NCBI GenBank assembly: GCA_043228905.1
Contig: JBHGNT010000010.1
Span: 17,608,001 to 17,672,000, forward strand
DNA from: Azolla caroliniana
Lineage: Eukaryota; Plantae; Polypodiophyta
DNA: 64,000 bases
Reading direction: 5' to 3'
The notes below the pieces were generated by a model. That model saw only the letters and a program-made list of their open reading frames with translations. It ran no database searches and was not told the DNA's origin. Below, piece after piece: positions 1 through 64,000 of the stretch (its first letter is position 1; every line of letters starts with the position of its first letter). The translations under genes and the position numbers were made by a program.

Positions 1-19
1 AAGTTCTTATCAAGAAGAG

Positions 20-900
20 ATATTTTACATAACATTTTGAATGTTCAAATGACAATTGGTTATGCAAAAGAAACTAAATAAGAATTAGTGTTTTACAAGT
101 GGATCTTGACAGGCATATGATAAATTGGATTTGTTGTTTATAAATTAATTAATGTCTCATACAGTTTTGGTGATCATACATCTAAGTTGATATACACATT
201 AGGGGTGAATTTTGTTTCACATATGGTGTTTACCAGAGGAGTAACCCAACCTATTTCTATTTGCAAATCAATTAGACATGGATGCCTGGTTAGTCCCCTA
301 CTACTCAATATTGGGACACATCTTATTCTTGTCAAATTACACAATATGGTTGTGGAGCAAAAATTGCTTGGATTGAGGTTACCATTAGAGAAACCATGTA
401 TTGTTCAAGCTCTCATAGATGCCTATGTCGTGTTTTTGACACTTAATCATGAAAATATTAGTAAGACAAAACATATATAAAAAATGTTTTCAAATGCTTC
501 AAGGTTGAGAGTAATATCACACATTTGTCCTCATTTTATGTATACAAAACAATGTGTTAGGGTTAAGGTGGTCAAGAAGGATAGGACATCATTGTATGAT
601 TAGTTGTAACTTGTCACCTTGGATATCTAACAGGGTGGAAATCTCTCGCGTCAAACTTAGTGAGTGGGTATCTAAAAAATTGGAGGATAAAATACATGCG
701 GAAAAATACATGCAACAAAATTCCTAATACAATGTTGTTGAACCTCTTATATTTGGAAACATTACACCAAACACTCAATAAAAGAACATAAATGATTCCC
801 AATTTTTGGATACAAAATGTTGCACTCAATGTGAGGAAAATCATTACATGGACTAGAAAATTAAATAAAATCACCACCTATAAATCCCAATTTTGAAGGC
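20..900 (+). mobile_element. Highly degenerate non-LTR (L1-like) reverse transcriptase relic
   Basis: ORF 187-480 contains 'SIRHGCLVSPLLL', a decayed LINE RT motif (GVRQGCPLSPLLF); the surrounding sequence is AT-rich with many stops. Boundaries approximate. Confidence 0.5.
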
Positions 901-1114
901 ACTAAATTTGAAATGGTGTAAAATCCCTAGTTAAATTCAAAAGTGATGTGAATCAACATTCATAGAATATACATAAATATATCGGACATACATAAGAGCA
1001 CAAAAAAACAAGGAACACTGATTTTCTTCCCTAGGATTCAATAAGATCGGTTAATAAAAGAAAGGTGCTATGCAAAACAATGGAATGAAACTATACTACG
1101 TTTTGCACAAGTAG

Positions 1115-4100
1115 TTACAGCCAAGGGGAATCATGGAGAGGAGTGATTACAGCCTTGGGTTGCATATAGTTAAGAATGGCATGAATACCATGCTCTCTGC
1201 CGAACCCACTCATTCGATATCCACCGAAAGGCAGTGCAACATCATAGACGTGGTAACAATTGATCCACACTGTCCCAGCCTTAATCGACCTTGACAGCCT
1301 ATTCGCAGTGTCAATGTTCTTCGTCACGATCCCTGCGGCTAGTCCATATGTGGTGTCGTTGGACCTCTTTATTGCCTCATCCAAAGTGCTAGCAAAAGCC
1401 CCCAAGAAAAAGCATACATGCACATATCATCTCAATCATCAAAAGACTCTTAGACAATGCCAAGATAAACATATGTGCAAAATAATGCAAGCTCATCATC
1501 AAATGGTCATTGTAAGAAACGCCAAGAAAATGCATGGGTAATATCATCATCGAAGGTCCTAATAAGAGAAAATCCAAGAAAAGAGGATAATATTCATATC
1601 ATTGAATGCCATAATAAAATATAAACCAAGAAAATCATATGCTCGATCCTATGCCACCATCAAAAGGTTGTAAAAAATGCCAAGAAATGAATATGCATCA
1701 ACAAATCTCATTGCATCAAAGGTCCTAAAAAACCAGATAACTAAAATGCAGTGGAAATGATCATCCAAGTTTCAATGCATTAAAACAAAAAGACATTATA
1801 AGAAATTACATGGAAGTTCTCTTACTTATACTTTAGAACAGACATAACTGGCCCAAAAATTTCATCCTGGCAGATCTTCATGTCATCCTACAAGGATCAA
1901 ATCAGTTCAAAATACACTCCTTTTAGACCAGAAAAGAAAGGGACACAAGGAATAAGTAAAAATAACAAAACAAAATTAACAAATTAGAAAGAGAAGAACA
2001 TGGGATGTTCCAGAAGAAAGCTTATTTTATTGTACTTTGACATCTCCAAAGATGGTTGGTTCTATGTAATAGCCTTTGTCCCCAATTCTGTTTCCCCCAG
2101 TCAATAATTTAGCACCCTCGGCTTTGCCACTCTCAATATAACTCAATACTTTGTTGAATTGCGTTTCATCCACCTAGCACCCGACAAACAGTATTTTAGC
2201 AAAAAGGCACAAACATCTTTCTTTTCCCATTAAATGGTTTTTAAATCGCTCACAGAGGTTGATGTCACAAAGAGATTATATTAACATGGGGAGTGGAATC
2301 AGATGAAGAATGTGACATTGGGAGTGGAATCAGCAGATCACTATGTTTTCCATTGTGGTATTTTTTTATGAAATAAGGGATACCACTGCCTCTTCAAACA
2401 AGAATTTGGCCTGCAACACAAGATCATGGAATGCAAAAACCAATGATGCAAGGGACTTTTCTTGCTAGAACTCAAGAGATTTTAATTTCTCTCTCTCTCT
2501 AAATATATACAAGAGATGTTAATCTATTGATTAAATTAGTAAGAGTCTGATTCCAACAAAATAATTTTCAAACAATATTTTCACCCAAGGGAAAGAATAA
2601 GGATAAAAGAAGTTTCAAACAATATAGCAATGTCATGAGGTGGTGAAGTTCCATAAACAAACAAGATTGAGATTCTTTGGTAATAATAAAGTTTAGAAGA
2701 AAAGTCATAAGAAGAGGCATCATTAGGTTATATCCACTTTTCAAGCATCAGAACTGAATCTCATGTGACATTGCTTATAGCCACTTTTCAAGCAGTTCTA
2801 TTCATTATATCTTTGTAAAATCCTAAGTGATTGGTAGCATTTTTTGTCTAAGTGGTTGCTAGATACTTCACAAACTGTATTCTCTTTTCAAGTGCCACAT
2901 GATTATAGTCTTTCTTTTTCTTGGGTTCCAAGTGATAGATAGAAACTTAAAGGCTATATTCATTTTTGAAGTGATTGAAAGAACTCTGATATCGAAGTTT
3001 ACGCGCATCTATTAAAATGATTGATAATGAATGTTCTTTATTTATTTCTTTTGTTTATGTTCCAACATAAAAAGAATTCAAAAAATACACACTTACAATT
3101 GGTCCATGCTCCACTCCAGATTTGAATGGATCACCAACCACGCAACTCTTTGCCTTTTCCACAGCCTTTTTGCAAAAAGCCTCATAGACATTCTCTTGTA
3201 CAAATACCCTGCTTCCTGCGGCACAACATTGCCCCTGTCCACATAACGACCATCTTCATTTCCCACTGATTTGTGCTCTTAACGGTTGAGGAAAATGATA
3301 ACAACAAATTACATGCTCTATCTTTGGATTCCAATTTTTTATTTCTGCCGTCAATTTTCATTTTCTTTCTTCAGATTTCTCTTTTCCTTTTCTTTATTCA
3401 TATTTAAAAGTTCCTTTTCCCTCCATTTTCATTTCATTCTTTTCCTTCATATTTTATCTTCTATCTTTAGACTTCATTTAATTTTATTCAAATTTCATTT
3501 GTTTTCCTGAGGCCTTCCATTTTTCCCCATCAATTTGTTTTTGTTAAAGACAAAATCATGCTACAGTTGATGCCAGCAAATCAGATGTTATTGCTTGTCC
3601 CAATACCAATCCTATTGGCAAAGCTGGGTTTTAACTTCCAAACAACATTTCTCAAGAATTATAAGTCCTACACCATATTAATGTTTATAATATACACACT
3701 GTGTACAAAACCCCCAGACTCTTCAGATGGATGTAGAATAAATAATAGTGGAGTTCTTGCCATATTGAAGAAGATTCCAAAGCTGGCAATGTCGACCGCA
3801 ACATCCAGATCAGCATCTTCACAGATGATCAAGGGTGATTTACCTCCGAGCTCTAGGGTGACCGGTTTCAAGTTACTCTTAGCAGCTGCTTCCATAATGA
3901 GCCTACCCACCTCTGTGGACCCAGTAAAGGCAACCTACAAAGATAGAAAAGGGCGGGTTTCTAAAACAGATTAGCTATTTGACCATATGGTATTGTTTGT
4001 TTGTTACCTTGTCTATGTCCATATGGCCTGAAATCGCAGCTCCTGCGGTCTCCCCGAAGCCAGGTAGAACATTTAAGACGCCATCTGGCACCCCAGCCTA

Positions 4101-7100
4101 CAAACAATACATAAGATACAGTTACAAAGGATACACAAATCATAAAATGGCACAATGAAGGAAAAAAGATACGCAGAAGAAAAAGGTTCTACAGTCAAAG
4201 TTGAGTGAGCATGCAACATGTTGAGTCTAGACATATTATTGTTTGCTTGCTATGAATACTTGATATGAATGTTTGAAAGAGGAGGAATGATGCACTATGA
4301 ATCGAACAATGATAACCACAAGAGAGAAGGTTCAAAATTCATTAGATACAAACTGTAGAATGATTCTGTGCAAACAGTATATTCGAGATTATTAACTTAT
4401 TATCTACATTAAAATGCAGTGATTAGGTGAGAAACTTTTTCACCAGTCAGTAACAATCGGCAATGGTTTGGTTCAAGAATGTCCAAACTGAACTGTTTAA
4501 AATTTTTGAAACGTGAACCGAACCGAACCACGAAACTGTTAAACCAAAACCGTTAGGTAAAAATCCAAACCATTAAACTGTGGTTTCATGGTTCGGTTTC
4601 GGTTTTCAACTTAGGTCAAACTTTAAATTTTTAATTTTTAAAATTGTTAATTATTTCAAATTTTTAATTTTCAAAAATTTTAAAGATTTTTCCTAAAATG
4701 TGAGAACTAGGCTTAAAAATGAAAAGTTTGTTTAAAAAATTAATTAATTAATTAATTTTTTTTAAAAAACCATCAAAACGTTAAACCGCAGTTTCAAACT
4801 GTTAAAACCAAACCGAACCGTTCAATCCCCAAACCGAAACCATTAAAAAAAAACTTGAACCTAAACCTAACAAACCAAACCGTTTTTACTGTTAAGCTAT
4901 GCTTTCGTGGTTCGAACCAAACTGAACTGTTGCCGATTGTTACCAGTCAGTCAAGTTTCCAAGCATGATGAAATAAGAGGAGATGATGAGAAATACATAA
5001 AAATCATTGGAGTGTAGAATTGAAGGTATACATGCCTTATCAGATATTCTTTCCTTAATGTAAATATATTAGTGAGCACCGCCTTCTGTGAATGAGGACA
5101 CCTTTTTTTGTACCCAACACCATTTAAAAACTGGAAAATGTAGTGTGAAACAGACACAAACCTTCTTGGCAAGAGCTGCCAAGTAGAGGGCTGTAAAGGG
5201 TGTCTGCTCAGCTGGTTTGATGATGAGTGTGTTACCAGCAGCAAGAGCAGGAGCAGCCTTAACCATAAACATAATCATTGGAAAGTTCCATGGAATGATG
5301 GCCCCAGTTACACCAATTGGCTCATAGAGAGAGATACCATGGAAAGGTCCATTAAGCTTGAATGTGCTCCCACTGATCTTATCTGCCCAGCCTGAAATAT
5401 AGTTGCAAAAAATAAGATACTCCCATATGTTCAGCATACACATATCCATGATACTCCCATATGTTCAGCAAACAAAGCTTTTCCAAACCGTTACCAATAT
5501 GTTACTGCCATTCAAAATCAGCATACATATAGAAAAGATTCTCTTTATATAGTTATCAATATCTTAAAAAACTCAGAATCAGCATAAACATCAACAAAAC
5601 CCCCATGTGTTCTGCAAAAACATGCATATCAACAACATTTCCATATGTTCCATAATAATAGCTTTCAATAATTATCAAAAATATGAAGCGACTCAAAAAT
5701 CAGCTTACAATCACCAACATATCCCATTCATGCATAAATAACCATTATGACAATTCCCTCTTAAAATGTCTTCTACCATTCATACCTGCTGTGATCCGAA
5801 GGTGCTGGACAGAGAACTGAACATCCACATACTTGGACATAAACAGGGGTTTCCCATTGTCTATTGTTTCTAGATAGGCCAACTCGTCCTCATTTTGTTC
5901 CATAAGGTCGGCAAACTTTTGAAGAATCTTTCCTCTGGCCTGATCCATTTTAAAACGAAATGCAAACACTCCATGATGAAAGCATGTATAATAAACAGCT
6001 AGAGATCAAAACTTAGAAAGAACCTCAACTATATAAGATGCTTAGCAAGGTATGAGTACAATTTAATAGTAGTACTCATACGTATCCAGACATGCGAGGC
6101 CATGGCCCTTCATCAAAAGCCTTTCTGGCGGCTTTCACAGCAATATCGACATCCTCTTTGTCAGCTTCGGCAATGTTTGCAATCACATCACCAGAACGCG
6201 GATCACGTGTCTCAAATGTCTTTCCTGTGCAAGAGAGATTGATGGAAAAAAATGAGGATCTTGCGATCAGTTATCTCAATATTATTCAACTGCGACACTC
6301 ATCTTAATGAGCAATTTGAAGAAACGGCGCAAGATGATCCATCACAATCATACAATTAGTGCCCATCTTGATGCAGGAAATCAAAGGATGACATCATGTA
6401 GGTTAATATACATAAAATCCTCAAATGGCAGCAAGAATTAGATGTGCCATAATTCAACGAATGTTGCCCTAGATTAAAGGGATCAAATCCCTTAATATAG
6501 ATAGACAAGGTCTCAAGCTATATAAAAAGAACCTATATATGTATGTATATATATGTTTATTTATTACTTTATTTATTACTATTTAAAGAACCTAAAGTTT
6601 CTATGGACAACTTTTCACACTATATGACTGTTTCCTTTCGGTGAGTCATTCCCAATCATAGAAACTCTTACAGCTAGGGATTTCCATAATAGTAAATTCA
6701 AATATATTGGAGTTTCATATAATCTAGATTAAGACTATGGTGTTGAAATTTGAAAGAACAAAATGTAGATTATGGATTATGTGTTTTAATGCTGATTGAT
6801 TAGCATATTGATTACTAACTTCTCATCAAAATTCTGCTTTTTATCATCATCCATAATTTTTAACAATCATACAACCCATCTTGACAAAGTAACTAAGAAC
6901 AAATGAGGAACTACCGGAAAGAGGGAAAAAATTCACTTTAGTCATCAATGATAAAGTACACAAAAATAAGCTACTACAAGCAAAGAATGTGAAAGGAAAC
7001 CAAGGGAAAACAAGGTGAACTCAATCCACAGGATGTTTAGTGTTAAGAGGTAAATCATCTTAGTCATAAAAACAAGGGGAAAAGGAAGTAATGAATCCAA

Positions 7101-7471
7101 ATTATGTTTAGGCCAAGGAGATTGAGCAAACTACTCTCTCTTTCACACACACATACATAAGCATACACAGACAGAGAACACGAACATGAATGCATACTTT
7201 TCTAATGCTAACATACTTCTACACATACATACACAAAAAATACGTAAATTCATACTTTTTAGTAAATGCATACACATTCATATGTTACACACAAACATAC
7301 AGAGAGAGAGATGGGAGGGGATGGTGGCATAAATTTGTTACCTGAAACTGAATCCACAAACTGACCATTGATAAAAAGTTGAGTATACTGTATAGGGAAG
7401 GTAGGGTTTTGTGTAGGAGGAGGAGGAGAAACATCAGCGGAGGGATTGCTCTCTGCAGAAGGGGCAGCCAT
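1115..7471 (-). CDS. ALDH2: Aldehyde dehydrogenase family 2, no obvious transit peptide, 10 exons, about 510 aa
   Basis: Exons: 7342-7471, 6082-6224, 5786-5939, 5162-5391, 4008-4097, 3761-3934, 3097-3234, 2036-2173, 1826-1887, 1115-1388. They sum to 1533 nt in frame. Motifs: [42 protein letters not shown] (catalytic Glu), [11 protein letters not shown] (catalytic Cys), [20 protein letters not shown]-terminal DSPWL. Confidence 0.95.
4451..4942. mobile_element. Non-autonomous hAT-type MITE in ALDH2 intron 4
   Basis: Perfect 13-bp TIR TAACAATCGGCAA (4451) / TTGCCGATTGTTA (ends 4942), 8-bp TSD CCAGTCAG at 4443-4450 and 4943-4950, many AAACCG/AACCGAAC subterminal repeats around an AT-rich core. 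Confidence 0.9.
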
Positions 7472-7554
7472 TAATTACAATAGGCTCCTGAGCAAATACA
7501 AACGTGGCCCGTTTCTGCTCCTTCAATGTGGATAATGGCCATAATATACATACT

Positions 7555-7555
7555 C

Positions 7556-7594
<39 letters not shown>

Positions 7595-7911
7595 CCACCG
7601 AGTTACCAGCACGTAAAAGAGAGAGAGACAGAGACAGAGACAGAGAAGAGAGATAGATTTTATTTGTCTTTGGAGGTTAAAATTATGACCAATGAGACCC
7701 ACAATTTTCATAAATGTTAACATTTCTTTTTGCTCCAAAATGAAGCTACTTTCCCATTAGTTACCAAGGATTCATAAATGCTACATTTCCTCAATTTCCT
7801 CAAGTAGTAGTAGTAGTAGTAGTAGAAGTAGTACATTTGAAAATAAGTAGTGGCTCTCGATCTTCAAGAACTTTACCAATGAATGTTCCGATGGAGATGT
7901 GACTTTGTGTT

Positions 7912-7971
<60 letters not shown>
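7555..7971. repeat. (GA)n, (AGT)n and (GT)n(GA)n microsatellites upstream of ALDH2
   Basis: GA run at about 7560-7592, AGT run at about 7803-7830, GT/GA compound repeat at about 7905-7971. Confidence 0.9.
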
Positions 7972-7973
<2 letters not shown>

Positions 7974-7989
7974 TATTGAATGTATGTAA

Positions 7990-8340
7990 GTCAAATGCAA
8001 GGTGGTGGAAACTATTACAAGGTAGTTGGCATTCCCATCTACCATTTCATATGGAGAGTCATGATTGGTGGGCTCCCATTAGGTTTTGCCTTAAAGAGAC
8101 GAGGACTAGGGTCCTTTGCACCGTTCCATTTGAGGATAGTACACATAGGTTCATTAAATGTCCTATAGCGTGTAGAACTCAACAATGGGTTTTTTCTCAA
8201 TATGTTCAAAATGGTTCAAATGATGAGATGGAGATATTGTTCCAATTTTTTCATTATTGGGGTCTACAACACAATTGGAATATGGTAATGCTTTTATGTT
8301 TGATAATAGACATGGGGTGAAAGCCTATATAAAAAAGCTT
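7990..8340 (+). mobile_element. L1-type LINE 3' relic (zf-RVT-like region)
   Basis: Two frames give 'FIWRVMIGGLPLGFALKRRGLG' and 'CTVPFEDSTHRFIKCPIA', matching the W-R...LP...C..E...H.F..CP zinc-binding domain at the end of plant L1 ORF2. Confidence 0.6.
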
Positions 8341-8551
8341 AAAGGTATTCTCATGTGGAAATTTTGGATGTTAGAACATGTCGGGATCATTTCCTCAAAT
8401 TCATATTCCGGTTTTTTAATAGCATTACAAAACGTCCCTCTCCCTACATAGGCATATGATAGGTAGACGAGACTAAGAAGTGTTGTAACTAAGTGGATTT
8501 TATATACAATTAATATAATTGTGTGCTTTTACCAAAGAAAAAGAGAGGCTA

Positions 8552-8706
8552 TTGAATAGAATAAAATAGAATAGAATAGATCTATTTATATCATTCACAA
8601 GGAGGCCAATTTCGACATATGGAACTAAATCAATAGAAGTTATATTGTCTCAGACTCCTTCCACAGAAGGTTCGTTGCTATTATGTGGTAAAAAACTCTC
8701 TCTCTC
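8552..8706 (-). mobile_element. 3' terminus of LINE copy 2, with (ATTCT)n tail
   Basis: The reverse complement aligns with the 3' end of LINE copy 1 (12930-13036): ccttct..ggaaggag ... agttccatatgtcgaaattggcctcc vs agtcccataggtcaaaattggcctct. It ends in ATTCT repeats. Confidence 0.8.
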
Positions 8707-11700
8707 AAACTCAAGATAGATTTTGAAACCCTAAATTGATTGAAAGGTACATTCTACTTCTTCTATCATTTTATTAATAGTAAATATGCCAAGAGGAATA
8801 AAAGCCAATGATGATGTGATTGAAAGCCCAAACAATCAAATGCATTCTTTGTCAATGGAAAAGATCGCAACTATGTATATCTCATTGCAAGAGATAGTGA
8901 TGCATATGCAAAGCGAAATTTATGTTTGCAAGGAGAGGGAATGAACTCTTCAACATACACTAGAAATGCAAAAGTTAGAGATTAAAGCTTTGCGTGAAGA
9001 ACTACATGCAATGAAGAACACGACTATTCAAATGCAAGATAATAGGATGCTTGAAATAGAAAGAAAAATATTGAGTCTTGAAGTAGAAAAAGAGATTTTA
9101 GTGAAGGTAAATGCTGAAATAAAATCTACAATTGAAGGGAAGGAAGATGTGATCATGCCAAGGTGGAAAGATGTTCTCTCGAAAGAAACACCAAAAATCA
9201 CGCAAAGACATTCTAATACCATGGATGTGTTAGATGCAAAGGAGCAATATGAAATCGAAAGAAGAAAGAATAATATTGTCTTTAGAGGTATGCAAGAGAA
9301 TGAAATAGAGAATGCATTATCTCTTGGACAAAATATTACAAAATTCTTTGAAGATCACTTTGCTATGCGAGATGTATTGTATATGCCGCACATAGGGTTG
9401 GCAAAAAGCAACTAGAGGGAAAGACATCATGAGCTATTGTTTGTATAATCCTCGATGAACGTAGAAGGGCAATGATTCTAGATAGTAGTAAGGTGTACTT
9501 AAAAGGGACAAGTTTTTTTGTAACGGAGGATAGAATTCCACAAGAGCATGAATGTAGAAGGCAAGCATATGCATCTCAGAAAGCAAATCAAAATGCATAG
9601 TAAGCAATGGCCTATGGGACCATAAGTGCTTCACGATTGAAAGTAATGTTTTGGAATTGTAGAGGATATCCATGGAATAAGGGTTTAGGACTCAATGATG
9701 TAGCTCAAGGTATGGATATTATATTTTTGGCTTAAGCATGGGAGCATGAGGCAAAACGTATACCTAAAATAGACGGTTACCTCATAAAATCGATATGGCC
9801 TCACTCCAAAGGGAATATTGGGTGTGCCAGGATATCATGTATCTACCATGAGAGTTTAGATAATTCTATCAAAGTATGCAAATATGATGACTATAAGAGA
9901 TACATATGGATAGAGGTGACTTTGGGGAAAGAGAAGTTGTATATATTTGCATGTTACATTCCTCACAAAGACTCAAACTACTATAGTAGGTTTGGGTTAG
10001 ATTGTGATGATCCTTTTACAGAATTATGCCATGATATACTTTCATTTGAGATGCTTGGTAAAGTTTTAATTATGGGAGACTTCAATGCAAGAGTTGGAAA
10101 TTTCCAAAATGTGGAGACATTTGACAAAAATGTAGTAGAACATTGTCTAGTGCGTGACTCAGAGGATTGTGTCATGTCTGATTATGGAAAACTTTTGATA
10201 CATATGCGAAATTGCACAAACTTGATTATCCTAAATGGTATAAAGGCATTCCCATTGACAAATGTGCTCACATGTTTACCATCCTCGGGTGGAGGAAGTG
10301 TGGTTGATTATGCATTAATGTTGGCATGTGATCTATCATTGGTGAGTGTGTTTAAAGTTGGTTCTCTATCTCCGGGCTCAGACCACAAGCCATTGTACTT
10401 AGAGCTTGCAATTCTACATTCCACTAGATGTCATGGAGTGAAAGACGAAAAGAGATGTATCATCCGACCTTGCTACGAAAAAGCTAAGATGTATGCAAAG
10501 GAAGTGGAGAACCATTTGTTAAAATTTTCTCTAAGCAACGTTGTTAAAGAAAATTGGCAACATTTGAAGGATATAATCCTTAAGGTTGGATATCAATGCT
10601 TTAAGAGACATGTGGGTGGGCATAAGGCGTGTAGTTTTCCATGTAATTCTTGGTTCGACGATGAATGTAAGATGTATCTCAAATGGTTTAAGTTCATAGA
10701 AGGGGGGAATGAAAAGATTGTTGCATGGCACATATAAAAGAAAGTACTGAGGAGAAAGAAAAGAAGATATTTCCAAATGCAAGAGATGAAAAAGCAAAAC
10801 TTGTTTAACCTCAAACCAAAATTAGCATGGGGACAACTCAAGGGTAAGAAAGAAGATGTGAAAGGTCACTTTATAAATGAAGATATGCTAGACTATGTAC
10901 AAAGGTTATATATGCATGAAGGTGTGGCTCCTATGGTTGAGAAAATTGAAACTCCATGCACTACATGTATCGATATTGATGATGTCAATAAGGGAATAAA
11001 GAAGATGGCAAGTGGGAAAGTAGCAGATTCAACCTACGTCTCAAGTGAGCTTTTAAAATGGACAATGGCACACACTCGTCATTGGATAATGACAAATTTA
11101 GAGCAAACTATAAAACAAGGATTTCCAAATGATTGGCTTATGAATTGGATTAAACCAATATTTAAAGCCAGAGATAGGAATCAAGTATCAAATTATCGTA
11201 CAATAATGGTGAGCTCAACTATTGCTAAATTATATAGCACTATTATGGAGCAAAAGATAAGCACATGGGATGAGAGTACAAGCAAAAGAGCACTTGGGCA
11301 AGCCAGATTTAGACCAAAACAGTCCACCGTGGATCATTTGGTCACATTAAGAGTAATCATGAAAGAGAGTTGACTACAAGGAAAAACACTTTATTGTTGT
11401 TTTGTTGATTTCAAGAAAGCTTTTGATACCGTACCACGAAGTGAGCTTTGGAATAGAATGGTATACATTGACATGCCATTAGCATACCGAGTTGCGGTTG
11501 CACGCCTATATGAACAAGTTAAATGCCAACTAAAAATGGATAGTGAATTCTTAAAGCACTTCTTAAGTAACATGGGGGTCAAGCAAGGATGTCCACTATC
11601 ACCCACACTCTTTGGCTTATGTATTGATAAATTAGAAGAAGTGGTGAATAAGGTTGCAAGAGAAGAAGGATTGAATGGACCCAATTTGATGCAACATGTT

Positions 11701-13036
11701 ATCTTATTGCTTCTATATGCAGATGATGTGGTACTCTTCTCATATGATGTTGATAGTATGCAACATTTACTAAGTTGGGGTATTAGAAGAATTTTGCCAT
11801 AATGACTAGCAGTGAATGTGGAGAAAACAAAAATGATGGTAGTGCAAACCATCCAACCTCATCATTACCCTATGCTCACATATAAAGGTGAACATATACA
11901 ATTTGTTCAAAGCTTTAAATATCTTGGTATTGATGTACCCCCACAAATAAATGGAGTACATGCTTTGATTCTAGACTCCAAGCCGGTTGGAAATCGTATT
12001 ACCTTTTGGAGAACCAATGCAACCAAAGTGATACTTGTGGATGGGAAGTAAAACTAATGTTGTTCAATGCCATGGTAACTCAAGTATTGCTTTATGGAGT
12101 AGAAGTATGGGGTGGCACCATCTCTCTTAATGCATGGAACGAGATTGAGAAAATTCAAAAGATGTTTTTAAGGAGGCAATTAGGAGTTAAATGCACTACC
12201 TCTTACCAAGTTATGCTCTTGGAAACGGGTGTTCGACCCATAGAACTATTGGTACTCCAAAGAGTATATAAATACATTACAAAAGTCAAGAATATGCCGA
12301 ATAATCTATTACCACATCTTGCTTGGAATGTTGGAGGTAAGCTACAAAAGAATCATAAAAGTAAGATTCTCTCATCTGGTTGGGTTGTTGACATAAGGAA
12401 ATGGTTTAGAAGATGGGGTGTGGATGATCTTTTAGAGCTTTCGAGCAATGCTATGGAGTATGTAATGATTGAGGAAAGGTTGGTGGAATCATTAAGGATG
12501 AAGTGGGAGGATGTTAAGAGGACAAACCTAGAATACTACATTGCAAATATCAACCCTGAATGTTGGTCTCAATATAAAGCAAGAATGTCTATTGATCATA
12601 TCCAACCTTATCTCATTACCAATATGAGTAGTAATGCTCGTAGAGCCCTTACACTACTTCGCACTCGATCTCACAAGTTAGGTATTGAAGTTGCATCATG
12701 GTATCAAAATGTAACAAATTTGAAGACATGTAAAGTATGCAATGAAGGCATGGTAGAGGATGAATGTCACTTGCTCTTCCCATGCTCGACATATAGTGCA
12801 ATTCATTCAAGATATGTTGACATACTAAGAGGGAGTGATAACTTAAGTGCCATACTTAAGACACCACCTAGAAGGTTGAGCTCATATGTGTATGCTTTAC
12901 TAACACATAGAGGCTTTGTGCTTCAACGTATGAATACCCCTTCTTAGGAAGGAGACATATATCAAGAACACATGTACTCTAGTCCCATAGGTCAAAATTG
13001 GCCTCTTTATGGACGATAAAAATTCTAATTCTAATT
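8707..13036 (+). mobile_element. Near full-length degenerate LINE (copy 1; ORF1 plus APE-RT ORF2; RTE-X/L2-like architecture)
   Basis: ORF1 from ATG 8786 is coiled-coil with 'ERRKNNIVFRGMQE'. ORF2 fragments show APE motifs GDFNARVG, VDY and SDHKP, RT motifs NYRTI, FVDFKKAFDTV, GVKQGCPLSPTLFG and YADD, and a C-terminal 'HKLGIE..CKVC..EDECHLLFPC'. The 3' tail is (AATTCT)3 at about 13021-13038. Several stops and frameshifts. Confidence 0.9.
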
Positions 13037-13044
13037 CTCTCTCC

Positions 13045-13251
13045 TTATCGTAATTAGCTTACCCTAGTGGTAAATCGATAACACTACAAGCACTATGTCT
13101 TGGGATCGAAACCCAATTTTCTCACCTCTCTATTATATACTTCATATATATCTCTATTTCACTAGATGCCACTGTGGAATGTAGGGGTTGAACCCATGAC
13201 CACCTGGTCTCCATTGGGCAACCTTACCAACTGAGCTACATCCATCTGGGC
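13045..13251 (-). mobile_element. tRNA-derived SINE-like element, copy 1
   Basis: Minus strand reads GCCCAGATGGATGTAGCTCAGTTGGTAAGG...GGGTTCAACCCC (Pol III A and B boxes). It is flanked by (GA)n on both sides and has a homologous copy at 20567. Confidence 0.75.
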
Positions 13252-13289
13252 TCTCTCCCTCTCCCTCTCTCTCTCTCTCTCTATCTATC

Positions 13290-14227
13290 TATCTATGTGA
13301 AAATGATGCACACCCTTCTTGGTGCACATTTGAGTATGACACACCCATTATAATGACCACCTAAACAAGTCATTGCATTCCTCATGAATTACCTTATACG
13401 TTGATCATGTGATGAGTAGGTGTTATTCATCCTCCGCGAGGTTTTCATTACATACCTCACATATCTTCATGTTTGGGCGATGATGCCATGATGCCACCTC
13501 AACACCTAGTTTGTGTGAGTGAGTTCGAAGAAGTCTTTAAGCTCTCCAAGAGCCAAGGCTAATTGGGGTTGTGAGATGTGATTGGTACGTTCTAGAATTT
13601 TTACCTTGTATCGAAGCCAACTTTGGGGGGTTAATATATGCAATGTAGTTTTCCAATTTTGACACTTCCTCATTAGTGCCTCTAGTAATCTATCCTCAAT
13701 TATCACATAGTTCATTGCATCACCTAAAAGCTCTAATCAATCTTTTACTCGTCATCTCTTAAACCATTTCATAATATCGAGCACCTAACCAAATCAAACA
13801 ATTTTGCTCTTGTTCGTGTTTTGTATTTACTCTTTGCATGGCTTGTACATCTATGAGGCGGAGCACTTGATCTAATAGCATGACATGATAGGATGTCGAG
13901 AATTTTACCCCCAATTGTCTACATAGAAACAAATGTTGGATTTTCTCTATTTCATCAGTGTCCAATACATCAAGTAAGAGCTGCATATTATCCAAAGTAT
14001 ATGAGACTTAAACAACATCAACATATGGGAGTATAGTTCGTGCATGAGTTTTGGATCATCTAATTATTCTTCTTTTGTAGCATTTTTTACTATTTCTTCA
14101 AGTTTATCAATGCATACACCAAAGAGTGTGGGAGTTAGAGGACACCCTAAGTGCTTGACCCCCATGTTGCTAAACAATTATTTCAAGAAACCAATATCCA
14201 TTTTCAAGTGGCACTAAACTTGCCCAT
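13290..14227 (-). mobile_element. LINE copy 2, RT to C-terminal zinc-finger segment
   Basis: Minus-strand peptides 'DEIEKIQHLFLCRQLGVKFSTSYHVMLL' and 'MNYVIIEDRLLEALMRK' are collinear with LINE copy 1 ORF2 (12006-12947). Confidence 0.85.
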
Positions 14228-14604
14228 TGTTGAGCGGCAAGCTCAACTGGAGCCGGATAGGCTGGATAAGCCTAAGCCGGTGAGCGAGATGGATCGGTAA
14301 GCCGACGAGCAACCGAGTTGGCAAGCAACAGAGCCGGTGAGCTGGGGAGCCGGTTAGTCGGATCCAATCGGTAACCAGAAGCCTAGTATTAGTTTAGACT
14401 ACTAGGCAGTTATAGTCTCGTAGTAAGTGTCAAATACTCGTGTGAGCATTGAAGTACGCGGTACTTCTGTCAGTCCCACGAGGACTTGTATAAATAATGC
14501 TACTGAGCACAGTTGTATAAACAAAGTGTTTTTATCGTTTTTTAATATAGCTTTTACGTTCCGCTCTCTTTGTTTTCTAACGCTTCCCCAAGTAATCGTT
14601 TTCA
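14228..14604 (+). repeat. 5' LTR of Copia family A copy 1
   Basis: TG...CA termini, immediately followed by the PBS, TATAAATA box inside. Confidence 0.95.
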
Positions 14605-14697
14605 TGGTATCAGAGCGCGAGGGTTGAGAACCTCTGCAACCGACAAACGCTTGAAAGCAAACCCTAACAGGTCGTAAGAACAGCTGACAGAGAAGTG

Positions 14698-17600
14698 ATG
14701 GATAGAGGAATGGCTAGCTCACTCCCTGTGGAGAAACTCGACAGATCCAACTACGTATCTTGGTCGTACAAGATGCACCAGTACCTGCTTGGGCATGGCT
14801 ACTGGAGTTTCGTCGAAGGAGCCAACGAAACAACACCTGATGCGACACATAAGGATTTCCCAATGTGGGAACAATGGGCAAGTAGAGTGATGTACTGCTT
14901 CGCATCCAGTGTCGGAGACCAGTTGTTGAGCCACATCCGAAACGCCAAGATGCCGAAGGAGGCTTGGGGAAACCTTCTCCCCCTGAAGAAGGTTTTCGCC
15001 GCGAGCACTACAACCCGGAAGCTGCAACTCCGATAGGAGTTGAGCAATGTCTGACAGAAGGACATGTCGGTGGCGAATTACACGGCCCGGATCAAAGAGA
15101 TCTGTGACTCGCTTGCCTCTATCAACGTTACCGTAGAGGAAGACGAGATGGTATAGGTCTGTCTTGGGGGTCTGGCGTCTAACTTCAGAGCATTCCGAAT
15201 AGCGGTTTGTACAAGGGAGAATACGCCGTCATTTTTCGACTTATAGTCGATGCTCCTTGTAGAGGAGAACCACGCCGGTGCGTCAACTGGCGCACCCATT
15301 GACAGCCGGATGCTGTACACGGAAGCAGATCGGTTCCGTGGGCATGGTGGACGAGGCGGGTCGGCACGCAATGGAGGCAGCCGGCAAGACCAGGAACAAA
15401 GGCACAAAGAACGTGCCGTCAACACTTCCGGACCCTTCGGGAGCAGGGGGAGTCATGGCGGCACCGGAAGACGGCAAGAGAAGACTGCAACGGAATGTTG
15501 GTACTATGGCAAAAACGGCCACAGAGAAAGTGAGTGCTGGAGAAAACGCGCCGATTTGGACAAATCCGGATTCGGCAAGGCCGGCAAGGATGGCCGGCAA
15601 AGCTCGCACTACATGAAGGGATCGGGAGGATCCAAGAACAGTAACGGGCCAACCTTGGTGATGAAGCACGAGGCGAACTCGATGAGGAAGACCACTTCCA
15701 AATCGGAGGAAGTGTGGTATGTTGATTCTGGTGCGTCGAACCACATGACGAGCCACAAAGAGTGGTTCTCCTTTTTGGAGAAACTGGATCAACCAGGAGT
15801 AGTCGAAACCGGAGACGACACTCCTCACCCAATCGTGCATGTCGGAGAAGTCCCTTTGAGCCACGTCGGACAGAAAGGGAAGCTGATGAACGTATTACAC
15901 GTTCCGACAATCACGAAAAACCTGGTGTCGGTCGGACAGATCGTTGACCAGGGGATGCAGGTGCGGTTTACGCACCTTGGGTGCTTCATCGAGGAAGAGG
16001 GCCAGATTATTGCACAAGGGCGCAGAGACGGGAGGATGTTTATCCTCGACACCAATGACGTCAGCACCGCTCTGTTTGCAAAAGGACAGAAGCTCGAATC
16101 AGACATTGACCTGTGGCACAAGCGGATAAGCCACGTCAAATACGGGAGGCTTCAAGACCTGCAAACGAAACAAGTTGTTTTCGGTTTGCCGAAGTTCAGC
16201 GGTCGGAAGGCCCAAGTATGTGAAGCCTGCCAACTCGGGAAGCAACACCGGCTTCCATTCCCTACCGAACGTAACCGGAGCCGTAACAAGCTCGACCTTA
16301 TCCATTCGGATGTGTGGCGACCGACACATAATGTTAGTCTTGGCGGGAGTCGATACTTCGTCTCCTTCATCGATGACTATATGCGGCACCCATGGATCTA
16401 CCTCATTGAGCGGAAGAGTGAAATCTTCGAGTGTTTTCGGAGTCTCCAAAGCATGGTGGAACGGGAATCGGAGAGGAAGATCAAATGCCTGCGGTCGGAT
16501 GGCGGGAAAGAATATTTTTCCGGCCAATTCAACAGTTATTTGCAGCAAAAGGGAATTCAACGAGAGTTCAACTGCAGATATACACCGCAACATAACGGTG
16601 TTGCCAAGAGGAACAATCGGTCGCTTATTGAAGCGGCAAGGTCAATGCTGGAAGAGAAGAGCATGCCCAAATTCTACTGGGCGGAGGCAGTCCGAATGGC
16701 TGTCTACATCTAGAATCGGATTGGTGACAAGGTGTCAGCTCACGAGCTATATTTCGAGCACAAGCCAAATTTGGGACACCTTAAGATCTTTGGCAACATT
16801 GCATATGTGCATGTACCGGATGAGAAGCGGAGGAAGCTGGATGCAAAATCGGAAAAATGCATCCTAATCGGCTATGCTCAAGAGCAAAAGGGTTATAAGT
16901 GTTATAACCCCCGGACAAAGCAGGTCAGAGTTAGTCGAGATGTCGAGTTCGATGAATCGGCATCATGGTATTCCTTACCGACTCCGACTTCCGATTCCGA
17001 CCCGATGCCGGTGGATGAGGCTAGTGAGCATGAACCGGCCCAAGTAGATGATGATGAGGCGTGGACTCAGGATGAGAGTCCGGAATCGTTTCGGTTGAGC
17101 GGGCCGAACGAGAGACTGAGTCAATCAGACAAGTCCGATGAGGAACCGACGAGTAGTGGAGACTCTATCGTGCTCTCCCCGCGTAAGGAACCGAGGAGAC
17201 GGTTCACGCGCAAAGAGAAAGGGAAGAAAAAGATGCCAGAATTCGAAACCGACAATGATGAGTCGGATCGGTGTGCATCCGACTTCGGCAAGGAGAAAGG
17301 AGGATCTTCGGCAATGAAGACCGAACCGGCCAAGAAAGGCCTTAAACCGGGTAACAGTGAGTTATGCCGGTCCACCAGCCAGAAGGATCCTGTCACGTGG
17401 TACGGGTACAATGAGTACATGGTGCATCACTATGCGTACATGACTAAAGTGGCGGAAGTACGTGAGCCGGAGAGCTACGCAGAAGCGGCAAAGGACGCAA
17501 ATTGGCGTGCCGCTATGGAGGAAGAAATGTAGGCACTTGATGTCAACGAGACATGGCACCTAGTTGACCCTCCCCGTCACTGTAAACCGATCGGATGCAA

Positions 17601-19139
17601 GTGGGTGTACAAGGTAAAGTACAATGCCGACAGTTCAATTAACCGGTACAAGGCTGGGTTAGTGGCGAGGGGATACACGCAGACCCACGGAATCGACTAC
17701 GACGAGACCTTCGCTCTTGTAGCTAAGATGTCGACGGTTCGTGTGGTGCTGGCGGTTGCTGCAGCAAGAGGGTGGCATCTTCACCAGATGGATGTGAAGA
17801 ATGTGTTTCTTCAGGATGATCTTGAAGAAGAAGTCTTTATGACTCCGCCCCTCAGTTTTTCAATCGGAGATGAACAAGTCGGCGGTATGCCAGCTGAAGA
17901 AGTCGTTGTACGGCCTGAAGCAAGCCCCTCGAGCTTGGAATGCGAGGATCACGCACCAGTTGTGTAAGATGGGGTTTGCGGTCTCCAAGTCCGACTCTTT
18001 GTTGTTCATCCGGCAAGGCTCAGTTGTCGGACGCATTTGAGATGAAGGACCTGGGGGACCTTCATTATTTTCTTGGGATCGCGGTGATCCGAACCCCCGA
18101 TGGCATATTGCTCTCACAACGACATTACGTCTTGAATATGTTGTACAAGTTCGGCATGACAAAATGCCGACCTGACTCCACACCCTTGGACCAGAACCAG
18201 AAGCTTCATCCCAAATCCGGACTGGCCTGTAATGAGCAACGGTTTCGACAAATTGTCGGAAGCCTTATTTACTTGACTATCACGCGACCCGACATCAGCT
18301 ATCCGGTCGGCATGATAAGTCAGTTCATGCAGAAGCTGACCGTGGAGCACCTTCAGTGCGCGCAACGGATATTGCGATATGTAAGCAGCACGAAGGACCG
18401 GGGCCTGTTATACTGGCGTGGTATACCCGAAGAGCTGGTCGGTTACACAGATGCCGACTGGGCCGGCGATGCATCAGATCGCTGATCAACCTCCGATTAC
18501 ATGTTTTCCCTTGGTAGCGCGGCTGTTGCGTGGAGCTTCAAAAAGCAGCCAACAGTTGCTCTATCGAGCACTGAAGTTGAGTATCGGGGCGCTACCATTG
18601 CAACCTGTGAAGCCATTTGGCTTCGACGACTGCTGCAAGACCTACGGATCAAGGTACCGACCCCGATTCTGGTCTACTGCAACAACATAAGCATCATGCA
18701 ACTCGCCAAGAACCACGTATTCCATGCTCGCACAAAGCACATAGAAGTGCACTATCACTTCGTGCGTGAGCGTGTCCTGAGCGGTGACATCTTCACGGAT
18801 CGGTCGGATTGGCAAGTTACCGACATCTTCACCAAACCGCTTGGATCGGACAAGTTGTAGCACTTCACCGAAATGCTTGGTGTTCAGCATCTCGACGTGC
18901 CACACTTGAGGGGGAGAACGGGCAAAGACACGGGCAAAGACACTGGAACGGGCAAAGGCAAAGAGACTGCCGATTGCGCCGGTGAGGGAAGAACCGACGA
19001 AGGGAGAGTCAAGAAGAAGAAAGGAGCCAAGTCGACACGTCCGAACAAGTCGGAACAAGCGGCAACAACGGCAGAGTCAAGAAGGACAGAGCCGACCGAA
19101 GGAAGAAGGCCAAGACCCGGACATGGTCCAATGTGGTGA
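14698..19139 (+). pseudogene. Copia gag-pol pseudogene (family A copy 1)
   Basis: ORF pieces 14695-15036, 15250-16713, 16732-17532, 17605-, 17940-, 18501- and 18873- are separated by single TAG/TGA codons and a frameshift. The integrase catalytic E is mutated (GVAKR) and the RT YVDD segment is deleted. Confidence 0.9.
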
Positions 19140-19539
19140 AGGGCCTGGAACCAGAAGACGAATCGGGAGCAACCGATTCGGACAAGAGCTGGAACGAATC
19201 GGAGACGGTCGATTTGGTTCAACAGACAGATCGGAAGAACCAGATCAATTCAAGGCCAAGAGGACGAGAAGGCAGCGAAAGTCGACGCCAACACGAAGGA
19301 ATCGGCGAACCGGAATGCGCCGAAGACACAACAACAAGGGAGCTGAATTGGGCATGTTGAGCAGAGAAGCTGACTGAGGAGGTCAAGGTGCGCAGAACAA
19401 GAGGGGTTGCGACAAACAGAACCGGACCGGACGAAGAGCGCAAGCAAGGCGGAACGACACCAGGAGAAGTCGGTTGGAAGAACCGACTGCCACAGAGGCT
19501 GACACTAGGATCCAACCTCAAGTTGAGCTTGAGGAGGAG

Positions 19540-19916
19540 TGTTGAGCGGCAAGCTCAACTGGAGCCGGATAGGTTGGATATGCCTGAGCCGGTGAGCGAG
19601 ACGGATCAGTAAGCCGGTGAACAACCGAGCCGGCAAGCAACAGAGCCGGTGAGCTGGGGAGCCAATTAGTCGGATCCAATTGGTAACCGGAAGCCTAGTA
19701 TTAGTTTAGACTACTAGGTAGTTATAGTCTCGTAGTAAGTGTCAGATACTCATGTGAGCATTGAAGTACGCGGTACTTTTGTCAGTCCCACGAGGACTTG
19801 TATAAATAGTGCTACTAAGCATAGTTGTATAAACAGAGTGTTTTTATCGTTTTTGAATATAGCTTTTACGTTCTGCTCTCTCTGTTTTCTAACGCTTCCG
19901 CAAGTAATCGTTTTCC
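19540..19916 (+). repeat. 3' LTR of Copia family A copy 1
   Basis: Direct repeat of 14228-14604 preceded by the PPT GAGGAGGAG; terminal CA mutated to CC. Confidence 0.95.
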
Positions 19917-20550
19917 CCCATAAAATCATGCTACAATTACTCTATAGTGTATTGGCATTGCAATCTCTGTCATTATTTGCCAAAGCTGAATCCTTGATAT
20001 AGTGTCAAAGGCTTTCTTAACGTCCAAAAAACAATAGTACAATGTTTTTCCTTGAACTCGACATTCTTCCATTAGAACTCTCAATGTAACCAAATAATCA
20101 ACAGTCGAATGTTTTCGTCTAAATCTTGCATCACCAAGTGCTCATTTGTGATGATGTTCAACCTATGAGCTAATATTCTGTTTTATAATAGTGTTGTAGG
20201 CCATACCTGAGCTAACCATGATAGTTTGGTTGTTGGATACCATATTTTTATCTCCTCCTTTATGGAATGGTTTAATCGAATTCATTTAGTAATCTTCTCA
20301 AAACTCTTCCTTGATAGCTTGATCCATATTAGTTGTGACCCATCAATGAGTTCGTGGTTTTGTTCATTTTAAGATCTCATTTGTCATTAAAGTTGCATCC
20401 ATATCTTTGCCATTAGACATATTTTCTACCCCTCTATTAACATCTTCAATAAACATACATACAATAGATGGTGTTTCAGTACTCAATATCATAGTCATTA
20501 TCCCAATATCCATATAAAGCTTACGAACATATTATTCCTTTTGTTCATAA
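19917..20550 (-). mobile_element. LINE copy 2, 5' (truncated) RT-proximal segment
   Basis: The reverse complement aligns with LINE copy 1 at about 10870-11515 and joins 14227 seamlessly across the Copia TSD. Confidence 0.85.
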
Positions 20551-20566
20551 GTGGGTGTTTGTGTGT

Positions 20567-20741
20567 GCCCATATGGATGTAGTTTAGTTGGTAAGGTTGC
20601 CCAACGGTGACCAGGTGGTCATGGGTTCAACCCCTACAGTCCACAATGGCATCTAGTGAAATAAGAGATATCTATGGAGTGATAGAGAAGTGCTAATTAT
20701 TAGTGTAAATGAATTAACGATGAGAGAGAGAGAGAGAGAGA
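20567..20741 (+). mobile_element. tRNA-derived SINE-like element, copy 2
   Basis: GCCCATATGGATGTAGTTTAGTTGGTAAGG...GGGTTCAACCCC, closely similar to 13045-13251 over the first ~110 nt, ending in AATTAACGAT(GA)n. Confidence 0.75.
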
Positions 20742-23504
20742 TGTTTCCCTACTCCAAATGAAATTGAAACATTTTCACATGATTCCAACGAATGATGCTA
20801 GGTCAAATATGTCAAAGGAAACATGTATTGCATGGTGCCAACTTCTCCTCTCCCCATAGTTATGCTCTGTGTCCCATACATTGGCCATTGTTTACTAAAT
20901 CTTTTGGTTCCACGACTTTTGTTATGACTATATCTACAACTGTAAGCTCCAATCCTAAATGAACCATAAGACATCACTACCATTCCAATTGAGGGTATAA
21001 TAGAAGCCTCCTAAAGCAACTCCCACTTATTGCATGTGTATGCATCACCGCACCAATACAAAATAACATGCAAGTTATTGACCTCTTTGTTCCTTAATGT
21101 TCACACTATTGCTTTCAAATACCTCGATTTCCCACTTGTACAACATGATCCCAACGAAATTAACGACTTCATGGTATTATTCTTTGATTTGCTCCATTTA
21201 TTTTCTTATTTAAACAATGTTGCTCTAAATTTGTGTGCAAAATGCAAAAAACAACTCTACTATGTAATTTAGATATTTGACTGCTACTTGCTCTAAAAAA
21301 ATTTGTGCAAAATACACTAAACAAGTCTACTATGTAATTCTAATATTTGTCTACTAGTTTTATATATTTTGATAGCCTTTTTTTTGTTACTAAGTTTTTA
21401 TTCTTTATTACATTGTAATAATGCATGTTTTAGTTAAGATTTTACTTAATGTTTTGAACCATTTTTCATTAATGTGCTCATAGTCTTTGTTAGTTAGTTA
21501 GTTAGTTTATACGTAAATGAAGCTCTCATCATATAATGACTAGGTAGGTATAGATCTAGTAGTGATCTAACTAGCAAAAGGATGTTCACCTTTTCATAAT
21601 AAATGGAAAGGGTTTAGATATGTACATAGACGGCGGTAAAGGGGCGTAGAAACAACAATATCTAAACATCTAACCTTTAGATCAGACCCACTTTATATAT
21701 TTTGATAAGACACAATACAACTTTATATTTATTACCTTTTCGAAATGAAGAACTATACTTACATTAACATAAGAGCATGAAAATGAAGGGCACTTTTTAC
21801 ACTTCTATGTAAAATTAAGGAAATCTGAAGTTAAACCTTGTCATGAAAATCAATAAATAAATGTCAAATGTGAGCATCAAAGTAAATCCACGATCAGTAT
21901 GCATGTAATGGGCATCCCATAAGAAAGCTTATGCTCAATTCTAGACTTGGTATGCTTATTTGTGTTAATGACATATTGATTGATGTCAATCACATGATTA
22001 GAAGATCACCATAAACACAATCAGAGACAATTGATTGTCAACTTGATCGTAAAAGTTGTTTTCTATGGGTCATTATTATTGTTATGCTTTGTTTTATTTT
22101 GTGCATGCTCCTTGATACCAATTATAGACAGTACATATTCTATCTTTCTAGTTGCACAAAAATACAAAAGGGATATAATCATAAATTCGATAAGAAAGTT
22201 AATAAGATTATTAATCATGCTAAGTGTACAAATATCCCACACAAAGATGACTAAACAATGTGTGATAGTGTTTGAAAGTAAGGCCCTATTTAGAGCATCA
22301 TATAAGTGGAATTGACAAAGTACCATTTATTCTCACAACACCTTTTGACGCTTGAGGTAGGGGAAATTTGTTTGAATTGGCTAGAAGCCTAATTAATTTA
22401 GTTAATGAAAATTTAAGAAACCACCTTACGCATTATAAATTAAAGTACGCGTTGACACAACTACATGAAACACTTTGATATAAGCACAACTTAGAAAAGT
22501 TATTAAATTTTAAGATAAATATGGGGAATCAACACATGACTTATTTTTCGAATAATGAACTGTTATGATTACTTACGAATTTAGATTCAAGGCAATGACC
22601 TTTGTTGTATGGATGTAAGTAGTCTTAGTAATTCTAACGATTGGTTCTAAAAATAAGCAATGCTAATTTACTCTCAAATGGAGAGGTGCTATAAAAGCTC
22701 GTAATTGGGTTGTATATGTCACCAATTTTGTTATACTTTTTGGATTTATTGAACAATACGGTTGTTTAAGACTTTTCAATTCAATGACATCTAGCAACAA
22801 AAGTGGAAGTTATCATCATGTCATGGCCTTGTAAAAGTGAGAAACTATAATGGACATAAAGTTGGCTCGGTGACCTTACCGAGCATGCATTATTATAGTA
22901 GAGGAGTTATGTTTCCATGCCAATTTCATTTATTGAGGTATTTGGGCCACCATATTCCCTATTGATGGTGAGTTGGGCAAGAGTGGTTGACGTGCACTCT
23001 CAAGCTGCTAATTTGCTTACCCTAATCTTGCAAACTCTCACTCAACTCTCTCAAAAGCATTAAGCTAATTTGCTTACCCTAATCTTGCTAGTGCCTTAAT
23101 GAGCTAAAGGGTAAGATGCATACACAAGTAAATAGATTACACGCAAAAGAACTAACCACATTACTACAATTAAACGGAAAACAAACAACACATACAAAAA
23201 GAGGAGTGATTAGGGTTTAGCTAGATGTCGTTTAACACTAATCACTCACTTCACAAGTATGAGAGATTAAGAGAACTACATCTTAGACTACAAAGTGGAA
23301 ATAAAACTAAAGATTCAAGAAAAAACTTAAAAGGTATGAAAGTGACTTTTTTAGCTCACTTACAAAAAGATTGTCCCCTTCCACATTGGGAGGGCCATTA
23401 AGATTGAAGTCTAAACCTATTCTTGTTGTGTTTTCCTTCTCTTGGTTTTACACCTAGTAAAATGCCTTTGCACCATTGTCAATATCTTCATGGATCTTGC
23501 TACA

Positions 23505-24000
23505 CACAAATACTTTATTGAATATGTATGCCAAATGTGGAGAGTTTGTAAAATCTCAGAAAGTGCTTCAAGAGCTTCCTATTCGAGATATAGTCTCTTG
23601 GAATGCACTTATTGGTGAGTATGCTAAATAGGGTCAAGGCCACAAAGTTGGAGCGTTTTAAACAGATTCAAAATGATGGCATTGCCCAGATACTGTCACA
23701 TATTTTTTGTTTCCTTGCAAAATCACAAGAGGATATGTAGAGAACAGCCAAGATAAAGAATCATTGAATTATGTTCAGTTTATGCAATATCAAGGTAATG
23801 TGGAATTGGGTTTTGTGAAGAAACTCTTAATTTTGTTGAGCATCTACAAATGGAGGGGTTTAATATGATGACATTTTCTGGTATGTTGAAAGCATGTGGC
23901 AACATGGGAGATATACAGAAAGGGAACAACTTCCATGTTCAAATGTCCTCGCAAAACATGGAGGTCACAGAAGCAAGTGCCCTTATTGAGAAATATGCTT
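23505..24000 (+). pseudogene. PLS-class pentatricopeptide repeat (PPR) gene fragment
   Basis: Manual translation gives NTLLNMYAKCGEFVKSQKVLQELPIRDIVSWNALIGEYAK*GQG and TFSGMLKACGNMGDIQKG, typical PLS-class PPR motifs, with stops and frameshifts. Confidence 0.8.
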
Positions 24001-26349
24001 GAAGCTTAACAAGTCTTTGCCATAAGACAAGCAAGAGGTCTTTTTGAATGGCCTAGTTTAAGTTCGAGATATGCTTGAAACGTAGAAATTGTGCAAAAAA
24101 CATTTAGCACAATTATGGTTTCAAATATCATCTCATGGAATGGACTCAAAAGAGGCTATAGAGACAATGGATATGCCGAGGAGGTGTTGTATTAGTTTTG
24201 AATCGATGCAAGACAATATATGTATATTGTTTCCTTTAATTTTAATACCAATGGAGGATTTTTTTTATGGAAAAGTACTTGACAAGCTGGCACGGTGGCA
24301 TGAGATTGAGTGGCAAGATTCATTTATTGCATGTCATCAATCAATTTGAGCTTGATATTTACAAGTTTAGCAACTACTACATGCAACTTTTAAAACAACC
24401 TCCTTTAACCTTTAAGTCGTCCAATGGTAGTTCCTAGGATATTAAAATCTTCTTGTCCTCCCTTCCCACCCTCTACTTTTGGTCGAATCGACTTTTGCAT
24501 GCCAATCCTTGGTTTCCAACAAAAAGGCTCTTAAATTTTTACTTTTCTTATGGGAAATCTAGTAATTTCAAGCTTCATCTCCTTATATAAATTATACATT
24601 TCCTTGTAGCAATAAGATTTTTTTGATATGGCAATATTTATATATAATGCATGTTTTTCACTTAAATCCTAAATTACCCTCATGTTTTCGAAATTCCCAA
24701 TAGTCGAGCATATATATATATATAAGAGATGGGAACTTAGGCTATTAAATGTTTGGGTTGACTAACAAGTGGGGGTGTTGGGGGGCATTATGGTGTTTGT
24801 GGGATGGCAATGGATGGGAGCATAAAAATGCTATTGTCAAACATTTTTGTCTATGTCAAGATGAGTTGGGGATGTGTGTGTAGGTGGGATGAATTGTAAT
24901 GCCCGAAGTAGGGTATCAACCATTTTTGGACTAGGTGTTTTAGAGTTCAAATGCATACCATTGGTAAATATCTTCAAGGGTAAGTGATGGAAATGAAGTA
25001 CTATTTAAACTGTTAGGGTAATTAATTGTGAGAGCGATGGAATTAGGGTTTGTGGTCATCAATTTTTTGTCATTATTGAACTATTATTAACTATTATTAG
25101 ACGATGATGTCGAGGTAGATGGTTCAAACAAGCCAAATGGTTTGCATTTTTTTTTGTATTTTGTCATCGTGATACAAACCAGGCTGGCTAGATGTAGAAG
25201 TTTGTAGTTGCTCGTGCATGTGCCTCTTTGAACGGTTTGCAAATGTAGCTTCAACTTTCTTCATGATGATTGAGGCATGATTGTTCACATAATGTTTATA
25301 TCATCATTTCTATGAAAGAAAAATGGTTTTTGGGTTATTAATTGATGTTTTGCTGACAATAATTGGTTAAATGTTTCTTGGTGCATTTTTAAAACTAAAC
25401 ATTTTGGCCTAAGGTAATCATACATTAATTAGCAATTAACTAAAGTAGATAATTCACCGGCTTCAAGATGTTCAACCTACTCCTTAGTTTAGTTATTAGC
25501 TTTTTGAAGTCTATATAATATATAAACATTTAAAATGAAGGGGAATATTATATTTTACACTTAATACTGTCTTTATATTATATTAAATTATATTTAACCT
25601 AAAATTGTAAAGCAAAAAGTAGAAATAGAAAACAATCATCACTATATAACCTTGATTGGAGGAGAGGTCGTCCAACATGATGAGCCAATTCTAGGCTCTA
25701 AAGAGAATTCACAACACTTGTAGTAAGCATGCAACATTGTCACGCATTTCAACGAGTAGTTTTGAGTAAGGGAATAAGACTATCTTAAACCAAGATTAGG
25801 TTTGGATGGTTGGACACCTTCTAACATGTTGTGTAAATGCAATATGGTCTATGGCCATAGCCATTAGGTTTCATCTTTAGTTAAGCTTTGTAGACAAGCT
25901 CAAGAGTATGCTCGATAGGAATGCTTGGTTGGCTTCATAGGTAGGGTTGCTTGGCTTTATTACAATGTAGGCTTAATTGGCTTTGTATGTATGTTTTGTG
26001 TTATTTTGATGGACAAGGGGGAAGAATTGGTTTGGTAGAGAGTAAGCCAAGGGTTGGTCGCCTAAAGCAATGTTGGCTGCGTTATTTGTTTGGACGCCAA
26101 TAATAATCTTTATTCTCAATAAGATGGCATTAATGTCTAGAATGTTTTTCACTAATACATTACTTTAAACTCGTACTTATTTGTTAGCTAGAGAGAAGTG
26201 TTTTGTCTTAGCTTCATATTTCGGATCAAACTAATGATGAACTAAAGAACAAGCGATTAAGGAGAAGAATGGATTAAGGGTGCTTAACCACACCAACCAA
26301 CATCAAGCAAAAGGCATGAGACAAATATAAAATACCATTAGTGCCTAAT

Positions 26350-28507
26350 TGTAAAAGATTGCTTGCGGAAGCGTTAGAAAGAACAATACACAAAGAGAGA
26401 GAGAGAGAGAGTACGCGGGAGAGACACAAAGAGAGAGAGAGAGAGAGAGAGCAAGACACACTATTTTCCAAAATTATATGAATACTCTGTGCTCTGTATC
26501 TACAACGCGCTCATCAGCACTATTTATACAAGTCCACACGCGACTGTTAGAAGTACGGTGTACTTCAATGCTCACACGAGCATCTGACACTAACTACGAG
26601 ACTATAACTGCCTAGTAGTCTAACCTATACTAGGCTTCCGGTTACGGATTGGATCCGGCATACCGGCTCCCCAGCTCACCGGTCCTTATTGCTTACCGGC
26701 TCGGTTGCTCACCGGCATACCGATTCATCTCGCTTACCGGCTCAGGCTTATTCAGCCGATCCGGCTCCGGTTGAGCTTGTCGCTCAACACTCCCCCTCAA
26801 GCTCAACCTGACGTAGGGTCGTAGTGTCAACCTCTATGGCAGCCGGTTCTTCCAACCAACTTCTCCTAGCGTCGCTTCGCCTTGCTCGCGCTCCTTGTCC
26901 GGTCCGGTCCCGTTTGCCGCGACCCCTTTGGTTCTGCGCGCCTCGACCTTCGGCATGTATGCTCAATAGGCCCATCTCAGCTCCTTCACTGCTATGACTC
27001 CGGCACTTGCCGATCCGTCGGTTCCACCGTGATATCATCGACTTCCGTTGCGTCCGTGTCTCCTTGGCCTCTCGTTGATCCAACTCATCCGGATCCGTCT
27101 GTTGATCCGAATCGGCTGTCTCCGACTCGTTCCAACTCTTGTCCGAATCGGTATCCTCCGATTCGATTTTCGGCTTCAGGCCTCTCACCACATCGGACCA
27201 CGTCCAGGCCTTGGCCTTCTCCGTGCTTCCCTTGGCTTCTTCAGCCGGTTCACCAAAGTCAAATTCTTCATTCGACTCCGCATCATGGCCATTACGATCG
27301 TGATGACCTCGCATAGCATGCACTTCTCTTCCTGAGTGTACTCTTCTTCTTCACAACCGCTCACTCCAACCTGTTCGGATGTGCCGACTTCCTTCGTTGA
27401 CTCGGCTTCATTTTTCTTCTTGTCTCCACCTCTACTAGTTCTTCTCTTACCTACGGGTTCAACAGTTTTTTTGCCTTTGCCCATTTCGGTAGTGTCTTTG
27501 CCCTTGCATCTCCCCCTCAAGTGCGGCACGTCGAGATGCTGAACACCAAGCATTTCGGTAAACTGTTGCAACTTGTCCGACCCGAGCGACTTGGTGAAGA
27601 TGTCGGCAACTTGCCGATCCGTGTGAACATATCGTAGTTCAACTTCACCACTCAGGACCCGCTCACGCACGAAGTGATAATGCACTTCTATGTGCTTTGT
27701 GCGAGCATGGAACACAGGGTTCTTGGCCAGCTGCATGCTGCTAAGGTTATCGCAGTAGATCATGATCGGGGTCGGTACCTTGATCCGCAGGTCTTGCAGT
27801 AGTCGTCGAAGCCAAATGGCTTCGCAGGTGGTAACAGTCGCGCCCCGGTATTCAGCCTCAGTGCTGGATAGAGCCACTGTTGGCTGCTTTTTGCTACTCC
27901 ACGCAACAGCCACGTTCCCAAGAGAAAACATAAAGGCGGAAGTTGAGCGACGATCTGTTGCATCGCCAGCCCAATCGGCATCTGTGTAGCCAACAAGCTC
28001 TTCGGTTATACCTTGCCGGTATAAGAGCCCCCCGTCCTTAGTGCCGCTTACATACCTCAGTATTCGTTGTGCGCACTAAAGGTGCTCCACGATCGGCTTC
28101 TGCATGAATTGGCTTACCACTCCGACCGGATAGCTAATGTCGGGTCGGGTGATGGTCAAGTAGATCAGGCTTCCGACTATTTGTCGAAACCTTTTCTCAT
28201 CGCAGGCTGGTCCAGAGTTGGGACGGATCTTCTAATTCCGGTCCAGGGGTGTGGAGACAGGTCGGCATTCCATCATGCCGAACTTGTACAATATATTCAA
28301 CACATAATGGCGTTGAGAAAGCAATATGTCATCGAGGGTGCGGATCACCTCGATCCCAAAAAAAAATGAAGGTCCCCCAAGTCCTTCATATCGAATGTGT
28401 CCGACAACTGGGACTTGACGCGGTTGATTTCCGGAAGACCTGGGCCGATGATGACTAAATCATCAACATAGAGTAAGATACATACCGGACCGTTTGAGCC
28501 TTGACGG
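26350..28507 (-). mobile_element. 3' half of Copia family A copy 2 (RT end, RNase H, 3' extension, 3' LTR)
   Basis: LTR 26350-26789 is homologous to the family A LTR, with (CT)n expansions. PPT at 26790-26800. ORF 27185-27931 encodes RNase H (WSSKKQPTVALSSTEAEY). YVDD motif at about 28460. Cut off at 28507. Confidence 0.92.
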
Positions 28508-30509
28508 GAGGAGATCAATTACGTCAGCTTCTCAGCTGATGTGCTACCAGACGACCCGAACATACTATCAATCGAAAATCCAGTCGGCTCAGAAGTTCTG
28601 CTCACGACTGAAGAATCGAGCACATGGCTCTTGGATTCGGGTGCGTCATTTCACGTGACTCCTCATCGATCCCAATTTCGGCAATATACGATCCGTCACT
28701 CCGACTCAGTTCGGGTCGGCAACTCACAACACTGTGACATCATCGGAATCGGCACAGTAGAGCTCAACCTTGCAGGTGGCTCTACACTTGTACTCCACAA
28801 TGTCCGACATGTACCCGAGCTCTCAAGGCCATTGATCTCAGTCGGACAACTAGATGAAGACGGCATTCGTGCCGGTTTCTCTTCGGGAGGGTGGACACTC
28901 CACAGGGGGAACCTCCTGCTTGCTAGAGGACCCAAGATACACTCACTGTATCCGTTACATGTTACGCTCAGAGAGGGTAACCTGTTTTTGGTGGATATTC
29001 CTGTGTCATCACTATGGCATCGAAGATTAGGACACCTCAGCAAGGCCGGCATAACGCATCTATCTAGAGCCGGATACATCCCTAAACTCTCCTTCTCCGA
29101 CCATCAATTCTGCGAGCATTGCCAGTATGGCAAACAAGCCGCCGCATCACACCCGACATCAGCACCAAGAGAAACGAGACCTCTCGATTTAGTCCATTCG
29201 GACGTCTGTGGCCCAATGCCGCATCAGTCTCTAGGCGGTGCCTCTTACTTCGTCACTTTTATTGACGATTCGACTCGAAAGGTGTGGGCTTATCCAATTC
29301 GCACCAAAGATCGGGTCTTCTCGATCTTCACCGATTGGCTCGCTATGGTGGAAAATCAAACCGACCGAAAGCTGAAATGCTTTCGGACAGACAATGGGGG
29401 AGAGTTTAAATCCGAAGAATTCGTCAAATTCTGCCGACAACGCGGCATCCGACGTGAATTTACGGCACCACACAGCCCGGAGCAAAACGGGATTGCCGAA
29501 CGCATGAATCGGACAATCCAAGAACGGATAGTTTCCATGCTCCAACACTCCGGACTGTCGGATGGCTTCTGGGCAGAGGCTCTACTCACGGCAGTACACA
29601 TAATCAATATGTCGCCAAGTAGACCTCTAGGACTTCAAATTCCTCAGGAACTATGGATCGGCAGTAAGCCGAATTACGACAAGCTGAGGATCTTCGGATG
29701 CGAGGCGTACGCTCTTATTCCGAAAGATGATCGCCGAAAACTTGCACCTCGGTCCAGGAAATGCATTTTCCTTGGATATGGATCCGACGGCGAAATGGGA
29801 TACCGACTCTGGGACCCCGAACGCAGACAAATCGTTCGAAGTTCGGACGTTGTGTTCAACGAGTCGGCTATGAATCCATCAGTCGAAAAACCGATCGAAG
29901 TCCGAAGGGTAACATTTTCCGATGTGCCGACCCTTCAAGAAGGCCCCGCTCACAACACACGGTCAGCTTCACGGGTAGCTGAACCTTACACTACCGACTC
30001 GGACAACTCCGACTCGGCACAGCCGAATGATTCGCTTTCGGACCATCCGACCCCGATACCCGATGCGACCAGTCCAATCTTACCTCGACGATCCGAGAGA
30101 CTGTCGCAACCTCCGGAGAGGTATTCTCCTGGAATTTTCTTCACCGACGCCGGTGAACCGACGTCTTACGAAGAAGCATCGACATCTGTCGATTCAGCCA
30201 CCTGGCATCTGGCGATGGAGTCGGAAATGCACTCCATTCGGGCAAACAAGACTTGGGATCTGGTTGAATTACCCAGGAACCGACGTGCTCTTCCTTGCAA
30301 GTGGGTTTATCGACTAAAAGAGACGTCTGATTCGACCACCCCAAAGTACAAGGCCAGATTAGTTGCGAAGGGCTTCCGACAAGAATATGGCGTCGACTTC
30401 GACGAGATTTTTTCACCAGTGGTGAAAATGACAACCCTTCGTTTCCTACTCGGCGTAGTGGCAGCCGACAACTTGGAGCTGATTCAGCTAGATGTCAAAA
30501 CAGCCTTCC
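28508..30509 (+). mobile_element. Internal fragment of Copia family B (protease, integrase, N-terminal RT)
   Basis: ORF 28541-30565 is nearly identical to the corresponding part of the intact polyprotein at 45197-49228 (WLLDSGASFH, HSDVCGP, FIDD, RTDNGGEF, NGIAER, LDVKTAF). It lacks its own 5' LTR and gag. Confidence 0.95.
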
Positions 30510-32132
30510 TGTTGGAGACAATGTCGTCTGTGCGGAAGATCAAGAAGCATTCGATTCTTCTCTGAGTACCTGCGTATGAGAGATTGTAGGTCGTTGCACA
30601 GAGAGAGAGAGAGAGAGAGAGGCACAAAAGAGTCTTTATTTCATAAAGCAAATAATACAACAACCAACCTCACAAAGAGGTTACAAGGTCACTATATATA
30701 GTGACCGACTTAGGGCAACTACCCTTTATGCTAATTACATAAATGGCCAAAACGGGATAGTGTGAATACGTCCATTATACACATGTATTCGACACTCCCC
30801 CGTAATGGGCGTATACATGGGTTATCTAAGATTACAGGTATAGACTTAGGTTCTCGGACATATCAGCTTTGTTCGAGTCGGCAGGGTCCGAAGGCAGAAG
30901 ACCGAACTGGTCGGGTCGGAACAGTTGAAGCCGATCATTAAGGAACTGATGTCGGTTGTCGGGAACCATCCTGCTCTGTGTCCGGCTCTAACCGGACTGG
31001 TTTGTCGTTACGCCCATCTGATGCCGAAGAGACCGAAAGCGGTCTGCCGAAAGACACTTGGTCATTCCATCTGCGACATTGTCGGTTGTGGATATTTTCT
31101 CTAGACCGATTTTCCCTGAAATGACGCAGTCCCGAACGAAGTGATATCGAACGTCGATATGCTTGGAGGCGTTGTGGTGAACCGGATTTTTCGACAGGGC
31201 AACAGCGCCTTGACTGTCGCTATAGACAACTAGGGCCGAGTCATGGTCGACTTGCCGAAACGTGTGCGCCAGCCGACCAAGCCATAAGGCTTCTTTTGCT
31301 GCGTCGGACGCAGCTACATATTCTGCTTCGGTCGTTGAGGTCGCTGTGCACTCCTGAAGTTTCGACTTCCACGAGATTGCTCCATTGCCGAATTTGAAGC
31401 AGTATCCGGTTGTTGATTTCCGACTGTCTATACAGCCGGCGAAATCCGAGTCGGTGTAACCGACTACGCCTGAGGTTCGGTTCGGACCGAAAAGAATGCC
31501 GTGATCTTTTGTGCCAGCCAGATATCTGAACACATGCTTGACTGCGTTCCAATGCGATCGGCCAGGATTGTGCATAAATCTGCTAACGACTCCTACGGCA
31601 TGAGAGATATCAGGCCGTGTCGCGACCATCAGGTACATAAGGGAGCCGACTGCCGGTGCATACGGTACCGACTTCATATCTTCCCCCTCCGAACCGGATG
31701 TCGGGCAGTCTCGCTGAGAGAGCCGAAGATTCATAGGGAGCGGGGTTGAAGCAGATTTGGCTGATTGCATGTTGAAGCGTTCCAAGACACGTCCGATATA
31801 GTCGGTCTGAGACAAAAAAAGATGTCGTTTATCGCGATGCCGACTAATCTTCATGCCAAGGATGTGTCGTGCCGGACCGAGGTCCTTCATGGCAAACTTC
31901 AACCGCAGTTGCCGAACGAGATCGGCAAGTTCGCCCGCGTGGCGTCCAGAAATTAGCATGTCGTCCACGTAAATGATGAGGAAGATGGGTGATCCATCTT
32001 GAGCTGTATTGGTGAAGAGACAATGGTCCTCATCGCTTTTGGAGAAGCCGATCGATTGGATGAAGTCGTCGAACTTCTTGTACCATTGTCGTGGTGCCTG
32101 TTTGAGGCCGTATAGACTCTTCCTGAGTCGGC
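30510..32132 (-). mobile_element. 3' part of another Copia family B copy (RT end, RNase H, 3' LTR), opposite orientation
   Basis: LTR 30510-30794 (TG...CA), PPT complement CTCCCCCGT at 30795-30803, ORF 30988-32130 with YVDD and RNase H. Runs into the assembly gap. Confidence 0.93.
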
Positions 32133-32134
32133 GG

Positions 32135-32159
32135 AGTACTCTGCGTTGATGCCAGTCGC
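32135..32159 (-). other. Library adapter remnant (SMART / PacBio ultra-low-input type oligo)
   Basis: AGTACTCTGCGTTGATGCCAGTCGC closely matches the reverse complement of AAGCAGTGGTATCAACGCAGAGTACT (16 exact nt, then a few mismatches) and replaces the expected Copia sequence at the contig end. Confidence 0.85.
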
Positions 32160-32259
32160 NNNNNNNNNNNNNNNNNNNNNNNNNNNNNNNNNNNNNNNNN
32201 NNNNNNNNNNNNNNNNNNNNNNNNNNNNNNNNNNNNNNNNNNNNNNNNNNNNNNNNNNN
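32160..32259. other. Scaffold gap (100 N)
   Basis: Run of 100 N. Confidence 1.
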
Positions 32260-32690
32260 AAGTAACAACAGAAAATTACTATATACTGCACAAATAGATG
32301 AAAGCTGAAAAGCTTTGAGTTATCAAATACATAGATTGCAGAGACTAGACTCTTCTTCTTCTTCTTCCTTTCTCTGTTTCCTCCTCCTCCCCCCCCCCCC
32401 CTTGCTGGAAAACTCGTGTGCCCACTTCACCCGTTCTTGGTTCTAAGCGCTTATATGAAACGGTCGCCCATGTCACGATTCTTGCCCAAATCTCTATACT
32501 GTATATGATCTTCCTCCTCATCAAGATTTTTTTGGTGAAAGATCTAATCTAAAGGTTTCTCATATCAGGAATCTTGCTCAAATGTCTCCAATGTAAAGCA
32601 AGATTCTTGCCAGACATCTCCAGAAAACAAATTGCCCACATCGAGAATCGTCCGTCAAATCTTTATCATTAGAAAGAGGGATTTTCCGAG

Positions 32691-35600
32691 ATGAATCGTA
32701 GGAACTTCATTTTCCTTTGTTTCATCTCATTTTTTGCATTCATTATAACCTATACAACGATCAACACGATATCACATCTGAGCAGTAGATCGTCTAAAGA
32801 GAAAACACTCTTCATGGGAGGCCACGAAATTGACCCAGTCATAAGAATGCCTGCTCGCTTGCGATCTCAAAGGAAAGGGAAACGTCTCTTTCACACTGCG
32901 CTCACAGCCAACGATGCCGCATACAATCGGTGGCAATCTAGGATCATGTATTATTGGTTCAAGAAGTTTCAAGATCTTCCAGGATCGGAGATGGGCGGTT
33001 TCACGCGTATCCTCCATTCGGGAAAGCCAGACAACTTCATGGACGAGATCCCAACATTTGTTGCGGATCCGCTTCCTGAGGGTGTTGATCGAGTGAGTTC
33101 TTTTATCTTAACCTTCTCTCATAAACGTTTCATTTGCTATTATTCTCTAATCAATTCATAAAACTTGCAAAATTTTTATTATCATCAAAGACTGGGTTTT
33201 TATTCAGATGAACTTGGGTTTTAATTCCTTGAATCTAACAATCGTGTGAAAATTTCCCCCTCTATATACTTATATATTGAATATTAATATGCTTAATTTT
33301 TTTGGAAACTAGTTGGTTAAGGGAACTATAAGTACTATTTGGAAGCCACAGAAATGATCTCCTTTGGAGCATCCATGTTTCCTCATATATGTAACTTATT
33401 TAGCTTAACAACATATTAGAAGGCTCTCAAGGTAATTTTTTATTGACCTCAATATTTAGAATTTTAGAATTTATGAGACAACGCTTTTCTAATATGAAGC
33501 TCAAAACTTCTCTTAATTTATTCCACTATAGAGTGTGAAGGACGATTAAGAAGTCACAGAAGAAGTGAATTTGTTTTGGTTTTCGATTGATGTAAGAGCA
33601 TCCTGATCTTTCGTTTGAACTTAAAGTATTCTTGCTGATTCTTGTTAGTGCATAGTATTTATGTTGAATTCAATTCTGTTAGCTAAAGATGGGGGTTTTG
33701 ATTCCATTAAAGTTAAGTTTCAATGCAAATAAGAATGGAAAAACTGTTCATTGAAATGCTGATAACGAAATTACAGTTTCTAGTCTATTAAAGACAAGTT
33801 TCAATGCAAATAAGAATGGAAAAATTGGTCATTTACATGCTGTTATCAAAAGGTAGAGTTTCTATTCTATTAAAGTGGAGTTTCAATCCTGTTAAGAATG
33901 AGGGGTTTCCATCTGACTGAAGATGGGATTTTAATTCAATCGTGAAGATGCAAATACTTAAATAGATTATCTAAAGCTTCATCAAAAGATCACAATCTTG
34001 ATGTTATGCAGCTGCCAAGATTAGGACTCTCCTAATTGATGAGAGATAATTATGCAAAAACCCTGAATAGTTAAATTATGTAAATGCTCATAGCTAGGAA
34101 TAACCATGTTATCTCATAAGTTTTGTCTTTCATTAAAAGGCGATTATTGCAACAAATATATTTTTCTGGTTTGTCCGTAATGCGTTTATATGCTTTTTGC
34201 TCGTCAAATCATGAGTAGGCTTCTCACACAATTTTTTCGTTTTAATATCCTCTCTTTATGCTCACCTTTTCAGGGTTATGTTGTTCTTAATAGACCTTGG
34301 GCCTTTGTACAATGGCTCTCAAAAGCTCACATTGAAGAGGAGTAAGTTGATTTTTTGTTTTGTTTTATGAACTTATATTTTTCTACTGTATTTTATTATT
34401 ATCATCGTAAGTTCTCATACATTTAATTTTAGGTATATACTTATGGCAGAGCCCGATCATATTATTGTGAAGCCATTGCCAAATCTTGCCACTGCAGAGT
34501 TACCGGCAGCATTTCATTTCTTCTACATTACACCAAAGGAGTATGAAAAGATTATTCGCAAATATTTCCCTGAGGAGAATGGCCCAGTTACTAATATTGA
34601 TCCGATTGGGAACTCCCCAGTGATGATCAAGAAGGTAAATAGATCATTTTATCAATCTATATCTATATATTCTTTTTTATTGCCCCACTTATTTCATTGC
34701 ATATTTCTTCAAATTTCTCACTGAAGATCAATAGTTACGATGATCTATCATCTTGATACAAAAGACCATCCACCGTCAGGTGATTAAAAGCATAGATTGT
34801 TTTGTGGTAGATATTAATCATTACAGTATTTCATATTTTTTTATTGTCATTGCAAAAATTGCTATGATTTCATTGGGAGATGTTAAGAATTGGAATGATC
34901 TATCCCCATCATGATGGAAGTTGGAAAACATCATCGAAGATCTTAATAATTGCAATGATCCATTACGATGGTCCTTGGCAATGAATATTCCATGTTTTAA
35001 AATTTTAAAAGAACAAATAGCTCATCGTTTATTTTTATTATTATTATTATTTCTGGACAGTTTTTTCCTTGTGGACAGAGTTGCACATGATATACTTTTT
35101 TGTTATTTTTTCTCTCTAGGCCCAACTTGAGAAGATTGCGCCCACATGGGTCAATGTCTCATTGGCGATGAAAAATGATCCTGAGGCGGACAAGGCCTTT
35201 GGTTGGGTCCTTGAAATGTGAGATAAAATAGTTTTAATGTGTCAATCATCAAATGTGGAAAATTGTCTATATCAAAGTGTTAAAAACTATTTACTGTAGG
35301 TATGGATATGCTATTGCTTCTGCTCTTCATGGAGTTCAACATATCTTGAGAAAGGACTTTATGATTCAGGTTTATTTTCTTTTATTTACATCGATGTGAT
35401 GATCATTTGTAATAAGTGTATCCATTTGACTTATACTCTGATTTTTTTTCCAGCCTCCTTGGGATTTGGAAGTCGGAGATAAGTTCATTATCCATTACAC
35501 TTATGGATGTGATTATGCCATGAATGTGAGTTTCATCAAGAATCTTGTTTATTATTTTCTTTTATTTAGAGGTTCCATGAGTATTTTTATCGATATGCTC

Positions 35601-36329
35601 ACTAGTGATTTTCTTCAATTTATCTGCAGCTTATTTACTGCATTTATGCATGTTTTCTTCTTGGAGAAGTTCTTTTTCTCTCCTACACTGCCTTTTTTGT
35701 CATATTCTCGTTTCCTTCTTACTTAATTTGATTGGATGACCCTTGGGAATAGGGGCGATACCTAGTACTAAAAAGCTGTCGTTACATGTGTGTACATTCA
35801 GGCATGCATGCATGTTTGTGTATATGCACACATAGAAATGAATGCATTGAATGCATACATACAAGCAACTATATGTATGGATGAACTGCATGCATGCGTG
35901 CAAACATATATACATACATGCATGCAAGTAATGGCCTTGGTTTGCTGAAAGCTTCAAGCTATTAATTTCTTCAAGCTTGTAAGGAATAGACAATGGAAAA
36001 CTGATGAATTTTCTTCCACATGGGTAAAATAGACAAATCTTAGTAAAATGACAAGGTGTCTTTGCTTCAGGGTTCACTCACCTATGGAAAGATAGGTGAA
36101 TGGAGGTTTGACAAAAGAAGCTATGGCTCTGGTGCCCCTCCAAAAAACTTACCACTACCACCGCCTGGAGTACCGGAAAGTGTGGTATATTGTCATTCTC
36201 TGTCTTCTGCAAATTTGTACCCTAAACATTTTCTCTTAAATGTTGTTTTCTTTCCATTTATAGGTGACCTTAGTAAAAATGGTTAATGAAGCTACCGCAA
36301 ACATTCCGAATTGGAAAGAAGGGGAATGA
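32691..36329 (+). CDS. HPAT: Hydroxyproline O-arabinosyltransferase (GT95, HPAT/RDN1 family), 8 exons, about 363 aa
   Basis: Exons 32691-33092, 34274-34341, 34433-34634, 35120-35217, 35300-35369, 35454-35525, 36071-36184, 36264-36329 (1092 nt, all GT-AG). N-terminal TM anchor; motifs WQSRIMYYW, MGGFTRILHSG, GYVVLNRPWAFVQW, MAEPDH, PIGNSP, FGWVLEMY, IIHYTYGCD, WRFDKRSY. Confidence 0.95.
33702..33900. repeat. About 80-bp tandem repeat (2.5 copies) in HPAT intron 1
   Basis: Repeated core attaaag...aagtttcaatgcaaataagaatggaaaaa. Confidence 0.7.
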
Positions 36330-38376
36330 ATCAGTTTTTTATTCTGGGGTATAATGTGTCGTCGACTCAAAGTAGATTTTTATCCTGAGAAAAACATTGG
36401 TCATTAACTTGTATCGAGATTAGAGCAGTGAAAGCACACCACAGTTTAGCATTCAATTGAACGAGACAACACACACACACACAGATTTGAGTGGTTAATG
36501 TTACCATACTAGCGGCATGTTGTACAGCTGGTGTATTCAGGTATTCAAGTCATGTTTATTTCATGGACTGTAGAAAAATGTCTCTTCATTTCCACTTGAA
36601 TTCAATCCAGGAATGGCCATGGCAAAGTATAGATAATCCGATTCTGAGGAAATATCCGTGTTGTCTACTTATCCCATCCATAACCTATCACTATTTTGAT
36701 ATGGCCATGACAAATTATAGATAATCCGATTCTGAAGAAATATCTGTGCCATCTACTCATACAATGTTTATTTTCAAGTCATATAAACAAAACGATTTTA
36801 TGTTGTGCGTGCTTTGGAATCTTCACTTTATAAAAACAACTCCCTTGAGCACAATTGGAACCATAATTATTGCGTTGTAATTGAGAAAAGGTGAAAGCTT
36901 TTACCGAAGAAAAAATTGTGGTTGCCTCAACATGAATATGCATGTGTAGATTAGAAAATATGTAATGCACATTATACTTAAAGAGATTCTTGTTGTTGGA
37001 TCATGAATGATCCTAAGATGTTTGGTGAGAGATCATGAGTATTTTGCACTAACTATGAAAATTTAGTTATCAGAATCTAGGTAGTTTTTGAAGATATACC
37101 AAACTTGTTTATGTTTGATTTCAATAATGTTTAGAAAATTGAATGATATATGCATCATGCAAAGAGCATCAGCAAAGCCTGACATTAAAAGACCCAGCAT
37201 AGTACAAGTTTTCTATGGTTCCTTGATTATTCTTTACCTAGGTCCATATGCCCTCTAGTAATGGAATTAGCTTGAGATTCAGATGTGATTTGTTGCTATA
37301 GCTTTTTATTTTGTTTATCTCCACGTCTATTTGAGCATGTTCTATGTGGATCATACCTGCATAAAAATATTTGGACCCCTCTTGCAAATTCCGCATCTCT
37401 ATCGTTTTCTGAGTGACGGTCAAATATTTGCAATCATCATGCCATATTACAAAGATTTGGGTGTAAGATGAAAGATCACTTGTGAGTTGTGAAACCATAC
37501 TATAGTCAAATGTTGACATGCTCGTATATAAGATTTCCTACAGCAATGCGTAGCATACCATCCTCAGATTCCACTAATTTTCACCAGCCATTACTTTATT
37601 AAGACCATATATGCGAGCAACTCCATCCCCAACTTAAGATACAGAACCAACAACCATCATAAAATCCATATGAAAATCCATCAAAAGAAGTAAATTTTGA
37701 TGAGATTTAGCACAAGAAAGAAACCATAGGTAGGTAGTTTCAAAAGAAAGAAAACTGCAAAAACTGAGGTCATCTCACTTTCACCAACACAGCACAGACC
37801 TCATGCATCACAATACATGATCACTTAATGCAATGCTAGGAGTATGCTAAGCTCATTGTTATCCCAATTTTTGTTTTGGAATCATGGGCTCCGAATAATA
37901 ATACAGCAATGCCAATGGATCAGGGGTTTAACACTGAATAGCATGTGTATGAACAATGAATTGTGATTATGTCTTCTTCATCTCACATTCTAAGGCTGAA
38001 ATTCTTAAGTTAACTCAGCCTATACAAAAAATTGCAGATTTAATTATCATAAACGAAAGGTTAACACTTCAATAGCATTAAAGAATGTGTATGAACAATG
38101 AATTGTTAGTATCTTCTTTGCCTCCCTGATTCCAGGGCCCAACTTCCTATTTTACAGAAAATACAATAAATCGTGGATTTACTTGTCCCCAGCAGATACT
38201 AGCTACAGAGACAAGCCAGCCCATCCTACATTGGAGAAACGAACATCTATATACAGTTTTAACCATGATGTATCCTCCTGATAACAAGGGTGAAAGGCAT
38301 TTGGCCCCTTGAAATAAGATTTTTCATACAACCAGAACTGTCTGTACATACATTGGGTTTGTACTTGATTCACACA

Positions 38377-41300
38377 TCATGCAATGGTAGATTGAAACAA
38401 AGTTACAGTTGCAATGTGTCCATTCTTCATGACCTGTTGAAGTTAAGAAATGAATAAAAAACAATCTAATAACATATATGAATAGACAGATGTTGGACAT
38501 GACAACAGTGATATATTATCGTCCCAAATGACACAGAAAGACATAATGTATTGATGACTTTGAAAAGTTCAAAGGTGAATGATGAGAACAAAAAATGAGA
38601 TCTCATACAATGCAAAATAACAGCACAGATGAATTGTTAAAATTTGGGAAAAGCACCAAAATGTGCCCAACTTGTTGGATATTCTGGTAATTTCCTGAGA
38701 ACTCAAGTATAATGGTAGATACCCAACAAGTAGTAGTATTTTGGTGTTTTGCCCAATAAACTTATCATATATATGTAATGCATACAGAAGGGTGATGTAC
38801 CTCAAGTGCAATATTCCGATAACTATACACGAATGTTGGTCCAAAGGGGTTACTAACAGAACCCTGTGTCTGTATTGCAGCTCTGCCACCATCTCCAAGT
38901 AGCTCCTAGATTCACAAAAATATTGGCATACCTCGTTATGAAAATATGTGACAAGAAAATCAGTTTTTTTGAAGTTCTCCAGAACTGTATATATCTATCT
39001 ATTAGGAGATATATGCTATATCTTTCAATTTTCTGTAGTAGAAACAAATATGTATACCTTTACTTGATTCCACTTTGTTTCTGACAATATAATATTTGAC
39101 GAGGCTTCTCCATCATCAGCTGATATAAAAGGATATTTATTGTAAATATATGTGTTGTCAATAACCACATCACCATATTTATAACAAATACTGATAGAAA
39201 AGAATCACCATTAGATAGAAAAGTTTCCTTACAATGTGGACAGTGGATGATAAAGTTGCATTTGATGTAAGAGTTAAAATCAGTATGACCAGGAAAATTG
39301 GTATGTAGAATGAACTTCTTGATGCGGTTTGTCTTTAGCAGAAAGTTTATCAATGAGTAAATAAGGTAAGTAAACAAAACCAACAGAACAAATTCAATAA
39401 AAACCGCCAACCTGTCCATCAAACAAGATATCAATCCCACGTGTAAAGTAATTATAAAAATAGTCTCCACATAATGCTGTCCTTGGTTTGGAGTCAGAAG
39501 CTGAATGAATCACCATGGGGTCTACCTATTGCAGTTCAATCAATAATAAATAAGGTACAATGGCTGAATTTTCAGAATGAATTGTGGAAATTTCAAATAC
39601 CTGTTTTTTGTGTATACCGCAAGGCCGACCTAGAAGTGCCCACACATCCTGAGTTAAACCATAAGTTGCACAAGTTAGTGTACAAAAATTACTAGTCCAA
39701 TAGCTAAAAATATATAAATTACCAAACCTAAAAACTTGCCTCCAAATTATGTCAAATATAAACACATCACTTCTCCTTGGCAGATCTAGAGTATCTTTCT
39801 TTCATCAATACATATCTCTATCAGAGAGACTTTCTATTGATTGATTACCCATATTGGTTTCCATTAGGAGCACATATTATGATACACAGAACTTCAAAGA
39901 CCACATTTCCTTCTTGATAAACACTAATTCCGTCCAGACTTCACATACAAATTACACACTTAACCATTTCGGTTATATCTCTACAAGGTCTTAATTTGTG
40001 ACATAGACCTTACATGTAGATTCATATCACCATATACTGCATAATCTTCCCACAAATAATTTACGAATTTTTCATCCTAATTACATCGTTACAAAATCTT
40101 TATGACCAACATAGGAATTCATAAGGTAAGAATAAACCATAGAAGGCCAAGGCTCAGTTGTTTACTTCCCTGTTGATAGCAATAAAATACCCTGACAGTA
40201 TTATATCTAATCAATAACACACCTGAGGAGATGCACCAAAGAGCAAGTGTTGGCCACCACTTGAAAATATGAGTTCCTCCCCAAGCTGCACAAACATAAC
40301 ATATTGCAGGCTGTCAACATTGATGTTAGGAAATTAAATACTTGTATTTTTTAGTACTAGTAATACAATGAAAAAAAAGCGTTACAAGGATATTGGAATC
40401 TAAATGACATAAGGCCAGGAAAACCCACCAAGCATGAAAGGCAGACTCTTCCATCATGTACTATTAACAATCAATATAGGGATACCAACCTAGATCTATA
40501 TACATATCAATATAGGGATAAATCTATCCAACTTCATCTGTAATAGGGCAAGGGAAACATTGATGCCTTTCCATTTTTTCTTCAATTTTCTTCATTATTG
40601 AGGCTTGCGTTATAATTTGAGGACTCATAATGGTTCTCCTTGGTGTTCCTTCTTCTAGCTTTTCCTTGGTTTCTTCTCTTTGTGCCAGTTGCACATTGCC
40701 TCAGCGAATGTTGAAAGCAAATGAGGCTTTGAAGAAGACATGTGAGAAGTAGAATTGATGTGTCACATTAAAGTCAGAATTGAAGGCACTTCAAGGTAAA
40801 CATGCGGACGGGACCAAACGATGGAAGCATATAGAAAACAAATGTGACTATACATATGAGCTTTTCTACTCAGGTGGCCTTGATGATATGCTATATGCAG
40901 AGTTAAACTTTTTGGCTATGTTTGTCATTTGCATTATTGGAATCATAAGGTCCGACTTAGAAATTTTAAAGTAGCCAGAAGTTAAGAAGTATAGTAAGCC
41001 TTAACGGCCTGTCTTGAGGAGTCCATCCATGCTGGCAAAACATGGATATATGCAAAAAAGAAATCTTTAAAAAGGATACCATAGCTGGTATCTTACGCAA
41101 GTCTACTGAACAGTATTAAATAAAGGACTAACAATGCAGAAAAGCAAATGCAAATGCAAATGATCCATGTAGTCAATAATGATTATGATTGAAATGATAC
41201 GAAACAATATGTTATACTTGCGCTTTCAAAAGATCAAAATTTATTAGATTCATGTGAATCTTATAGAATGTCTTGTAAAATAATACAAAATTGAAGTGTA

Positions 41301-43747
41301 CCTAGACTAGGTAAGTAGGTCCTATGTGACTTTTTGAGAGAGAGAGAGAGAGGGAGGGAGGGAGGAACCTTCACATGTACTTCTTCAAGATAGATGCTAC
41401 CAGGTGGAAGCTGCGGTAGCAGAGCCTTTTTCAATGATGACCCAATTCCAACACCAATTCCACCACTACCTATTGAACTATCATAAATGCAAACTCGTGA
41501 CATTACAGGTGTTGTTCCATCTGGAAACTCCAGTGGTAACTCAGCCGCTGTCCACAAACAAGAACGTAAGAATCACCACCAAAACAATTCTTTTATGCTA
41601 CTCAGCCAGAGATTTCTTAATTCTTACCTTCCCGACCTTGGAAGCTGACTGCATACTGTCCCGGTATAGGAAAAGCAAAAGATAGACCCTATATATAACA
41701 TAGGATTATATTCTCTGAGTGCAAAAGCTGTCTGTCAATCCACTAAACAACGCAAATAGGAATAAGGATGTCAAGGCGTACAGGGTAAAAAAGGGTATAC
41801 GAGCATCGCTCCATGTCATAAGTTCCCGGGAATGTCGGTCCAAACAAAGCGTAAACAGCTACAAATGTGGCTGCAATATTAGCTCCCCTGCAATATATAA
41901 AAAAGAGTTTTTAGATTTTCAAATAGACCAAAATGCAATTGAGAAGAAAAAGAATATCAAACTCAAAGGATACATTACCCTATTGAAGATGTTGCATAAC
42001 GCATTTGGAGCCGTTGTACATCAAAAACCTCTATGAGACGCAGCCGCTGTTGAGCAATAACTGTTAGCATATCACTTCTATATCATAGATTTGAATGTGC
42101 TAATAATTTACACAAGTGTTGTTTTCTAAATACCTGAGAGCGAGACTCAAACCGTAAATGGAACCCATGGTTGGGAAAACTGATCACTAAATCATGCAAT
42201 AATGGCTCCTACATATATAAGAAGAACATTTAAAAAGAGAAAACACCATAAGAAGCACCATGCTCCTATCACAAAAAACTGAAATAATTAATGTTCGCCG
42301 ATTAATTCCACATGAGTAAGCATCTCAACACCCAAAAAAGAACCCAAAACTTCAATTTGGAGCACCCAAAACTTGACCTACCCTTAACTACAAAGCTGCC
42401 ATGATCCCTTTACTATAATACCTTAACGATACAATTTGATCACTATCCAATATCCTTAATCCCCTTGGTTCCAAATGCATAAACAAGAGAACATCGCATA
42501 CATTGCGCTAGTCCTCCTCAATGCATGTCTATACATGCACAGATACAACATACACAGACATAAGCACACATGAGGACTAAATCTAAATCAATACAGAAAT
42601 TAAATAGGGATATAAGCAAAAAATAGTCCCTGAGAAGAAAAGCTACCCCAAGTTCCAATCCATTCACATATACATAATCAGCGCCATGTCAAAATTTAGT
42701 CCACACAAATTCCGTCTTCTGCCATAAACACTCATATAGATGGATTTAATTACCACATACAAATTGAAACCATCAGAATAACGGGATGAATTAAAGCACT
42801 AAAGACAGCATCACATAATCATATTTCCTTAAAAGGTTCAGTTCACAGCAAAACATAGATGAATTGGAAGATTCACGACATACACCAGAAAAACATTTAT
42901 ATTTTCTTAGAATTTTGATTCTATCCAATTTAGAGAAATGTCAGATGAATTGAATCATTAAATACAACAGTAAAAAAAAGCATTACTTTAGCTTACCACG
43001 TTTAAAAATAGAATATATGACCTAAACCACTACATGTAACATTAAATACACATGTTACCATTGCTTCCAAGGATGATTCATTTTAATAGAAGAACATTGA
43101 ATCGAACACTACATATAATGATTAAAATAAATAAATAAAAATCCTTTAACAAACATAATTTGAACCAGGATATTAAAATAAGGATGATTCTTTAACAAAA
43201 GGACGAGATGATTTTAACCAGGACAGACAGAATAAAAGGAACATAATTCTCTTTTTCTTAAGAGAATGTTTATTCCAGTTCAAAATAACATAAAACAAAG
43301 AAGAGACACTTTGATTAAAGGAATGAATCATAACATATGGACATGATGCAAGCACATTCCATATGCTTAAAAAAACCTATCAAAATTCTGAATGAAATAT
43401 GAAGAAATTGAGAAAATAAAAACATCATCGAGGGAAGAAGGGAAGACGCAGATCGGATTAGACACGTGCCTCATCATGATATTTCACTTGAACTTCATCG
43501 AAAGTGTTGAGATGTTGGTCCACATGAGCGAACGCATCGCACACGGGCATTCCTGTACAAACGATAATAAAAACAGAAGGAAGGGAGGCGAGTGATTGAA
43601 CGAATGGATCGACAAGAAGAAGACGATGATGATGACGATGAAGAGAACAAACGAAACGAAACTAAACGAGCGAATTTTATTTAGCTTACCGAGAAGGAAG
43701 GGGCCAAGGCCTGCGCCAGGTCTCAAGTCTAGGGTTAGGGTTCCCAT
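38377..43747 (-). CDS. PHAF1 / UPF0183 family protein (At3g51130 / C16orf70-like), multi-exon
   Basis: Spliced peptides: MGTLTLDLRPGAGLGPFLLG, MPVCDAF..VKYHDE, ISFPNHGFHLRFE, RLIEVFDVQRLQMRYATS, ATFVAVYALFGPTFPG, LPLEFPDGTTPV, LGRPCGIHKKQ, DYFYNYFTRGIDILFDG, KKFILHTNFPGHTDFNSY, AIQTQGSVSNPFG, last exon VMKNGHIATVTLFQSTIA* (38377-38433). Confidence 0.9.
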
Positions 43748-43803
43748 GAAACAGATGCAGAGAAAGAAAACGCGAACACAGAGAAGACAGACGAGAAGGG
43801 AAG

Positions 43804-43806
<3 letters not shown>

Positions 43807-43837
<31 letters not shown>

Positions 43838-43841
43838 AGGA

Positions 43842-43880
<39 letters not shown>

Positions 43881-43881
43881 T
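43807..43881. repeat. (GA)n and (ATT)n microsatellites upstream of the PHAF1-like gene
   Basis: Directly visible runs. Confidence 0.95.
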
Positions 43882-44693
43882 AAATTAGTTAATTGATTGA
43901 TTTTTATTGTAGAGGGAGCAAAGTTCAGCCAAGTTTGTGGATCTCCTCCAAATTTAGTTTTGGTCCAAAACGATGGACAAAAATAGGGTCTCTAAAATCC
44001 TTCTCATCGTGATCGATACGCCCCTCAGCTCGCAACCTACTCACAAAATTGCCCGCTCCCAGGCCCAATGTGATGATGATTGTGATGAAATGAACCACAC
44101 GCTTAATCCTCCTACATCTTCTGAAATTCGAATCATATTTAGGAATGGACATAGGCGGCTCAAGCCAAGTGGCTTCGCTCCAAACCAATTGAAACAAGCA
44201 ATGTTGTAGCCCAAGCCGAGATGTTAAGCCGATCAAATCAAGCTAAGCTGACCAAGAACAAAGCACAATCCAGGGCATTTAAGTTGAACCGCTCTTGAGC
44301 TCCATGGCTTATTGGCTTGAGTTCTTTTGGGAAAAATGGTGATTAGGCAGGTGGCAAGGGTGAGGGATGAGGGAAAAAACGTTAGGAAAGGTTGAGGTCT
44401 TGAGCCAAGTTGAGGTCGAATCGAGGATTGAAGTTGAATCAATTCCAAGCAGAGCTAGGAATTTGTGTGGCTTGCTTGAGTTGCAACCTTGCTAATTCCT
44501 AATTGTATTTGCATTGAATTTTTCATGAGAACTTGGGAGTCTGATTGACTACCAATCTCTAAGATCATAACAAATTACTAGGACACCCATGTGTGTTCTC
44601 AAATTATATCCTCAACATTGTATGTTGGCTTTGTCATTAAAGAAAGGTAACCGCCCACATGGGGTTCACTCAAAGCCTCGAGGAGGGGGAACC

Positions 44694-47600
44694 TGTTAGA
44701 GACAAAGCCGTGTCGATGCGGAAGATCAAGCAGCATTCGATTAGGGTTGAGTACCTGCGTATGACAGTTTCCAAGATCGTGCACAGAGATAGAGAGAGAG
44801 AGAGAGAGAGAGGAGGCACAAAAGACTCTTTCTATTCCATAGAAACAATAATACAACCAACCTTACAAAAAGGTTACTAGGTCACTTTATATAGTGACAA
44901 ACTTAGGGCAACTACCATTTATGCTAATTACACAAATGGCCCAAACTTGAGCTATACAAAGGGATTGTGTGAATACGTCCATTATACACTTGTATTCGAC
45001 ACTCCCCCGTAATGGGCGTATACATGGGTTATCTAAGATTACAGGTATAAACCTAGGTTCTCGGACATATCAGTTTTTTGTTCGGGTCGGCAGGGTCCGA
45101 AGGCAGAAGACCGGACTGGTCGGGTCGGAAGAGTTGAAGCCGATCATTAAGGAACTGATGTCGGTTGTCTGAAACCATCCTGCGCTGTGTCCGGCTCTAA
45201 CCGGACTGGTTTGTCGTTACGCCCATCTGATGCCGAAGGGACCGAAAGCGGTCTGCCGAAAGACACTTGGTCATTCCATCTGCGACATTGTCGGTTGTGG
45301 ATATTTTCTCTAGACCGATTTTCCCTGAAATGACGCAGTCCCGAACGAATTGATATCGAACGTCGATATGTTTGGAGGCGTTGTGGTGAACCGGATTTTT
45401 CGACAAGGCAACAGCACCTTGACTGTCGCTATAGACAACTGGGGCCGAGTCATGGTCGACTTGTCGAAACGTGTGCGCCAGCCGGCCGAGCCACAAAGCT
45501 TCTTTTGCAGCGTCGGACGCAGCTACATATTCTGCTTCGGTCGTTGAGGTCGCTGTGCACTCCTGAAGTTTCGACTTCCACGAAATTGCTCCATTGCCGA
45601 ATTTGAAGCAGTATCCAGTTGTTGATTTCCGACTGTCTATACAGCCGGCGAAGTCCGAGTCGGTGTAACCGACTACGCCTGAGGTTGAGTTCGGACCGAA
45701 AAGAATGCCGTGGTCTTTTGTGCCAGCCAGATATTTGAACACAAGCTTGACTGCGTTCCAATGCGATCGGCCAGGATTGTGCATAAATCTGCTAACGACT
45801 CCTACGGCATGAGAAATATCAGGCCGTGTCGCGACCATCAGGTACATAAGGGAGCCGACTGCCGGTGCATACGGTACCGACTTCATATCTTCCCCCTCCG
45901 GACCGGATGTCGGGCAGTCTCGCTGAGAGAGCCGAAGATTCATGGGGAGCGGGGTTGAAGCAGATTTGGCTGATTGCATGTTGAAGCGTTCCAAGACACG
46001 TTCGATATAGTCGGTCTGAGACAAAAAAAGATGTCGTTTATCGCGATGCCGACTAATCTTCATTCCAAGTATGTGTCGTGCCGGACCGAGGTCCTTCATG
46101 GCAAACTTCAACCGCAATTGTCGAATGAGATCGGCAAGTTCGCCCGCGTGGCGTCCAGAAATTAGCATGTCGTCCACGTAAATGATGAGGAAGATGGGTG
46201 ATCCATCTTGAGCTGTGTTGGTAAAAAGACAATGGTCCTCATCGCTTTTTGAGAAGCCAATCGATTGGATGAAGTCATCGAACTTCTTGTACCATTGTCG
46301 CGGTGCCTGTTTGAGGCCGTATAGACTCTTCCTGAGTCGGCAGACTAGATGTTCTTGGCCAGTTGCCACGAAGCCTTTTGGCTGCTCCATATAAATTTCC
46401 TCTTCAAGATCACCATGGAGGAAGGCTGTTTTGACATCTAGCTGAATCAGCTCCAAGTTGTCGGCTGCCACTACGCCGAGTAGAAAACGAAGGGTTGTCA
46501 TTTTCACCACTGGTGAAAAAATCTCGTCGAAGTCGACGCCATATTCTTGTCGGAAGCCCTTCGCAACTAATCTGGCCTTGTACTTTGGGGTGGTCGAGTC
46601 AGACGTCTCTTTTAGTCGATAAACCCACTTGCAAGGGAGAGCACGTCGATTCTTAGGTAATTCGACCAGATCCCAAGTCTTGTTTGCCCGAATGGAGTGC
46701 ATTTCCGACTCCATCGCCAGATGCCAGGTGGCTGAATCGACAGATGTCGATGCTTCTTCGTAAGACGTCGGTTCGCCGGCGTCGGTGAAGAAAATTCCAG
46801 GAGAATACCTCTCCGGAGGTTGCGACAGTCTCTCGGATCGTCGAGGTATGATTGGACTGGTCGTATCGGGTATCGAGGTCGGATGGTCCGAAAGCGAATT
46901 ATTCTGCTGTGCCGAGTCAGAGTTGTCCGAGTCGGTAGTGTAAGGTTCAGCTACCCGTGAAGCTGACCGTGTGTTGAGAGCGGGGCCTTCTTGAAGGGTC
47001 GGCACATCGGAAAATGTTACCCTTCGGACTTCGATCGGTGTTTCGACTGATGGAATCATAGCCGACTCGTTGAACACAACGTCCGAGCTTCGAACGATTT
47101 GTCTGCGTTCGGGGTCCCAGAGTCGGTATCCCATTTCGCCGTCTGATCCATATCCAAGGAAAATGCATTTCTTGGACCGAGGTGCAAGTTTTCGGCGATC
47201 ATCTTTCGGAATAAGGGCGTACGCCTCGCATCCGAAGATCCTCAGCTTGTCGTAATTCGGCTTACTGCCGATCCATAGTTCCTGAGGAATTTGAAGTCCT
47301 AGAGGTCTGCTTGGCGACATATTGATTATGTGTACTGCCGTGAGTAGAGCCTCTGCCCAGAAGCCATCCGACAGTCCGGAGTGTTGGAGCATGGAAACTA
47401 TCCGTTCTTGGATTGTCCGATTCATGCGTTCTGCAATCCCGTTTTGCTCCGGACTGTGTGGTGCCGTAAATTCACGTCGGATGCCGCGTTGTCGGCAGAA
47501 TTTGACGAATTCTTCTGATTTGAACTCTCCCCCATTGTCGGTCCGAAAGCATTTCAGTTTTCGGTCAGTTTGATTTTCTACCATAGCGAGCCAATCGGAG

Positions 47601-50281
47601 AAGATCGAGAAGACACGATCTTTGGTGCGAATTGGATAAGCCCACACCTTTCGAGTCGAATCGTCAATAAAGCTGACGAAGTAAGAGGCACCGCCGAGAG
47701 ACTGATGCGGCATTGGGCCACAGACGTCCGAGTGGACTAAATCGAGAGGTCTCGTTTCTCTTGGTGCTGATGTCGGGTGTGATGCGGCTGCTTGTTTGCC
47801 ATACTGGCAATGTTCGCAGAATTGATGGTCCGAGAAGGAGAGTTTAGGGATGTATCCGGCTCTAGATAGGTGCGTAATGCCGGCCTTGCTGAGGTGTCCT
47901 AATCTTCTGTGCCATAGTGATGACACAGGAATATCCACCAAAAACAGGTTACCCTCTCTGAGCGTAACATGTAACGGATACAGTGAGTGTATCTTGGGTC
48001 CTCTAGCAAGCAGGAGGTTCCCCCTGTGGAGTGTCCACCCTCCCGAAGAAAAACCGGCACGAATGCCGTCTTCATCTAGTTGTTCGACTGAGATCAATGG
48101 CCTTGAGAGCTCGGGTACATGTCGGACATTGTGAAGTACAAGTGTAGAGCCACCTGCAAGGTTGAGCTCTACTGTGCCGATTCCAATGATGTCACAGTGT
48201 TGCGAGTTGCCGACTCGAACTGAGTCGGAGTGACGGATCGTATATTGCCGAAATTGGGATCGATGAGGAGTCACGTGAAATGACGCGCCCGAATCTAAGA
48301 GCCATGTGCTCGATTCTTCAGTCGTGAGCAGAACTTCTGATCCGACTGGATTTTCGATTGATAGTATATTCGGGTCGTTTGGTAGCACATCAGCTGAGAA
48401 GCTGACGTAGTTGATCTCCTCATGCCGGCCACTCTTCTTGTCTGAATTCTGAGACTTGTCGTTCTTGTTCTTGAGTGCGCGGCAGTCGGCTTTGATGTGT
48501 CCGAGTTTCTTGCAATAGTTGCAGATTCGATTATCCCGTGACTGGCTCCGTCTTCGCTGATTGTTTGGCTGCCGTGAGGAATCTCTTCCTCGTATGTTCG
48601 ATCGGTCTGTCGAACCTTGTACTACATAAGCTTCGTCTGTTGAGTCTTTGGCGAAAGACTTTCTCCGAGCTGCTTCGGTCAGGATTGCGCTCGTGACTTC
48701 GGAGTATTTAACAGCCGTGGTTGACGCGTTGCACACGGTTGTGACGAAAGTCTCCCATGATAAGGGAAGGCTGCTCATGAGTATCATTGCTCTGAGTTCA
48801 TCCTCGATTGCCGTCCCCTGAGAGGAGATTTGGGAGCTTATGCTTTCGTACTCATTGAGATGTGCTTGAACCGAATCTGATTCTTTCATCCGCAAGTTGT
48901 AGAGGCGCCGGATCAGAAACATCTTTGTTGCAGCGACCTTCTTTTCGTAGGTGTCCGACAGTGTTTTCCACAGTTCGAATGCTGTCGTACACGATTGCAC
49001 CGTAAAGTATACCGATTCCGATAGGTGCATCCGAATCGTGGCGCGGACGATTCTGTCCAGCTTCTGCCACTCAATTGGTTTGTATCCTTCTGGAGGTTCT
49101 TCATTTTCGATGGGATCGATTTGCCCCTTGACTATGAGATAGTCCTGCATTTGCTCCTTCCAGAAGTTGAAGTTCGATCCATCGAACTTTCGTAGACTCA
49201 TTTCTGACGAGCCGGATGTTGATGCCATCAAATTTGGTTTCGGTTGACGAAGCTCGGTTCGGAGTTGACTACGAACCTTGTTGGAGTGCAGCCGGTTGGC
49301 TCACCCGATATCGTTCTAGTCGGATTTGAACCCGAGTCGGTTCGGCTTCGGATATATGTATTGTTGAACTTGCTCGAATTGACTCCGGTAACTTGAGGGA
49401 CAAAACCGACTGGTCTTCCCGAATGTTGCTGAGTCGGAGTGAGCCCGATTCGCTTCCGAATATATATATGCCAACTACCGATTATTGAAACCGATTGTCT
49501 GGACCGATTCTGCTTCGGGTGACTGCAGCGACGAGAGAGACGGATCCAACTGATCCTCCCGAATGTCGATCAGCCGGATGAAGCACGAATTGGGGTTGTT
49601 GTCTTGAGACCGATCTGCACCGAGTGGTTACAATGAGCGGCGAGCAGCGTTTGATGACCTCTTCGGATGCCGTTTAACCGAGTGGAGCACGATCGTGTCA
49701 ATGTTGCACAAGGGGATTTCACCTCGAGCGGTTACGATCACAAGGAACAGAGTACAACCACTCCAAGCAAAGATGATCTAACGCGATGAGATGCAAGCCT
49801 CGTTTTTCTTCTTCTTCTCTGTTTCTTCGAATGGCGCAAGAAGCCGAATGCTTTGCAGACTAGGATGAAGCGAAAGGCCGAATACTGTGCAGGCTGTGAT
49901 GACGCGAAGAACCGAATGTTGCGCAGGCTGAGACGACGGCCGACAGCGGGTTGAGGGACCTTCGCTCTGATACCAAATGTTAGAGACAAGGCCGTGTCGA
50001 TGCGGAAGATCAAGCAGCATTCGATTAGGGTTGAGTACCTGCGTATGACAGTTTCCAAGATCGTGCACAGAGATAGAGAGAGAGAGAGAGAGGAGGCACA
50101 AAAGACTCTTTCTATTCCATAGAAACAATAATACAACCAACCTTACAAAAAGGTTACTAGGTCACTTTATATAGTGACAAACTTAGGGCAACTACCATTT
50201 ATGCTAATTACACAAATGGCCCAAACTTGAGCTATACAAAGGGATTGTGTGAATACGTCCATTATACACTTGTATTCGACA
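44694..50281 (-). mobile_element. Intact, very young Ty1/Copia LTR retrotransposon (family B, Tnt1-like)
   Basis: LTRs 49978-50281 (5') and 44694-45001 (3') differ by one substitution plus GA-repeat length. TSD GAACC (44689-44693, 50282-50286), PBS complement GCTCTGATACCA at 49964-49975, PPT at 45002-45010. Confidence 0.98.
45197..49228 (-). CDS. Copia Gag-Pol polyprotein, 1343 aa, uninterrupted
   Basis: Single ORF: Gag, CCHC knuckle (CNYCKKLGHIKADC), protease LLDSGA, GAG-pre-integrase, integrase D-D-E, RT YVDD, RNase H. Confidence 0.97.
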   Translation of the reverse strand: MASTSGSSEMSLRKFDGSNFNFWKEQMQDYLIVKGQIDPIENEEPPEGYKPIEWQKLDRIVRATIRMHLSESVYFTVQSCTTAFELWKTLSDTYEKKVAATKMFLIRRLYNLRMKESDSVQAHLNEYESISSQISSQGTAIEDELRAMILMSSLPLSWETFVTTVCNASTTAVKYSEVTSAILTEAARRKSFAKDSTDEAYVVQGSTDRSNIRGRDSSRQPNNQRRRSQSRDNRICNYCKKLGHIKADCRALKNKNDKSQNSDKKSGRHEEINYVSFSADVLPNDPNILSIENPVGSEVLLTTEESSTWLLDSGASFHVTPHRSQFRQYTIRHSDSVRVGNSQHCDIIGIGTVELNLAGGSTLVLHNVRHVPELSRPLISVEQLDEDGIRAGFSSGGWTLHRGNLLLARGPKIHSLYPLHVTLREGNLFLVDIPVSSLWHRRLGHLSKAGITHLSRAGYIPKLSFSDHQFCEHCQYGKQAAASHPTSAPRETRPLDLVHSDVCGPMPHQSLGGASYFVSFIDDSTRKVWAYPIRTKDRVFSIFSDWLAMVENQTDRKLKCFRTDNGGEFKSEEFVKFCRQRGIRREFTAPHSPEQNGIAERMNRTIQERIVSMLQHSGLSDGFWAEALLTAVHIINMSPSRPLGLQIPQELWIGSKPNYDKLRIFGCEAYALIPKDDRRKLAPRSKKCIFLGYGSDGEMGYRLWDPERRQIVRSSDVVFNESAMIPSVETPIEVRRVTFSDVPTLQEGPALNTRSASRVAEPYTTDSDNSDSAQQNNSLSDHPTSIPDTTSPIIPRRSERLSQPPERYSPGIFFTDAGEPTSYEEASTSVDSATWHLAMESEMHSIRANKTWDLVELPKNRRALPCKWVYRLKETSDSTTPKYKARLVAKGFRQEYGVDFDEIFSPVVKMTTLRFLLGVVAADNLELIQLDVKTAFLHGDLEEEIYMEQPKGFVATGQEHLVCRLRKSLYGLKQAPRQWYKKFDDFIQSIGFSKSDEDHCLFTNTAQDGSPIFLIIYVDDMLISGRHAGELADLIRQLRLKFAMKDLGPARHILGMKISRHRDKRHLFLSQTDYIERVLERFNMQSAKSASTPLPMNLRLSQRDCPTSGPEGEDMKSVPYAPAVGSLMYLMVATRPDISHAVGVVSRFMHNPGRSHWNAVKLVFKYLAGTKDHGILFGPNSTSGVVGYTDSDFAGCIDSRKSTTGYCFKFGNGAISWKSKLQECTATSTTEAEYVAASDAAKEALWLGRLAHTFRQVDHDSAPVVYSDSQGAVALSKNPVHHNASKHIDVRYQFVRDCVISGKIGLEKISTTDNVADGMTKCLSADRFRSLRHQMGVTTNQSG

Positions 50282-50477
50282 GAACCTTAGGCCACAAAGG
50301 ACACAATGTTTGACCACATAGGGTAGCGTGTATATCTACATGTTGTTCAACATTGATTGTGGTTAAAAGTGGTAGAAACAAGAGGGAGGCAACATGATGG
50401 TGACTAAGGCAATATGGGTGATAATCTTCCTTTCCCATTATCATCCAAATTGCTTGGATTGTGTCACCGAGCATGAA

Positions 50478-50768
50478 GTTGGTGTTGTCAATGCATTTGG
50501 AGGTGGTGGTGCATATGAAGAGGAGTGAGTGGGTGTGCCATCAAGATAGATGCCATAAGAAGAGAGTCTATGGTTGTGGAGTCTCTACGATGAAACTCCC
50601 TTTCCCATTATTGTCTGATCTGCTTGGGGTGTGTCATTAACGATGAGGTTGGTGTTGTCAATGCATTTGGAGGTGGTAGTGCATATGAAGAGGAGTGAGG
50701 GGGTATCATCAAGATACATGTCATAAGAAGAGAGTCTACGTTTGTGGAGTCTCTACGATGAAACTCCA
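50478..50768. repeat. About 120-bp direct duplication
   Basis: gttggtgttgtcaatgcatttggaggtggt...gagtctctacgatgaaactcc at about 50478 and about 50648. Confidence 0.85.
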
Positions 50769-50804
50769 TGTTCTTCAAAATGTGGTCAAGGTATATGAAG
50801 GCGG

Positions 50805-52298
50805 TGTCATGACACAGTGACATGAAATATATAGTTGGTGAGGATTGAACCTACAACCTCACATCAACAAAATGTCATGCTCAACCATTTTGATATGAGC
50901 ATGCATTTGTGTATAATAGTTTCGTATTCTATAGTCTAGTATATTTCAGAATCAGAATATTCTAGTCGTTGGTATATTCTAGAAATATTGTACGGTATAT
51001 TCTAGAGACATTTTTCGAGTATATTCTAGAGATATTCAATCTCAAAACTTGTATAAATAGTTGTAACCTCCTTGGTCCCTTTCAAGGGATTCAAACGGTC
51101 ATGGGCACACCAACCACAAACTTGGACAGAGCATGGATGATGGGGCTATGACCGTGGAACTTAAGAAGTTAGGAATGACACAAGAGCATCAAGACATAGA
51201 TGAAGATCAAGGAGACAAGTGACGGGAACTCAACGCTCCTTATGTCCAACACTCGGCCACAACCACGATTCTTTTCATACACAGAAAAACGGGAAACAAA
51301 TGCACGTGACACAACGGAGAGAAAAGGGTACACAGAATGTTTACGTAGAAAACCCAAAGAGGGATAAACCATGGCAGCCCACAGGCTGCAAACTATCACT
51401 ATATTGGAATGTACAAACAGTGAGTTCACGGAGGCAACGACCTCGTGCTCACGATCTTCACCACAGGCGGCGGTTACAACAGAGGCACGACCTCGTTCTC
51501 TCTCTCTCTCTCAACCTGTACACTGTTACACGCTCTCACTTCTTGCACCAACAAGAAAATGACAACCCTTTCTAAAAGTTTGCCCTAAGTCATATTTATA
51601 CTAATATGACTTTTCGGCTATTTACAAATATAGCCTCGATGGGCTCTCAGAAACATATTTACGAATATGTCTATTCCTCCGGTTCTCACCGGGTCTACGT
51701 CATCCAGCTCTTCGTAGCCGGGTGCTCCTCATCCGGTTCTCACCGGGCCTGTATCATCCGGCTCTCCGTAGCCGGGTACTCCTCATCCGGTTCATACCGG
51801 GTCTGCACCATCCGGCTCTCCATAGCCGGGTACTCCTCTTCTGATTCTCACCGAGCCTGTACCATCCGGTTCTCCGTAACCGGGTCCACCTCATACGGAT
51901 TCGGCCTCGGCCGAGTTTGTTCGTCGGCACTATTCTTCTCCCTTCCCATTCGGAGGGACCTGTCTCCCAACAACAAGATGGAATTGAACAAGAAGACTAG
52001 ATTGATGTGTCAATGACTGGCTTTGAATCCCTTGAAAGGGACCAAGGAGGTTACAAGTATTTATACAAGTTCTGAGATTCAATATCTCTAGAATATACCG
52101 TGCAATATTTCTAGAATATACTAACGACTAGAATATTTTGATTCTGAAATGTATTATATGCTAGACTATACTAGAATATTAAAGTACTATACACCAATGC
52201 ATGTTCATATCAAAATGGTTGAGCATGACATTTTGTTGATGTGAGATTTTAGGTTCAATCCTCACCAACTATATATTTCATGTCATTGTGTCGTGACA
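50805..52298. mobile_element. Non-coding element with about 300-bp inverted terminal arms, TG...CA ends and a 5-bp TSD
   Basis: Left arm 50805 to about 51112 is the reverse complement of the right arm, about 52000 to 52298. TSD GGCGG at 50800-50804 and 52299-52303. Confidence 0.88.
51220..51972 (-). mobile_element. Solo LTR (753 bp) nested in the inverted-repeat element
   Basis: TG...CA termini, TSD ACAAG (51215-51219, 51973-51977). The minus strand carries a Tnt1-like U5 motif CCATGGTTTATCCC...GGGTTTTCTACGTAA, a TATA box and ~54-bp CCGG-rich tandem repeats (51675-51890) in U3. Confidence 0.88.
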
Positions 52299-53079
52299 GG
52301 CGGGGGAACAGATGTGGGATGTGAAAGGGGGATAATGTTAGTTGTGTTATTGAGGTTAGCAGGGTTGTTGGGAGGTGCCTTGGGGCCTATTGATAATGAT
52401 CAGGCAATGTCATCATGGTCTTCAACGTTGGCCTATGGAGCTATCATCGCAATACCTATGGTCAAGTAGTGTGCATGTAAGGTGTGGTTTGGTTTTTCTA
52501 TATGCTTGGAAGTTGGGTGGGATCAGTGAGCCCCTTAATGAATAATATTATCATGATTGCTATTTTTAAATTAATTAATCAATTAATTTACCTATCTATC
52601 AATTTCATCTTTTGATTATATTTAACCATTTGATTTAATTATGCATTTATCGACTATGTAATAATAATAAGCATAATATTGTTATTACGGGCATTTCTAG
52701 CTTATACTTACTATTATTTATATAAGTATTTACTTGATAATTACTAGTAGTAATCTTATTTATTTGTTATAAGAATTATTATGTGTTTATTTAGATTTAG
52801 ATTTATTTATGTGGGAGTCGGGAGTATGACAAATAAGGGGATGGACAAATAAAGTTTACTCTCTACCAAATAGGAGAATTGGTGGTGCCATGCATAGGTG
52901 GGGTGTGGTTTTGAGAAGAGTTTTTAGCATGTGTAAGATGGATGGGTGGTCCTTGGGTAACAAGCTTGCATCACATCATGTGCAGAGGCGGGTAACCAAG
53001 ACAAAATAGTTCACCGAAACCATCTTGGCTTTATCACAAATTGCTTCAACACATGCCAAAAAGAATTCCCTTTTGTCAC

Positions 53080-53410
53080 CCTTGGGCAACCATTAGTTTT
53101 TCAAGTACTTCTTGTGTGTGCCTTCCACTACGATGCCATGTACATTCACCCACATAGTCCTTTGTATTCCGTTCATGCCTCCCTCGGGAAACCATTAGTT
53201 TTTTACACACTTGGTATGTAGTTGAAGTTCCTTTGTGTGGGTCCCAAACCATTATGACATGTTCAATCACCGATGCATTATGTGTTATGTAATATTGTGT
53301 GTTTGGATAGTTGAAAGTCTATATTTTGTTTGTGTCCTATAGCATTTGCCATGTACTTGGAGTTCCTTTGTGTGGCCCTTAAACCACGATGCCATGTACA
53401 TTCACCCATG
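53080..53410. repeat. Degenerate local repeats
   Basis: Recurrent gttcctttgtgtgg, cgatgccatgtacattcaccca and aaccattagttttt units. Confidence 0.55.
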
Positions 53411-54944
53411 CATTATGGCGAGTCTTTTTAGAGATCATACTAGGATCTAGAATACATGATGGGCATTCATAAAGTTGGCTTGCACATATAGATGTGATGT
53501 TAAGGGAGTTGTTGTCATTTTCTTTAATTAACATTCCTATAAATCTTAGTGTTCCCAATTTACAATATTGATCATAAGCCAATTGTATAAAAGAAACATG
53601 ACATATTGTAATTTGTGTGGAGCTACCCTTTCTTAGATGGTTGGATTGGTTAATGGCCAATGGGCTTTGTAATGTGAAAGGGGCCTTGTAGAGTTTCCAA
53701 CTTGTATAAAAGGCCAAGAGGTTTCATATAAAAGGAGCCTTTGGGTGCCCCAAGTTTAGGTCCTCATTCTCCCCCCTTTGCATCTATTAAGAGCCATCTT
53801 CCTCTATGAAGATTTTCTACACTACTTAATCAAGATATACATATAATTTTTACTTAGTAATGATTTATTTCATTGAGACATTTCATATGTTGCTTATATA
53901 CTAATTATCTACTTATTACGATAATCATATATTCTTAATTAGTGTAATGATTAGGTGTGTGTTTAATTTATATTAACTTATGATGCCTTTAAGGTCTCTG
54001 TGGTTATAAGTGCTTTTATATGTTGATGTATGACATGGACGTTGCCATTGGAGAGTGAAGCCCCTCAATGCCACATTTAATGCACCAAGAGGAAGGCGAC
54101 CCCTCATGATTAGGTAGTGAACCTTTTAAGTGCAATACTCCAAGGTTTGAGTCATACTACCCCCCTTGAGAAAACGCGATTCATTTGATTAGTTTAATTT
54201 CAAGTTTAGCTCAAATAGATGTGTTTAAAATGAGAGGTGCAAGATCATGTGCAAGCGTAGGCATCGGGGAGACGATTGGCTTGAAACCAAACCCTTCACT
54301 ACTAATTCTAGAATGAGGTCACTTGTATTACACTAGTTGCGCACTTGGAACAACCTTACACTTATTAACTTCACATCGATCTTGTCCAAGCATGCATGGT
54401 TTTGATGAAGGTTGAGGCATTGCCATGTGTCTATGTGGGTGTGAGGCATTCATGTCAAGTGCATGTCTTCATATCTGTAGAGTTTTGCCTCCGCGTTGAT
54501 GTTATTAGTCGAGGGATTCAAATAATCGTATACCCTATAAGTGGCAAACTAGGCATGAGTGGTAATCAATTAATCTTGAGCCACTAGCTTCGCAAGCAAT
54601 ACCCACATGAACTCACTCTCACTTCCTTATGACTATCGTAATATCCCAAGCTTACCCTAATTAAGGCTTACGTCTCAAGCTTACACATACACAAAAGACA
54701 AGTTTTACACATAGTAATACCAATGACCTAAAGCTCTAGAACAAGGTTTGTTCTATTCCACCTTTTTTGCTAGTGTTATGTTTATTCTTTTGTGTCCTTT
54801 CAAATTTTGTTATCTTTATGAGTTTCAAGCTCTTAATAATTTCTCAATGATGGGCATTTTTAAATCACATAAAAGTGACATCAAAGTTTACAAATACCTT
54901 CCATGAGGATATGTGAACCAAAATCTAACCAATGTTTATATGAT

Positions 54945-55470
54945 ATGTTTGTGATCATTACATAGATTGTGGGATTCCGAGACAAGATACATTGTTCCAA
55001 TTTCGGACGTTGTCTTCAATGAGTCGATAATACACAAAGCAATTGAACGATAGATCAAACTTCGACAGGTAACCTTTGTTGACCTAACAACTTCTTTTGA
55101 TGGCCCAACCCAACACATTCGATCAGCTACATGGCAAACATATGATCCTACTCTTCAAATCTTATCGACAACTATCAACATCCCTAACACTTCGAAAGAC
55201 ATTAAAAAATGATATGATGACTTTAGTCCTACCATGATGATCCAAGAGACCGTCTCATCCACTTGAAAGATATTCACCTAGTATCTTCTACATAGATGTT
55301 GTTGAACCTTCAACGTACAAAGGCGCTACGACAACAATTGACTACACTAACTAGTAGCTAACCATGGAGTCAAAGATGAACTCCAATCGAGAAAATCAAA
55401 ACACCTAAGACTCCATTACCAAAGAATCAACAAACACTTCCATGTACATAGATGGGTCTTTCGACTCAAG
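54945..55470 (+). mobile_element. Old degenerate relic related to Copia family B (integrase C-terminus to RT start)
   Basis: Decayed equivalents of RLWDPE..IV..SDVVFNES, RRVTF, GP.H.RSA, ERYSP.IF and EP.TY from the family B polyprotein. Confidence 0.7.
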
Positions 55471-55499
55471 CAAACATACATTCTTGGACATTTGTACGT

Positions 55500-58400
55500 T
55501 CCAAATTCTTTTGTTAATAATTCATCACTTGCATAATGCTGGAGTTAGAGACTACATCCCCACAACACATATTGGGCCATGACTTGTTGCCCATACATTT
55601 TTCATTTCACTCACATTCGGCCTCATTGAACTAGCCTTTTTTTCTTCCTTCACTGCTAATTTAAGTTTAATCTTGTTTAAACACTCATTTGTTCCTTGTG
55701 AACCTTGCTTATATTCTCTAATCTCATTGAGTTTTGAAACTATTTTCTTAAGACTCTCATTCTCAATAACAATAACTTCTAGTTTTGCATTCTCTTTCAT
55801 GAGGGCATTAATCTCTTCACCTAATTTGTTTATGTTTTCTTGAAGAGAAATCAAATGGTTGATAAGCTATGGTTGAGTTTGTTGAATTAATATTAAGAAT
55901 ATTTTCAATTTGTTCTAGACACATTTGAAACCACAATGAACTTTCAAACTTAATAAATATGGAGAATTAAGGATCTACATACATTTTGAAAGAGATATTG
56001 GTTTGCAAAGAGGGCCATGCCGTAATGTGATTACTCATCCATTTTTTCGTGCTCTAAAACACCAAGGAATCTATGGAATTATCAAGCCTACTTAAAACAT
56101 AGTGGTATATGATCCATATTCACACTTATAATCAACATTGGTTTTGTGCAAGAATCCATATTTTGGTAAGGCAAATGTCACGACTCACTCTCAATGTTTA
56201 AACTTGATTGTTTGTAGTTAATTTACAAAAAGTTTGAAGAACAAGAACTTAATCTGTTTTCTAAAAAGATAAATATCAGGTTTTCTATCTATCCACTTTA
56301 GAGTCGGTCCAAAGAAAAAGTATTAAGTACCCAACACAATTAGTGGGAGAAAAGTATTTAGAATCCACCTCTGACAAGCATAGATAGAATCATAGATATA
56401 TTATTATCTCTCCTCTCAAAGTTCATACAACCTCCGAAAAGTATTAAGTGACCAATCAGCCTCCAAAACAATACAAAGTTACCTATCTCTCCTCTCAAAG
56501 TTCATACATCTTTAACCTCAAACCTTGTAAGTATCGACAACGGTTTACTATCTATCAAATTTTAATGAGTCCCAAGATAGGTTCTTTTCACAGGAGATTA
56601 TTAGTTTCCTCTATTGATTGATCATGAGCCCATACTCATTGAGTTTGGGCATTCTGATCATTCTATGCTTGGAGGATCTGTCAAATCTAAAGTTGTCCAT
56701 TGTTTGAAAAAACTCACAACATATTTTTCTTCCACTTGTTACATGTTTTTATGCCATAGCTCATTAGTATTGTAGGGTCTACCCTCTACAAATTGAATGT
56801 TCTATTTTGAGATTGCATAGTTCGAAAACATGTCAAAAATGCGATATTAAAATGTGCTAGATTGGTCATTTATTTGATTTGTTTGATTGTCCACCAAGGT
56901 TTTTTGCACTTCGATGTATCCTTGAGTAAACAAATTTGTATTGGTTGCACAACCCAACCATTTTGTCCTAGAATCTTGTGTACGTGCTTTCATTGAAAAT
57001 TTTGAGCATGGATGGTTTGATCCTTGTTCCTTTGTGAGAACTAAATCCTTCAAGAAGTTTTTTATTTTTTCAAATAGAGTTGTTTATCTCTTGTATCCTC
57101 GAGGGATTTGGGGAGGTAATCGAGAATTGTGATGGTATTTTGATTTGAAGTTTATCAAAAAAGATGCTTGTATTGTCCATGTCATGCGGTGGTGGCAAAG
57201 GTCTCTCCTAACGAATGTTGTGGAAAGGATTGCCCCACATACAATGGTTACAGAGATGGTTGTCCCACCATCATATTTGGGAGAATCGTCTCAACAATCA
57301 TCATGTGTGGGACAACCCTCTCCACAACCTTCATTTGTGGGGAGACCTTCTCCGCAATCACATGATACGGACAAGAATGAGCACCTTTTCAACAAATCGA
57401 GACACGACGATATCAAAATGTCACTGCAATTCCCGGATTACCTCACCAAAGCACTTGGAGAATACAAGAGACTAATGATTCTCCTAACAAAAACACTTCT
57501 TGAGTTCAAAAAAAGGAACAAAGGTTTCATCCTGATAATTTGTGGACCAAATTACCCAAGTTCAAAATGTTCGACAATAGAAGGTGCAACCAATACAAAG
57601 TTGGTCTACTCGACGTTTACATTGAAGTATAAAAAACTTTGGTGGACAATCAAACACATCAAGCAAGTGATTATTTTGGCATATTTGAATCTTGCATTTC
57701 TCGAGCTATTAAACCTCAAAATTTTCGACACATGTGAGGTTATCATAGAACATTCAATTTTAGGAGCTACACGCTACAATGCCAATGAGTTGTGTAACAC
57801 ATGTAGCAAGTGAAAATAAAATATGGAGATCAACAACTTTAAGCTGAAATAGTTCCTCCAAGCGTATGATGATCGCAATGCTCAAAATCAACGAAAGAAG
57901 GTCGCACTCAACCTTATGCCAAACAAATTGTGAAAGTTCAATGTAACCAAAAAAACAAAAGAGATGGCAATCCCACTTGTATCCATAGATACAAAACTCG
58001 TGGTCAAAATAACACCGCCTCTAATCAACAAGGTGTAGCACAACCATAGAAAGGGAAAGAAAAAATGGAGATCCAAGGGAACCAAGAGAATTGTAAATAA
58101 GCGAAGCCTAAAACTAATAGATGAGGAGGGGACGACTCAATCCATCCCTTTAATTGTTCACATTTCATCTTCACGGCCACACTAATGTTTTAGAGATATG
58201 GTTTTGTGGAGAAAATAAACAATTCTCAACCATCAAATAACGATTCCAAACATTGATAAGAACCCTCTTTTGGCTTCCTTTTGTAAGCCCAAAAGAATAC
58301 AACGTTTGTCTTCTCAAAAAATAAATAAATCAAGGAGCTAAGAATTTTGGGATATCCAATAAGGCTATCCATAATCTATCTTCCTACTCTTTGACATACC

Positions 58401-58750
58401 AAGATTCGAAACTTTGGGTCCTTGACTGAACTTCATCCCCCCATCCAAACCCCCTACAACACAACTCCTTAGAGATTATCGAAGCTTCATTGGACAACTT
58501 CACCTCCAATGGTACTTCTGTAATTTGGAACGAGCCCCACCCCTTTTCCGATCCCTAATCCAAATGGGAATCCCCCATCAACTTGCACCCCCCTAGAAAA
58601 AATCATTCAAGCCACTAAACATTTGAGCTTGAACTCCATCAAAAGTCCTAGTTTACCATGGGTCAGGTTTTCTCCTTACCTTATCATCATGCTTGTCAAC
58701 AAAAACCTCGGTCTCATCTTCCTTGACCACAATTGGTATATTCAAGAAGG
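55500..58750 (-). mobile_element. Probable decayed non-LTR retrotransposon remnants
   Basis: Coiled-coil ORF 55552-55854 resembles the ORF1 of LINE copy 1 in composition. The rest is stop-riddled with only weak LINE-like peptides. Boundaries uncertain. Confidence 0.3.
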
Positions 58751-59689
58751 AAACATGAACTTGGTAATAAATTTGTCTACAAAAAAGTTAACTCAATACT
58801 CCTCAACAAGTTACATAGCCAAATGATGTACAATTGCATTGGTAAATATACATATCATTTGAATTTTACATTCTTCGTCTTCATTTTCTAATTGACATAT
58901 CATATTATGTCCTAAGTGATTCGTGTAGCTATTGATAAACAACTCAATACACTTGAGATGTTAGTTTTTTCAATAACTTCTCACTCTCTTACCCTCATAA
59001 TCATCTTGCCTCTTCTATTATCCCTTGCTAGACATAAAAAAGTAAACCAAAGCCATTAGCACAACCATGCTGTGCAATGAAAATTGGAAGCATAACGTAA
59101 CTAATTGGTCTATGCATATTGACAAGGATGGAGAAGCCACAAAATATTCTTGCTTCAACGAATATCCATGATTGAATCCCTAGATCAAATGAAAGTTGAT
59201 CATCATAGCTCTATGATAGTCAAGATGCGATGGGAAAAAAACTTATATGATAGTGCCATAATCCTTTCGAAAGCTTCCCTTAGAATGTTGCGCGAGAGCA
59301 TAGTGCTAGATTCAAGTAGTCAATATTGGCTCAGTGTATAGAAAGCAATAATTGAGCCATACAAACTCAATACATCACCTAAGGCCCAGGACTCTAAGCC
59401 ATTCCACCCAAATGGGATCATAATCAAGAACAAATTGCCCACCTTAAAGAACATATTTTTAGCTTGCAAGCTAATTATGTCCTCTAGGAATGGAAAATGA
59501 CTTAAGACAGATTCTTGAGAAAGTGTAGATGATGATAAGAAGAAACGTGTTTTTATGTGAGCGGAGTGGTGTCTACCTGAAGATAAACTCTTCTATAGGT
59601 TCTTGTCATAACACTTGGCCACTTTTCACAATTTTTGAAATGATAACCATTGCCACATATATCACAACTTGTGAATTGAAAGCAACTAC

Positions 59690-60001
59690 ACAACATAGTA
59701 AGTCAATGTTTACAACATACAAGTCCATGGAATAATATATTTGGAATTACAAAAAAGAATACAAATACCTGGAGCAACACATAAATATTCAAATAGCTTG
59801 ACAACATATACAAGTCCATGGAACACTATATTTGGAATTACAAAAAGAATAGGAATACTGGGGCAAAATATAAATCTTCAAATAGCTCAACAATGTAGTA
59901 AGTCAATGTTAACAACATACAAGTCCATGGACCACTATATTTGGGATTTCAAAAAAGAATAGGAATATCTGGAGAAAAATATAAATTTTCAAATAGCTCA
60001 A
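59690..60001. repeat. Three-copy tandem repeat of about 100-115 bp
   Basis: Unit acaacatacaagtccatgga..tatatttgg(a)att.caaaaaagaata...caaatagct repeated three times. Confidence 0.85.
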
Positions 60002-61846
60002 CTGACTGCTACCAATAATGAGATTAAATTAAAAATTTCTATATTTTACAAATTAACATGTTTTACAATTTACATTTTTGTTGAGTACCAATTTTGGCCA
60101 GTAAAAATCCTGTTATATGCTATTGTTCATTCTCATTTTGTACATATTCAACATTCAAGTTTTTGTGTACATCAACTTTGTGTATAAAAATTTGACAACG
60201 CGGAGTATTTTATACAATGCGGAAAGTAAGAACCTACCAGTGTACACGCCTTAGTACCCTTAATGATCATACACACAAAAGTCTCATTTTCAGAGGCAAT
60301 AACTGAGAACTATCCAATTAAGGATGAGAATTTTTGCGTCTTCTGTACATTGCTGCTACTACTACCACAGTTGCAGGTATATCTTCTTATGAGGTATATA
60401 ATCTATCTTCAATCACATGGGAGGAGGCCAATCTGCTGCACCACTGTTACATGAAGATATCATTAACTTTTAATAAAAAAGGTATTTCAATGTGCAGAAT
60501 GACACTAAGAAGTTTTCTCGGTCAAGAAGTGCAAGACCATACAGCACTAATTACATCATGTATATCCTTACACAAAAGCTAATGCACTGAGTGAAGGCAC
60601 ATAAAAGAAACAATGAACCAGGTTCCAGTCAGAATTTGAGTTAATATTTCGATAACTAAGTTTTAGCATCCCTTAGCCTAACATTGTAGAGCTAATGGAA
60701 TCATTACGCTCACATGGAATAAAGGTCATTCCAACAGTTACATCTACAAAATTTTCTCATATCCGTCATATAAACCCTCAACTTTCTATGTTAATATCTA
60801 AATCTCATGTACTACCTTCAAGCATGAACAGCCATATTAGTTACTTCAACTGTGATGCTCATTGGCGATGCCTTAGCTACTCAGCGATTGATGGACAGAA
60901 GACATGCCTATCATTTGCAATAAATTCACCTATGACCCAAGTGTAAACATTATTAGCTAATTTAGTTGAAGAAGGAAGCCTTCAAACTTTTTTAGCTGTA
61001 CAAAATTGTGCCCAAATCTGCTTAGATAATAGAGTTGATGTTGCTCAATTAACACATAAAGGCCAGGAATCACACACTTGTGTACATATGTACACATGCA
61101 GAGTGATGATATTGCTCTTCAAAATAAAAAGGCAATGCATGATGATAACACAATGAAGGAATGCTTGTATTTTTTGTGGAAGATTTACGAAGATATTCTC
61201 AGGGTTAGCCAAAAAAAGATGATCTTGCTCTTATATGCCTTGAATTCTTCGTAAAGTAATATACATCAAAGCCGTGTCATTGACGTTCATTTATTATATT
61301 ATACTTGTTTTCCTAATATTCACTAATCTTTTCAGTTTTCAACCCCACTTTTATTTTGGCTATATGATCTAAAATAAGTCAGGCTTTGATGTACCGCAAC
61401 ATTTAACTTGGACTATATTGACTCTCCAATGCAAGGGAATCCTAAACCAATACCAAAGAAGACGAGATATGAAATCCCACAACCTGTTATAGAATAGAGT
61501 CTATGAAGAAAAAGGCATGAAAAGTGAGCTTTCAATTGGTGCAAACAGAAATGACTCATTCGGAGCATGAAATGAGATCATAACAATAACTATTCTAAAC
61601 ATGATGGTCCATGAATGGTGCAGTATGTAACTATTCAATGAATATTCATTCTCTTGACATGACAACATTATTCTCAAATAGCTCCTTATGACACAAATAT
61701 TAACCAATCTGACAGATTCGTACACTCAGCATATACAATACTACATTCTTCCATTGAATTAACATCACTCCAGACATCGTAAGTATAGAAAATTACCTTG
61801 AAGAGGCCACAAGAATTTTGAAGTCTGAAACTGCCTTTTGGAGAAG

Positions 61847-62935
61847 CTACAGCCATTCGATAGTGCACTTGCTCTCCATGTTCTTTAGACAGCTTAAAGG
61901 AATGTATCTCCTCAAATCTTTATCCAAACCAAGATACTCTAAAATATGGCAACCACTGACTATTGCTTCCACATCCTCTCTTAGAATATTCTGACAAGAA
62001 GAAAGAGTTATTGCTTGAACACGAGCAAAACCTTGCAATGACAATCCAGTGACTAAATCACATCCTGAAAGTACTAACTCTTTGATATCATTGCAATCTG
62101 CTTGGATTGCAAGTATGGACAAATCCGAAACTTTTGAAAGCCATGAAAGATTCAATCTTTGTAGTGACTTCAACGAAGCTAGTAATATAACCCCCCTATC
62201 TGTGATGCTTGAACCGCATTTAGCAAGAGAAAGGTCTTGCAAGGATACCATTTGAGGTAAAAGACCTATTCCTTCATCAGTTATTCGAAAACATTCACAT
62301 AAATCTAGCGTTTTCAGGCTCGAAGAAGTCTTACCTCGAGCAAGAAAGTGAATGCCAACATCACTAACCATCTTACAACCCTCTAAGATCAAACTTTCCA
62401 AACAGTTCGCATTGGATATAGCCTCAAGGGCAATATTCGTGATCCTTTCGCATCGAGAAAGATCGAGATGAGACAGAGAAAAACATCCACATATCAGAGA
62501 ACGTATACCCCGATCCTCGACATTGCTTCTCCACCGTAGATTCACTCGCTGAAGATTCTTGCAGGACGAAGCAATGGCTGAGATTCCCTCACTCCCGACC
62601 CCCCTACACTTCTCATTCTCTTCGGTGAAATTAAGGTCGACAAGGTCACGTGACTTCGATAAGCCAAGATTTAGGGTTTGCAGGGAAGAGCATGAGCGTG
62701 AGATGAAAGAGAGGTCTGCGTCTGAGAGACCTCTTCCTGCGTCTAAAGAGAGGAGACGAGGGAAGCGATGGAGGAAGCTGAAGAGAAGGGATGGGTCTAA
62801 GATTCGAAGCTCTGTTCTGGTTTTGCCTTCAGCAAGGAGCCATCGTTTGCAGACCTGGGCACAGGATTTCCTGTCGACGCGACCTCTGATTCTGCACAGG
62901 ATGAGGAAGAGCTCATCGTCGCTCAATCGATTCAT
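61847..62935 (-). CDS. F-box/LRR-repeat protein (FBL-type, cysteine-containing LRRs), intronless CDS, about 362 aa
   Basis: N-terminal F-box 'MNRLSDDELFLILCRI...AQVCKRW' followed by LRR_CC repeats (LSHLDLSRCERITN, LESLILEGCKMVSD, LKTLDLCECFRITD). ATG 62935 is preferred over the in-frame ATG at 62986. Confidence 0.9.
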   Translation of the reverse strand: MNRLSDDELFLILCRIRGRVDRKSCAQVCKRWLLAEGKTRTELRILDPSLLFSFLHRFPRLLSLDAGRGLSDADLSFISRSCSSLQTLNLGLSKSRDLVDLNFTEENEKCRGVGSEGISAIASSCKNLQRVNLRWRSNVEDRGIRSLICGCFSLSHLDLSRCERITNIALEAISNANCLESLILEGCKMVSDVGIHFLARGKTSSSLKTLDLCECFRITDEGIGLLPQMVSLQDLSLAKCGSSITDRGVILLASLKSLQRLNLSWLSKVSDLSILAIQADCNDIKELVLSGCDLVTGLSLQGFARVQAITLSSCQNILREDVEAIVSGCHILEYLGLDKDLRRYIPLSCLKNMESKCTIEWL

Positions 62936-63007
62936 GGGGAAGGAGAACGGAATATGGATGGGACGCAGGGTTTCGCGTACATACATGAAGAGAGGAGCTT
63001 CTTCTCC

Positions 63008-63170
63008 TACTACGTATGTATGTATGTATGTATTTATACGTACGTACGTACGTATTTATACATACGTATGTGGGGTACGTATTCGTATGTGCATCACAAT
63101 GTATGTACGTACGTATAAAATGTAAGTACGCATTTCGACTCATATGCATATGTACGTACATACACACGCT
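63008..63170. repeat. TACG/TATG-rich alternating purine-pyrimidine tract upstream of the F-box gene
   Basis: tacgtatgtatgtatg...tacgtacgtacgta...tacgtacgta. Confidence 0.85.
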
Positions 63171-63299
63171 CGTGTCTTGACTCTTATTACAATACAAATA
63201 TTAGAGAGGGCAAGTGAGTGGGCGCGGACGGACGGTGCAGGTCAGCTAAGCTAATGGATGGCGCGCGCGATCTCCACCGTCCGATGTGGATAAAAAAAA

Positions 63300-63500
63300 C
63301 ACTGACAGCGTTCGTCACCAGCAGCCCGACTCTCTCACAGCTTCTCTGTCACAAGGAGCCCCGCTCTGTTGTCAGACAACCCTCTGTAACCTAGAGCTCG
63401 ACTCTGTCAACAAAGAGCCCCGCTGCCTGACAACCTCTGTCACCAGGAGCCTGACTGACTCAGGGCAAGACCCCAGCTCATACCATGAGCCCGACTCAGA
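63300..63500. repeat. Short degenerate repeat array (GAGCCCGACTCTGTCAC-like)
   Basis: About six gagcc(c)gact / ctctgtcac units; possibly the subterminal repeats of a DNA transposon. Confidence 0.55.
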
Positions 63501-64000
63501 AACAAACTCCAAAAAACTTTTAAGTGTACAACAAATATTTGCGATGAAAATTATGCATAAAGATTACTCAAAAAAACAAACCCCAACTTCCAATTGCACA
63601 AAACCTAAAACTTAAAACTCAAAAATCACACAAACTTATATCTCCAGGCTTCAACTAACAAATCAACTTAAAGTTTCAAATAACAAGTCTTACATAAAAG
63701 ATCAAAACATCAAATGTCGACAATGGGAATAATCCAAACCAAAAACCCTAAAATGAAATAGGAATACACACATTACATTTTAAGATTATGGCTCATGTCA
63801 GGATGATAGAAAAATGCAACCACAATTTTTACAATATGTAACAATCGAGTCCCTTGAAGTCAAGGTCAAGCCCATCGCAACGCAAATACCGAACCTTGTC
63901 ATGGTCACATATTGACAGTTGCCTCCTAGCCCAACTTGCACCTCTTTGTAGTTTTCTGGTGTGGGATTTGGAAATGTTTGGGGAGTTGTCAATAAGTTCT

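What the first reader, a model, noticed from the sequence alone, without database searches (positions are those of the whole stretch)
50805..52298. Integrase-style insertion with inverted LTR-like arms (foldback 'U3-U3' element)
Seen: TG...CA termini, a perfect 5-bp TSD (GGCGG), and about 300-bp arms that are inverted rather than direct repeats. Removing the nested solo LTR leaves a ~735-bp non-coding element that is mostly hairpin. Each arm looks like an LTR U3, ending in TATAAATA (51052; complement at 52058) facing inward. Established: TG...CA with a 5-bp TSD is the LTR-integrase signature but LTRs are direct repeats; plant long-TIR elements have other TSDs (Mutator about 9 bp, hAT 8 bp, CACTA 3 bp) and DIRS elements with inverted repeats make no TSD. 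Inference: either a new non-autonomous family mobilised by a retroviral-type integrase (Ginger-like DNA transposon or LTR-derived MITE), or a one-off integration of an aberrant cDNA with two U3 ends.
Basis: partly seen in the sequence, partly recalled or inferred. Interest (0 to 1): 0.8.

Follow-up and report, generated by a model that had tools for sequence, protein, structure and literature searches.

The report
Foldback accident of self-priming retrotransposon
This hairpin-shaped insertion in a fern genome is one ordinary end-repeat of a very common jumping gene plus a mirror copy of that repeat's first 290 bases, likely made once by a copying slip at the site where the element primes its own replication, and not a new kind of DNA transposon.

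Summary
In detail: TG...CA ends, GGCGG duplication, arms 94% identical, nested 753-bp solo LTR. The unit is not a TIR element. The arm is the U3 of a high-copy LTR family. Other copies follow a polypurine tract or unrelated flanks, and the LTR ends at 51097, 444 bp without the nest. In 59 relative loci, 34 distinct U5 ends gave 21 flank, 12 PBS plus non-coding interior and 1 PBS plus inverted U3. The PBS is an 11-nt complement of the LTR 32 nt below TATA, with four compensatory changes in one subfamily: Tf1/sushi-type self-priming. The locus is a solo LTR (minus strand), 2 nt, the PBS, then an inverted U3, joined exactly at that complementarity. It is likely a reverse-transcription accident integrated by two U3 ends. 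No second U3-U3 copy was seen; L005 shares only the first junction. The host genome was not searchable. The scan holds no look-alike sequence but noted another inverted-LTR hybrid in this genome.

The parts
50800..50804 (+). Left target-site duplication GGCGG
50805..51094 (+). Inverted extra copy of U3 plus the first 11 nt of R (self-primer). Carries a 24-bp insertion in its 23-24-bp repeats and 10 bp of deletions against the other arm
51052..51059 (+). TATA box of the inverted U3 copy
   Evidence: function inferred
51084..51096 (-). 2-nt spacer plus 11-nt primer-binding site after the U5 end. It is also the complement of the self-primer, i.e. the junction homology
   Evidence: same 13 nt (exactly or nearly) follow the U5 end in 11 of 12 PBS-class ends of relatives; the 12th is the covarying variant
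51097..51219 (-). 3' part of R and U5 of the solo LTR. U5 terminus at 51097, terminal base mutated in this copy
   Evidence: family letter T at 51097, and X6 record 30 starts at 51098 with 72 unaligned letters; relatives end here
51220..51972 (.). Nested solo LTR of an unrelated, more abundant family, 753 bp, with four 54-bp repeats; ACAAG at 51215-51219 and 51973-51977
51978..52298 (-). U3 and 5' part of R of the solo LTR. TATA 52065-52058; self-primer 52033-52023, 32 nt below TATA
52299..52303 (+). Right target-site duplication GGCGG

Best explanation
The locus is a 444-bp solo LTR of a high-copy fern LTR family followed by its primer-binding site and an inverted copy of its own U3, likely produced once during reverse transcription and likely inserted by an integrase using two U3 ends. 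Shown: the anatomy, the family's PPT and PBS, and the PBS/self-primer complementarity with covariation. Inferred steps: (1) the family starts minus-strand synthesis with the first 11 nt of its own RNA, as Tf1 does; (2) the plus-strand cDNA therefore ends in a single-stranded PBS tail that is complementary to the U3-R boundary of any plus strand; (3) that tail annealed there, on its own or a sibling strand, and was extended to the PPT-defined U3 end; (4) an integrase supplied in trans joined the two U3 ends, giving the 5-bp duplication; any interior was never present or was lost later by LTR-LTR recombination; (5) an unrelated LTR inserted later. The product lacks a PPT and a second R, so it is predicted to be unable to retrotranspose again.
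For: Arm depth is hundreds to thousands of times flank depth in 4 of 4 runs (the tool warns that this is no copy number). Loose ends at the U3 terminus in 58, 50, 53 and 30 contigs share an 11-letter PPT complement at agreement 0.39-0.44, which simulation fits with about 30-40% PPT-bearing ends. Contigs with the family letter at 51097 against those with the family letter at 51105: 11/35, 16/31, 14/35 and 1/5, a similar share, as expected for PBS-side ends. Relatives: 34 distinct U5 ends, 21 flank, 12 PBS+interior, 1 PBS+inverted U3. Solo LTRs with a perfect 5-bp TSD in 2 of 5 copies with both ends; 2 others were PBS-side and 1 mismatched. Direct LTR pairs with PPT and 745-1293 bp interiors. 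Self-primer and PBS covary at 4 of 11 positions in the L002/L007 subfamily. The predicted 5' RNA of L053 folds primer onto PBS, z -3.45, 0 of 200 shuffles as good. About 50% of Tf1 cDNA keeps a single-stranded PBS tail (PMC11042837, passages). TSD-flanked template-switch products are known (PMC1950507, passages). L005 shows the same U3/self-primer/inverted-U5 junction on a U3 that is 83-87% like its own family and 72-74% like ours.
Against: No read or contig was shown to span the inner junction. The host's own PBS and interior were not read directly; they are taken from a relative with about 72-75% U3 identity. The arms differ by 6% plus 34 gap columns, which must be post-insertion change or a sibling template. 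L005 returns to the interior after 118 nt, which shows that two-switch inversions occur and favours rival 1. L005 is one contig at 1.8x coverage and could be a library chimera. In L007 and L037 the variant PBS also follows an LTR with the standard self-primer. No autonomous partner was found.
Confidence: 0.6

Rival explanations
1. The same structure made after insertion. A resident full-length copy was rearranged by two template switches, or by single-strand annealing of an incoming cDNA: first at the self-primer/PBS, then at the 6-nt homology between the U3 and U5 termini. This keeps the old TSD and deletes the interior.
For: L005 is a two-switch inversion at the same first junction. Tf1 cDNA inserts without integrase at PBS-like sites and at resident copies via Rad52 (PMC11042837). 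Both arms share minority letters at 50871/52232 and 50911/52192.
Against: It needs two precise switches, the second within the last 6 nt. The right end is U3-type to its last base. Shared minority letters also fit one parent element.
Confidence: 0.25
2. A propagating non-autonomous TIR family (Ginger2/TDD-like or LTR-derived MITE), born from this LTR and moved as DNA.
For: TGTNR ends, 5-bp TSD and about 290-bp inverted repeats match TDD-4/5 (TIR 260 and 297 bp, 5-bp TSD; PMC2836005). The 11-16 contigs with T at 51097 could in part be further palindromes.
Against: 0 of 34 distinct U5 ends in relatives belong to a U3-U3 unit. Depth at 51097 is 0.4-10.5% of the depth at 50871 (a soft bound). The features are fully explained by LTR anatomy. 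No transposase is linked.
Confidence: 0.08
3. The family's LTR is itself a 736-bp palindrome and this is a plain solo LTR; or the inversion is an assembly error.
For: The inner and right junctions are not independently bridged.
Against: The family LTR ends at 51097. Each arm carries its own departures from the family majority, so they are distinct sequences. The TSD is intact.
Confidence: 0.07

Closest known systems
Tf1/sushi-group self-priming LTR retrotransposons (Tf1, Tj1, Tosmo; plant Tcn1 clade; also TAR copia) - bioRxiv 10.1101/2022.12.06.519325, PMC4600332, PMC6317226 (passages)
   Same: PBS complementary to the LTR below TATA, an adjacent R-U5 duplex, TGTCA...TGACA ends as in Tj1 and Tosmo, 5-bp TSD, LTR of about 410-520 bp, PPT.
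   Different: The copies seen are non-coding (0.75-1.3 kb interior of tandem repeats), so lineage cannot be assigned by protein. The host is a fern, where a PCR survey found no Tcn1 (PMC2864245). This copy has an inverted U3 appended.
Template-switch complex LTR insertions (Sabot and Schulman 2007, PMC1950507, passages)
   Same: One TSD around an aberrant multi-LTR unit, ascribed to a switch during reverse transcription; rare (2 among 400 LTR insertions in their table).
   Different: Theirs have three direct LTRs; the word 'inverted' does not occur in that text. Ours is inverted and joined at a self-priming PBS.
Ginger2/TDD and GingerRoot/IS3EU DNA transposons (PMC2836005, PMC10045372 passages; PMC6839031 parts 2-3 of 7)
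   Same: TG...CA ends with long inverted repeats; TDD-4/5 have a 5-bp TSD. Bao et al. proposed that Ginger1 TIRs arose from two opposed LTRs.
   Different: No transposase and no second copy; the arms are U3s of a PPT/PBS-bearing family. GingerRoot has a 6-bp TSD and mostly TA...TA ends.
TRIM/LARD-type non-autonomous LTR retrotransposons (definition partly recalled; PMC6934838 and PMC4079214 seen as search listings only)
   Same: The parent family has direct LTRs, PBS, PPT, a non-coding interior and tandem arrays (L007).
   Different: Self-primed rather than tRNA-primed; at about 1.6-2.2 kb it is larger than typical TRIMs (recalled).

Membership tests
LTR retrotransposon LTR (parent family) | Direct terminal repeats around an interior | tested here: met
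   L007, L017, L037, in a relative
LTR retrotransposon LTR (parent family) | PPT before the 3' LTR | tested here: met
   host runs: loose-end consensus; relatives L018, L056, L007, L017, L037
LTR retrotransposon LTR (parent family) | TG...CA solo copies with a 5-bp TSD | tested here: met
   L011 and L048, 2 of 5 copies with both ends
Tf1/sushi-type self-priming | PBS complementary to the predicted RNA 5' end, not to a tRNA | tested here: met
   11-nt perfect match in 9 loci; covariation at 4 positions, one event; fold
Tf1/sushi-type self-priming | Transcript starts at the self-primer | not tested
   inferred from the 32-nt distance to TATA; no RNA data laid
Tcn1 / Tf1-sushi chromovirus | RT/INT phylogeny and chromodomain | tested here: inconclusive
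   no retroelement domain in 51 of 51 ORFs from four interiors; no autonomous partner seen among 92 of 206 ORFs scanned
Ginger2/TDD | TGTNR termini, 4-5 bp TSD, TIRs up to about 300 bp | tested here: met
   against PMC2836005; equally true of LTR ends
Ginger2/TDD | Integrase-like transposase, or TIRs shared with an element that has one | tested here: not met
   the arms belong to an LTR family with PBS and PPT; no transposase domain in the loci scanned
MITE / foldback TIR family | Many copies of the same TIR-bounded unit with distinct TSDs | tested here: not met
   0 further U3-U3 units in 59 loci of a relative; host genome not searchable
GingerRoot/IS3EU | 6-bp TSD, mostly TA...TA ends | tested here: not met
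   5-bp TSD, TG...CA

The most novel reading that the evidence does not exclude
Self-priming LTR elements routinely throw off U3-U3 foldback cDNAs at their PBS, and in this fern some have been amplified as TIR-bounded DNA elements: a living example of the proposed LTR-to-TIR step in Ginger origins.
Probability: 0.1. Interest if true: 0.75.

Novelty: new variant of a known kind. Interest (0 to 1): 0.36.

Why it matters
As a single locus it is a dead insertion. Two points have wider value. First, it gives a testable rule: inversions joined exactly at the PBS should recur in self-priming families (Tcn1, TAR, Tf1/sushi) and not in tRNA-primed ones. Such units would mimic TIR transposons in annotation and could yield hairpin RNA. 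Second, it documents a high-copy, non-coding, self-priming LTR family in ferns, supported by compensatory changes. I did not find either described in searches; these cover open-licence PMC and bioRxiv only, and Repbase was not available.

Tried and rejected
The terminal 25-mer found 0 hits in metagenome contigs and the core 21-mer 0 in viral contigs. My first reading (Ginger-like, 55%) was dropped. The joints 51094 to 52016-21 and 51219 to 51991 first looked like proof of a palindromic family; they only show normal LTR continuity. A tRNA-Met PBS guess was replaced. L005 was first read as a second U3-U3 copy and corrected. L022 and L059 were first read as two copies; they are 98% identical, with an identical centre, from two assemblies. 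A tRNA-like look of the arm's first 100 nt was not supported: no tRNA family in Rfam to E 10 and 0 genes by ARAGORN. The open frame across the left spacer was not followed up. One search's shuffle control used a wrong coordinate and was redone; its PPT simulation was unaffected. L008 overlaps L007 and was dropped from the tallies. The regex missed some ends (e.g. L050) and called only 1 of 16 U3 starts PPT; L056 is PPT by eye, and L046/L049 show a degenerate tract. The Linum preprint (passages) was irrelevant. No supplements were read; the REXdb files listing self-primers may bear on lineage.

Full report
Observation. The element 50805-52298 starts TGTCA, ends TGACA and is flanked by GGCGG on both sides. 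The arms align at 94.0% (250 matches, 16 mismatches, 34 gap columns); the local score is 383 against a maximum of 31 in 500 shuffles. A 753-bp TG...CA element with an ACAAG duplication is nested at 51220-51972, leaving 736 bp. Folded as single-stranded DNA the two arms pair along their length. The host is likely a fern: the best named relatives of the F-box/LRR gene at 61850-62989 are Adiantum proteins at 53-54%. The window also holds several copia elements.

Host-side evidence from public runs. I laid contigs of runs X1, X2, X4 and X6 on 50700-52021 and of X1, X2, X4 and X11 on 51960-52345, 5 of the 14 runs listed. Flank depth in X1 is 34 and arm bins are 21,000-164,000; the tool warns that this is no copy number, but the arm is plainly a high-copy repeat, also in organisms B and C. 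Several contigs begin at 50803-50805 with other flanks. At the U3 terminus 58, 50, 53 and 30 contigs run on into other sequence. Their consensus has low agreement (0.39-0.44), yet begins with the same 11 letters in all four runs, the complement of a purine tract. Simulation gives this for about 30-40% motif-bearing ends and never for 0-5%. So many arms are the start of a 3' LTR. The family has T at 51097 and A at 51105, which restores a TGTCATG terminus there, and X6 record 30 aligns from 51098 with 72 unrelated letters before it. The joints I first took for palindrome evidence are only the continuity of a normal LTR.

Relatives. A scan with a conserved 21-mer gave 59 loci, with U3 about 70-75% and R about 74-99% like ours. 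Their LTRs end at the position equal to 51097. Of 39 U5 ends (34 distinct; L008 dropped as an overlap of L007), 21 run into flank, 12 into a shared leader and interior, and 1 (L005) into an inverted U3. L011 and L048 are solo LTRs with perfect 5-bp TSDs, 2 of 5 copies with both ends. Direct pairs with PPT enclose 745-1293 bp with no retroelement domain in 51 ORFs (one sub-threshold unrelated hit). The copies seen are therefore non-autonomous; the helper is unknown.

Self-priming. After the terminal CA and 2 nt, the leader is an 11-nt perfect complement of the LTR sequence 32 nt below TATA, in 9 loci. In the L002/L007 subfamily both sites changed at four positions and still pair. This is one event, and a standard-primer LTR also precedes the variant PBS in L007 and L037. 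The predicted RNA of L053 folds primer onto PBS with an adjoining R-U5 stem (z -3.45). This matches the Tf1/sushi mechanism, whose members Tj1 and Tosmo also have TGTCA...TGACA ends (bioRxiv 2022.12.06.519325, passages; PMC4600332, passages). In plants, self-priming is predicted for Tcn1 and TAR (PMC6317226, passages); Tcn1 was not amplified from ferns (PMC2864245, passages). Lineage membership stays untested.

Anatomy and mechanism. Read on the minus strand the locus is U3-R-U5 (52298-51097, 444 bp without the nest), 2 nt, the PBS (51094-51084), then inverted U3 to 50805. The junction lies exactly in the PBS/self-primer complementarity, beside a 13-of-16 inverted match between R and the U5 end. 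About half of Tf1 cDNAs keep a single-stranded PBS tail (PMC11042837, passages). I infer that such a tail annealed to the U3-R boundary of a plus strand and was extended to the U3 end, and that an integrase inserted the two-U3 product (0.6). A post-insertion route with two switches, or single-strand annealing on a resident copy, gives the same sequence (0.25). L005 supports a hotspot at this junction but returns to the interior after 118 nt, and it is a single low-coverage contig. The unit has no PPT and no second R, so it is predicted to be a dead end.

Comparison. The unit resembles TDD-4/5 in ends, TSD and repeat length (PMC2836005, passages) but fails on transposase and copy tests. GingerRoot differs in TSD and ends (PMC6839031, parts 2-3 of 7; PMC10045372, passages). 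The nearest described kind is the TSD-flanked template-switch complex (PMC1950507, passages), a lead I took from an earlier scan note; those are direct, not inverted. Searches returned no listing describing a PBS-joined U3-U3 insertion; I saw listings only for most of those hits.

Limits. The inner and right junctions were not shown bridged in independent data. The host's PBS and interior are inferred from a relative. The 11-16 host contigs that align across 51097 are most simply PBS-side ends but could include further palindromes.

Verdict. A real feature: a likely one-off foldback product of an ordinary-structured, self-priming, non-autonomous fern LTR family. New variant of a known kind; interest 0.36.

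Noticed in passing
window 56720-57145 and about 57410-57825: A second, older inverted duplication with arms of about 430 bp at roughly 75% identity. One TG...CA/5-bp candidate (56670-57877) lies outside the aligned arms and is unconvincing.
   Followed up: partly
window 52323-52337: A purine tract ending GATAA followed by TG, 24 nt right of the element: likely the PPT and 3' LTR start of another LTR element into which this one inserted.
   Followed up: no
L022 695-1157; L059 891-1319: Another foldback of the same family in the relative: LTR 1 to about 330 joined to an inverted U3 of about 165 nt at a different junction. Seen in two assemblies with an identical centre; no TSD in L022.
   Followed up: partly
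L005 895-1283: A 5' LTR in which R-U5 is replaced by 118 nt of inverted U5 after the self-primer, then returning to the interior.
   Followed up: yes
L007 1-7104: Tandem array of four LTRs and interiors with two alternating LTR types and an exact 3283-bp period, possibly partly an assembly loop. The interior is built of 46-54 bp and 30-33 bp repeats.
   Followed up: partly
L007 about 1366-1397; window 51076-51089: The end of U3 forms a small hairpin with the self-primer, and it changes together with the self-primer in the variant subfamily.
   Followed up: no
window 50957-51029 and 52088-52179: Four ATATTCTAG motifs per arm upstream of TATA, resembling heat-shock elements (motif recalled).
   Followed up: no
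window 28508-32138 and 44694-50281: Copia copy with 303 of 304 aligned LTR bases identical and an open 1367-aa frame; a close relative with an internal inversion next to an LTR lies at 28508-32138, beside the N gap at 32160-32259.
   Followed up: no
window 61850-63055 (-): F-box/LRR gene; the best named relatives are from Adiantum.
   Followed up: partly
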